Below are positions 1-46,362 of a stretch of 46,362 nucleotides of DNA, in pieces. The translations under genes were made by a program, and so were the position numbers. The notes beneath the pieces are model-generated. The model was not told the DNA's origin, did not search any database, and saw only the letters and a list, made by a program, of their open reading frames with translations. The number at the start of each line of letters is the position of its first letter. Within the stretch, counting starts at the first letter, position 1. Origin of the DNA: a virus (Duplodnaviria > Caudoviricetes); IMG/VR virus record IMGVR_UViG_3300022217_000001, positions 1 to 46,362 of that record; one strand, written 5' to 3'.

Positions 1-50
1 CAATATAAGTAGAATTGCAGTAGGCAGCTTCCAATCACCATCATGAATTA
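1..50. repeat. Terminal direct repeat (circular assembly overlap), copy 1
   Basis: Identical to 46313-46362. Confidence 0.97.
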
Positions 51-117
51 TCCATAGCAATGCAAACCCTGGTGTACCGAATAATATAAATAAAAACCAT
101 GTTAAAAATCTATCCAT
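1..117 (-). CDS. 50-aa two-TM membrane protein spanning the circular junction (117->1, continuing 46312->46277)
   Basis: Manual translation MDRFLTWFLFILFGTPGFALLWIIHDGDWKLPTAILLILIANNIKNERGD*; GAGGGG RBS upstream. Confidence 0.7.
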   Translation of the reverse strand, partial: MDRFLTWFLFILFGTPGFALLWIIHDGDWKLPTAILLIL

Positions 118-120
118 TAC

Positions 121-405
121 TCACCCCTCTTTTAATTTTAATATCCCGCCTGAAGGAAGGTTCAATCCGCCTGAGCCTATCCCTAACGTTGAAAGTGTTT
201 CGCTTACAATATCATCCAATGTTGCCGGACGTGAGACTTTGCCGGTGCCTTCGCAATTTTCACATGCGATACCTATTATTATATTTCTATCTTTGTGTTC
301 AATATATCCTGCTCCACTACATTCCCTGCAGTCTTCTATTATTTCCACTTGTGATATGTCAGGGAGATTTCTTTCACAGAATGGACACTCTCTAATCTCT
401 TTCAT
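121..405 (-). CDS. DnaJ-type CxxCxGxG zinc-finger protein
   Basis: CPFC, CRECSGAG and CENCEGTG motifs; GAGGGGAG RBS before MKEIRE. Confidence 0.7.
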   Translation of the reverse strand: MKEIRECPFCERNLPDISQVEIIEDCRECSGAGYIEHKDRNIIIGIACENCEGTGKVSRPATLDDIVSETLSTLGIGSGGLNLPSGGILKLKEG

Positions 406-590
406 TACTTCTCCCCTCAAGATCCGCAGCACATGAATTACAAAAATCAATACCAACTCCAGTTACATCGTTACCATCCCAATAACAACGATATTTTTTG
501 CCGCATCCCGGACAAGTAAACGCTGGTTTCAGTCGCCAAAATGTAGGACAGTGAAATAATTTATGCCACCACCTTTTTAAAAAGCTCTTT

Positions 591-863
591 TTATTTATAG
601 AAATTATTCCAAAACTTGAACCATGGAGTCATATCTTTCTTGAGGCTTGTGCCATAATACACACACTCAGGGTATTTTTTCATGAAACCAAGAGTAACTT
701 TTATCTTTTCGACTTCTATGCTTCCACAATGGTCTGTTATTTTATCGCCAATTTTTACATTACTATTTGAGAAAGCATACTCTCTTTTGAGTGCTAAATT
801 TTCATTCTCAAACTTTAATCTTATTTTCTGGAGCCTTTCATCATATTCTTTCTTATCCATCAT
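591..863 (-). CDS. Hypothetical phage protein
   Basis: ORF with AGGGG RBS before MMDKKEY. Confidence 0.6.
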   Translation of the reverse strand: MMDKKEYDERLQKIRLKFENENLALKREYAFSNSNVKIGDKITDHCGSIEVEKIKVTLGFMKKYPECVYYGTSLKKDMTPWFKFWNNFYK

Positions 864-882
864 CTTTCCCCTTTCCGTGTGT

Positions 883-1164
883 CTACCATGATTGATATTG
901 GCTATAAAATGGCTCGTAATAAATACCAGTAGTAGCTCCGGCACCGTCAAATTCAACCACTTTCCTAAACAATACCTCATAAGTTACTTCATGTTTAAAG
1001 TCATTATCGCTAATATATTCTTCGGAAGCTTCCTCTATATAACTAATTTCTTCAAAATCTGCTTGAAAATTTACCGGCTTAAAACTAACTGAGACTTCTT
1101 CTTTGGTATCGCATCCAGCCTCAACATAAAAATAAATTAAAACTATATTACTTATCTGCATCAC
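883..1164 (-). CDS. Acidic hypothetical protein
   Basis: ORF with GGGGAG RBS; Glu/Asp-rich. Confidence 0.6.
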   Translation of the reverse strand: MMQISNIVLIYFYVEAGCDTKEEVSVSFKPVNFQADFEEISYIEEASEEYISDNDFKHEVTYEVLFRKVVEFDGAGATTGIYYEPFYSQYQSW

Positions 1165-1170
1165 TCTCCC

Positions 1171-1380
1171 CTATTTATGGTTTATAATATACTTCTCTAA
1201 TAAGTTTTTATCCAACAGCCACAATAAAGTCTTTACATGTTGTCTAGCGATAGCCGGGGACTTTTGTTCTCCCCGCTCCCATTTAACCCATGTCTGTAAA
1301 TGTATTCCGCATAAGTCAGCCATTTTCTGCTGAGTGAGGCCTAATGTTAGTCGGGCTTCTTTGAAGTCATTATTTTTCAC
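1171..1380 (-). CDS. XRE-family HTH regulator (Aca-like position)
   Basis: FKEARLTLGLTQQKMADLCGIHLQTWVKWERGE HTH pattern. Confidence 0.85.
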   Translation of the reverse strand: MKNNDFKEARLTLGLTQQKMADLCGIHLQTWVKWERGEQKSPAIARQHVKTLLWLLDKNLLEKYIINHK

Positions 1381-1447
1381 CCCACTACCCACAGCACTGA
1401 TCTATCTAAGTCCTTAATTGATTTCATAACCTTAACTCCTTCCCCTC

Positions 1448-1774
1448 TTAAGATTTTGGGGTGCCAAAACTAGAACCCCTGTTTTTTTGAGATTGAATAG
1501 ATGCGTAACTAGCAAGTATATTTCTTTCGTTCCCTTCTATCGGGATTTCATTTATTTTTTCCTCATTGTTATTTTCATCCCTTTTATAAATTACTAATTT
1601 ATTACCCTCTTTTCTGGCAATGTTAGCCCCTGCATATTGAATGATATCCCCATTAGGGATAGCATCTATTCCATCATTTATCACTTGCTCAATTACTTTT
1701 TCCGAAAAATCAAAACCAGGCTTTGATTTTAATCTTTCGCTTACCTCTTTTATCAGTTCTTTTTTGTTTATCAT
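1448..1774 (-). CDS. Hypothetical protein, first gene of a promoter-driven moron
   Basis: AGGAGG RBS; directly downstream of a perfect sigma-70 promoter. Confidence 0.7.
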   Translation of the reverse strand: MINKKELIKEVSERLKSKPGFDFSEKVIEQVINDGIDAIPNGDIIQYAGANIARKEGNKLVIYKRDENNNEEKINEIPIEGNERNILASYASIQSQKNRGSSFGTPKS

Positions 1775-1819
1775 CTCTATACCTCCTGTTAGTTTGTTTT
1801 CCCTTACCTCTTGATTATA

Positions 1820-1848
1820 ATTATACCTAACAGGTTAGATGGTGTCAA
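1820..1848 (-). promoter_or_regulatory. Consensus sigma-70 promoter with a palindromic operator in the spacer
   Basis: TTGACA-17nt-TATAAT; CTAAC-NN-GTTAG at 1827-1838; A-rich UP region. Confidence 0.9.
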
Positions 1849-1873
1849 CAAGAAAATGCACTTTTTTTATTTT

Positions 1874-2095
1874 TTATTTATGGTTTATATAACAGCCCTC
1901 TGTACCTAATTTACACTTAACAAACATTCTATCTTTGTTTATCCGGCAGTCAGGACGGTGTATTTTTAACCAGGTCTTGCCGCCTCTTTTTAAATCAGGG
2001 CGTTTACCTTTTTTAGGCCTCTTACCGCCTTTTACCTTTTCAGGGTTCTTAAACTCATAGCTGCATTTAGGGCATTTAATCATTTTTCTTGTCAA
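1874..2095 (-). CDS. Small basic zinc-ribbon protein, probably DNA-binding
   Basis: CPKC followed by Lys/Gly-rich KGGK repeats. Confidence 0.6.
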   Translation of the reverse strand: MTRKMIKCPKCSYEFKNPEKVKGGKRPKKGKRPDLKRGGKTWLKIHRPDCRINKDRMFVKCKLGTEGCYINHK

Positions 2096-2127
2096 ACCTT
2101 TCCCATCACTTTAATTGATTTTCTATA

Positions 2128-2156
2128 ATTATTACATAACTACTTAAGTAATGCAA
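2128..2156 (-). promoter_or_regulatory. Putative sigma-70 promoter with a TACTTAAGTA palindrome
   Basis: TTGCAT-17-AATAAT; perfect 10-bp palindrome at 2141-2150. Confidence 0.5.
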
Positions 2157-2178
2157 GGACTATTTTAAGCATACCCCA

Positions 2179-2418
2179 TCAATCACCCTCACTGACAATT
2201 CCCCTGCCGCACTCATCAACCCTTGCTCCCTGCTTCAACCACTTTTGAAACACAGGCCAAAAACTGCTATTCTCACTCCACGAATTATCGTTAACCGTTT
2301 CACCATCGGCATATAAACGCATTGGCCCGCAATAACTGTGCATCTCAAACGTATGATATATCTTGCCAACTCTTAACCTGATAACTGGTGATGCTACAGC
2401 TAAATGTATTAAAGTCAT
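2179..2418 (-). CDS. Hypothetical phage protein
   Basis: ORF with GAGG RBS. Confidence 0.55.
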   Translation of the reverse strand: MTLIHLAVASPVIRLRVGKIYHTFEMHSYCGPMRLYADGETVNDNSWSENSSFWPVFQKWLKQGARVDECGRGIVSEGD

Positions 2419-2483
2419 TCCATTGCCTCTCTTATTAGTCAAAACCAATTATCTCCTCAATCACCCTTTCTTTATTCCCATAG

Positions 2484-2972
2484 CTAACCTAAAAGCCCTC
2501 TAAATTGCGGCTCTCTCAATTCAATCTGATTATTTATACAATATCTTTGCATCTCAGTTAAATATTCTGCCATTTGCGATACTGTGAATTTTTCAGTTGA
2601 TACATGATTATCTACAAAATAGAGCATTCTTTCTCCTCTATCCTCCAGAAAACTACACCTCGTTTGCCATCCGTACCATAAATCAGCAAAAAAATCATCA
2701 TCACGCTTAAATATAGGCACTCCAAAACGATATTTACTGATAAGATGAACACCCTCTTTTGTGTCACAATATTTGTCACCTTTCCCTGAGTTGGCTATAT
2801 CTTCATACCACATCCATTGCAACCCCCTTTGACGGTCTGACTTTGTTCCTATACCAGATATCACAATCTTTAATTTATGTTCTGGCAATATATCCATGAT
2901 TCGGCTAACGGCTTTTTTAATAGCCTGTAAAGAGTCCAGATAGATTGTTTCAGCTTTCACCCTAACCTCCAT
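2484..2972 (-). CDS. NinB/YbcN-like recombination protein
   Basis: KSDRQRGLQWMW and STEKFTVSQMAEYLTEM motifs. Confidence 0.7.
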   Translation of the reverse strand: MEVRVKAETIYLDSLQAIKKAVSRIMDILPEHKLKIVISGIGTKSDRQRGLQWMWYEDIANSGKGDKYCDTKEGVHLISKYRFGVPIFKRDDDFFADLWYGWQTRCSFLEDRGERMLYFVDNHVSTEKFTVSQMAEYLTEMQRYCINNQIELREPQFRGLLG

Positions 2973-3038
2973 ATTGATTTTTTATTTAAACGGATCAAAA
3001 ACGATATACGGGCCTTCTCTGTGTGTATTATGAATGTC

Positions 3039-3515
3039 TTAGTCATAATTAAAACCTCTCTGGCCCAACCATTCAAGCTCATCAATACTTTTTATCGTGA
3101 ATACTCTCGGTTTAATGGTGACGATAATATCTTCATTTTTAATGTCAGAATTTAAATAATATTTCGGAATTAATTTCCAATCCCTACCTGTTGCATGGAT
3201 TGAAAGTACTGGACTAGCTTCTATAGGAATTTTTTTTCTTTTAAGTTCATTGAACAAGCAATCTCTTGGCCCCCTTGCATCATTGTCCCAGTCAATTGAG
3301 TACTTACCATCGTCATATTTTTTTATGCTATATAGATCAGACGCCCTAATTTTTATACCCTTCTTGCGTCTACTGCTTACTCTTGTTATTTCACAATCAA
3401 TAAATATTGTATCGTAAATATCGGCTGTTTCCGACCCATCTTCAGGCAAGTCATCTAAAGCATAGTCCATAATTGTCAAGCCATAATCACCAACCCTGTA
3501 ATATATTCCACCCAT
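3039..3515 (-). CDS. Hypothetical protein
   Basis: ORF with GAGGGAG RBS. Confidence 0.6.
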   Translation of the reverse strand: MGGIYYRVGDYGLTIMDYALDDLPEDGSETADIYDTIFIDCEITRVSSRRKKGIKIRASDLYSIKKYDDGKYSIDWDNDARGPRDCLFNELKRKKIPIEASPVLSIHATGRDWKLIPKYYLNSDIKNEDIIVTIKPRVFTIKSIDELEWLGQRGFNYD

Positions 3516-3516
3516 T

Positions 3517-3711
3517 TTATTCTCCCTCGTTAGATTTCCTCAACATGTAGGCTCTTTGTATCATGCTGTTTAAAAGTGTTGCGCTCATGTCAAAGTCAGG
3601 TTCGCCAATTGGTGAGCCCTTCCAGATTAAAACTCTGTCGTTTACTAATTGAATTGTATAATTATCTAGTTCGAATGTTATTGAATTTATATCTTCCATA
3701 TTTATCCCCAT
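3517..3711 (-). CDS. Hypothetical protein
   Basis: ORF coupled to the upstream gene. Confidence 0.5.
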   Translation of the reverse strand: MGINMEDINSITFELDNYTIQLVNDRVLIWKGSPIGEPDFDMSATLLNSMIQRAYMLRKSNEGE

Positions 3712-4292
3712 TGATTAGCCATTGCGTCAGCTATACCTTGAAACGTTCTGCTTCTAACTTTTGTTCTTTCTGCTGCTGGCAACTTATATGCGTCGGCATA
3801 CCATTTAGGCATTGTCTTGCCACTATTGTATTTAAGTTGCTCTCCTTCATCTACTATTTTAGTAGGACTTAGCAAAGGCAATGATTTCAGCCATAAACAT
3901 GTTTTTTTCTTGAAAGGATCTCCAAATTGGTATGGTTGTATTATTTGATCTGGCTTGCGCCATACTGTAGACATTATCCCAACAGGATTTTCAATTGCTA
4001 TTTTATCGCATTTAGCATTTACTACTCTCATAAAAAAATCTATACCTTGTTGTTGTCTGCCATCTTTTCTTTTTTGCTCAAACCATGCAGCCCCACTAAC
4101 CGCTAAATGAGTACACGGTACATGAGCTATCATCAAATCAAAACCGTCGTTAATAATATCGAAAACATCTCCCTGATAATGCGGCCCCGGTCTCTCTGTT
4201 GGCAGCAAATCACAACTCATAGCATCATGACCTTTTGCTATAAAAGCATCCCTTACTATTCCGCTAAATTCACAAGCAATTAACACTTCCAT
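3702..4292 (-). CDS. Phage DNA cytosine methyltransferase-like protein
   Basis: VLIACEFSG, DLMIAHVPC, IENPVG, KKTCLWL, RSRTFQGIADAMANQWG. Confidence 0.8.
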   Translation of the reverse strand: MEVLIACEFSGIVRDAFIAKGHDAMSCDLLPTERPGPHYQGDVFDIINDGFDLMIAHVPCTHLAVSGAAWFEQKRKDGRQQQGIDFFMRVVNAKCDKIAIENPVGIMSTVWRKPDQIIQPYQFGDPFKKKTCLWLKSLPLLSPTKIVDEGEQLKYNSGKTMPKWYADAYKLPAAERTKVRSRTFQGIADAMANQWG

Positions 4293-4295
4293 TAT

Positions 4296-4664
4296 CTAAT
4301 CCCCTTCTAAGTAACTTTCAATTATTGCCTTAGCATCATCGTATCCTGCCGCCCACACTGCTAAATATCCCTTATCGCTCATATCACTAAGAAACGCTCT
4401 TTGGTCAGTAGTAACACTGCACCATGTCTTGCCTTTGTCTTTCATCTCAATAAATAAACCATGATACTTGTGATTTGGCGCCGCCAGAAATAAATCAGCA
4501 ACCCCATTTGTCATACCCTCCGATTTATACTTGTTAATAAGAGCAAATTTTTCCCCACCGCTTCCAGCAATCCATTGACCATTGGGTATAGCAAATAACC
4601 ATAACCCAGGATATTTAAAATTAAACCACGATATTAATGCTGCCTGTTCTGTTGATTCACTCAT
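4296..4664 (-). CDS. VRR-NUC domain nuclease
   Basis: ESTEQ...FAIPNG...GVADL...GLFIEMK...Q. Confidence 0.85.
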   Translation of the reverse strand: MSESTEQAALISWFNFKYPGLWLFAIPNGQWIAGSGGEKFALINKYKSEGMTNGVADLFLAAPNHKYHGLFIEMKDKGKTWCSVTTDQRAFLSDMSDKGYLAVWAAGYDDAKAIIESYLEGD

Positions 4665-4989
4665 ACCGTAACCCCCTCTCTATTTCGTCCAGATCAACCT
4701 TTAACCTCTCACTCTCCAGCCTCATAATTTCCGCTTTTTCTTCTCCAACTCGATCGAGCCACCACTCCTTAAAATCTTTAGGATGTACCTCAGCCCAGTT
4801 GTGGCACTTTTTACAAAGCAAAATACATGCTGCTATCATCCAGCGAGTCCCAAACTTATCCCGTTTATAAGCGTGGTGAACTTCCAAAGGATAGAAGCTG
4901 CCGTCGTGTGAACATTTTTGACAAATTTTATCCCGGTCCTGTACGAGTTTTCTTAATTTATTGTCCATGCGTTTTATTTGTGGTTTCAC
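4657..4989 (-). CDS. NinG/HNH-type endonuclease
   Basis: RDKICQKC...EVHH...LCKKCH. Confidence 0.75.
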   Translation of the reverse strand: MKPQIKRMDNKLRKLVQDRDKICQKCSHDGSFYPLEVHHAYKRDKFGTRWMIAACILLCKKCHNWAEVHPKDFKEWWLDRVGEEKAEIMRLESERLKVDLDEIERGLRYE

Positions 4990-4998
4990 TCTCTCCCT

Positions 4999-5046
4999 CC
5001 CTAACTACCAATACAGCGGACTACGCCGCTGATTTAATTGTTAGGC
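4999..5046 (+). repeat. attC-like site A (48 bp)
   Basis: CCCTAAC-TACCA-ATACAGCGGAC-TAC-GCCGCTGAT-TTAATT-GTTAGGC; near-identical inverted copy at 11979-12026. Confidence 0.75.
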
Positions 5047-5391
5047 TGATGTTGCCTCAATAAGCTCATTGGCATCAACAATAAAACTCTTGTAATCGCG
5101 GCCAATAGCACTTTTGCTGTTGCATTTAAAATATTTTTTTCTATCAGGATCGTTCGGCAATATAAACCATGTACAATCCTCTATATCAGCAAATCGGCTT
5201 AATCCATCGCTTAACAAAGCTTTATGCCATTTAGCTGCACAATCTACCGCATTCATAGCACGGGTTCTTGCTGTTAAATACTGTTTGTTTCTGGCAGCTA
5301 ATTCCGAATCCTGTAAGTGCGTCAAGATTTCATCATACGCCTTTTTATGCAAATCATGATTTTTATCGCGTTTATCCGTCTTTGTTTTCAT
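5041..5391 (-). CDS. Hypothetical protein whose stop codon lies in the attC-like core
   Basis: GGAGGGAG RBS; TAA stop within GCCTAAC. Confidence 0.65.
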   Translation of the reverse strand: MKTKTDKRDKNHDLHKKAYDEILTHLQDSELAARNKQYLTARTRAMNAVDCAAKWHKALLSDGLSRFADIEDCTWFILPNDPDRKKYFKCNSKSAIGRDYKSFIVDANELIEATSA

Positions 5392-5413
5392 TCTCTCCCT
5401 CCTTATTTATCAA

Positions 5414-5563
5414 TTATCCGCATGCACAACCACAAAAATATTGCATGCATTTTTTACACCACGTGCATTTTCCGTCTGTAACAATATTTCCTCCACAAGA
5501 ATGAATTTCAACAAACCTCTCGTCGTTTGAAATCTCCTGCTCATTTCTTTCATTTTCTGTCAT
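5414..5563 (-). CDS. 49-aa Cys-rich zinc-ribbon peptide
   Basis: Manual translation MTENERNEQEISNDERFVEIHSCGGNIVTDGKCTWCKKCMQYFCGCACG; GGAGG RBS. Confidence 0.6.
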   Translation of the reverse strand: MTENERNEQEISNDERFVEIHSCGGNIVTDGKCTWCKKCMQYFCGCACG

Positions 5564-5601
5564 ATCCCTCCTTTACTTACCTCTGTGACTCTCCCTATGA
5601 C

Positions 5602-6102
5602 CTATTTTTTTAATCTTTCAAATATCTGGTATATAAATTCAATAGCCCATTTCGGCAGCTTTATCTTATCCTTATTATTTTCATAATATTCTTGTGCTGT
5701 ATCTCCAAACTTATAACCCATAGCCATCCAATCAACAACCATATGGACACAATGAACTTCTCCCTCGTAAGGATTGTAGTAATCCCTACTTGCCCAATTT
5801 TCCCAATGATGAGGATTGTTTTTCTTGTGGTGCTCCCATGCTTCAGACATATCATATTTAGATTCACCTTTAATCGGATAAAATGACTTTCTATATTGTA
5901 TAAATTCTTGTTCTGATAATTTTGAAATGTCATGTGATTTCACTTCCGCGTCAATTAACCAAAAAACATAATCATCCCACATAAAACGCATATCTTTGCA
6001 ATTGTCTTGTAATTCCCTCCACGCTTTATCGACATTACTTATATGCTCTTCTAGATAATCTAAATACTTTCTTGTCTTGTATATTAATTCTAAAGCTTTC
6101 AT
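5602..6102 (-). CDS. HD-fold protein, DUF5662-like
   Basis: HDISK, WEHHKKNNPHHWE, HMVVDWMAM. Confidence 0.75.
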   Translation of the reverse strand: MKALELIYKTRKYLDYLEEHISNVDKAWRELQDNCKDMRFMWDDYVFWLIDAEVKSHDISKLSEQEFIQYRKSFYPIKGESKYDMSEAWEHHKKNNPHHWENWASRDYYNPYEGEVHCVHMVVDWMAMGYKFGDTAQEYYENNKDKIKLPKWAIEFIYQIFERLKK

Positions 6103-6126
6103 ATCCCTCCTCTATGACTCTCCCGG

Positions 6127-6294
6127 TTAAATATTAATATAATCTGTGATAATTTTAATTTTAGAAGAATACTCCTCGGCACTCATTGGGCCTTTAAATA
6201 AAAGTCTCTTAGCTCTTTCATATTCCAACATTGACCGGCTGTTCTTAGTTACCTTGTGCCTTCTGAGTTCGTTTATTACTTCCTGTTCATTCAT
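6127..6294 (-). CDS. 55-aa hypothetical protein
   Basis: Manual translation MNEQEVINELRRHKV...; GAGG RBS; overlaps the upstream stop. Confidence 0.5.
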   Translation of the reverse strand: MNEQEVINELRRHKVTKNSRSMLEYERAKRLLFKGPMSAEEYSSKIKIITDYINI

Positions 6295-6796
6295 TTAAGT
6301 ACCTCACCGCTTCCCCGAATTCCATTCCTTGTGTCTTCATGACTATATCAATTGTGTCCCAAGTTTCATCACATACATAACAATGAGCAAAGTTCTTCCG
6401 GCAGTCCATAGAAGGGTTAGTGTCTTTGTGATTTATGCAAAGAGATTTGCCTTTTTGTACGTCTACAAGTTTCTCAATGGGATATTCTTTGGCAATCCTT
6501 ATCATGTCATCAGTTATTTTATTTTCTCTGTATTTAGAATTTAGAAGCTTATGATATCTAAGTAAATCGCTTTCCCATTTTTTAATATCCGTCAAAGCAA
6601 GAAATATCAATTCTCTTTCTGCTTTATTCAGCGTTGGTTTAATAAGATATTTAGAGAGGATTCTTTTCTGTGCCTCAATTCCCTGCAAACGTTCTTTAAC
6701 ATACTCTTTCTTTTTATGAATAGCCCAATCTATCGGCATGTTAAAATCTATTGCTTTACTTCTTATCTGCTCTATTGTCTGTATCATATTGACCAC
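6287..6796 (-). CDS. Stand-alone primase-type CHC2 zinc-finger protein
   Basis: CINHKDTNPS...AHCYVC...DTIDIVM...FGEAV; no TOPRIM domain. Confidence 0.8.
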   Translation of the reverse strand: MVNMIQTIEQIRSKAIDFNMPIDWAIHKKKEYVKERLQGIEAQKRILSKYLIKPTLNKAERELIFLALTDIKKWESDLLRYHKLLNSKYRENKITDDMIRIAKEYPIEKLVDVQKGKSLCINHKDTNPSMDCRKNFAHCYVCDETWDTIDIVMKTQGMEFGEAVRYLNE

Positions 6797-7584
6797 CTAT
6801 CTGTTTTTGTGTATTCCTGAAACAAACCTTTTACTTTTGTCACTTGAAATTTTTCATCCAAAGCCCCTGTCCTACGATGAAAGCACACTTTTACATTGCC
6901 GATATTCTTATCTTCGTTTGACCGCCACACTACAAAACTTGTATCTGTTTCAGCACTTATCATGCTTGAATCCCTCATGTCATAATCTGACGGCTCTAAA
7001 TAAGGATCAAGCTTGGTCATGTGACACATTAAAACTATGACTATTTCAAGCTCTATTGCCAGCAGCTTGAGAAATCTTATTACCTGCCCTATTTCAATGC
7101 TTACATTTCTTGATTTAGCAATATCAAACAGATAATGAAGATGGTCTATAAACACCACCTGAACCCCACATTTAGCTATTGCCTCTAATATTCTATCTCT
7201 CACCCAATCAAGAGAGTGCATTTTTAATTTATTAGGAAGAATAAAAAAAGGTAGGTTTCCTTCAAAGCGATTGAAAAATTGTTTGGGTGTAACTTCGTAA
7301 CTAAACCACATACAGACTTTATTTTGATTTTGCAGATTAACCGTCATAGTCTGGCTTAATAAAGTCTTACCTGATTTACGGGGGCCGCTTATTGCTATAA
7401 GTTCTCCCCCTTCCATCCCGTCACACGTTTTATCCAAGAATGGAATCCCAAATTTATAGATAGGTGGATCGGTTATTTTGGATAATTCCTCCAATTTGTC
7501 ATAAGAGCTTACAATTTTATCCTCACCTTTGTACTCTTTAAGTTCTATGAGTCTATCGACTAAATCAATATCTTTCATGCCCAC
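6784..7584 (-). CDS. DnaB-like helicase, C-terminal ATPase domain only
   Basis: GELIAISGPRKSGKT, FSYEV, VFIDHLH, LKLLAIEL, DMRDSSMI. Confidence 0.85.
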   Translation of the reverse strand: MGMKDIDLVDRLIELKEYKGEDKIVSSYDKLEELSKITDPPIYKFGIPFLDKTCDGMEGGELIAISGPRKSGKTLLSQTMTVNLQNQNKVCMWFSYEVTPKQFFNRFEGNLPFFILPNKLKMHSLDWVRDRILEAIAKCGVQVVFIDHLHYLFDIAKSRNVSIEIGQVIRFLKLLAIELEIVIVLMCHMTKLDPYLEPSDYDMRDSSMISAETDTSFVVWRSNEDKNIGNVKVCFHRRTGALDEKFQVTKVKGLFQEYTKTDRWSI

Positions 7585-8207
7585 AACCTTTCTTTCTTAG
7601 GTTTATATTCATCTTCCCAACCTTTAGCATTTAACCACGTTGCAGGATAGGGAATATATTCTCCTTCTTTATTTTCCCACTCCTGAGAATTCTTAGCTTT
7701 TTCTAATCCCTCCATAATGATAATAAACATCTCTTGTGTCGGCTTGATTTTTAACCAAGCTTTCTCAGCCTGACCCTTTGATTTTTTCTTAGGATATTCT
7801 TTCCAAAACACAAGAAATTTTTGCTCATATATATTTACTTTAGGATTAGGTTTAGGATTAGGATTTATAGTAGTGTCCCCTTCCTGTCCCCTTACCTGTC
7901 CCTTACCTGTCCCTATCGTGTCCTTTTCTTCGTCTAAGTTATTGATCTTTAACAATATCCGATGTCCCTTACCTGTCCCCTTCCTGTCCCCTAAGTGTCC
8001 CTTACCTGTCCCTATCTCTTTTATGAATTTACGCACCTTTTTACGGTTCCAAGTCCATAGTTTTGAGTATCCAGAGATGGTCCCTTCTTTGCCATTGTCA
8101 AGGTCTAAAGTGTAGCTAAACATCGCTTCAAGGAGCGTGTAGGGCCGTCCATGTGGCAGGAAATGAACAAGCTCTTTATGTAGGGCTATCCAGTTTCCGT
8201 GCTTCAT
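7575..8207 (-). CDS. Phage replication initiator (lambda O-like organisation)
   Basis: C-terminal FWKEYPKKKSK...YIPYPATWLN..GWEDE; internal iterons; upstream of the helicase. Confidence 0.8.
   Translation of the reverse strand: MKHGNWIALHKELVHFLPHGRPYTLLEAMFSYTLDLDNGKEGTISGYSKLWTWNRKKVRKFIKEIGTGKGHLGDRKGTGKGHRILLKINNLDEEKDTIGTGKGQVRGQEGDTTINPNPKPNPKVNIYEQKFLVFWKEYPKKKSKGQAEKAWLKIKPTQEMFIIIMEGLEKAKNSQEWENKEGEYIPYPATWLNAKGWEDEYKPKKERLWA
7874..8012. repeat. Replication-origin iterons: two blocks of five ~11-bp TGTCCC(C)TTACC-type repeats
   Basis: TGTCC at 7874, 7885, 7897, 7908, 7919 and 7963, 7974, 7985, 7996, 8007; AT-rich TTAGG(A/T) repeats adjacent at ~7840-7866. Confidence 0.8.
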
Positions 8208-8908
8208 AGAACTTTAAACTCAACTACCCACACCCAAGGGTTAACGTCCCAACCATAGCCACGTTTTTGATTGATTGAGTCCCAAAGCTTTATAAAAACG
8301 GCTTTTTCTGGGCTATTATTTGGTAAACTATTGTTATATGAAGAATCAGCTATATCAATACACATTAAAGCATGTTCTGATTCCATGTTTATGCCTTCTG
8401 CAAGTGCGTCCTCAGGCGTAATATCCTGCACCCTCTCAACCCTGATATTTGTTATTTCAAGATTGGTACGAGAATATTCTCTACGCATAAAAATAGAGGG
8501 TTTCCATTTAACGTTTTCAATCCCTATGTCATTACTAATGGCGTATTCGTAAGGGATGGCACATTTACTATCTGCTAATTGTTCAATGTATATTGGGTCT
8601 TCTTCTTCAGGTAAACTGTCACCGGCTACTATCTCACCTATGCAAAATCTTTCTCGCACCCAAAGCCGATCACCTACCTGACCATAAGGGCAAGCGTTTA
8701 TCCAGTTTTGTTGGTCTTGAAATTCATACTTCTTTTTATATAGCCACCGCCAAACAAACATTCCAATGCTTCCATATTTGTGCTTGTATGGCTGAGGTTT
8801 TATAACTCTTCTCGTCTGAGTCTTTCTCCCAGACAAAACAGCCTTGACCATTGCGGTATTGTATAGTATTGGTTTTTCTGAATGTGTACTGCTAGATTGG
8901 TTTTGCAT
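8204..8908 (-). CDS. ASCH/PUA-like phage protein
   Basis: PILYNTAMVKAVLSGRKTQTRR, CPYGQVGDRLWVRE, WKPSIFM, VERVQDI, NPWVWVVEF. Confidence 0.8.
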   Translation of the reverse strand: MQNQSSSTHSEKPILYNTAMVKAVLSGRKTQTRRVIKPQPYKHKYGSIGMFVWRWLYKKKYEFQDQQNWINACPYGQVGDRLWVRERFCIGEIVAGDSLPEEEDPIYIEQLADSKCAIPYEYAISNDIGIENVKWKPSIFMRREYSRTNLEITNIRVERVQDITPEDALAEGINMESEHALMCIDIADSSYNNSLPNNSPEKAVFIKLWDSINQKRGYGWDVNPWVWVVEFKVL

Positions 8909-9016
8909 GATACCCTCCGTGTAAAAGGTTTAATGGAGCAGGAAAGGAAGGCAGTGTACACGCACTGTCAATTAAGGGATGCCTCCCAACCTTTCCGGCT
9001 TAGAATGAATGCAAGT

Positions 9017-9045
9017 ATTATATTAAATTACTTTGTTTGATGCAA
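9017..9045 (-). promoter_or_regulatory. Sigma-70 promoter for the replication operon
   Basis: TTGCAT-17-TATAAT. Confidence 0.7.
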
Positions 9046-9153
9046 GGGGTTTATTAGCCAGAGCCATTGCCAGAGCCATTGCCATCGGCTTTTCACAGGC
9101 CTCAACACTCAAAACAACTCCCCTGTTTTTTCTTTGCTTTTCAATGAAAATAC

Positions 9154-9831
9154 TTACTTTGGAAATTCTTGTCGCCTCAAATCTTCAGGCCATTCTTTAG
9201 GATTAGTTGACAACTTATTGCCAAAATCAAGCTGTTTTATAAATACAGGTATTTCCATATCATCACATTGCCTGATAATATCCCATATCCACTCAAGATT
9301 ACATGGCCGTCTATTTGGCCCTGATTCCGCCCCAACTATCACCCAATCTATACCATTTAAATTTAAGTTGCCGATATCACCAATAAGCGGTTCTATCGAT
9401 AGAAATTTAACAGGTGCAATTTTATATCTAAGCCTATCAATTCGCCATTTGTTTTTTGCATTCTCAACCGTAACGCCTATCCATTGATTGTCACTCAAAA
9501 TATTTATCATCCGATCTGGACGTTTAGTTAATAACAAATATGTAAGATGTGGCGTTTTCTCCATTATTTTGTACGCGTCCATCCTCCATTTATCTGCCTC
9601 TTTTATAAAAAAGTCACTCCACGAGCAAACAAAGACTTTTGCAGGTTCCTTCCATGTTAAAGGCTTATTGAAAGTAGCAAGTGCCGATCTCACAACTATT
9701 GATGCATCTTGACCATAGCGTTTTTTATCTCTATACATATAACAGTTCTTACAGCCATCACTTACTTTATGGCAACCTTGCCACGGATTCCAAGTGTGAT
9801 CAGTCCATGCTATTTTACTGTTTTCTCCCAT
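9154..9831 (-). CDS. DUF5131 (Gp37/Gp68) radical-SAM-like protein
   Basis: IAWTDHTWNPWQGCHKVSDGCKNCY, SWSDFF, LTKRP, IDWVIVGAESG. Confidence 0.9.
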   Translation of the reverse strand: MGENSKIAWTDHTWNPWQGCHKVSDGCKNCYMYRDKKRYGQDASIVVRSALATFNKPLTWKEPAKVFVCSWSDFFIKEADKWRMDAYKIMEKTPHLTYLLLTKRPDRMINILSDNQWIGVTVENAKNKWRIDRLRYKIAPVKFLSIEPLIGDIGNLNLNGIDWVIVGAESGPNRRPCNLEWIWDIIRQCDDMEIPVFIKQLDFGNKLSTNPKEWPEDLRRQEFPK

Positions 9832-9839
9832 ATCCTCTC

Positions 9840-10421
9840 CTACTTCCTTCGATTATTGTCATAATTTTCAGGAACCAGATTCTCGCAACCATCGCAATAA
9901 TGCCGTCCTTTACTTTCCCAATATAGTCCCCCGCTCCACGTATCAAATAAATCATCACAGTTCCAACATTTTTCAATGCGATCCGGCAAAATGGGGAAAT
10001 GTACCTGCAAATACCAAATAATTGTAAACGCCTTTTTCGATGTCAATTTGGGTTGGTCTCCCCATGCCAATGTAATGCTATCAGGACATTCACCTTGTAA
10101 AAATTGATAAAACTCTTCAATCCACTCTAAATCTGTATCAGTTCTGTTCTGGTTGTTTTTCAGTAGCCGGATTTCATTATTTATCTCCTGCTTATAAGGC
10201 CGAGATAACAACTCTTTTTTAACAACAACATTACCGCCCAACATACAAGAAAAATACCCCTGTCCGTGTGGTAATTGTCCTTTTGGCAATGCAACGGATC
10301 TTGTCAGTGCTTGCTTATAAAGATTGAGCTCGGCTTTTACTTCTTTAAATCTTGTAAGTAATTCCTGTTTGTCTTTTTCAGAGATATTGTATATCTCAAA
10401 GAAATCATCGAATATATCCAT
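9840..10421 (-). CDS. Hypothetical protein with C-terminal CxxC pairs
   Basis: CWNC...CDGC; AGGAG RBS. Confidence 0.6.
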   Translation of the reverse strand: MDIFDDFFEIYNISEKDKQELLTRFKEVKAELNLYKQALTRSVALPKGQLPHGQGYFSCMLGGNVVVKKELLSRPYKQEINNEIRLLKNNQNRTDTDLEWIEEFYQFLQGECPDSITLAWGDQPKLTSKKAFTIIWYLQVHFPILPDRIEKCWNCDDLFDTWSGGLYWESKGRHYCDGCENLVPENYDNNRRK

Positions 10422-10433
10422 TATTCTCCTTTT

Positions 10434-10646
10434 CTACTTGCAGTTGATTTGTTTGTTAGAGTGTTTTTTTATAAAGTCTGTTAGCTCATTAAGTAGTTTT
10501 TTTGCATTTGATACGTCCAACTCAAACATATTTGTTACATTTTCAAAAGTATAGCCACCGTCTAATGAACAATCACTTTCTTGCGTAATGGCTATATTAA
10601 ATGTTTCTTTAACCTCAGTTGTAAATTCACCATCTAATAAATTCAT
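10434..10646 (-). CDS. Hypothetical protein
   Basis: GGAGG RBS. Confidence 0.6.
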   Translation of the reverse strand: MNLLDGEFTTEVKETFNIAITQESDCSLDGGYTFENVTNMFELDVSNAKKLLNELTDFIKKHSNKQINCK

Positions 10647-10657
10647 TTCATACCTCC

Positions 10658-10876
10658 TTATAAAACTCCTGATTTAATTAATAATTGAGTAATTATTCCC
10701 CCGGTCATGCCACCGATAATCCCACCGATAATCCCCCAGTATAAGAGACTGCCTAAAAGTGTTTTTCTGTGTGTTACTATGGATTCATCAATACAGCCTG
10801 TTGGGCCATAATGTAATCCACAATTGTCTTTATAGTCTCTATGGAATTTATCACAGCATGTTCTATTGCAATTCAT
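10658..10876 (-). CDS. Small Cys-rich protein with a C-terminal TM helix
   Basis: GGAGG RBS; Gly-rich hydrophobic tail. Confidence 0.55.
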   Translation of the reverse strand: MNCNRTCCDKFHRDYKDNCGLHYGPTGCIDESIVTHRKTLLGSLLYWGIIGGIIGGMTGGIITQLLIKSGVL

Positions 10877-10898
10877 ATTTTCATCCCTCCTTTTTGTA

Positions 10899-10989
10899 GA
10901 CAATCTATCATTGTTTTATTGCGATTGTCAACCAATAAAAAAATTAATTTACTTTTTTTGTTGCATTATGTTTTTAAATGAGGTAATAT
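10899..10989. promoter_or_regulatory. Divergent early promoter pair (genetic switch region)
   Basis: Minus strand TTGACA(10931-10926)-18-TAGATT; plus strand TTGCAT(10961)-17-TAATAT; GACAATC...GATTGTC inverted repeat at 10899-10929. Confidence 0.65.
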
Positions 10990-11015
10990 CACTTTAAATC
11001 AATTAAGGAGTAGTT

Positions 11016-11240
11016 ATGGAAAAATTTATTGAACTGGTTAGAGTCGAGCGGATTATCGTGCTAAAAAAATCACAGGCTGAAATGGATTTATATGTCGGAG
11101 TGTCGCAGCATACGACACACAAACTTGAAGCCGGTAGAATATCAAACTATAATACTCTAAATAAATATCTAACTAAATGTGGCTATGAACTACAGGCTGT
11201 TAAAGTCAAAAAAAGGGAGGGGAATAATGAATTATCATAA
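11016..11240 (+). CDS. XRE/Cro-like HTH protein
   Basis: KSQAEMDLYVGVSQHTTHKLEAG. Confidence 0.75.
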   Translation: MEKFIELVRVERIIVLKKSQAEMDLYVGVSQHTTHKLEAGRISNYNTLNKYLTKCGYELQAVKVKKREGNNELS

Positions 11241-11418
11241 AAAGATAAACGCTCAAAGAGAGCTACTTGATATGTCCCTAGAAGTTCTTTCTGGACTGAC
11301 TGAGATATCCGTGGGTAAGTTAAAAGAAATCGAAAGCGGTGCAGACTTTACGCCACAACAGCTTTATTTAATATCCCAGGCCCTAGGTATTTGGTTGATG
11401 TCGGAATGGGAAAAATAA
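11227..11418 (+). CDS. XRE/Cro-like HTH protein
   Basis: MSLEVLSGLTEISVGKLKEIESG...ISQALG; stop codon in the attC-like core. Confidence 0.75.
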   Translation: MNYHKKINAQRELLDMSLEVLSGLTEISVGKLKEIESGADFTPQQLYLISQALGIWLMSEWEK

Positions 11419-11511
11419 CGATTGAGTTCACCGGCAGAATGCCGAGTGAATAACTTGAATTACACATTGAAATATCGCGGCATTCTGTCCGAGTGCAACG
11501 ACTTGTTATAT
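11413..11511 (-). repeat. attC-like site B (99 bp)
   Basis: Minus strand ATATAAC-AAGTC-GTTGCACTCGGACAGAATGCCG...CGGCATTCTGCCGGTGAAC-TCAATC-GTTATTT with three unpaired bases on the R''/L'' arm. Confidence 0.85.
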
Positions 11512-11524
11512 GCGAGGGTTATAT

Positions 11525-11692
11525 ATGGAGAAAGTAGATGACGATACGGTGCAGGATTTTTTAATTTGGCTAAAAGGTCGAGAGAGTGATATTGCTGACG
11601 GTATAGAAGATTTTGGCGAACTGCAAGAGCTTTTCCACCAGCTTTATGGGCGCAACGCTGGCGAGCCTGATGCTGATACGCCATTATTTTAA
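11525..11692 (+). CDS. Acidic 55-aa cassette gene between attC-like sites B and D
   Basis: GAGG RBS; MEKVDDDTVQDFLIWL... Confidence 0.65.
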   Translation: MEKVDDDTVQDFLIWLKGRESDIADGIEDFGELQELFHQLYGRNAGEPDADTPLF

Positions 11693-11694
11693 GC

Positions 11695-11825
11695 AAATAA
11701 ATTTGAATTAACTGGCTTGCGGGCCAAAGGAGGGGATGATGGAAGAATATGAAAAGCCGTGGACAAAAGAACAAGTTGCAAAAGCCATGCTTGGTAGCAA
11801 GTCCGAGTTGAATGAGGGGTTAAAT
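11695..11825 (-). repeat. attC-like site D (degenerate R'), with an ORF start inside its loop
   Basis: Arms ATTAACTGGCTTGC and GCAAGTCCGAGTTGAAT pair with extra bases; GTTAAAT at 11819-11825. Confidence 0.7.
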
Positions 11826-11984
11826 GCCCTTGTTCCTCTATGGGAAAACCGTTGGAGAAATTGTTTGTTACAAGCCGAACAATTAGGGAAAAGAGGAAAA
11901 TATTATGAAGCTGCTGAACGCAAAATTCAGGCAAACGCATTTATGGACGCAGCAAAAGAGCTCAAAGAGAAATTGGGCATTTAA
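11736..11984 (+). CDS. Hypothetical cassette gene running from the loop of site D to site C
   Basis: GGAGGGG RBS in the loop; SKSELNEGLNA is encoded by the attC arm; TAA stop in ATTTAAC. Confidence 0.7.
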   Translation: MMEEYEKPWTKEQVAKAMLGSKSELNEGLNALVPLWENRWRNCLLQAEQLGKRGKYYEAAERKIQANAFMDAAKELKEKLGI

Positions 11985-12026
11985 CAATTAACTCAGCGGC
12001 GTAGTCCGCTGTATTGGTAGTTAAGG
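11979..12026 (-). repeat. attC-like site C (48 bp)
   Basis: Minus strand CCTTAAC-TACCA-ATACAGCGGACTACGCCGCTGAG-TTAATT-GTTAAAT. Confidence 0.8.
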
Positions 12027-12033
12027 AGGGAAA

Positions 12034-12288
12034 ATGGGCGATATGGGAGATGATTTTAAGGCTATGAAGGAACATAGCAAGAAAAAAAGAGCAGGCAATA
12101 GGGAACAGTCAGCACAGCACTTGAGAGATAGAGGAATATTGTTTTCCGCTAACAATAATGGGGCGCACTTGATAGTGGAGGGCAAAGACGGTTATATAGA
12201 TTTCTGGCCTGGAACTGGTAGATGGAAAACACGGAAAGGTAAAACTGGATTTGGAGTAAGAAATCTGGCTAAACTGATAAATGGCTGA
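12034..12288 (+). CDS. Conserved hypothetical phage protein
   Basis: MGDMGDDF...NNGAHLIV...IDFWPGTGRW pattern. Confidence 0.7.
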   Translation: MGDMGDDFKAMKEHSKKKRAGNREQSAQHLRDRGILFSANNNGAHLIVEGKDGYIDFWPGTGRWKTRKGKTGFGVRNLAKLING

Positions 12289-12448
12289 TTATCAAGTATA
12301 TAACAGTGCTAGCGACAAAAGTGATCCCAGAAACGCAGATGATTGCACTTGTGATAGACCTTATCATGGTATGTGTATATGTAATCATGATGATGATTGT
12401 TTGTGCCGGGGATGTGTTGAAAGGAGAGAAGAACATGAAGAGAGATAA
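12281..12448 (+). CDS. 55-aa Cys/Asp-rich peptide (7 Cys)
   Basis: Manual translation MADYQVYNSASDKSDPRNADDCTCDRPYHGMCICNHDDDCLCRGCVERREEHEER; overlaps both neighbours. Confidence 0.55.
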   Translation: MADYQVYNSASDKSDPRNADDCTCDRPYHGMCICNHDDDCLCRGCVERREEHEER

Positions 12449-12827
12449 ACCAGAAGTGGGGCAAACTATCTACAGCCTGAATGTTGGTAACGCCTGTCGA
12501 GGTAACAGAGAACAATTTCTCACACCTATGACTGTTGTAAGTGTCGGTAAAAAATATTTCTATTTACAAGAAAAGGATAGGGACTGGCCATCACGTTGTC
12601 GTCTGCAATTTTATATTGATACATGGTGTGAGAAATCAAATTATCTATCAGATCATCGTCTTTATGCTGCTGAGAAAGAGTGGTTGGATGAAAAAGAAGA
12701 ATCAGACATTTGCACGGAAATATATAAAGCCTTTGAATATAGAAAAAACCATTTAAATTTATCGCTTGATAAACTTAGGGCTATATTAGCTATTGTTAAG
12801 GAGGAAGATAATGGAGAAAGAACTTAA
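12435..12827 (+). CDS. Hypothetical SH3/beta-barrel-like phage protein
   Basis: PEVGQTIY...TVVSVGKKYFY; AGGAG RBS. Confidence 0.6.
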   Translation: MKRDKPEVGQTIYSLNVGNACRGNREQFLTPMTVVSVGKKYFYLQEKDRDWPSRCRLQFYIDTWCEKSNYLSDHRLYAAEKEWLDEKEESDICTEIYKAFEYRKNHLNLSLDKLRAILAIVKEEDNGERT

Positions 12828-13014
12828 AATCATTGTAGCTGAGAATGGGTTTGTTGTAGAAGCATTTAATAGTCCAGGAATGCAAGGCAAAATGTGGGCT
12901 TTTGAAACGCCTGATTCTTTAGCAAAGCATATAAAGAAATGGGGAGAAGGACAAGTCAAGGCTGAAACGCAGATAAATAACTCAAACTTATTGAGGATGT
13001 TTTTGATAATATAG
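12811..13014 (+). CDS. Hypothetical protein
   Basis: AGGAGG RBS; LKIIVAENGFVV. Confidence 0.6.
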   Translation: MEKELKIIVAENGFVVEAFNSPGMQGKMWAFETPDSLAKHIKKWGEGQVKAETQINNSNLLRMFLII

Positions 13015-13038
13015 TTGGTTGGGCAGACAAATAACAGT

Positions 13039-13109
13039 TTGAGGCTGCATCGAGGGCTACTTATTTATCTTGATAGTAGTAAGTAGATATAGCCTCTTTG
13101 CAGCCTCAA
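13039..13109. other. Long intergenic stem-loop
   Basis: TTGAGGCTGCA/TGCAGCCTCAA outer stem plus inner GGCTA/TAGCC and CTACTTA/TAAGTAG. Confidence 0.65.
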
Positions 13110-13131
13110 TTCAAAATTAAAGAGGAAAGCG

Positions 13132-13347
13132 ATGATTTGGAAGAAATATCTTAAGAACTGTTGTGATACATATCCAGAATATAATCTTATGACTATGTAT
13201 AAAATGGGCAATATGGGTAGGCCTGAATTTGTAAGAAAAATGGCCGAGATATTTTTTGTTGGCATGGAGAATAACTCAGTCTTAGCGATTGAAACAAGGA
13301 ATCAATTAATTAATTTGCGTACTAAAGGAGTACTAACATTTACATAA
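13132..13347 (+). CDS. Hypothetical protein
   Basis: GAGG RBS. Confidence 0.5.
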   Translation: MIWKKYLKNCCDTYPEYNLMTMYKMGNMGRPEFVRKMAEIFFVGMENNSVLAIETRNQLINLRTKGVLTFT

Positions 13348-13363
13348 TTAAAGGGAGGAAGAA

Positions 13364-13561
13364 ATGGCTAAAAGATATTGGGAAGTAACTACATCAATGG
13401 GATATGTCGGAACAGAAACAACAGAAAAAATAGATTTAATAGAAGAGGGTTTATATACAGAAGAAGAGCTTGAAACATTGACTGACGATCAAGTAGTCGA
13501 TCAATTATATGATGATGCTTTTGATATAGCTCAACAGATGATAGACATTAGTGTTAAATAA
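13364..13561 (+). CDS. Acidic hypothetical protein
   Basis: GGGAGG RBS. Confidence 0.65.
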   Translation: MAKRYWEVTTSMGYVGTETTEKIDLIEEGLYTEEELETLTDDQVVDQLYDDAFDIAQQMIDISVK

Positions 13562-13571
13562 CCCCTAAAAC

Positions 13572-13694
13572 AAGCGGAGTGTAGGGAGTAAAAAATGTGG
13601 GTTCGATTCCCATCTTCTCATAGAGACGCTCTTGGAGAGAAGCCCTAACAAGGTCAGAACGGTTCGATTCCGTAAGGATTCCCTGCCTCCGCTT
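13572..13694 (+). ncRNA. Structured RNA with two T-loop (GGTTCGATTCC) hairpins
   Basis: Closing stem AAGCGGAG.GTAGGGAGT/ATTCCCTGC.CTCCGCTT; T-arms near 13597-13613 and 13659-13673. Confidence 0.6.
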
Positions 13695-13703
13695 CAAATA
13701 AAT

Positions 13704-13827
13704 GGTAAGGTGGCTCAAGTTCTTGGCAAAGAACATACAGCACACAATGGCAAGTGGTATCTACATAATAATAATTATAAGCCAAATAATTATTTGTAGA
13801 TTGAAGGTGTAAATCCTTCCCTTACCC
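13704..13827 (+). ncRNA. tRNA-like RNA or pseudo-tRNA with an expanded interior
   Basis: Acceptor stem GGTAAGG/CCTTACC, TGGCTCAA start, T-arm GAAGG-TGTAAAT-CCTTC; no canonical anticodon arm. Confidence 0.55.
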
Positions 13828-13848
13828 CTAAATAAATGGAGGGATAGA

Positions 13849-14016
13849 ATGGAAACCAGACACACAATAGAAGTGAGTACCGAAGAATTCGAGCGTCATA
13901 GACTTAATATGGTTGATTCTGACGGTGGTTATCTTGAGGAGGATGCAGAGCAAGGATTCCTTGAGGTAAAGGGCTTAAATGGGAAAATTAATATTTTAGT
14001 TTGTAAGGAGAATTAA
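13849..14016 (+). CDS. 55-aa acidic hypothetical protein
   Basis: Manual translation METRHTIEVSTEEF...; GGAGG RBS; abuts recT. Confidence 0.6.
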   Translation: METRHTIEVSTEEFERHRLNMVDSDGGYLEEDAEQGFLEVKGLNGKINILVCKEN

Positions 14017-14886
14017 ATGAGCAATTCTTTAGTGAAGGAGAATGAAATAAAGAAAGCTATTAGCAGCCCAGATGTTGAGGAAGCTTTTCTTAGCAATGCA
14101 AGTAAAGAAGCACTTGTGAGGGAAATAAACTTCGCTCTCCAAATCCTACAGGGAAATGAATATCTCCAAAAATGCAAGCCGGATACTATAAGGAATGCAG
14201 TTAAGAATGTAGCTTTGACAGGTATAACTTTGAACCCATCGCAGGGATTGGCCTATTTGGTTCCGAGAAAAGCTAAGAGAACAGACCAATTTCAATCCTG
14301 CTGCCTTGATTTCTCCTATAAAGGCCTTTGTCATATAGCAGTTCAATCTGGCGCAGTGTATGACATTTCTGCTCATGTAGCATACAAGAAGGATGACTTT
14401 TATATTGAGCAGGGAACTACTCCACAAATTAAGCATATTGTTTCTTTAGAGCAAGATCGAGGGGAGGCTACCCACGTCTATGCTATCGCCAGCCTACATC
14501 ACAACATAAAGAAATTTGAAGTCATGACCATAGCAGAAGTAAACGAAATCCGAAGAATGTCAAAGCAGCCTGATGGCATGATGTGGAAAGACTTCTTTGG
14601 CGAAGGTTGCAGAAAAACAGTGATCAAAAGGATCTGTAAATACTTGCCGCAAAAAGGGGCATTGGCCGAAGCGGTGGCACTTAGCCATGAGATTGACGGT
14701 GCCAATGATGATTTTATCTATATTTCTGAAAGTCAAATTGAGGAAATAAACAAACTCTTGGAGGAAAAGGGCGCGGCACTGGAAGCATTGTTAAATTATC
14801 TGAAAGTTGATAGTTTAGAAAAAGTGCTGTCTTCTGATTACAACAGAGCTATTCAAAGCCTAAAACTCATAGAGGTAGATAAGTGA
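14017..14886 (+). CDS. recT: RecT-family single-strand annealing protein
   Basis: GITLNPSQGLAYLVP, DFSYKGL, EGCRKTVIKRICKYLP. Confidence 0.9.
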   Translation: MSNSLVKENEIKKAISSPDVEEAFLSNASKEALVREINFALQILQGNEYLQKCKPDTIRNAVKNVALTGITLNPSQGLAYLVPRKAKRTDQFQSCCLDFSYKGLCHIAVQSGAVYDISAHVAYKKDDFYIEQGTTPQIKHIVSLEQDRGEATHVYAIASLHHNIKKFEVMTIAEVNEIRRMSKQPDGMMWKDFFGEGCRKTVIKRICKYLPQKGALAEAVALSHEIDGANDDFIYISESQIEEINKLLEEKGAALEALLNYLKVDSLEKVLSSDYNRAIQSLKLIEVDK

Positions 14887-15488
14887 TTGCCTTAGATTGC
14901 CCACAGGGCAGTGAAGAGTGGCAATCTGCAAGGGTGGGCCTGCCTACGGCCTCAGTTATGAATCAAGTCATAACAACTAAAGGCGAAGTTTCAAAGCAGG
15001 GTGAAAAGCTCATGTGGAAACTGGCCGGTGAAAGGATAATAGGGAAAAAGGAAGAGACCTACACAAACGCTGCAATGGAAAGAGGCATAGAGTTAGAACC
15101 AGAAGCAAGGGCTCTATTTGAGCTTCTGACTGGCCTTGACGTTCAAGAGATAGGTCTATGCTACTTTGATGATAAAAAGTCCTTGGGATGCTCTCCTGAT
15201 GGCCTTATAGGTGATAATGAAGGACTGGAGATCAAATGTCCTTCGCTGGCTGTTCATGTTGGGTATCTGATAAAAAATAAACTCCCAACTGATTACTTTC
15301 AGCAAGTTCAAAGCAGCCTTTACATTACAGGCTGTGAGCGTTGGCATTTTTTCTCTTACTATCCTGGAATCAAGCCTTTTCACATAATTGTAGAGCGCGA
15401 CGAAATATGGATTGCTAAATTTTCAAAGATTATCAGTGAATTTTGCGAAGAGCTTGAGGGAGCTTATAAAAAGTTGAAGGAGGTTTGA
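14883..15488 (+). CDS. YqaJ/lambda-type exonuclease
   Basis: [36 protein letters not shown]. Confidence 0.9.
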
Positions 15489-15489
15489 T

Positions 15490-15885
15490 ATGGCTAGTTT
15501 GAATAAGGTTCATCTTATAGGAAATCTGGGCCGTGATCCAGAAGTGAGATACACGAAGTCTGGTAAAGCGGTTGCTTCATTCAGTATCGCAACTACGGAA
15601 AAATGGACTGACGAATCAGGCAATAAGAACAAAAAAACAGAGTGGCATCGAATAATTGCATGGGGAAAACTTGGCGAAATCTGCGGAGAATACCTTTCCA
15701 AGGGGAATCAGGTTTATATTGAGGGTAAATTACAAACGAGGGAGTGGGAAGATAAAGACGGCAACAAGAGGCAAACAACAGAGATTGTCGCCAGCAATAT
15801 GACCATGCTCGGTCAGGCAGGCGGTGCTGGTAACTCAAATAATAGTGGGGCAGATGACTTTGAGGAGGAGGATATACCCTTCTAA
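15490..15885 (+). CDS. ssb: Single-stranded DNA-binding protein
   Basis: [22 protein letters not shown]-terminal DIPF. Confidence 0.97.
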
Positions 15886-15929
15886 AACGGATTTTACTTG
15901 AGAACAATTAAACTAAGGAGGATTTTGCA

Positions 15930-15979
15930 GCCTAACATTCGCAATCAGTGGCTTTAGTCCACTGGGTTAACTGTTAGGA
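15930..15979 (-). repeat. attC-like site E (50 bp)
   Basis: Minus strand TCCTAAC-AGTTA-ACCCAGTGGAC-TAAA-GCCACTGAT-TGCGAAT-GTTAGGC; covarying stem relative to A and C. Confidence 0.7.
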
Positions 15980-16036
15980 GAGCCGAACTACTAATTTACT
16001 ACTAATAACTACAGATTTAGTATTTAAGGAGGTGAC

Positions 16037-16465
16037 TTGAAAAATTTAATTGTAGGCATTGACCCTGGCAAAAACACAGCTATAGCTTTTTACGACAAAC
16101 AGTTAAAAAAAATCATCGATGTGAGATCAACTGACTTTTGGGGATGCTATCAAATCTTTGTCGGGCACAATGAAGAAGCGGAACTTTTATCACTTGATAA
16201 TCCGATTAAAAAAGTCATTATTGAGGTACCAAGAACCAAAAAGAATTGGCACAAAGAAGGATGCGACATAACATCGGCTAATGTAGGCATGATTTATGAT
16301 CAATCTCATTTGCTAGCAGAAGGCATTGAGCGATTAGGCTATAAAGTTCTCCGGCAACATCCGCAGGGGAAAGTTGATGCGGCTTACATTAAAAAGTTAA
16401 CTGGCTGGAAAAAGAGAACATCACAGCATGCGAGAGATGCTATTATGCTTTGTTGGGGATTTTGA
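16037..16465 (+). CDS. RuvC-like Holliday junction resolvase
   Basis: IVGIDPG, VIIE, HARDA. Confidence 0.75.
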   Translation: MKNLIVGIDPGKNTAIAFYDKQLKKIIDVRSTDFWGCYQIFVGHNEEAELLSLDNPIKKVIIEVPRTKKNWHKEGCDITSANVGMIYDQSHLLAEGIERLGYKVLRQHPQGKVDAAYIKKLTGWKKRTSQHARDAIMLCWGF

Positions 16466-16502
16466 TGATTATTAAGATTATTACTGAATAATTATCTCCA
16501 AT

Positions 16503-16527
16503 AAAAATGGCCCCACTAAGGGGCCAT
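16503..16527 (-). terminator. Intrinsic terminator at the convergence of early and late genes
   Basis: ATGGCCCC-loop-GGGGCCAT followed by TTTT on the minus strand. Confidence 0.75.
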
Positions 16528-16589
16528 AAGGAGGGGGGAGCAGGTGAAAAAACTAGGCAAGGTCATTAAATCAAATCATTCCGAACTTG

Positions 16590-16772
16590 TCAATTATTAA
16601 TTTTCTTAACTCCCTTATGGGTCAACCCTATAGTTAGCAAAGTATTTCCAATTACATCTACTGCATTCGCAATCTCGGGATAATTCATTGCAGTTAATAT
16701 GTCAGCTATAGCTTTTAAAATCGCAGATATTACAGTCTTCTTTCCACTTAAACTATTCCATAGAGTTTTCAT
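16590..16772 (-). CDS. Holin-like small membrane protein
   Basis: LSGKKTVISA, two hydrophobic helices, basic C-terminus. Confidence 0.55.
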   Translation of the reverse strand: MKTLWNSLSGKKTVISAILKAIADILTAMNYPEIANAVDVIGNTLLTIGLTHKGVKKINN

Positions 16773-17040
16773 AATTACCTCCTATATGTGGTTTATAAAT
16801 ATCTGTATAAATTTTATCAACTTTTTCTTCAATCATCATCATTCGTAATTCAATATTTTGAAGCGTCATGTATGCTGATAAACTACCTGCTAAAATAGCT
16901 ATTATAATAGCCTCTATAATACGCGATACATTGACTTGAGTCTTAGATGATACAGACATAAAGAAAGGTAAACATGGCAATATATTATGATCGAATAAAA
17001 ATTTTATGTTATGATCGAATAAGAATTTTAAATGCTCCAT
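16753..17040 (-). CDS. Membrane/coiled-coil protein (lysis-cassette-like)
   Basis: One TM helix followed by a short coiled coil; tandem KFLFDHNI duplication at the N-terminus. Confidence 0.55.
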   Translation of the reverse strand: MEHLKFLFDHNIKFLFDHNILPCLPFFMSVSSKTQVNVSRIIEAIIIAILAGSLSAYMTLQNIELRMMMIEEKVDKIYTDIYKPHIGGNYENSME

Positions 17041-17294
17041 TAGTCATCACATTCGTAAATATTACAAATAGCAGTCATGTTTTCAAAAAATGCTCTGTCA
17101 GTTTGCACCGCCTGATTATAATCCATTTCCTTCAATAATGATCTTCGCGCAAACTCCGTTTTAGTAATTCCTTTTCTAGTTGATTGTTTTCCTGCCTGAG
17201 CATCCCTTGCAGCCGTTACATTAAAGCAAATCTCCGCAGCTATTGCTGAGCTTGCAAAAAGCAAAATAAGCAATATTACTATAAATTTTCTCAT
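17040..17294 (-). CDS. Small protein with a signal peptide
   Basis: MRKFIVILLILLFASSAIA. Confidence 0.65.
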   Translation of the reverse strand: MRKFIVILLILLFASSAIAAEICFNVTAARDAQAGKQSTRKGITKTEFARRSLLKEMDYNQAVQTDRAFFENMTAICNIYECDD

Positions 17295-17303
17295 TTCATC
17301 TCC

Positions 17304-18716
17304 TTAATTTATTATTCTTAGACATTTATAACCCGTCCCGCAACTATCATCAGCACCCACCGATACTCGCTCTAGGGTTCCGTTATCAATGTCGTGTATT
17401 AAAAATCTGGTTTCGCCAGTACCCGTCCAGTCATCAAAAACTGCCGATGTTCCATTGCTAAAAGCAACCCTTATTTCACTTGTATATACATCAAAAACAT
17501 TAGTGCCATCATCAAGACGAGTACCCAATATTTTAGGTTCTGCTCCGACATCACCATGTTTTATGTCAAGAGCACCATTAATGTCATTTGTAATTATTTC
17601 AGCTATCCCACCATTGGGGCTATTATCATATGTAGTTTGTAACGATGCAGTAGAGGGGATTGAAACCGAAGTACCGGACGGAGTTGTTAAGAATCTTCGT
17701 TCATCCCAAATATCAACTATGCTGGCATTGTTTTTATTGGTGATTATCTTTGCAATAATAATTAGCCCTGGCTTAGCTGCCCCAAAAGAACCGATATCAA
17801 TATTTGATGTTCTTGCAGCTTCTAAGCTCCCATATTCATCCGGCCCATAAAACGCAAAGCAAGTCGGTTTTCTTCCGGTGTCAATTCCTCTAACAACGCC
17901 ACCTTCCGTAGAGCATGCTATTAACTGATAAATAAACCTTGTTGGATTGAGTGCAGGAACAAGTCCACCTGTAGTTATATCGTTATAATTAACATTATCT
18001 AGCTGGAAAACCTCTTTGCCTGTAGTTGTCCAGGAATTAAATGATGAAGTTGTTCGCCACAGCGGGATTGTAGATAGTAAATTAAAAACAGGAATACCAT
18101 GTCTTTCTCCTTCCTCATCATAAAAAGAACCCTCGCTTAAATTCAGATTTCTAACACCTGTTTCTGTTGGTATTAATCCGCCATCCAAACTCATAGGGGC
18201 TCCTATCGCTCCACGTCTATATTGATAATCTTTGTTGTCCACAGCACTTACAATATTACGCTGATCAATAATAGATAAAGTCCCGGCAGCTTGTTTTTGT
18301 ACCCGAGCTAAAGGAATAACTGTTTTTAAGTTCTCATCGGTAAAATATGTATCTTGCTGAGTATATCCGCTCATTACCGCACCTACAAAAGCTGAATCAA
18401 AATCTAATATAATAGATGTCAATCCAGGAAATACTGTCGTATTTATATCGTAAACTGGACCATCAATATGCACGGTGCATGGATGAAATGTTATTGTATT
18501 TGCATCACGTTCACTCGCTTTGCATGCATTAATACCATAGACATGAGTATGTACACCATTGACACCTGTAACATGACCGACCTCATTATCCCACAAAGAC
18601 AAGCTTTCTTCTTTGATGGGTTCACGCATTATAGTTCCGTCCGGCGTAGACTCCCACGCTGGAGAATCAGCAAAAACAGGCGTTGCAAATAAAAGCAATA
18701 ATATTAAATATCTCAT
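17304..18716 (-). CDS. Tail-spike/fibre-like protein with a signal peptide
   Basis: MRYLILLLLFATPVFA; beta-rich; C-terminal RVSVGADDSCGTGYKCLRI. Confidence 0.65.
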   Translation of the reverse strand: MRYLILLLLFATPVFADSPAWESTPDGTIMREPIKEESLSLWDNEVGHVTGVNGVHTHVYGINACKASERDANTITFHPCTVHIDGPVYDINTTVFPGLTSIILDFDSAFVGAVMSGYTQQDTYFTDENLKTVIPLARVQKQAAGTLSIIDQRNIVSAVDNKDYQYRRGAIGAPMSLDGGLIPTETGVRNLNLSEGSFYDEEGERHGIPVFNLLSTIPLWRTTSSFNSWTTTGKEVFQLDNVNYNDITTGGLVPALNPTRFIYQLIACSTEGGVVRGIDTGRKPTCFAFYGPDEYGSLEAARTSNIDIGSFGAAKPGLIIIAKIITNKNNASIVDIWDERRFLTTPSGTSVSIPSTASLQTTYDNSPNGGIAEIITNDINGALDIKHGDVGAEPKILGTRLDDGTNVFDVYTSEIRVAFSNGTSAVFDDWTGTGETRFLIHDIDNGTLERVSVGADDSCGTGYKCLRIIN

Positions 18717-19525
18717 TGACAACCTCCTGTTTTCCACCAGCTTGACCCATCACTATGGAAAGTAGCACACTCTCTGAATGTATCAAGTAAACTGTAAGTA
18801 TCGAAACCCTCGATTTGATCCGAGCCATTGCCGTCTAAATAGCATTTGTTTGTAGACCCTGTATCGACGTATTTAACTGACAATATCTGCGAAGTATCAG
18901 AATCAACAGGCGGAAAAGTTATGGTCACACTATTATCATTTGCGAGACAAGTCACAAAATAATCCGCTATTGTTAATGTTTCAGATGCACTTGATAAATT
19001 CCTGAATGCTGCTGATAAACCTGATAACCTTAAACTGCCAGTCCCTGAATCACCATTGGTTATTTTTAGAATACCTGAGCCGAACTTATCTAATCCGAGA
19101 TCTGCTGTAGCTAAATAATTATCGTCTAAATTTGACCACCGTATACCTGCATTTGCTGCCAAACCGAATCTTAGTCCACCTGACAATATCCCGATCCGTA
19201 TATTGCTCAATCTAATTGCACCGGCGCCAGCATCGGAATCAAGTTCAATTACACCAAATCCTGATTCAATTGCAAATTTGCCGATTTCCGGCCTAATTTG
19301 CAATTCATTTGTTCCAGGCGTACCTCCCGGCAAACGTATAATCAAATTACCAATAGTTGTCACACCATCAAAAACACCTGTTATTGCATCAATCCGTGTT
19401 GATATTACGGTTTCAGGATTTATATCAGTACCATCAAATATAGTTTCCGGCCCCTGAATAACTGTAGTCTCGACAGCGTAAACAGGGGAAACCAATAAGA
19501 AAAATAAAAGAAGTAATTTTTTCAT
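18713..19525 (-). CDS. Tail-fibre-like protein with a signal peptide
   Basis: MKKLLLLFFLLVSPVYA; C-terminal VTITFP...KYVDTGSTN...DGNGSDQIEG...DGSSW. Confidence 0.65.
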   Translation of the reverse strand: MKKLLLLFFLLVSPVYAVETTVIQGPETIFDGTDINPETVISTRIDAITGVFDGVTTIGNLIIRLPGGTPGTNELQIRPEIGKFAIESGFGVIELDSDAGAGAIRLSNIRIGILSGGLRFGLAANAGIRWSNLDDNYLATADLGLDKFGSGILKITNGDSGTGSLRLSGLSAAFRNLSSASETLTIADYFVTCLANDNSVTITFPPVDSDTSQILSVKYVDTGSTNKCYLDGNGSDQIEGFDTYSLLDTFRECATFHSDGSSWWKTGGCQ

Positions 19526-19932
19526 TAATTCCCCCTATAAATTATATATGCATCGAGAGAACCACCACCCGATATATTATTTAAAGTAACCTGTCCATAT
19601 GGTAACGGTTTTAATGCCCAATGCCCCATAGTTAAATCTGATTCCGTCAATGATAATATAGGCACAAATGGCCCGGATGAACTAATCAAGGAAGCATCTA
19701 CCGAGATATCATAAATTGCCGGACTTCCATTAATGACAATTTGCATCGTTCCTTGGTCCGGCAGAAATCCAGGGGGAATTGAAAATGTTGTTCCTATGGT
19801 TGATACATTATCGAAAACCTGAACAACCGGTGTTCCCGGAGGCCAAAGGCCTTCACTTGTACCCCGATACTTAGGAGTAGCATAAACAGTTAATGGTATA
19901 AGCAATAAAATTAATAGTAGTATTCTTTTCAT
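19525..19932 (-). CDS. Small beta-sandwich-like protein with a signal peptide
   Basis: MKRILLLILLLIPLTVYA; GGAGG RBS. Confidence 0.65.
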   Translation of the reverse strand: MKRILLLILLLIPLTVYATPKYRGTSEGLWPPGTPVVQVFDNVSTIGTTFSIPPGFLPDQGTMQIVINGSPAIYDISVDASLISSSGPFVPILSLTESDLTMGHWALKPLPYGQVTLNNISGGGSLDAYIIYRGN

Positions 19933-20072
19933 TTTAATACCTCCATGTTTTTATTAATATTATATTATTCAATCAATTAAATCTATATATTTAATCGAAT
20001 AGTCAACTTTTTTTACACCTGAAAACAAGAAAACATAATCAAAACAAGCACTTACAAAATCAATCAAAAAAC

Positions 20073-20234
20073 TGTCAGGATTTGGACACCCAAAAACCCC
20101 CAAAAACGTCAGGTTTTTTTACAAAATGGAATTCATGGAAAGCTGGATAAATTCCTGTGAAATTAAAAAGCCTTATTAATTAAGGACTTACACGTTAATT
20201 TGCCTCGTTTTGCATATTTGGCATGAGTACTGCA
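20073..20234 (+). promoter_or_regulatory. Sigma-54 promoter with enhancer-like and IHF-like sites upstream
   Basis: TGGCATG-AGTA-CTGCA at 20219-20234; TGT-N10-ACA at 20073-20088 and a similar site at 20107-20123; TAATTAAGGACTTA near 20177-20190. Confidence 0.65.
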
Positions 20235-20267
20235 TTTATATTAAGTAAAACAAGGGGAGGTAAGAAA

Positions 20268-20537
20268 ATGAATGAGATTATAGCAATTGCAACATTAATT
20301 AATGGCATAGCAGTATTCAGTAAAGGATTTGGTGGCGCTGATAAAGAATTACGAGCCATTGAATATGCAAAAAAATTAGATGGACATGTCAAGATTAGCT
20401 TAATTAATACAGAGCACAAAACCGATACAGGTAGAATAATTAAAAAAAGTAGTTCTGATATAGCTAACGGAGTAATCCTGTTGGGATATTCAATTGAAGT
20501 TTTTGAAAAAATTATAAATGGTGAATATGATAATTAA
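20268..20537 (+). CDS. Hypothetical moron protein
   Basis: GGGGAGG RBS. Confidence 0.65.
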   Translation: MNEIIAIATLINGIAVFSKGFGGADKELRAIEYAKKLDGHVKISLINTEHKTDTGRIIKKSSSDIANGVILLGYSIEVFEKIINGEYDN

Positions 20538-20617
20538 TTCTTTACCCCGCCCACTCCCAGGTGATCGGGAATAAGGAATTAAAAAAGAAGATTAACTAAT
20601 CGGTGGAGGGTGTCATG
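20534..20617 (+). repeat. Hairpin + RBS intergenic repeat, copy 1
   Basis: Near-identical to 21274-21358. Confidence 0.9.
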
Positions 20618-20655
20618 GGGAATCTAATGGAGCCAGAAGAAGAGGAGGAAGGGGA

Positions 20656-20865
20656 ATGATTGAATTCATAGAAAAAGAGGAAGTTTGGCAAAACGAAACA
20701 ACAAAATACTGGTTTGATGTCGATGGCGAAAAATATTGCGTGGCTGATAAAGGCGGGGATTTGTCATTGTTGGATTCTGAAGGATATCCCATCGAGGACT
20801 GCAATGATCATGACAACATCAAGGATTTATTGTTGCCCGAATACGAAAAATACATAAACGATTAA
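20656..20865 (+). CDS. Acidic hypothetical moron protein
   Basis: Purine-rich RBS; Asp/Glu-rich. Confidence 0.65.
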   Translation: MIEFIEKEEVWQNETTKYWFDVDGEKYCVADKGGDLSLLDSEGYPIEDCNDHDNIKDLLLPEYEKYIND

Positions 20866-20886
20866 TAATCATAGAGGAAAGTTAAA

Positions 20887-21072
20887 ATGAAAATAAATAA
20901 AATTCTGAAAACAATTATAACAATATTATTAGTCATAATTACTACAGTACTCGGTGTAAATGCTGTTACAGAAAATGATCCGATTATGTTAAATCTGAAA
21001 ATTATTCAATTTCTTCTAATAGCTATATTATGCGTAATTCTGCATTTGATCAATAAAAAAAACAAGCAGTAA
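20887..21072 (+). CDS. Two-TM small membrane protein
   Basis: Two hydrophobic helices, basic ends. Confidence 0.6.
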   Translation: MKINKILKTIITILLVIITTVLGVNAVTENDPIMLNLKIIQFLLIAILCVILHLINKKNKQ

Positions 21073-21091
21073 AACAAGGGGAGGTAGAGAG

Positions 21092-21277
21092 ATGACTGAG
21101 AAGCGAAAAAGAGTAGTTAATGCATTAAGGTCTGCGGCCGGTGATATAAGTACAATACTGAGAGATTTAGATCGGCTACAAATCGAGGAAGATGCTGTAA
21201 TTGATGACAGTATACTCCATAATTTAGTTCAAGCACGAGAACAACTTACCCACGAGGCCAATTTAAAAGAGTTTTAA
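21092..21277 (+). CDS. Hypothetical helical protein
   Basis: GGGGAGG RBS. Confidence 0.65.
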   Translation: MTEKRKRVVNALRSAAGDISTILRDLDRLQIEEDAVIDDSILHNLVQAREQLTHEANLKEF

Positions 21278-21358
21278 TTCTTTACCCCGCTCACTCCCAG
21301 GTGATCGGGTCTAAGGAATTAAAAAAGAAGATTAATTTAATCGGTGGAGGGAGTCATG
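21274..21358 (+). repeat. Hairpin + RBS intergenic repeat, copy 2
   Basis: Near-identical to 20534-20617. Confidence 0.9.
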
Positions 21359-21547
21359 ATTACAAGAATGTGTGCAAGGTGCAAGCGGATAATGGGATTC
21401 AAGATTGCTTCGAATTCCGGGATCTCACACGGATTATGTATTAACTGCGCATTTGTTATGTTAATTGAAAGTTCAGATGTTCCTTTTATTCCGGCAAATA
21501 TGGATGCTTTTGGTTTAAATAATTTTTTATCAGGAAGCTTTAAATGA
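21356..21547 (+). CDS. Small zinc-binding protein
   Basis: CARC...ISHGLCINC. Confidence 0.6.
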   Translation: MITRMCARCKRIMGFKIASNSGISHGLCINCAFVMLIESSDVPFIPANMDAFGLNNFLSGSFK

Positions 21548-21699
21548 AAGCCAAGGTAAAATGGAGAGATCTAATAACTGGCGAAGAGAAGGAAACGTCA
21601 GTAATGGATTTAGAGAAGTGTGAGAGTTTAGCCGAGTTTTACAATCGATATCCAAAGGTTGTAAAAGATTGTGTTATTGAAAAAGAGGGAGAAGAATAA
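21544..21699 (+). CDS. 51-aa hypothetical protein
   Basis: Manual translation MKAKVKWRDLITGEEKETSV...; ATGA overlap with the upstream gene. Confidence 0.5.
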   Translation: MKAKVKWRDLITGEEKETSVMDLEKCESLAEFYNRYPKVVKDCVIEKEGEE

Positions 21700-21790
21700 T
21701 GGATTATGAAAGATAAAATATATCTACAGATAATGGCGTTGTGATGTTAAAAGCAACAAGATAATCAATAGTTTTTTCATAACTCCTCCT

Positions 21791-22153
21791 TTAAAATTTA
21801 ATATTTACTTTAAAGCCATGTCGTGTATTTCGCCTCAAATAATCATGCTCCACACTTATCCAGAAAGACTGCCAATAAGCTCTGTATGGTTGTGATAATC
21901 TTTGAGCTATATAATAATGAGCTAATAATGTACTTGCAAAATATAAATTAACTTGATCATCACTTGGATTGCGTCCAAGTATTTTGTTAGTTTCTTCATA
22001 ATCCTCAGATTCTGTTATTTGTAAAGTTTGATTCCAGTCTCCTATATGGTAAGCTGAATATAAAATCTGAATCATCGTATCTTCATGAGACCAATTATCT
22101 GCATAAACATCTATCGGTATAAATAGCAATACTATAAATAATAATCTTATCAT
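21791..22153 (-). CDS. Membrane or exported protein, DUF5658-like
   Basis: Signal peptide; DWNQT...ETNKILGRNPS. Confidence 0.55.
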   Translation of the reverse strand: MIRLLFIVLLFIPIDVYADNWSHEDTMIQILYSAYHIGDWNQTLQITESEDYEETNKILGRNPSDDQVNLYFASTLLAHYYIAQRLSQPYRAYWQSFWISVEHDYLRRNTRHGFKVNIKF

Positions 22154-23274
22154 GCTATAAAAGTTATGATTACCCATCCACGATTATATGAAGTAGCATT
22201 AAAGTTGACATTGTCGTAAAAACCACCAGTAAGCCTGACTAAAGCAACAGTTGTGCCGCCGACAGTCCCTTCGGTGATTCCACCTTGTGGCGTTGGGTTT
22301 GTCCAATCTAGAGGTCTATTCAATTTTGTTCTAAGAATATCGCTGTCATCTCTAATAATACAATCAACTGATCTTACATTGTCAATAGATAATCCTAATG
22401 ATACATTGACCTTATTCACAGTATCCATGTCCCAATCACCAATATCTATTACTTTGGTTTTAATAGTGTTGACCCCATCCGTTTGAATGCCTGAAGATGC
22501 TATAATTTCATCAGAAAAAGTTTTTATTCCTCCAATCGTTTGTGCTGATGTTCGGTCAACAAGACCTGTTGATATAACAACATTATTGACAGCATCAACT
22601 ATAGTTATATTGTTGCTATCTTCAGTTGAATTATCAACCCATTCATTTGTCAAAGTACCGCCGCCTGTATTATCAATAAATCCTGTGATTTGATTGCCTG
22701 TTTTATTGGCATTGATATGGTATCCCGTTGTTAATGTCCCGGTTGATGAGTTTTCAACATTAATCTTTCCAGTGCAATTATCTCCATCAAGCTCAACGGC
22801 TTTTCCGGTTGTTCCGGTTTGACTGAGGACAATATTTAAAATGCCTTCAATTATAATGTTGTTGATTAATTTCAGTGCTGAAGTCGCAATGTTTGTTGAA
22901 GAAAGAAGCCTAGCACCGTCAATAAATTTAATGGTTTTATCAGAACCCAAATCAAGCTGTCCCGTAATTGTCTGATCTTCCTTGACAAGTATTCTATCAT
23001 TTGCTGCCGGGGCATCTGCAATATAAGCCGCCAATGTCGCATAATCACCCTCATCAGCATCGGAATCAATAACAATCCAATCTTCAACTTGAGCGCCGAA
23101 ATAGTCTGTAAATCTTGAAATAAGATTCCAGAACCAATTATGATTTTCAGCCGGAGGTTTTACATTAAATAACCATCCTGAAGTTTTTCGTCCAGCCGAA
23201 GGTGTAACTATATTGCTTGAATCATCTGGAACCCAATCTGGTTTTTCTGTTGGTTTTGGATTACCTCTTGCCAT
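22150..23274 (-). CDS. Tail fibre protein
   Basis: N-terminal KP..W...GW...PPAE..NW baseplate-attachment motif; AQTIGGIKTFS repeat; position after the baseplate genes. Confidence 0.8.
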   Translation of the reverse strand: MARGNPKPTEKPDWVPDDSSNIVTPSAGRKTSGWLFNVKPPAENHNWFWNLISRFTDYFGAQVEDWIVIDSDADEGDYATLAAYIADAPAANDRILVKEDQTITGQLDLGSDKTIKFIDGARLLSSTNIATSALKLINNIIIEGILNIVLSQTGTTGKAVELDGDNCTGKINVENSSTGTLTTGYHINANKTGNQITGFIDNTGGGTLTNEWVDNSTEDSNNITIVDAVNNVVISTGLVDRTSAQTIGGIKTFSDEIIASSGIQTDGVNTIKTKVIDIGDWDMDTVNKVNVSLGLSIDNVRSVDCIIRDDSDILRTKLNRPLDWTNPTPQGGITEGTVGGTTVALVRLTGGFYDNVNFNATSYNRGWVIITFIA

Positions 23275-23286
23275 TATATTTCTCCT

Positions 23287-24075
23287 TTATGCTGCTTGAA
23301 CTTTTGAATATCCACCGCCACCACCATTTATCACATCATAATCAAGTGGTGTTGATGAAAATATATCAGCATCCAATGTTAATTGAATTGCGCTATCAAC
23401 ATTTGTAACTTTAGCGGTTAAATCCTCGTCAGTATTAACAACTTCATTATCTATTGCAACGCCATCGCCTGTAAAATTTGCCCCTGAATCAATTAATTTA
23501 AATGCACCCGTGGAGGTATTTGTTCCAGTTGAAATAATAGTATCATATCCCAACGTTCCAACACTCCCCTCGAATCCAAAAGCATTTTCAGGAGATATAA
23601 TAGATGAAACAACCCTGACCCCTGCCGATACAACATCTTGCATTAAAGCAAAAGCATCACTTGCCAAGGCATCAGGAACTGAAACATCAGAAGATAATTC
23701 AACTTCAGCCGGATAATTTTCAAAAAGCTGAACTACTGTTCCACCTGTGATGATTTTCCATACTGACAAAACTCTTTCAATATCACCCTCTGAAACATTT
23801 CTACCAGCTTTGGCTCTTAAAAATAATCGGTAAGTTATATCATCTTGACCGCTTCTCGGCTGACCAACAATGATACCGATATTATCTAACTGAACGCCTT
23901 CACTGTTTTCAATATCAAGACGGGAATTAATATCAAATAAAATATCCTCAAGGTCCTGTATCTGCTGTCCACCAAGCGAATCAAGAAGTGCCTCTATATT
24001 GACTTTTCCCTTATATTGGAAAAGAAGCCTATCCTTGGCCGCCTGTGCATGATCTGTTATTTTAGTTACATTCAT
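23287..24075 (-). CDS. Baseplate wedge protein (DUF2612-like)
   Basis: LLFQYK, EGVQLDNIGIIVGQPR, DDITYR, SAGV. Confidence 0.8.
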   Translation of the reverse strand: MNVTKITDHAQAAKDRLLFQYKGKVNIEALLDSLGGQQIQDLEDILFDINSRLDIENSEGVQLDNIGIIVGQPRSGQDDITYRLFLRAKAGRNVSEGDIERVLSVWKIITGGTVVQLFENYPAEVELSSDVSVPDALASDAFALMQDVVSAGVRVVSSIISPENAFGFEGSVGTLGYDTIISTGTNTSTGAFKLIDSGANFTGDGVAIDNEVVNTDEDLTAKVTNVDSAIQLTLDADIFSSTPLDYDVINGGGGGYSKVQAA

Positions 24076-25598
24076 ACTTGATTTACCGTTATTCTCGAAG
24101 TATCCCAACTGGATTTTTCAACATCGACACCCGGCGTAACCCCATCATCGATAACAATGTTATTATCAAGTGTCGGACTTGCTGACGTTCCTATTTTAAC
24201 CACAACGTCCGTTATTCCTGGAATATCATTCAACTGAGCTATAAGAGAATCTGAACCAAAAACAATCACATCTTGCCCGGTTCCTAATCCGTCACCCCAT
24301 GCCACCATTGTGTTTTCAACCTGCGTATCTCCATCAGTAGGATAATCTGAGGTTACTGTTAAATCAAGAATAAGATAAATATCAATCTCAGTTGGTCTTG
24401 AAAATTTAATCGTATGTGTAAATCCCTGGCTATCTGTATAAGTTCCTGATACATCCCCATGTGCTTCAATTCCCGCTGGTTTTGATTGTCCTATAGCATC
24501 AATAATTTCCTGATCTCTTGTTGTAACTCCACCCGCCTGAAAAACGAAAGCTTCAAATGCTTTGGCCGGAATCCCTCTTGCATCTGTAATTAATGTTACA
24601 TTTTCGAAAACCTTTACATCTTCTAATTGTATAGATCCTTCGATATCATTTAATCTTAGTATGTTATTAGCGATAGCTTCCGTAGGCCCGGCAATACTTA
24701 TTTGTAATCTATTATTACGCCGTATACGGGCCTCAGCGTCTGTTTCTATTTCTCTCCCTACCGTTGCGTCCTCTGGGTTAATAGTCGAGCTTAAACCGCC
24801 TATAGGGTTGTCTATGACTGTTAATGTTTCAGCATTAGCAATTATTTCGCCTGTAGCGGTAGCGGTCATTGTTGTTGTACCCTGGTAAACTCCGGGCGTT
24901 GTCTCGACTATAGTAATTGTGACTGAACCGCCTGCATCTAATGTATTGTCAGTAAACGTTAAATCAGATTGAGGTTGTTTACCGTCTGAGCCTGAGAAGG
25001 TTACAGTAAATCCTGCGGCAAATGTTCCTGTCACCACAACGCCTGATAAAGCATTAAGATTGTTTAAAGCTGTTTGCACATCCGTGTTGGAATCATTCCA
25101 GTCTATAGCAACAGTGGTTTCTCCCTCGAAAACAAGTTTAAAACTACCACTTGTGGGCGTTGCACTGAAAGAAATATCTTGTATTTCATCAGTGCCTGTA
25201 CCAAGAATAACCTCATTGTCTGTGCTAAATTTGGAATCAGAATCATTTAAGACACTCAAAATAGTCCCGGCGGGGATAACGGTTGATGGTGTACCAAAAA
25301 AAGCCTGCAATGCAATCGTAGAAGCTAAAGCAGGACTGCGTGTAAATCCTGTCAAAGCGCCTACATTGTCAAAACTCACCCCCTCGGCCGTATCGGGATA
25401 TTGTGAGTCATAAATTGCTTGTGCGAGTTCCCACACTAAAGCTTCTCTTTCTGCATATATCCCTACCAATTGACCAAATATTGACTGCGGAAGTGTATTA
25501 ATTTGATCGCCAATAGTCGCCCTCAATGAGGCCTCTATCTCTGTTTTAATATCCGCAAGTCTTTTTATCGTTAGTCCATTTGCATCAAGTCCGGCCAT
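24072..25598 (-). CDS. Baseplate J-like protein
   Basis: PDTAEGVSFD, GREIETDAEAR, KPAGI, IKFSRP. Confidence 0.9.
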   Translation of the reverse strand: MAGLDANGLTIKRLADIKTEIEASLRATIGDQINTLPQSIFGQLVGIYAEREALVWELAQAIYDSQYPDTAEGVSFDNVGALTGFTRSPALASTIALQAFFGTPSTVIPAGTILSVLNDSDSKFSTDNEVILGTGTDEIQDISFSATPTSGSFKLVFEGETTVAIDWNDSNTDVQTALNNLNALSGVVVTGTFAAGFTVTFSGSDGKQPQSDLTFTDNTLDAGGSVTITIVETTPGVYQGTTTMTATATGEIIANAETLTVIDNPIGGLSSTINPEDATVGREIETDAEARIRRNNRLQISIAGPTEAIANNILRLNDIEGSIQLEDVKVFENVTLITDARGIPAKAFEAFVFQAGGVTTRDQEIIDAIGQSKPAGIEAHGDVSGTYTDSQGFTHTIKFSRPTEIDIYLILDLTVTSDYPTDGDTQVENTMVAWGDGLGTGQDVIVFGSDSLIAQLNDIPGITDVVVKIGTSASPTLDNNIVIDDGVTPGVDVEKSSWDTSRITVNQV

Positions 25599-25951
25599 TA
25601 TGGTATTACCTCACTAAAGTTTATCACTCCATCAGACGTTCTTGCACTAAACGTTAAGGTCATTTCTCGTGACGATGGATCGAAATCCAATATAAATTGC
25701 GTTAATTCTAAAATCCCCGGAGTGGTTACAATTTCCTTCTTTAAAATACTATCAACCACAACAGGATCCGGGTTTTTTATAAGAATTTGCTCTAAGTATG
25801 CAATCCCAATTCGTTTATCTAAAAACCATTCACTTAAAAATGTTTTTAGCCGTTGACTAAGATGTTGCTGAACCGCTTCAGAACCGGTCGTTAACGCAAG
25901 ATCGTTACCTACAACAGCAACATCACCATCTATTAATAATAAATCACTCAA
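25598..25951 (-). CDS. Baseplate/sheath initiator (gp25-like)
   Basis: EAVQQHLSQRLKTFLSEWFLD..IG. Confidence 0.8.
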   Translation of the reverse strand: MSDLLLIDGDVAVVGNDLALTTGSEAVQQHLSQRLKTFLSEWFLDKRIGIAYLEQILIKNPDPVVVDSILKKEIVTTPGILELTQFILDFDPSSREMTLTFSARTSDGVINFSEVIP

Positions 25952-26639
25952 GATTGACCTTTCCCGATAAAGCACTTGTCAAGACATTACTCGGTGGTCC
26001 TGTTACACTTGGGCCGGACGTAACGCCGGAATGAGTGTGGGCAGCATACAATGAAGCTAAGGTATCGCCCAAAACTGCTTTTTCGGCTCCGGTACCCAGA
26101 TTAATAGTTGCAGCCAAAACATCAATTAATGTTGCAGCGTCTAATTTAATATTACCTCCAAGGATGTTAACATTTCCCCCTGAAGTTAATTCAATCTCAG
26201 CATCACCGTGTTTGATATGTATACTTGTTCCTATTATTCCACTAAAAGCTGTTTTAAATGTTCGAACGCATGGAATAAAAACAGCATCAGTTATGTCATG
26301 ATGTCTCGGATCATTGGGTGTAACCGTTTCACCTTCCCCAGACAACCAAATATCTAACGACCGTTCACAAAATATCGCCATTCCTGTATCACCCTCACTC
26401 AAAGGAAAGTGGATAAAAGCGCCACCGCCAGAAGGCCACTGAACAGGTACATCATTTATCACCGGCAAATCAACAATCGTTTCATCTCTATATTTTTTTC
26501 TCAGCAATGGAATAAGACTTGCTTTTTGAGTTTCAGAATCATAGCTTTTCACAGAGCAGGGCAGCATTGTGTGAACGTCTAGTAATTCGGCCCTCATAGC
26601 ATCTTTCAAAACTTCTGCCAATGTTGGTGTTTCACTCAT
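25944..26639 (-). CDS. Baseplate spike (Gp138-like)
   Basis: HTMLP, GDTG..IFCERSLD.W, RHHDITDA, C-terminal HTH iron-binding motif. Confidence 0.85.
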   Translation of the reverse strand: MSETPTLAEVLKDAMRAELLDVHTMLPCSVKSYDSETQKASLIPLLRKKYRDETIVDLPVINDVPVQWPSGGGAFIHFPLSEGDTGMAIFCERSLDIWLSGEGETVTPNDPRHHDITDAVFIPCVRTFKTAFSGIIGTSIHIKHGDAEIELTSGGNVNILGGNIKLDAATLIDVLAATINLGTGAEKAVLGDTLASLYAAHTHSGVTSGPSVTGPPSNVLTSALSGKVNLE

Positions 26640-27478
26640 AATATTGTTGCCTCACAATTAGCAAACCATTCTTTTCCATGTGTATCACCGTTTAATCTAA
26701 CTTTTGATAATCTTGTCAATCCGGTAAAATCCCTTGATTCTATTTTTACCGCTCTACCGGGGCGGAATTTAGTTGTCTGTATTAAAGCTTTAAATACTAC
26801 CCCTTCGATTTTGCTTGCCTTTTTGCCTATTAATCCTAAAGACGGGCTCCCAATCAATCCTGTTTGTGGTGTCAATAAAATAACCGGCTCTCCTGAATCA
26901 ACTAACGGGTCTAGTATTTGTGTTTCATTGTCTTGAATACTAAATTCTAAATCTTGTTTAGATGTTATATTATCAACAACAGTTTTTGCCAATCCTGAAA
27001 CTGTCAAACCATTTTGAATAATTTCATCCTTTATGTTTGAAACAGCACCTATCACAACTTGACCAGTCTCTACCATTGAATTAAAAGCATCATCTATCAC
27101 TGTTTTAACATTAGTCCCTGCGGTATAACTTTTATCAAGCTTTGCCTCTGTCAATGATTTTTCAGCATCCCCAGCCTCAATTGTAGTGACAAAATCAGCC
27201 CCTTGTCTTTGCGTCGAACTTCTTGCAATATCCCCTACAAATAGTTGATCAATGTCATTTCCATATCCACCCTCTAAAACTACAACGGAGTCCTCTTTTG
27301 TTTTAAGCAATCCCCGGCTATCTTCGTTAAGATTGTATATTTGTATTTTGGCAGTATTAGGGTCTGATGGCGAAGTCTTTTCAATATCAAAATTAACCCT
27401 TAGACCTTCAATTCTTTTCCCTTTTTCGCCTTTAAGTCCAAAAGTCAAGATAGCTTTTCTATCCCACAACAAACCCAT
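26636..27478 (-). CDS. Baseplate hub protein
   Basis: FDIEKT...PNTAKIQIYNL, LEGGY, TGLIGSP, GDTHG..W. Confidence 0.85.
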   Translation of the reverse strand: MGLLWDRKAILTFGLKGEKGKRIEGLRVNFDIEKTSPSDPNTAKIQIYNLNEDSRGLLKTKEDSVVVLEGGYGNDIDQLFVGDIARSSTQRQGADFVTTIEAGDAEKSLTEAKLDKSYTAGTNVKTVIDDAFNSMVETGQVVIGAVSNIKDEIIQNGLTVSGLAKTVVDNITSKQDLEFSIQDNETQILDPLVDSGEPVILLTPQTGLIGSPSLGLIGKKASKIEGVVFKALIQTTKFRPGRAVKIESRDFTGLTRLSKVRLNGDTHGKEWFANCEATIL

Positions 27479-27792
27479 TAAGTAGCCTCAAAAAGCAGCT
27501 TTACATTTGTTCCGAAATTGTCCCTGTTACCCTCCACGTTTTCATTTTCAATATTAATCATATATAAATCACCGTTAGGAAGTCTCTCGTCCTGAAACCT
27601 CCTTAAAAGGCTTGTACCCAACAACAACGGAATACCGGTTACTATGTTTTCATTATTTTCCGTTTTGAAATCCATAGTCCATCTATCCATACGAGCATTG
27701 TAGTGTATGGCTAATGTGTAAGTTGTTATTCCTAAGTCAACCCTGAAAGAATAGCTTGGTATATCATTTCTAAGTGGTATTTCAACAGCCAT
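27478..27792 (-). CDS. Baseplate protein (DUF6983-like)
   Basis: YNARMDRW, GIPL..G..L; position. Confidence 0.7.
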   Translation of the reverse strand: MAVEIPLRNDIPSYSFRVDLGITTYTLAIHYNARMDRWTMDFKTENNENIVTGIPLLLGTSLLRRFQDERLPNGDLYMINIENENVEGNRDNFGTNVKLLFEAT

Positions 27793-28490
27793 TATCCACC
27801 AAATATCTTAAAAAGTATTGTACTGCTTTTTCCACTTGTCGCCTCATCAAGCTCAGCTACCGGCTTTTTACCTTCTTCAACTGTTTTTACAGCACTCTCG
27901 TTTTCTGTAGCGGTAACCGGGATTAATATTTCTTCACTCTCCCTTATAACAACCTCTTCAAAACTTCCGGTAAATACTAAAGAACCGGAATTCTTGGCAC
28001 TTCTAGGGGCTGTAAAGTCACGCATAATCATATTTATATACGTCTTTAAGTCGGTTATGATTGTTAAAGGAACACTATTTTCATAAATATAATCAAGCAT
28101 ATCAATAGCATTTTTTGAAGGCTTACCTTCCCCACTTGATAATAAAGTGCTTCCTATTTTAGATACTGCTCCAGTTGCTACAGCCCCCGGTATTCCACCA
28201 ACTACACTACCCACAACACCGCCGACATTCCCTGCCGTAGAAGCTAGTAGATTTATGGGATTGTCAGAAATCACACCCCTGATAGTCAACCCTCTGGGAT
28301 TTATTATTACATGGTCTGATATAAAACTCCCATCTTCAATGGCATGCTGTGTTGGCTTTGCTGTCATTTTGTGAGTTAAACTTGTTGCAGCATCGATTTT
28401 TAAAAGCTCAAATGTCGTACCATCAGGATCAACATATTGTAATGTTGTTCGCTTTGATGCACCTGTAACTGTGTCAAATAAGCTTGCCAT
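27792..28490 (-). CDS. Tail tube initiator/Dit-like protein
   Basis: IDA...H...T.HAIEDGS.ISDH....P. Confidence 0.75.
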   Translation of the reverse strand: MASLFDTVTGASKRTTLQYVDPDGTTFELLKIDAATSLTHKMTAKPTQHAIEDGSFISDHVIINPRGLTIRGVISDNPINLLASTAGNVGGVVGSVVGGIPGAVATGAVSKIGSTLLSSGEGKPSKNAIDMLDYIYENSVPLTIITDLKTYINMIMRDFTAPRSAKNSGSLVFTGSFEEVVIRESEEILIPVTATENESAVKTVEEGKKPVAELDEATSGKSSTILFKIFGG

Positions 28491-30061
28491 TATTGAGCCA
28501 CCTGTGGGGCTGTTGCTCTCGATGTTTCTCGTAAGATTGTGTCAAATGCTTCTCTCATACCTGTCTGTATCGCAGGGGTTATAACTTCTGCCGGTGTTCC
28601 TTCCGGCACATTAACTGTTACCGGAGCGTTGACTCTTACTTGATTTGATTGTGTAGCTCCTCCAACAGGTGTTATTTCTTCGCCAAATCCAATGGCTCTT
28701 GCTGCTTTTTCTAAACTAAGACCGCTAATAAATTCTCTAACTTTTGCAAGTCTTTCAAGTTTTTCAAAAACTATAAGTTCAGTAAGAAAACCTATTAATA
28801 ATTTCGCCTCATCAATTATTAAGGTGATTGTATCTCTAATAGCTAATAAAGCCGCTTTTGTGTTTATAAACGCATCGGGAAACTTACGTTCAAAAGCTTC
28901 GATTAATACGCCTGTCAGAGAGTCTTTGCCTTGAAAAAAACCAACTATATCTTCAATTATTAAACCTAAAGCAACAACAGCAGCGCCTATGAGGATAGGT
29001 ATGATAAATATTTTTGCCTGCGCTAAAGTAGCAGCAACCCCTAAAGCCTTGAACCTCGTAGCTAATCCAAAAATAGCCTGAGTTATAGAACCGATACCTG
29101 ACAATATTTGTAAACTTGTAAATGCCAGCATACCCAAAACCACACCCATGATGACATTCTCTAATCCGCCTAATGCTTCACTCAGAGTCATTACACCTTC
29201 GATGACAGCTTTAAATGCTCTAAAGAGGATTCCCATTATATTAGCAAGGCCTTTAAAAAACTTAACAAACCTGGCTCTGATTATTTTCCTGTTTATCTCT
29301 AAAAAACGCAGCAATTCATTAGCAATGGCTTTTGCTTGCGGTAAGAGTTCCTTGCCGATTGCAATTGCATTGATAATAATAAAATCTTGTAAGTTTGAAA
29401 GAATACCAAGAAATGTTGTACTCTGCTTTTCCATTAAATTTGCAAAGCGCCCGGAACCGGTAGTAAGATTCACTAAGGCTTGATTAACCATTTCAAAAGA
29501 AACTTCACCTTTAGAAACTAAGTCTTGCATTTCTTTAACAGGCTTACCAAGTATTTTTGAAAGTTCATCCAGGAGCGGCACACCGGCCTCAGTGAATTGT
29601 CTTAATTCCTGACCTCTTAGTTTGGTTGCAGCCCGTACTTGACCAAGAGCTAAAGCTAATTGTGGAAGTTTTTCACGACCAACACCGGCAGCTATATTGC
29701 CAAGCGTTGTTATGGTATCACGGACATTTTCAGCCTCGATACCCATAGCTAAGAGAAGTTTGGCGTTATTTAATATTCCGGGAAGGGTGAAAGGTGTTCG
29801 TCTGGCATCTTCTTTAAGACCATCGAGCAATTCTTTGGCTTTATCAGCCGAACCAAGCATAGTTTCAAAAGCAATTTCGACTTGTTCAAAATCACCCGCC
29901 TGCTTAAGAAACACACCAATGGCAGCACTTGCGCCCAGAAATACAAGTGATAATCTCTTAGCACTCGTTGTGACGTTTTTAATATTTCTGTCGATTTTTT
30001 GTAAGGGTTTTTCATCTATATCAAACCCTAAAGTTACAAATAAATCACGGATGCTTGCCAT
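28490..30061 (-). CDS. Tape measure protein (523 aa)
   Basis: FETMLGSADKAK...TPF...LGNIAAG...ELRQF.EAGVP tape-measure domain; hydrophobic segments. Confidence 0.9.
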   Translation of the reverse strand: MASIRDLFVTLGFDIDEKPLQKIDRNIKNVTTSAKRLSLVFLGASAAIGVFLKQAGDFEQVEIAFETMLGSADKAKELLDGLKEDARRTPFTLPGILNNAKLLLAMGIEAENVRDTITTLGNIAAGVGREKLPQLALALGQVRAATKLRGQELRQFTEAGVPLLDELSKILGKPVKEMQDLVSKGEVSFEMVNQALVNLTTGSGRFANLMEKQSTTFLGILSNLQDFIIINAIAIGKELLPQAKAIANELLRFLEINRKIIRARFVKFFKGLANIMGILFRAFKAVIEGVMTLSEALGGLENVIMGVVLGMLAFTSLQILSGIGSITQAIFGLATRFKALGVAATLAQAKIFIIPILIGAAVVALGLIIEDIVGFFQGKDSLTGVLIEAFERKFPDAFINTKAALLAIRDTITLIIDEAKLLIGFLTELIVFEKLERLAKVREFISGLSLEKAARAIGFGEEITPVGGATQSNQVRVNAPVTVNVPEGTPAEVITPAIQTGMREAFDTILRETSRATAPQVAQ

Positions 30062-30278
30062 TTTTTAGCCTCATATGCTCTTCAAGGTCTTGCTCTATGT
30101 CTAAAGCTTCGTTTACATCTGCTAAATCATTGATTGAATAATGCTCTTCTATTTCTTGTAAGGTGGCTTTTCCCGCAAGTACAATACGCCATGCAAACCA
30201 GTTAAGATTTACCCCTTCAGGCTTAAACCCTGTATTTTTTGGGTTATATTTTCGAGAATACCACCTTCGCCGAAAAAA
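30045..30278 (-). CDS. Tail assembly chaperone, -1 frameshift extension
   Basis: Slippery T TTT TTC at 30278-30272; -1 frame open through WRIVLAGKATLQEIEEHYSINDL...EALD to TGA at 30045. Confidence 0.7.
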   Translation of the reverse strand, partial: FFRRRWYSRKYNPKNTGFKPEGVNLNWFAWRIVLAGKATLQEIEEHYSINDLADVNEALDIEQDLEEHMRLKNGKHP

Positions 30279-30649
30279 TCAGAATACTCAGCCTCAAAAG
30301 CTGCATAAACTACCTTATACATATGTGCTAATCTACCTTTGAAATGAGTATCTATTTTTGCTTGATCTTTTAAATGTCCGGTGCCACTGTGATGCGTTTG
30401 TGACAATAGGGTAACAATGATTTTTTCAAGTTCTGATTCACTCGCTCTATCAAACAAAGTTTCAATAGCTATCTTTAAATCTACATCAGCATCAAGAATA
30501 TTGTTATCATCAATACTGCCTAAAGAACCCAGCACAGGCCCGAGGATGGACGCTATCTTTCGAAGCAGATTATGAGACTTTATTGCTCCCATTTGATGAA
30601 ATTTATAGACTTCATCATCAATTTCCTTTTCAATCACTTCTCTTGCCAT
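30209..30649 (-). CDS. Tail assembly chaperone
   Basis: Between tube and tape measure; ends ...YSDFF. Confidence 0.8.
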   Translation of the reverse strand: MAREVIEKEIDDEVYKFHQMGAIKSHNLLRKIASILGPVLGSLGSIDDNNILDADVDLKIAIETLFDRASESELEKIIVTLLSQTHHSGTGHLKDQAKIDTHFKGRLAHMYKVVYAAFEAEYSDFFGEGGILENITQKIQGLSLKG

Positions 30650-30657
30650 AATCCCTC

Positions 30658-31065
30658 CTATAGGTTCCCGCCAAGAATATTAACGTCCAAATTACCACGA
30701 ATAGTCCATTCCCTGTCGCCCGCTTCTTTTGCATATTCAGCATCAGCAACTTTAACGATTGTTCCTAGAGGCATGACATGCAGCGAAGCCCCTGAATTAT
30801 CAATAAATGAAACAGCGATCAGTGATTTTGCAGCTTTAAAAGCACTTAAAGTTGCATTGTCAGTTGAGGCCTGGGGAAGAGTAACAGTAAATGTCCCAAG
30901 TTTACTAGCATTTTCTGTCCTCGTTGTTTCCCCGGAGTTGGAATCTACATCAAAAGTCCAACCGTCCTCATCTTCAGCAACCGAAACAGTCCGCCAACTT
31001 TCCACAATCGAGCCGCCGACTATTAACGATCCCTGTACCGGACTATATGTTTTTACATCAGGCAT
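30658..31065 (-). CDS. Tail tube protein (DUF3277-like)
   Basis: TYSP, GTFTVTLPQAS..N..LS, REWTI. Confidence 0.85.
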   Translation of the reverse strand: MPDVKTYSPVQGSLIVGGSIVESWRTVSVAEDEDGWTFDVDSNSGETTRTENASKLGTFTVTLPQASTDNATLSAFKAAKSLIAVSFIDNSGASLHVMPLGTIVKVADAEYAKEAGDREWTIRGNLDVNILGGNL

Positions 31066-31075
31066 TTTGTACCTC

Positions 31076-32422
31076 CTATAATGTTAGTTTTCCATCAATC
31101 TGAACTTTATGAACTGCACCGGCCAAGACAGCGGAGAATTCAAGACCTTGTAAAAATCTAGCCGCTTTATCTGCGGGGGCAATATCGCTTATTTTAGGCA
31201 CTATGACTGTGATAGCATCAGGATCATCACTTAAAAAGCCACTATTTACAGAGCGTTGCAATCTGGCTCTTAAAGTCGATTCTATTGCAGCGATACCATT
31301 TGTCGTAAAAGGGATTTTTTCAGTATTAATAAGTTGTGTAAATATATCTTCTCCAATCCTTACCTGAAGTTCGTCTGAACCTCTTATTACATCGATGTAC
31401 TCCCCGCCGACAACAACTGCTTCGCTTGATATTACATTTGCATTAGCAATGGTTTCGTAGTAATTTGCATTCTTAGAACCAAGGTTTGAAATCTCTGTAT
31501 CAGACAATTGATCGGGTGTAATACCCACAAGAGTCTTAAATTTCCATGTCCGGCTACCTGCATCATGTGGAGCACCATCACCAACCCATGCAGCATCGGG
31601 ATAATTAGCTTGATCGGCTGAATACAAGACAACTGTTCTATCGTAAGTTTTGGCTTTAAGAACAGAAGCAATATCAGTTGTAGCAGAAGTAAGCAAACTT
31701 GCTTGGTCAATGGCGGTAAAATAAAGTTTAGGCGCTGATAAGGCTTCAATGAAATCAGCCGCTTGCTCGATATCTTGAAGTTGTTCCGCCTCGGTTGCCC
31801 TTCTGGTGAGTATAAGAAAATACCAATCAGTTCCACCTGCCTGAATCAGGTCATTAAGTTCAGTTGCTACATTAACATTGGTAACCGCAGGAGCTACAGT
31901 AAGGCCATTACCTACTCCATCATCCGATACTGCAACGGTAAATGGTTCTCCGGCTACATCAGCATCAAGATCAAAAGTACCGTCAACGTTATCTGTTGCT
32001 GTGACCGGTTCCGAGCCAAGATTAATTGCCGATACCAAACCGGCTGCGATCTCAAGATTTGTCGCATCTGCATCAGATAGGAAATTAAAAGGAGTCCCAT
32101 TAATTGTAGTTGTATACGTTACATTATTTTGTACATTTGCAACCGTAACAACTTCACTCTGTGCAACGTTAGTAGCTCGCTTACCTATAATAACTTTTTC
32201 AGGTTTAAGTTCTTGTCCGAAATATTTAGCAGCAGCTTTGTATTCTTCATCAGTTGTTAAAAAATCCTCTCCTACCGCTTCAATGGATCCATACTCGCGA
32301 TAATCTTCAGCAAAATTTGTATGTATACCAAAGATCAAGCCAGTTCCAAATCCAACACGAGTAATTTTAGCCGTTTCTCTCGTGATATTGACGACAATTA
32401 TATCTTCAATTTTTGTACCCAT
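31076..32422 (-). CDS. Tail sheath protein (DUF3383-like)
   Basis: EYKAA..YFGQ, TWKFKTLVGI, YIDVIRG, KIPFT..G, AGAVH. Confidence 0.9.
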   Translation of the reverse strand: MGTKIEDIIVVNITRETAKITRVGFGTGLIFGIHTNFAEDYREYGSIEAVGEDFLTTDEEYKAAAKYFGQELKPEKVIIGKRATNVAQSEVVTVANVQNNVTYTTTINGTPFNFLSDADATNLEIAAGLVSAINLGSEPVTATDNVDGTFDLDADVAGEPFTVAVSDDGVGNGLTVAPAVTNVNVATELNDLIQAGGTDWYFLILTRRATEAEQLQDIEQAADFIEALSAPKLYFTAIDQASLLTSATTDIASVLKAKTYDRTVVLYSADQANYPDAAWVGDGAPHDAGSRTWKFKTLVGITPDQLSDTEISNLGSKNANYYETIANANVISSEAVVVGGEYIDVIRGSDELQVRIGEDIFTQLINTEKIPFTTNGIAAIESTLRARLQRSVNSGFLSDDPDAITVIVPKISDIAPADKAARFLQGLEFSAVLAGAVHKVQIDGKLTL

Positions 32423-32952
32423 TATGAGCCTCCTATAATTTGGGTTGATTCGAAATCACCCACTGTTTGATCAATTTTAACAGATTCAATTTCTCCTGAT
32501 ATGTCATCAACTTCAGTTGCATAACCAAGGAAAATATCAACTGCCCCCCTGCCCTCTGTAATGTCATTAAGCAGTTCGCTTACATCAAGCGGGTCTGTAT
32601 TGTCTAAAATCGCTATCCCGGCATTTTGCAGAATCAGTTGTTTAGTGGGTAATTCCAGGGCATTGATTATATCTTGTATAGTATTCAACCAACCTGAATC
32701 TGCATAAACATTTACTGATAATGTTATTTCTTTTCGAAAGGGGTAAGTAAAAGTATCTAATTCCTTGTACTTTATTTCCGCATGACCGGTCTTTCTCGGG
32801 CCTGACGAAATATTTAATCCTACATAAGGCACAGCCGGACGGAGCGTATCTTGATTGAGCCATATTACTTTACTCCCTGCCAAACCCGTAGCAGCAACAA
32901 CAAAAGACTGAATTGCATCTTGTAATGTCGGGTCTAAAGCATCAGAAGCCAT
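32422..32952 (-). CDS. Neck/tail terminator protein
   Basis: VIWLNQ...P..PY; position. Confidence 0.7.
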   Translation of the reverse strand: MASDALDPTLQDAIQSFVVAATGLAGSKVIWLNQDTLRPAVPYVGLNISSGPRKTGHAEIKYKELDTFTYPFRKEITLSVNVYADSGWLNTIQDIINALELPTKQLILQNAGIAILDNTDPLDVSELLNDITEGRGAVDIFLGYATEVDDISGEIESVKIDQTVGDFESTQIIGGS

Positions 32953-33281
32953 TATTGCCGTTCCTTTAACATGATTCGCCCTCTAGTATGCACAAGCATT
33001 CCGAAAGAATCCCATTTTTCCGCTTCTTGAGTTTCATACTTTCTACCATCTTCCCTTGTGATTTCATCATCCACCAGTAAAGTAAATTCGCTGAAACTCC
33101 ACATATTTTCTCGCTCTCTATCGCCTTCCGGTAATTGTAGAATCTCATTGCCCTTTAACGGCTGGATATTCATTCCTATATCAGGGAAAACAGTTGTTGA
33201 ATCAGTTTGTACCCTTCCTTCATCTGTATATGATTTTGAAAACCGTGTTACAGTAACTAATTCTGTTTGCAGTAAGCTCAT
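32952..33281 (-). CDS. Head closure/head-tail adaptor
   Basis: IQP.....LQLPEGDR; position. Confidence 0.7.
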   Translation of the reverse strand: MSLLQTELVTVTRFSKSYTDEGRVQTDSTTVFPDIGMNIQPLKGNEILQLPEGDRERENMWSFSEFTLLVDDEITREDGRKYETQEAEKWDSFGMLVHTRGRIMLKERQ

Positions 33282-33724
33282 TTTACTACCTTAGATATAA
33301 TGCTTTGCCTCATTCTGCTAGTGTCAATTAAAGGTTTACTTGACCCTTTTTTGAGTATTGTTGCTGGCTTATTCGGTGTAAACGGTGTTCCTCCCTCATT
33401 GATCTTTTTAACTACTTTCGATTCAGCAAGCAAGCCAAGACCTTTTAAAACTCGTTCTCTTTGAGTCGGATTAATAACAATCTGAGTTTTTCTTTTGTCA
33501 ATGAACTTTCTAAACTCTCGTCTGTTTTCATCAATTGCTGATCTTAAAAAAGAACGTTCTGGGATTTTTACAGTTCCAAATTCATTTGAAGCTGCATAAA
33601 TTACAAGGTCTCTTCCTTGCTCTCCGAATAAACCAATATTTACCTGATTTGGGCCTTCTTTTAATTGTCTTCTAAAATCCTTAAATCCTGGGTCAGAATC
33701 CCTGACTTTAAATTTAGCAGCCAT
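33278..33724 (-). CDS. Neck/tail completion protein
   Basis: NEFGT..IPERSFLR, TILKKGSSKPLIDT. Confidence 0.8.
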   Translation of the reverse strand: MAAKFKVRDSDPGFKDFRRQLKEGPNQVNIGLFGEQGRDLVIYAASNEFGTVKIPERSFLRSAIDENRREFRKFIDKRKTQIVINPTQRERVLKGLGLLAESKVVKKINEGGTPFTPNKPATILKKGSSKPLIDTSRMRQSIISKVVK

Positions 33725-34107
33725 TATGGTGTAAACGCATTAAATCCCATGACACAACTCTTTCTTATATCTACGAATATGCGACCGTACTTTGTTTCGT
33801 CAAGCCTCGATGACCCTACCGCACCACTACCGGATGCAGTTGCATACTCACGTTCAACCTGACCTACTTTCTCGCGTTTAATCGGCCCTGACACTCCCGA
33901 GCTTCCCCCTGTTGACCCCTGTTGTGACAAGGTGAGCAAATGCGCCGCCAGATATCTCTGGGCTCTTTCTTCCTTGCTACCGTAAGTTGTATCTACCTGT
34001 CCGGCAACATCATCAAGAATTAAATCAACAAGCACCGTGTTTGCATCGATGAAGGTTGCAAGCTCAGGAGCGATAAGCTTAACATTATCCGCCGTTGTAT
34101 CAGCCAT
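33724..34107 (-). CDS. Head-tail connector (DUF4054-like)
   Basis: APE, YLAAHLL, KVGQV..Y, T.YG. Confidence 0.8.
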   Translation of the reverse strand: MADTTADNVKLIAPELATFIDANTVLVDLILDDVAGQVDTTYGSKEERAQRYLAAHLLTLSQQGSTGGSSGVSGPIKREKVGQVEREYATASGSGAVGSSRLDETKYGRIFVDIRKSCVMGFNAFTP

Positions 34108-34504
34108 TTTCTACAGATTCGTTAAAATCACTGATTTTCTTGATTTGCTTTTCAATAGCTGTCTTAACTGATTTTCTCGGCTTATCCCTGCCGTCCTCAT
34201 ATGCTTCGATTTCGGCAAGAGCATCTATTTCCATAGTATTCTCAATTAAATCAGCTAATTCGCCGCCATTGAGATCATCATAATTAAGCGTGTCATTATC
34301 TTCAGCCATTGTTCTAAGAAACCGCTGATAATATGCCCATTGCTCGTCACCCTTTGGCCGGGCAAGTATAGCTTCTTTGATTTTTTCCCATGTACTCGCT
34401 TCGACTTCGTTTGTTCCAGGAATAAATCTTTTATATTGTACTTTTTTATCTTCGTCAGTATAAGACAGCGTTAATGTATTTGCTTTATCATAAATAACTA
34501 TCAT
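34100..34504 (-). CDS. Hypothetical protein downstream of the capsid gene
   Basis: AGGAGG RBS; C-terminal E...RKSV..AI helical motif. Confidence 0.65.
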   Translation of the reverse strand: MIVIYDKANTLTLSYTDEDKKVQYKRFIPGTNEVEASTWEKIKEAILARPKGDEQWAYYQRFLRTMAEDNDTLNYDDLNGGELADLIENTMEIDALAEIEAYEDGRDKPRKSVKTAIEKQIKKISDFNESVENG

Positions 34505-34515
34505 ATTACCTCCTT

Positions 34516-35469
34516 TTAAATACCTGTTAAGAATGCGCAAGCAATTGGATATCTCACAACAACACCACCGTTTCTTGAATGACCGTTTACGATAAACTCA
34601 AGACCACGAGTTTCAACCGGCATCAAAGTCAACTCTTTTGGAATCCTTTGCTCAAGAACTTCCGGCGTTCTCTCGTAAAATACACCACCATCCTCTGTTC
34701 CACCAGTAAAGGCTAAATCAAGTTCACCATTCAAAACAGCGATTGTATCAATTCCATAGGCTTCGCGATTATTAAGGATATATTGAAGGATTGTTGTATC
34801 GCTCGTTGTGCTTCTTGGCGTGCCAGCAATGATATCGTATTGAGCTTGCGGCAGCAAAAGGGTATTAGCCTCAAAAATACCTTTTGAGGTATCCCTTATT
34901 TGAGAAGTTGCAAGCCTGATATCGTTCAGAATTTCATCAGGGCTTTTTACTGACCAGGGAATACCGGTTGATCCGGTAGGCGCAGGAATTACCGGGATGT
35001 TGGGATTTGTCAAAAATCCTTGCAGTCCTGAATCTGGATCACCAGTCCAGGCTATGCGATTTTCCTTCTCTCTCAATCCCCTTCTTTGAGCATCAGCTTT
35101 CATTGTTTCAAGAGGCACACCAGCCATTGAAGCTGCTTCGATTTCCTGGACATTCCAACCGACAGCAATACCCAATGATTTGACTGGCTGTGTAAATTCC
35201 TTGCCGAATACATCAGCTCTCGGAAGATCATCTGACCAGTTAGCAATGATTTGCGCCATACCAACCTTATCAAACATTCTGTATGTGATTGTTTCGGCTC
35301 CGGCCGAATCTCTATTGCTTACAGGGATAAGCTCCCTATATTTAAGCTCTCTTTTCTTAAAATCGTAGAGCCGTGATTCAATGCTTTCAAGTTCCCTTGC
35401 AAAGAAGACACTTGCATTAGGCGTGATAGCATCAAGTTTTTCTTTAACGCCATTATCCATTCGTATCAT
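34516..35469 (-). CDS. Major capsid protein (DUF2184, HK97 fold)
   Basis: FFARELE.IE, DDLPRAD, IAWTGD...L.G.L..P, GGVVVRYP. Confidence 0.9.
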   Translation of the reverse strand: MIRMDNGVKEKLDAITPNASVFFARELESIESRLYDFKKRELKYRELIPVSNRDSAGAETITYRMFDKVGMAQIIANWSDDLPRADVFGKEFTQPVKSLGIAVGWNVQEIEAASMAGVPLETMKADAQRRGLREKENRIAWTGDPDSGLQGFLTNPNIPVIPAPTGSTGIPWSVKSPDEILNDIRLATSQIRDTSKGIFEANTLLLPQAQYDIIAGTPRSTTSDTTILQYILNNREAYGIDTIAVLNGELDLAFTGGTEDGGVFYERTPEVLEQRIPKELTLMPVETRGLEFIVNGHSRNGGVVVRYPIACAFLTGI

Positions 35470-35491
35470 AATAAATTCTCCTTAATTTTAA

Positions 35492-36274
35492 TTATGGCAA
35501 GTTAATGTCAACAATTGCCAGTTCACCCGCATTCGCTGCCAGAACATAGGACGCATTAGGCAAGGCAGAAGCGTCACTGCCATCAGCATCACTTCTTGCT
35601 GCGCCAAGTTGCTCACCGGCTCCGGCTACATGTCTAATAAAGACCTGCCCGCCATCGGCAACCGCATCCTCGACCTGAACATAAACGCGGCCTCTTTTTA
35701 GAATACTAACCGCACTCTGAGGATTATATCCAAGTCCCTCACCAGAAAGTGCATTCTCAACGGCCTGAGTATGTAGAGCAAATCCCTGGGCAGTCCGTGG
35801 ATTAGTAACATCGGTTGCAAGCTGTGGTAGATGTACAAGCTTTCTATCACCTACCTGCTGACCTGCATCATTAAGCGAAACAAACACACCAAAAGGTATA
35901 CTTGCCTCGTTTAAGATAATATCTGCAATCGTAACGTTAGCCGTTGCAGCATAAGTAAATCCGGTTCCTGACTCATCGGCATCAATCAAGATTTTATCCG
36001 TCGAACTACCTGCCCTCGCCGTGACCGGTTCTGATCCTGCATTAATCTGTACAATCAAGGCGGCTGCAATCAAATCTTTCGTTCCTACAGCAGCAAGTTC
36101 TGTAAATGCTGTACCATTGATTGTTACAGTAGTATTTGTACTATCAAGAGTCACCGTTACTTCGATTTGCTGCTTGCTGTTGTTTATACCTGTTATTACA
36201 TCATGAAAACCTGAGTCTGCAGGCATCCCCGGCATACCGATTTCCATACTTTCTTCAACACTTGTTTGTGGCAT
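35492..36274 (-). CDS. Capsid decoration/cement protein with an inserted domain
   Basis: IPFGVFV, VSILKRGRVYV; position before the capsid gene. Confidence 0.75.
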   Translation of the reverse strand: MPQTSVEESMEIGMPGMPADSGFHDVITGINNSKQQIEVTVTLDSTNTTVTINGTAFTELAAVGTKDLIAAALIVQINAGSEPVTARAGSSTDKILIDADESGTGFTYAATANVTIADIILNEASIPFGVFVSLNDAGQQVGDRKLVHLPQLATDVTNPRTAQGFALHTQAVENALSGEGLGYNPQSAVSILKRGRVYVQVEDAVADGGQVFIRHVAGAGEQLGAARSDADGSDASALPNASYVLAANAGELAIVDINLP

Positions 36275-36286
36275 GATATTCTCTCC

Positions 36287-37471
36287 TTAATTAGATTTTT
36301 GCCATGCAGCATCAGACTTTTTTATAAATTCCTTCTTTGGGTCTTTTACATCTGCATCTTTTTTGCTTGTTTTGATAAATGAACCAAGCTTTGTATTACC
36401 ATCTTCTTTTTTAGCCGTTTCTACCATTTCGACAACAGCGTCATATCTGGCAGACAGATAATCTTCAGACTTCCCTTCTGCATCGAATTTCCCACCGGAA
36501 GCAGCAGCAATGATTTCATTTCTCAAAGCAACGGTTTCTTTAGAACTGCCATCTTCCTTTTTGGTCTTGACTTCAAGGACTCCGGCAACTTCTTCCATAT
36601 CTGCCCGCGCCTTGATCATTGTCTGAAGCTTGGGAGAATCAGGGCTTGCCAATTCGTCATAATCAGCCTTAAGCTTCTTATTGTCTGACTCAAGTTGATC
36701 ATATTTGGCCTGTAGTTCGTCTTTCCCCTTGGTTGCTGCGGTCATTGCATCTTCATGACCCTTGATGATCTCAACAGCTTCGTCTAGCTTGGTGTCAAGC
36801 ACTTCAATAACCGGGCTTTCCTCAACTTCTCCCGATATTGCATCCATATGAAAACCACCTACATCAATCGCTTTCTTTTTAAATTTCACTTTTACCTCCA
36901 AATTTTTAGATTTATTAATTACTTCCTGTTCTGCATCCATGATCAATTTAACTTCACGTCCGGCCCTGCCTTTCGGCACGATGGAGCCATGATTATACAA
37001 AATATTCGTTTGTATCTTGTCATAATGACCATCTGAATGGTGACTCCCTGGCGTGTCTACAACTTCGGCGTCATAGCCCATAGAAAGCTCAATATCTTCG
37101 CCTCTATCCCATTTAGCAAGGATTTCTTCAACTTCTTTCTTATCAGTAATAACGACTTTACTGGATACAAAATCACCGCGTCTGAATATATTCTCACCAA
37201 CAGAACCAACCTGAACCTGCTTGATATTGGTAGAATCAACCATTTCATGTGGATGTAATTTAGTAATGGGAGCGAATTTTAAGGAATCAAGAGACGATTG
37301 CTTAAAGACTTCTTCGGGGGGGCGTAATTCTCTTACAAGGTTTCCATTTTCATCACGATAATCAAAAACTCCGGCTCTAGTGAGATTTGCATCAGCAACA
37401 AGAAATCCATGAGAAGTAATCTCAAACTTATCATTCTTTCTTGCATCAAGTTTTAGCGTTTCTGTTCTCAA
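36287..37471 (-). CDS. Prohead protease/scaffold (DUF2213)
   Basis: TRAGVFDY, ELRPPEEVF, PIT.LHP, ELSMGY, NH..IV..GRAG; coiled-coil C-terminus. Confidence 0.9.
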   Translation of the reverse strand: MRTETLKLDARKNDKFEITSHGFLVADANLTRAGVFDYRDENGNLVRELRPPEEVFKQSSLDSLKFAPITKLHPHEMVDSTNIKQVQVGSVGENIFRRGDFVSSKVVITDKKEVEEILAKWDRGEDIELSMGYDAEVVDTPGSHHSDGHYDKIQTNILYNHGSIVPKGRAGREVKLIMDAEQEVINKSKNLEVKVKFKKKAIDVGGFHMDAISGEVEESPVIEVLDTKLDEAVEIIKGHEDAMTAATKGKDELQAKYDQLESDNKKLKADYDELASPDSPKLQTMIKARADMEEVAGVLEVKTKKEDGSSKETVALRNEIIAAASGGKFDAEGKSEDYLSARYDAVVEMVETAKKEDGNTKLGSFIKTSKKDADVKDPKKEFIKKSDAAWQKSN

Positions 37472-37480
37472 ATTTACTCC

Positions 37481-37519
37481 AAAAAAAAGCCCGGTTATTC
37501 TCTTTCGAGAACACCGGGC
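37481..37519 (-). terminator. Intrinsic terminator immediately before the RBS of the head protease gene
   Basis: GCCCGG-TG-TTCTC-GAAA-GAGAA-TAA-CCGGGC-T8, then GGAG. Confidence 0.8.
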
Positions 37520-37581
37520 AATTTAAGAAATCCCTAATCAAGGAGGATGAGGGGCTTAATTGATATCCGTTTATTTAATTA

Positions 37582-37728
37582 ATTGATCAGGGGAGGGGTT
37601 TGTCAAGGAGGTATCGAAACCTCATACATGATAATACATGTATTATTTTTACGACATTACGGTCTCCATTTACTTGAATAGTTCCACCTCATAAACCGTT
37701 CCATGTCTAACTCATGGCCCTGATCAAT
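37582..37728 (-). ncRNA. Candidate multibranch structured RNA
   Basis: 11-bp closing stem ATTGATCAGGG/CCCTGATCAAT; internal CCATG/CATGG, ACGGT/ACCGT and GAGGT/ACCTC stems. Confidence 0.5.
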
Positions 37729-37868
37729 CAAACTTCTGTTTCTTTAAAGAACTTCATGGCACGTATGCCACCTTGATTAAACGTCAAGCGGATATTTACC
37801 TCACCGCTATACTTGCTTTTTACTAACCGAGTTAATAACTCTTTAATTAATAAGTATTTTTGTATCAA
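37728..37868 (-). CDS. 46-aa DUF2292/YezD-like peptide
   Basis: Manual translation from TTG: MIQKYLLIKELLTRLVKSKYSGEVNIRLTFNQGGIRAMKFFKETEV. Confidence 0.5.
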   Translation of the reverse strand: MIQKYLLIKELLTRLVKSKYSGEVNIRLTFNQGGIRAMKFFKETEV

Positions 37869-37875
37869 TAATCTA

Positions 37876-37905
37876 CCTATAGCATAATTTAAAGTTATTT
37901 GTCAA
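37876..37905 (-). promoter_or_regulatory. Putative late promoter
   Basis: TTGACA-18-TATAGG with a TGn extension and an A-tract upstream. Confidence 0.55.
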
Positions 37906-37949
37906 TTTTTTTTATTTCTTGCTCAATATATACATTCATTTGATTTCCT

Positions 37950-38759
37950 TTATTCAAAATCATCCAATACAGGAATTGCCCTACATCTGCATTGTATCGG
38001 TTCCCCTGGGTGCCCGTCCGAAGGGGGATCACTCCATTTGAACTTCTTCCCGTCTCTTCTCCTATGCTCCGGTCGAACTCTTTCATCCCTCGATGTTGAC
38101 CATATATATTCTTCCACCCCTAAAGTTGTCTGTCTTAGCTCGGTAAGTTTGCCTAGAAATTTATTTGTCTGATCCCTGGCGATAAGCTTAGCCCGGTTTT
38201 TAGCAACTCCCAGTTCATTTATGACAATTTTCTCCAATTCCTTTGAAGAAAAGCCCCGCTCTATTCCAACCCTCAATTTTGATTCAATTCTTTGTAATGA
38301 TTCTTCAGGTATATCGGTTATGAGGGCAACATTGTTTTCAACAAATGAATCAATTTGAGGCTGTAAAAAGGGCTCATTAATTATCGGATCAAGGCCAAGC
38401 ACTGTTTTAATCTGCCGGTTGAATTGCTTTTTATCGAAATCAGATATTGACTGCGCCTGGGTATCTGCAATATTGCGCCTTCCGGTATCCGTCATCTGGA
38501 TAGCTATGCCTATTTTGATATCATCAATAGCCTTGGTTAAAGTCTGTCCGTAAGTTTGATCTAATTTTACATCAACTCTAACTTCACTTTTAAATTGCTC
38601 TACAATGTCCGATAATCCAGGAATAAGCCTTTCTCTTATATCTGTAAAATAAGGCGTTAAAAATCTATTTAGCGTTCTAAAATAAGAAAACTCAAGGGTG
38701 CGACCTTCTGCTTGTCTGGGTACTTTTTTATTTGATGGTAATTTAACGCCGGTTGCCAT
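37950..38759 (-). CDS. Minor head protein (Mu gpF/SPP1 gp7)
   Basis: RAKLIARDQ, YIWSTSRDERVR..H, HPG.PIQCRC. Confidence 0.92.
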   Translation of the reverse strand: MATGVKLPSNKKVPRQAEGRTLEFSYFRTLNRFLTPYFTDIRERLIPGLSDIVEQFKSEVRVDVKLDQTYGQTLTKAIDDIKIGIAIQMTDTGRRNIADTQAQSISDFDKKQFNRQIKTVLGLDPIINEPFLQPQIDSFVENNVALITDIPEESLQRIESKLRVGIERGFSSKELEKIVINELGVAKNRAKLIARDQTNKFLGKLTELRQTTLGVEEYIWSTSRDERVRPEHRRRDGKKFKWSDPPSDGHPGEPIQCRCRAIPVLDDFE

Positions 38760-39013
38760 TATTCTCCACCCATAGACATTTTGTACTGATCAATAAGCCC
38801 GAGCTTATCAAGTACATTCTGACAAGCCTCAAACCTGTAATTATTGGTCAATGCCAATCGCTTATTCTCACGCTCCATGTGTGCAATCATTATTTGCTGA
38901 TCCTGGAAGACTCTATGATACTGACTCGACCCTAGCCAATGGCCAAAACTCAAAACTAACAGCATAAACGAGGTTGTTATCATAAGGGCTATTGTATAAA
39001 GAAGGGGTTTCAC
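38759..39013 (-). CDS. Small membrane-anchored protein
   Basis: N-terminal TM helix; coupled between portal and gpF. Confidence 0.55.
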   Translation of the reverse strand: MKPLLYTIALMITTSFMLLVLSFGHWLGSSQYHRVFQDQQIMIAHMERENKRLALTNNYRFEACQNVLDKLGLIDQYKMSMGGE

Positions 39014-39015
39014 TT

Positions 39016-40386
39016 CTATTCTTCCTCCATTTTCACCTCTTCAATTTCCCCCATCTCCTCCCTGGTTTCGATATCAAGTTTAGTATCCACTGAAAAGCCA
39101 TCTTCAGGAAAGCGGCTTTCTGCTATTTCTTCCCCAAACAGTATACCAGAATCAGCATAGTTTTTGTCAGCCTTAGACATGATTTCCCGCGTTTCAGCTT
39201 TCTCTTTTTCGCTCGGTTGCCATAATGGATTAAATTCAACATCCCATGATTCAGGTTCATTTCCTGAAGTTGGGCCATTTCGTGACTTGAGAATAAGAGT
39301 GATAAGTCTCTCCAAAGGTGATTCAAGCTTATCTTTTTGAAATGCACTTACTCGATCATAATAGCCCCTGGTATCTTCCTCAGCCCCGGCCTTAGTCGTT
39401 CCTATCTGTTGACCAAACAATCTTGTCTTAGGAATATTTGAAGCCCCGGCCATGATATCGATATAAAGTCCAACAAGATCAACAAAGCCTTGAATGGGCG
39501 TTTGTATTTTCGTGAATGATTCTTTAGAGCCATCCTTGCCATCAGTAAGCACTATTCCCATATTAGACAGGTTTGCAATAGCTGCTCTCATTCTCACTTG
39601 CAAGACCGATCTTCCTTCAGTCGTTTGCATAAGGTCTTGTACATTCTCTATCTGCAAGACCTTGGTTACAAAATCCAGAAACAATTGAGCGCCTGTTTGC
39701 AGCGATATACCAAAGCTTTTTAACGCGTCCTGAAGGGCAATTAAAATTGAATCATCCCATCCATCGTTGTTGATACGGTCTTGTTCTGTCAGTCTGGCAC
39801 CATCAAACCTAAGTACCCGGCTGGCATGTATGGTTTTTTGTGATTGACTGCCTTTCCGAGGGGTGAGTTTATAAAGTTCCGGTTCTCCAAAATTGGGCTG
39901 CAAGGGGTCATCAAAGGTTGACTCAATGACAACTTGCCACCTGTCCATTAAAGTCAAAAACTGTATATCACTTATGTTGTTTTCATCTAATGGTTCCTCT
40001 GGTCCCCCTGAATCAATGGCACCGATAATAACAATAGAGCCGCCATATAATCTCGAATCAGTTAGAGCGTTTTTGAATCTCTCTTTAGCTTTGAGCTCTT
40101 TAAGTTTGGTAGTTATTGCTGTAACAATGTCTTCATCTTCTGTCGTAAAATCTATCCATTCTCGCGTTGCATCTTCTGGAATGACTTCTATTATTTTTCG
40201 GCTCATCCAATCAAACCTATACATGGCCTCAAGTTCTTGCTGCCCGAACACCGTGCCAAGCTTAAAGCCTGTTTGAACGTAAGGATCCCTGGATGTACCC
40301 ATCATATTGGCAATATTAGCATAAGCATCACATTTTGCCGCCGCTACAGCAGCATCTATTCTGGATTGTACTTCATCTTTTCCCAT
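39016..40386 (-). CDS. Portal protein (DUF1073)
   Basis: P.DATREW, SRLYGG, IHASR.L.F.G, IP.TRLFG, FNPLWQ. Confidence 0.9.
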   Translation of the reverse strand: MGKDEVQSRIDAAVAAAKCDAYANIANMMGTSRDPYVQTGFKLGTVFGQQELEAMYRFDWMSRKIIEVIPEDATREWIDFTTEDEDIVTAITTKLKELKAKERFKNALTDSRLYGGSIVIIGAIDSGGPEEPLDENNISDIQFLTLMDRWQVVIESTFDDPLQPNFGEPELYKLTPRKGSQSQKTIHASRVLRFDGARLTEQDRINNDGWDDSILIALQDALKSFGISLQTGAQLFLDFVTKVLQIENVQDLMQTTEGRSVLQVRMRAAIANLSNMGIVLTDGKDGSKESFTKIQTPIQGFVDLVGLYIDIMAGASNIPKTRLFGQQIGTTKAGAEEDTRGYYDRVSAFQKDKLESPLERLITLILKSRNGPTSGNEPESWDVEFNPLWQPSEKEKAETREIMSKADKNYADSGILFGEEIAESRFPEDGFSVDTKLDIETREEMGEIEEVKMEEE

Positions 40387-40394
40387 ATTATCTC

Positions 40395-42863
40395 CTAACA
40401 TTTACCAGCCATGATTTCAGCTAATGTTAAATTTTGTTCCATGTGTTGAGCCATTGCAGTGATGTCTACGTCTTCATCATGGGCAGCATTTGGAAATTTA
40501 ACTAAACTCGTTTCATATTTTGCTTTATATGGAGCATCTCTATGTATAAAGACACGTTCATTTTGAAAATATGTTGCCATTGGTGTGGCTCTGGCGTATT
40601 TGTCTAAACCCTCTGTAGGTATTTCCTTAAATGGTATCTTAACACCGCCTACTGAGTCATTACCAGCAGATTGTTTAACTAAGACTTTCCCAAGCTTCTC
40701 ATTCTCAATTCCAATGCTTGTACATCTGTTTTTAAAGGCAAAGAGTTTTATCCTTCCCATTATCTTTTGATGCTCAATGCGTTCGTTGATTCTGTCTAAT
40801 AATACCCATACTCGTTCTTTTCTGGAATAACCCCATGCTGCCATCCCTGTAGGATCATTGCTTGTCTTTATCTCAATAGCCGGGTCAACATATACATGCC
40901 TTATTAATTCCCGGCTTTTTAACCTTAACGGCTCTTCAATGTCTTTACGCCAGCAGAGTATATCAGATGTCATTTTATCGATAGTGTAATATCTGAAATC
41001 TTCCGTCTTAAATAGATTGCCTCCTATTGCTACCGGGTCACCATCGAATAAAGCCGCCCATTCATAAGGCCCAACCATTTTTTTAATATGATTTAATCGC
41101 TCTTCGTTGTAGCGCCAAGGCCACAAGGCCTCTCCTGGCTCTCTGCCTAGAATATCGTTTTCTTTAGCTAATGCAGTTAAAACAATGTGCTGTAAATCAT
41201 AGGGGCTATCATCTCCTAATTCTTTATGCTGAGCTAATATTCTGCCTACCAAATCATCATCATGCCACCGGGTAGCAAATAAAAAAACCACTCCCCCCGG
41301 ATGTATACGAGTCCCGGCTACACTCTCCCACCATGTCCAATTTGATTCACGTTCACCTAATGATTCTGCTTGCTTACGGGTTTTGTGATAATCATCAATA
41401 AATAAAACATCAGCCCCAAAACCTGACGCGCCTCCCTCCATCCCAACTGCAAGCACTTCGCCGCCTTCTTCAGTCTGCCATAAACCACGGCTAAAGACTT
41501 TTTTACTTGGATGAGTATTCCAAAGTATTGGCCCCCATTTTTGAAAAATATCACGGCCTTTAGAACTATGATTCTCGGCCAATGTAGCGGCATATGCTGT
41601 AATGATGATTTTAAGTTTTGGAAAGTTGCCCAGTAGAAAAGGTGGGGCATGAATGGGGAATTGTTCTGAATTATGCGTAGGGATTAATGTTTTACCTACT
41701 AAATAAAGACCATCTTTGGAGTCTACCTGTATACACTTGCCTTTGTATCCCCGAGAGTCAACAGAAATACTCTTTATGCCTATTTTTCGCCTCAGAGCAT
41801 GACATTTTATTTCTTTACGTTTCAATGCTACTGGTATTTTACAAGTAGGCTGAAATCCTACTGTATAAACATTTTGTCTTCCAATAATCCCAGATGTAGA
41901 AATTATTGGTTTCTGCATTGTTATATATGGCCTCCATCCAAGCGACATTGCTACATCTTTGATATCTTCTGCAAGCATCAACGATACTGTCACAATCCTG
42001 ACTCGGCCCGTCTCTTTTTCTACATGACCATCTGTATCTATTAATCCAGCCATTAATTCCAGCCTATCATTTTTGTTTGTATATTTATAATTGTCCGGTA
42101 TGAATTTTCCTTTATTTACATTAATAGATTTCAGAGCATTCCAGAACTTACCACCTACCCCGACTTTGCCACCAAAAGAAGTCATGCATACTCCTGTGAT
42201 TTTATGTATCCATTTCGCTGATATTGTGTAGCCAAGGGAACTTATTTTATTTATAATCGCTTGATCTTCTTTGGCATGAGTGATGCACGGCTTTGTTGTT
42301 GAGCCATCACCCAACCAAGCACCTAAAGCATAGGGATGTAGAAGATGTTTTCGCGAGGGGAATTCAAGACATTCAATATCCTGAACTTGATATCGGCATC
42401 TTTCTTTGTATGGCGGCTTCATGTGAGCCGTCTCTAATGTTTTCCATGTTCGACGGTGCTCTATAACAGTCCATTCATGATTTCCATGGCAATAAATTAT
42501 TTCACCATTTGTGAATTCAACTTTATAATCTGCTTTGCCTGGGGAACTCAGAGCTAAAACTTTAATTGCTTTGCCGTATGGAGAAAACACATAATCACCA
42601 ACTTTGATTTCTCCATGTGTTTTCCAGCCATTTATAGTCAATACTGGAATGTGGTCAGCTATCAATTTTCCATGTCTGGGAGGGCCATGTACGATCAATA
42701 CCTTGATCTTATTGGTCCTCTTATGAAACGTCTCCATGAATATTTCAGAGACTTTCCTCAAATATCCAGGGCTTTTAAATCCCGATATTAACTTAGGAAA
42801 TAACCATAAATTATCACGGGCTAAGGCTGCAAACTCTTTTATTGTCGGTTTACGTTCAATCAG
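40395..42863 (-). CDS. terL: Terminase large subunit with intein
   Basis: PPRHGK|S Walker A, VLFIDD Walker B, TRWH.DD, YVDPA, HDEDVD; frame open to 42863. Confidence 0.92.
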   Translation of the reverse strand: MIERKPTIKEFAALARDNLWLFPKLISGFKSPGYLRKVSEIFMETFHKRTNKIKVLIVHGPPRHGKLIADHIPVLTINGWKTHGEIKVGDYVFSPYGKAIKVLALSSPGKADYKVEFTNGEIIYCHGNHEWTVIEHRRTWKTLETAHMKPPYKERCRYQVQDIECLEFPSRKHLLHPYALGAWLGDGSTTKPCITHAKEDQAIINKISSLGYTISAKWIHKITGVCMTSFGGKVGVGGKFWNALKSINVNKGKFIPDNYKYTNKNDRLELMAGLIDTDGHVEKETGRVRIVTVSLMLAEDIKDVAMSLGWRPYITMQKPIISTSGIIGRQNVYTVGFQPTCKIPVALKRKEIKCHALRRKIGIKSISVDSRGYKGKCIQVDSKDGLYLVGKTLIPTHNSEQFPIHAPPFLLGNFPKLKIIITAYAATLAENHSSKGRDIFQKWGPILWNTHPSKKVFSRGLWQTEEGGEVLAVGMEGGASGFGADVLFIDDYHKTRKQAESLGERESNWTWWESVAGTRIHPGGVVFLFATRWHDDDLVGRILAQHKELGDDSPYDLQHIVLTALAKENDILGREPGEALWPWRYNEERLNHIKKMVGPYEWAALFDGDPVAIGGNLFKTEDFRYYTIDKMTSDILCWRKDIEEPLRLKSRELIRHVYVDPAIEIKTSNDPTGMAAWGYSRKERVWVLLDRINERIEHQKIMGRIKLFAFKNRCTSIGIENEKLGKVLVKQSAGNDSVGGVKIPFKEIPTEGLDKYARATPMATYFQNERVFIHRDAPYKAKYETSLVKFPNAAHDEDVDITAMAQHMEQNLTLAEIMAGKC
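41670..42665 (-). mobile_element. Class 3 intein (332 aa) with LAGLIDADG homing endonuclease
   Basis: Starts LIADHIPVLT and ends IPTHN|S; NHEW, KCIQV and THN give the WCT triad; LGAWLGDG and LMAGLIDTDG. Confidence 0.9.
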
Positions 42864-43230
42864 TTAGATCATCCTTGAGCTTTTTATTTAATTCAGGGTT
42901 TGATTCAAGCTGTTTTGCTACAGCATCTAATGGATTGGTTTTTATTTCGCCTATGATATCTCTTTTGTCTCTTTGATCTAAATACTGCTTGCCCAACCAT
43001 ATAAGCATTGTTGTGTTTCCATCCTCAGCAGCTTTCCATTGTTTACGCCTTAGACTCATGCGACCTAAAGCCATACCGTTTTTATAGATACCGCAAAATT
43101 CATCATCTCGCTGCAATGTATCAACACTACAACCAAGAAAATGGGCTATCTCCTCCTGAGTGCACTGTAAATTGGCAAGTTTCCCAACTTGCTCATAATC
43201 TATCTTAAATTTAGGTCTGCCTGCTGGCAT
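42856..43230 (-). CDS. terS: Terminase small subunit
   Basis: MPAGRP, CTQEEIA.FLGCS..TL, SLRRKQ, MLIWLGKQYL.Q. Confidence 0.85.
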   Translation of the reverse strand: MPAGRPKFKIDYEQVGKLANLQCTQEEIAHFLGCSVDTLQRDDEFCGIYKNGMALGRMSLRRKQWKAAEDGNTTMLIWLGKQYLDQRDKRDIIGEIKTNPLDAVAKQLESNPELNKKLKDDLTD

Positions 43231-43931
43231 TATCTCACCCTTTCCACTTCTTTGCCACAAAATGACTCAACATCTTCAATCCACTCTTTATGAAAATCGT
43301 ACATATATTTAGATTCCTCGAATAAATATTGCTCTATCCTTGCACTTGCGGATAAGTTCCCTGATCCTTCGATAATGTAATGATTGTCTTTGGTTTTACA
43401 TAGCAGTATCTTCGTATGATTCCAAGCATAAATAATAGATATGCCGTCCCCTGACGCAGCCTTTAATTCTTCCGATCTTTTTTGCATGCTGTGATTTACA
43501 AATGCTGATACCAGGATAGTCAGTTTGCCTACGCTTTTATTGTCAACTAATTCCCTTAGACCTCTGATGCTTTTGGAATCAACGTTAAATGTTGTTATGT
43601 AACATTCCTCAATTTTTTCATACAATAATATATAACGTAAAATCGCGTATGTGTTAAAGGCTTTCTCTGTGATTATTCTGATTTGTTGGTTGTTTTCAGG
43701 AAGTGAGATCAATTCATCGATTGATTTTATTCTGAGGGCTTGCCTGTCTAGGAATTTAAAATAGGCTTTTCTGTCTTTGATTTGCTTTGCAGTTGCACTC
43801 TTGTTTACAGCGAGGGCTTCATTGTCATCGTTTAGATTAATATCATCCAGAAACGAATCTGAGGTAATATCAAGAGAGCTTAAGTCTAGGCTTAAATCTG
43901 TCAATACTAAATCCTTTTTATATTTTATCAC
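43230..43931 (-). CDS. Phospholipase D-like (HKD) nuclease-fold protein
   Basis: NHTKILL...EGSGNLS...IEQ. Confidence 0.7.
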   Translation of the reverse strand: MIKYKKDLVLTDLSLDLSSLDITSDSFLDDINLNDDNEALAVNKSATAKQIKDRKAYFKFLDRQALRIKSIDELISLPENNQQIRIITEKAFNTYAILRYILLYEKIEECYITTFNVDSKSIRGLRELVDNKSVGKLTILVSAFVNHSMQKRSEELKAASGDGISIIYAWNHTKILLCKTKDNHYIIEGSGNLSASARIEQYLFEESKYMYDFHKEWIEDVESFCGKEVERVR

Positions 43932-43981
43932 TTTCCATATTTTCCTTTTCCATTATCAATCAAATGAGATAATATGTCAAG

Positions 43982-44308
43982 TTAATCCCTCGGAATTTCA
44001 AGTATCATCTTCATTCCATGCTCACCAACCAGTTTTACAAGCGTTTCTCTTAGACCCATGCCGGTAGGGTAAATTGTTTCCCCTTCTATCCACTCCACGC
44101 CTTCGATTTCAATTGTTTCTACTATTGGGTTGTTATTGTCTTTCTCCCATTGTTCAAAGACCTTGACATCATTAAATACGCATTCACCGCAGAAAACCTC
44201 TAAACAAGCTGAGGCTCCCTGAATTTCACCGCACTTTTCATCCATACGTGCTCGCGAATCAATGCTATACCTATACTCCGGCACCTTTAGCCCTTTATAT
44301 GTATTCAT
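43982..44308 (-). CDS. Hypothetical protein
   Basis: ATGA-coupled ORF; C..C..C motif. Confidence 0.55.
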   Translation of the reverse strand: MNTYKGLKVPEYRYSIDSRARMDEKCGEIQGASACLEVFCGECVFNDVKVFEQWEKDNNNPIVETIEIEGVEWIEGETIYPTGMGLRETLVKLVGEHGMKMILEIPRD

Positions 44309-44541
44309 TTTGAGTCCTTTGGGGGATATATTGGCTTCCAATGAGTTACATTATAATCATGTGATAACTCAGATAAATAAGCCCCTAAATCCCATACTCT
44401 CCACATACAATCACTCTCAATAACTCTTATCAACACATCTTGCCTATCAACTTTTTTATTCCAATGCCTAAAATTGCAAAGGACTGGAGTATGTATTTCC
44501 GGCAATCTATCTTCAACACTTATCCATTCTCTCTCTTCCAT
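44305..44541 (-). CDS. DUF551 domain protein
   Basis: WISVEDRLP...VTHWKP. Confidence 0.8.
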   Translation of the reverse strand: MEEREWISVEDRLPEIHTPVLCNFRHWNKKVDRQDVLIRVIESDCMWRVWDLGAYLSELSHDYNVTHWKPIYPPKDSK

Positions 44542-44544
44542 TAT

Positions 44545-44859
44545 TCACACTCCTTTTGAGTCCTTTGGGGGATCTGGAAGAGGTTGCCAGTGAGTGACTT
44601 CTCCTGCTGAATTATGAAACATATCATACCATCTCACTAGTACAGGCCATTGATTATCACACCATCCTTGCCTAACCCCATATTTATTTTCGCTATACAA
44701 TATAACTTCCTGATCTGCTTTCGGTAGCTCATCATGGACACTTATCCAGTCTCTCTCAATAGATAATTCTTTGATTGCAAGCTCTATCGTTCCCCTGCAA
44801 CAGTCATGGTCATCAGCCATGTGTTTTAATCCGTTTATTAACTCTTCTCTCTCTTCCAT
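44545..44859 (-). CDS. DUF551 domain protein
   Basis: WISVHDELP...VTHWQPLPDPP. Confidence 0.85.
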   Translation of the reverse strand: MEEREELINGLKHMADDHDCCRGTIELAIKELSIERDWISVHDELPKADQEVILYSENKYGVRQGWCDNQWPVLVRWYDMFHNSAGEVTHWQPLPDPPKDSKGV

Positions 44860-45035
44860 TATTCACGCTCCCAATAGCTCTCAAAGCCAATTAATTCTTC
44901 CCCCTTGCCCCAGATAGTCATTGAAAAACAAGCTAAGTCTATTTCAAAACAAATCCCATTCAGTGTTGGAGAATATATCGTAAAACCAATACCGAACGAT
45001 CTAACAAGTTTAAATGTAATTTTGTGTGTGTTCAT
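44859..45035 (-). CDS. 58-aa hypothetical protein
   Basis: Manual translation MNTHKITFKLVRSFGIG...; GGAGG RBS; TAATG coupling. Confidence 0.55.
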   Translation of the reverse strand: MNTHKITFKLVRSFGIGFTIYSPTLNGICFEIDLACFSMTIWGKGEELIGFESYWERE

Positions 45036-45257
45036 TTAGCTATCCTCCTTTAATAGCAATTTCAATCTATTTGCAGCCTCTGACAATACAAGATCAGCGT
45101 CCCTATCACATTCTGCTGGGATTCTCATAGTAAATTCATTTTCAAAGTTGTTAAGTTTTCTATGTGCCACCGCCCTAGATAACTCCTTTAATCTTTCTAT
45201 CAATACTTCAGTTGGGACTTCTTTACTGCTTTTATATTTTGTACTCATCTTATTCAC
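45036..45257 (-). CDS. Hypothetical protein
   Basis: ORF; MRIPAECDRDADLV. Confidence 0.6.
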   Translation of the reverse strand: MNKMSTKYKSSKEVPTEVLIERLKELSRAVAHRKLNNFENEFTMRIPAECDRDADLVLSEAANRLKLLLKEDS

Positions 45258-45341
45258 GCTCCCTGAGGCAGTCTGAGGGTAGCTCCCTGCTTTGTATTAA
45301 ATATGCTAAAGTAGCTGCATCAGATTCCATCTTCCCTCTCT

Positions 45342-45656
45342 TTATTTAATTACCCAAGATATGAACCAGACAACGACAATTATAATCTCCGCCAACAATA
45401 ACTTAATAGTTATTTTCTGGTTATCAAGGCTCTCCCTTCGGCACTTTTTGATATCCTTCTTTTCATCAATAGAAACTATGTATTCTTGCGCTCTCAGTTC
45501 CATAATCCTGTTTTCTATTTTTGTCTTTCTTTCAATAGACTTAATATATTCTTCAAGTTTATCGTAAGCAATGGTAGTCGGGAATATCCCATACTCATCT
45601 GGATTATCCAGCATTTCACTTATTATATCGCATATTACCTTTCTATGGTTTTCCAT
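45342..45656 (-). CDS. Hypothetical protein with a C-terminal TM helix
   Basis: ISEMLDNPDEYGIFPT; AGGAG RBS. Confidence 0.6.
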   Translation of the reverse strand: MENHRKVICDIISEMLDNPDEYGIFPTTIAYDKLEEYIKSIERKTKIENRIMELRAQEYIVSIDEKKDIKKCRRESLDNQKITIKLLLAEIIIVVVWFISWVIK

Positions 45657-45677
45657 TCAAAATCTCCTGTTTGGGGG

Positions 45678-45923
45678 TTATCTGGCAGGCCGCAAGTCAT
45701 CTGGCTTCCATCCATCACACCCGCTATCATTCCAATCATCTCCGATTGTTATATTAAAACCCCCTGGCAACAATTTGTGGCGGCTTTGTTGAAATTGTAT
45801 TCCTAAAACAACAAACTGCCCTTGCCATTCAGAAGCATATTGATTTGATGGGTCTACCGTTACAGACATTCCCACGTAAAGAGGTTTTCCATGTACTGCC
45901 TCGAATCTTTCAAGGTCATTCAT
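45678..45923 (-). CDS. Hypothetical SH3-like protein
   Basis: ATGA-coupled ORF. Confidence 0.55.
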   Translation of the reverse strand: MNDLERFEAVHGKPLYVGMSVTVDPSNQYASEWQGQFVVLGIQFQQSRHKLLPGGFNITIGDDWNDSGCDGWKPDDLRPAR

Positions 45924-46273
45924 CCTTCCCCCTTCTTCTTGTATTCAAGATTTATAATTTTTGCAGCGTATTCCAACATTTCTGGCATCCATTTCAGGTG
46001 GTGTTCATCTCTTGGATGATGATATTCTTTGGGTATTCCCGGGTCTCTGCAAATGTCATTCTCGACTGCTACTATCACCCCGGCAACTTTTAGGTACTGC
46101 CTTCCACAAGCCAGCCCCACTTCAGCTATCTCCACCCTTTCAATGTTATTGTCCTGCACCGGGGGATTAAAATACCCACATTCCATAGGACAACAACCAT
46201 CGTTATGCTTACAGACTACATGGTGTATACAATCTTCACGTTTTGGTAAAGTGTCCTCTTCAATAATATTCAT
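45920..46273 (-). CDS. Hypothetical Cys-containing protein
   Basis: GGGGAG RBS. Confidence 0.6.
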   Translation of the reverse strand: MNIIEEDTLPKREDCIHHVVCKHNDGCCPMECGYFNPPVQDNNIERVEIAEVGLACGRQYLKVAGVIVAVENDICRDPGIPKEYHHPRDEHHLKWMPEMLEYAAKIINLEYKKKGEG

Positions 46274-46312
46274 GGTTTAGTCTCCCCTTTCATTCTTGAT
46301 ATTATTAGCAAT

Positions 46313-46362
46313 CAATATAAGTAGAATTGCAGTAGGCAGCTTCCAATCACCATCATGAATTA
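46313..46362. repeat. Terminal direct repeat, copy 2
   Basis: Identical to 1-50. Confidence 0.97.

Follow-up and report, generated by a model that had tools for sequence, protein, structure and literature searches.

Hairpins with the architecture of integron attC sites lie between small early genes of a phage, and the locus raises the question of whether such genes can move as integron cassettes when the phage encodes no integron integrase and the genes face the opposite way from their sites. In integrons, a position of the gene on the top strand is generally regarded as a requirement for cassettes. The window analyzed in this work is a whole phage genome of 46,362 bp with direct terminal repeats, rated 100% complete. 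It carries myovirus-type structural genes, replication genes, and a set of RecT, YqaJ exonuclease and SSB genes (14017-15885, plus strand) that represents the homologous recombination machinery of the phage, and its two early arms diverge near position 10,900. The metagenome runs holding this genome come from sediment and estuary. With respect to the host, the best named SSB homologue is labelled Deltaproteobacteria, a weak hint.

Detection and architecture of the attC sites

An earlier note, made from the letters of this DNA alone, had placed three attC sites behind small plus-strand genes, and all three were recovered: B (11413-11511), D (11695-11825), and C (11979-12026). Two further sites were found, namely, A (4999-5046) in the minus-strand early arm and E (15930-15979) between the SSB gene and a resolvase-like gene. 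The attC top strand is the minus strand for B, C, D, and E and the plus strand for A. Sites were scored with a self-built covariance model trained on 22 sites, of which 11 belong to annotated plasmid integrons and the other 11 to bacterial loci selected for C-family sites. The model ranked B, A, E, and C first, each opposite to the strand of its genes. B obtained 35.5 bits (E 2.7e-6) and D, in a local search, 7.8 bits, whereas the scores of A (27.4 bits), E (23.3 bits), and C (13.8 bits, E 0.47) are not fully independent because half of the model training came from C-family-selected loci. By this self-built model B is a strong attC site, whereas C is not significant by itself.

B is the best-formed site. 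A rule-based scanner assigned it a score of 13-14, a level for which shuffled genomes give 0.00-0.017 matches each, and its fold has a z of -3.7. On the minus strand its layout is R''-5-L''...L'-6-R', and the R''/L'' arm has three bases left unpaired. On the bottom strand these bases are C, A, and T, to be compared with G16, A20, and T24 reported for attCoxa2 (PMC5027507); the first is C and not the usual G, as is also the case in the cmlA site. The predicted crossover of B, AA|C at 11418/11419, falls inside the stop codon of a small plus-strand gene (11227-11418) with a helix-turn-helix match below the cut-off (HTH_3, E 2.5e-4), and the TAA of this gene forms the R' box of the site.

C is short and, taken alone, weak, since its scanner score of 7-8 is met 0.6-1.35 times per shuffled genome. 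It was accepted as real because it has a second copy in A, with which it shares 41 of 42 bases from TAAC to GTTA, and because it belongs to a large family. A holds the stop codon of the ORF at 5041-5391; E is not located at a gene stop. The right cores of A, C, and E all resemble ribosome-binding sites, C ending in such a sequence, and A and E have identical 9 bases ending in the left core. D was found by a relaxed scan only, with a score of 14 that was reached by 0 of 40 shuffles. Its whole fold is no better than that of shuffled sequences (z +0.5); both arms nonetheless pair in the attC register, and its loop holds the ribosome-binding site and the start of the next gene. The cores (R'' RYYYAAC, R' GTTRRRY) are intact in B, C, A, and E but not in D, a relic in which the crossover triplet is broken (TAAA for TAAC). 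The claim that both B and C possess the full layout with 5- and 6-nt spacers was confirmed for B only. B and D have 5/6 or 5/5 spacers, whereas A and C pair best at 4/5, a register that is also seen at 77 of 114 sites in bacterial arrays, in loci that were selected for it.

Cassette units and their ends

The sites delimit two units. That of B, at about 11419-11700, carries a 55-aa gene (11525-11692, plus strand) with one other homologue (64% identity) and no family. That of D, at about 11701-11984, carries an 82-aa gene (11736-11984, plus strand) that starts in the D loop, crosses the right arm of D, and stops in the TAAC of C; the only homologue found for its product was the protein itself. 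C is followed by an 84-aa gene (12034-12288, plus strand) that has no closing site here and whose homologue in another locus (L166) is a full inverted cassette. No cargo gene was assigned to a PHROG or Pfam family, and Atlas matches stayed below 0.9 and serve as a lead only. These three sites of the array are situated at stop codons, as had been proposed: B and C hold the upstream stop in their TAAC, and D begins 2 bases after a stop, with its broken core 5 bases after it.

The cassette ends are complementary. The right core of D (11819-11829) and the left core of C (11975-11985) form a perfect 11-nt inverted repeat, for which the chance beyond the 4-nt core is about 6e-5, and the B/D pair matches at 7 of 9 positions as written, with a chance of about 0.015 for the part beyond the core. 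Both matches agree with those claimed previously. Matched ends of this kind mark units that formerly existed as circles with one site at the closure, and the units at about 11419-11700 and 11701-11984 were probably acquired by insertion at TAA|C. For the genes behind C, A, and E, no matching closing end was present downstream, and these three look like left-over sites whose closing partners are gone.

The proposal that the array is being shuffled at present is not supported. Since D has lost its crossover base, the 566-bp block from B to C is the only unit still predicted to be excisable, and excision of 11700-11984, from D to C, would probably fail. No excision joints were found in 8 runs, in which assembled contigs were searched that drop rare forms and mostly cover the stretch in pieces. 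Two runs (X7 and X14) differ from the window at 4657-5046: a site of the A/C type is kept, and the HNH gene after A is seemingly replaced by another gene. This variant breaks about 12 bases past the right core, just beyond the start signal, and not at TAAC. No usable relatives of this phage were obtained: RecT and the two cargo proteins, searched against viral contigs, led to no confirmed locus, the single blastn match among named phages was at chance level, and a metagenome pattern scan returned this genome's own two sites and one unrelated contig.

Recombinase content

The absence of a recognizable phage recombinase, noted earlier, was confirmed. No tyrosine or serine recombinase family was detected in the 109 reading frames of this genome, and a six-frame PF00589 search of the complete sequence was empty, while 14 of 14 control genomes scored. 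The combination of intI and attI that defines a complete integron was not found here. Ten other viral records with these sites give a similar picture: one is over the cut-off for a phage-encoded recombinase, at a provirus end, and one has a weak broken match; completeness reaches 90% or more in only 4 of these 10 records. The best candidate for the enzyme is the IntI of the host. In another record (L185, G004), a C-terminal integrase fragment is situated next to a gene that resembles an IS200/IS605 TnpB.

Gene-site inversion

At all five sites, on both early arms, the recombinogenic bottom strand is the sense strand of the genes, and none has the arrangement of an ordinary cassette, in which the gene precedes its own site and is encoded by the attC top strand. 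Applied to annotated class 1 integrons, the same scanner assigns the genes to the top strand, and with this calibration the inversion, asserted in the earlier note for three sites, holds for all five. A cause tied to a fixed strand, such as rolling-circle replication, was discarded, since the bottom strand of A is on the minus strand and those of B to E are on the plus strand, following transcription.

Flanking genes of the same site families were tallied by hand from family matches on flanking frames, with PHROGs for viral and Pfam for bacterial records. A call based on the longest ORF had been dropped in favor of family matches, as it was unreliable in GC-rich bacterial loci. The genes were inverted at 17 and canonical at 6 of 23 informative viral sites (38 examined), as opposed to 1 inverted and 13 canonical among 14 informative bacterial sites (34 examined, one per contig, from 35 contigs picked among 73 listed loci). 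The difference between viral and bacterial sites is significant (Fisher p 1e-4; 0.002 for the C family alone), figures that are weakened by related records, as the viral sites are not all independent, and by the differing family libraries. Both polarities coexist in viruses: viral B-family sites in L027, L028, L039, and L043 flank DNA methyltransferase genes in normal orientation. No description of a systematic inversion of phage cassettes was found in the openly searchable full texts, in which phage attC clusters are already known.

Site families in other phages and bacteria

The C-family pattern was found at 13 viral and 119 bacterial loci and the B-family pattern at 27 viral loci. The bacterial sites form arrays, mostly in Thermoanaerobaculia and Holophagales and also in Desulfobacterota, and IntI is over the cut-off in 3 of 5 genomes holding C-family sites. 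Among the bacterial loci, L056 represents a complete integron: its IntI reaches 450 bits (cut-off 265), and its C-family sites are intermixed with 5/6-spacer sites. The junction of its attI with the first cassette is at TAA|C, on the strand predicted for this phage. The intI gene of this locus (frame 1057-2595) reads in the same direction as the cassettes, towards attI, unlike in class 1 integrons.

The earlier note had predicted gene gain and loss exactly at the GTT/AAC core. This was observed in other phages with the same site families, whereas for the units of this phage no relatives were found. A 457-bp unit consisting of a site and its downstream gene recurs at 96-99.6% identity in L045, L046, L050, and L051, each time between unrelated neighboring sequences; both of its boundaries are at TAAC, and the gene lies behind the hairpin and has its stop codon in the following site. 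L031 and L042 provide a second case. The direction of the ends is consistent with such units: a partner of at least 8 nt for the right core was present downstream at 19 of 26 B-family viral sites and upstream at 3 of 26, and the corresponding numbers for C-family bacterial sites were 28 and 2 of 55, while none of 10 viral C-family sites had a right-core partner end. Across 25 intervals in six phage arrays, chosen for at least three model matches and with one unit counted three times, the ends matched in 21, the longer ORF was on the bottom strand in 23, and the stop lay in the next TAAC in 19. In a complete 40-kb record (G008), 12 sites are distributed over two opposed arms, PF00589 has no match, and the ends match over at least 9 nt in 6 of the 9 intervals examined. 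The cargo of related arrays is often a DNA methyltransferase.

Hairpin bodies are also swapped at the right core, so that the unit is not always composed of body and gene: one body precedes three different genes (L025, L044, and L047), one methyltransferase unit has differing bodies (L047 and L012), and chimeric bodies were seen in L009, L012, and L013. This exchange fits cassette formation from a common template, RecT-type remodelling, or top-strand recombination, which was reported to be low but real for some sites (PMC5027507).

Relation to known integrons

Arrays of this kind have precedents. Qi et al. 2023 (PMC9892861) reported attC sites between small genes in phages without intI, with 17 CALINs in 10,705 genomes, and found that five of six tested phage sites recombined with IntI1. 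The arrays of TJE1 and PH101 were called typical in that study, and divergent sites were noted in P12002L only. We mapped the published bottom-strand site sequences onto the phage genomes. In TJE1, 3 of 3 sites are canonical. In PH101, 3 of 3 are inverted relative to the annotated genes, including PH101_attC1 and PH101_attC2, both of which were active with IntI1; neither of the two PH101 intervals has matched ends. P12002L_attC1 is also inverted and is the one site that failed with IntI1. Inversion is therefore compatible with IntI1 activity, yet not every inverted site works. The text of that study and part of its supplement contain no mention of inversion, stop-codon crossover, or swapped units; its figures or GenBank annotation file may show the orientation of PH101. 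To this the present analysis adds a contrast in polarity inside site families that also occur in IntI integrons, the double breakpoints, and the link to PH101.

The sites of this phage resemble those of class 1 and sedentary chromosomal integrons (PMC5027507, PMC5371416) in the layout of the R and L boxes, the one-sided unpaired bases, and the complementary ends; the site families found here also occur in bacterial arrays with IntI. The phage differs from these integrons in that its genes are encoded by the bottom strand, so that within a unit the hairpin comes first, that intI, attI, and Pc are lacking, that A and C have short 4/5 spacers, and that one gene starts inside a site. Outside of integrons, IntI has further been reported to insert cassettes at short GWT sites, giving rise to SALINs at attG (bioRxiv 10.1101/2022.09.11.507474). 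Insertion at attG, as outlined there, would explain lone sites such as A and E and the start of the array at a TAAC stop. The SALINs of that preprint are, in the text available, from bacterial chromosomes and contain ordinary cassettes, with no reported bias to inverted cargo. B, D, and C lie within 620 bp with no integrase nearby, and only B exceeds 20 bits in our own model, so the rule of two sites in 3 kb used for CALINs in PMC9892861 might miss the cluster. The array works like integron cassettes, fails as a complete integron and in gene orientation, and is borderline as a CALIN.

Proposed mechanism and alternatives

We consider it probable, with some reserve, that the attC hairpins lie on the sense strand, each forming a likely mobile unit with the gene behind it, and that these units are cut at the left-core AA|C by an integron integrase supplied by the host. 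The architecture and polarity of the sites, the lack of a phage recombinase, the complementary ends, and the location of both breakpoints at TAAC in other phages argue for this reading. Because units in other phages have been swapped exactly at such sites, phages likely borrow the integron enzyme of the host for their small early genes. A unit would begin with the C that follows one TAA, include the hairpin and the gene, and end at the next TAA. Host IntI would fold the sense strand into the hairpin and cut at AA|C, and the TAAC stop codon would present a GWT-type target on the opposite strand. As insertion at TAA|C uses stop codons, the upstream gene would stay whole and the early promoter would also transcribe the new gene; to be expressed after such an insertion, with the upstream gene spared, a cassette would have to carry its gene inverted. 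One may also speculate that an origin of replication between the arms would place the bottom strands on the lagging-strand template, a position reported to raise recombination (PMC5371416).

More tentatively, phages might keep a mirror-image cassette pool of their own, derived from phage genes and inserted at stop codons by host IntI, with the arrays as the birthplace of new cassettes. That new cassettes would be made in arrays is suggested by the finding of one body on different phage genes and of one gene on different bodies. We regard this extension as possible, although the balance is against it.

Instead of being moved by an integrase, the sites might be integron relics that now offer shared homology to RecT and YqaJ, the genes being swapped by homologous recombination inside the hairpins. 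This would agree with the RecT, YqaJ, and SSB genes of the phage, the near identity of A and C (41 of 42 bases), the chimeric bodies in L009, L012, and L013, the X7/X14 variant that breaks outside the core, and the broken D site. However, the boundaries in L045, L046, L050, and L051 are on a core of 4-6 nt followed by dissimilar sites, too short for RecT, and unit-specific end complementarity of 8-12 nt is not made by homologous exchange. We judge this explanation unlikely, and it may describe later remodelling rather than acquisition.

Also improbable, to a similar degree, is that the same site-specific units are moved by a tyrosine recombinase other than canonical IntI, for example, a Xer-like host enzyme. 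The failure of P12002L_attC1 with IntI1 (PMC9892861) would be accounted for in this way, and both the exchange of bodies at the two cores and the 4/5 spacers depart from the textbook site. Against such an enzyme stand the C-family sites found beside a true IntI in L056 and mixed there with 5/6-spacer sites, the IntI over the cut-off in 3 of 5 genomes with these sites, and the activity of inverted PH101 sites with IntI1.

It is far less probable that the hairpins are RNA-level elements, such as terminators or processing or translation-coupling signals, that merely resemble attC. They are situated between stop codons and ribosome-binding sites, and the C stem scores as a terminator-like site on the minus strand (1 found versus 1.8 expected), but fixed core spacing, one-sided bulges, membership in families of IntI arrays, and complementarity of ends between sites need a history of DNA recombination. 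Chance resemblance, for which C (E 0.47) and D (fold z +0.5) leave room in that neither is significant by itself, is refuted by the shuffles and the covariance model for B, which is far beyond shuffled sequences, and for the set of sites, which comprises five sites of one polarity, an 11-nt end match with a probability of about 6e-5, and families that recur in viral and bacterial records, and its probability is negligible.

Under the favored reading, in which host IntI drives the swaps, phages would gain a site-specific route for the exchange of early genes without an enzyme of their own. Were the phage-owned cassette pool to exist, a host platform of anti-phage defence would have been turned into a phage tool for gene shuffling. 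In viruses the genes of the shared site families mostly face the opposite way from their sites, in bacteria they face the normal way, and phage attC clusters had been reported as rare. The families also offer a handle on cassette formation, a step still unexplained, through the tracing of cargo genes, end repeats, and hairpin bodies across many phages. The array of this genome is small and partly decayed and thus of limited value by itself.

Further observations on the genome

A promoter scan gave no signal (7 found versus 9.2 expected), and Rfam yielded 0 matches at gathering score within the window. Several strings resembling tRNA T-arms occur in a gene-free stretch at 13590-13830 and had no match with ARAGORN or Rfam. 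The terminase large subunit (40395-42761) contains an internal LAGLIDADG homing-endonuclease domain, which is probably an intein. A strong hairpin at 13039-13109 (fold z -4.7) is preceded by TAAC and has no GTT core on its right, and a variant in run X8 joins about position 12430 to a point just before it; the hairpin is possibly a decayed site or another element. Finally, a 16-nt direct repeat on the minus strand, at about 5575-5600 and 6105-6130, is located upstream of ribosome-binding sites and flanks the ORF at 5602-6102 (DUF5662), which suggests another module boundary.
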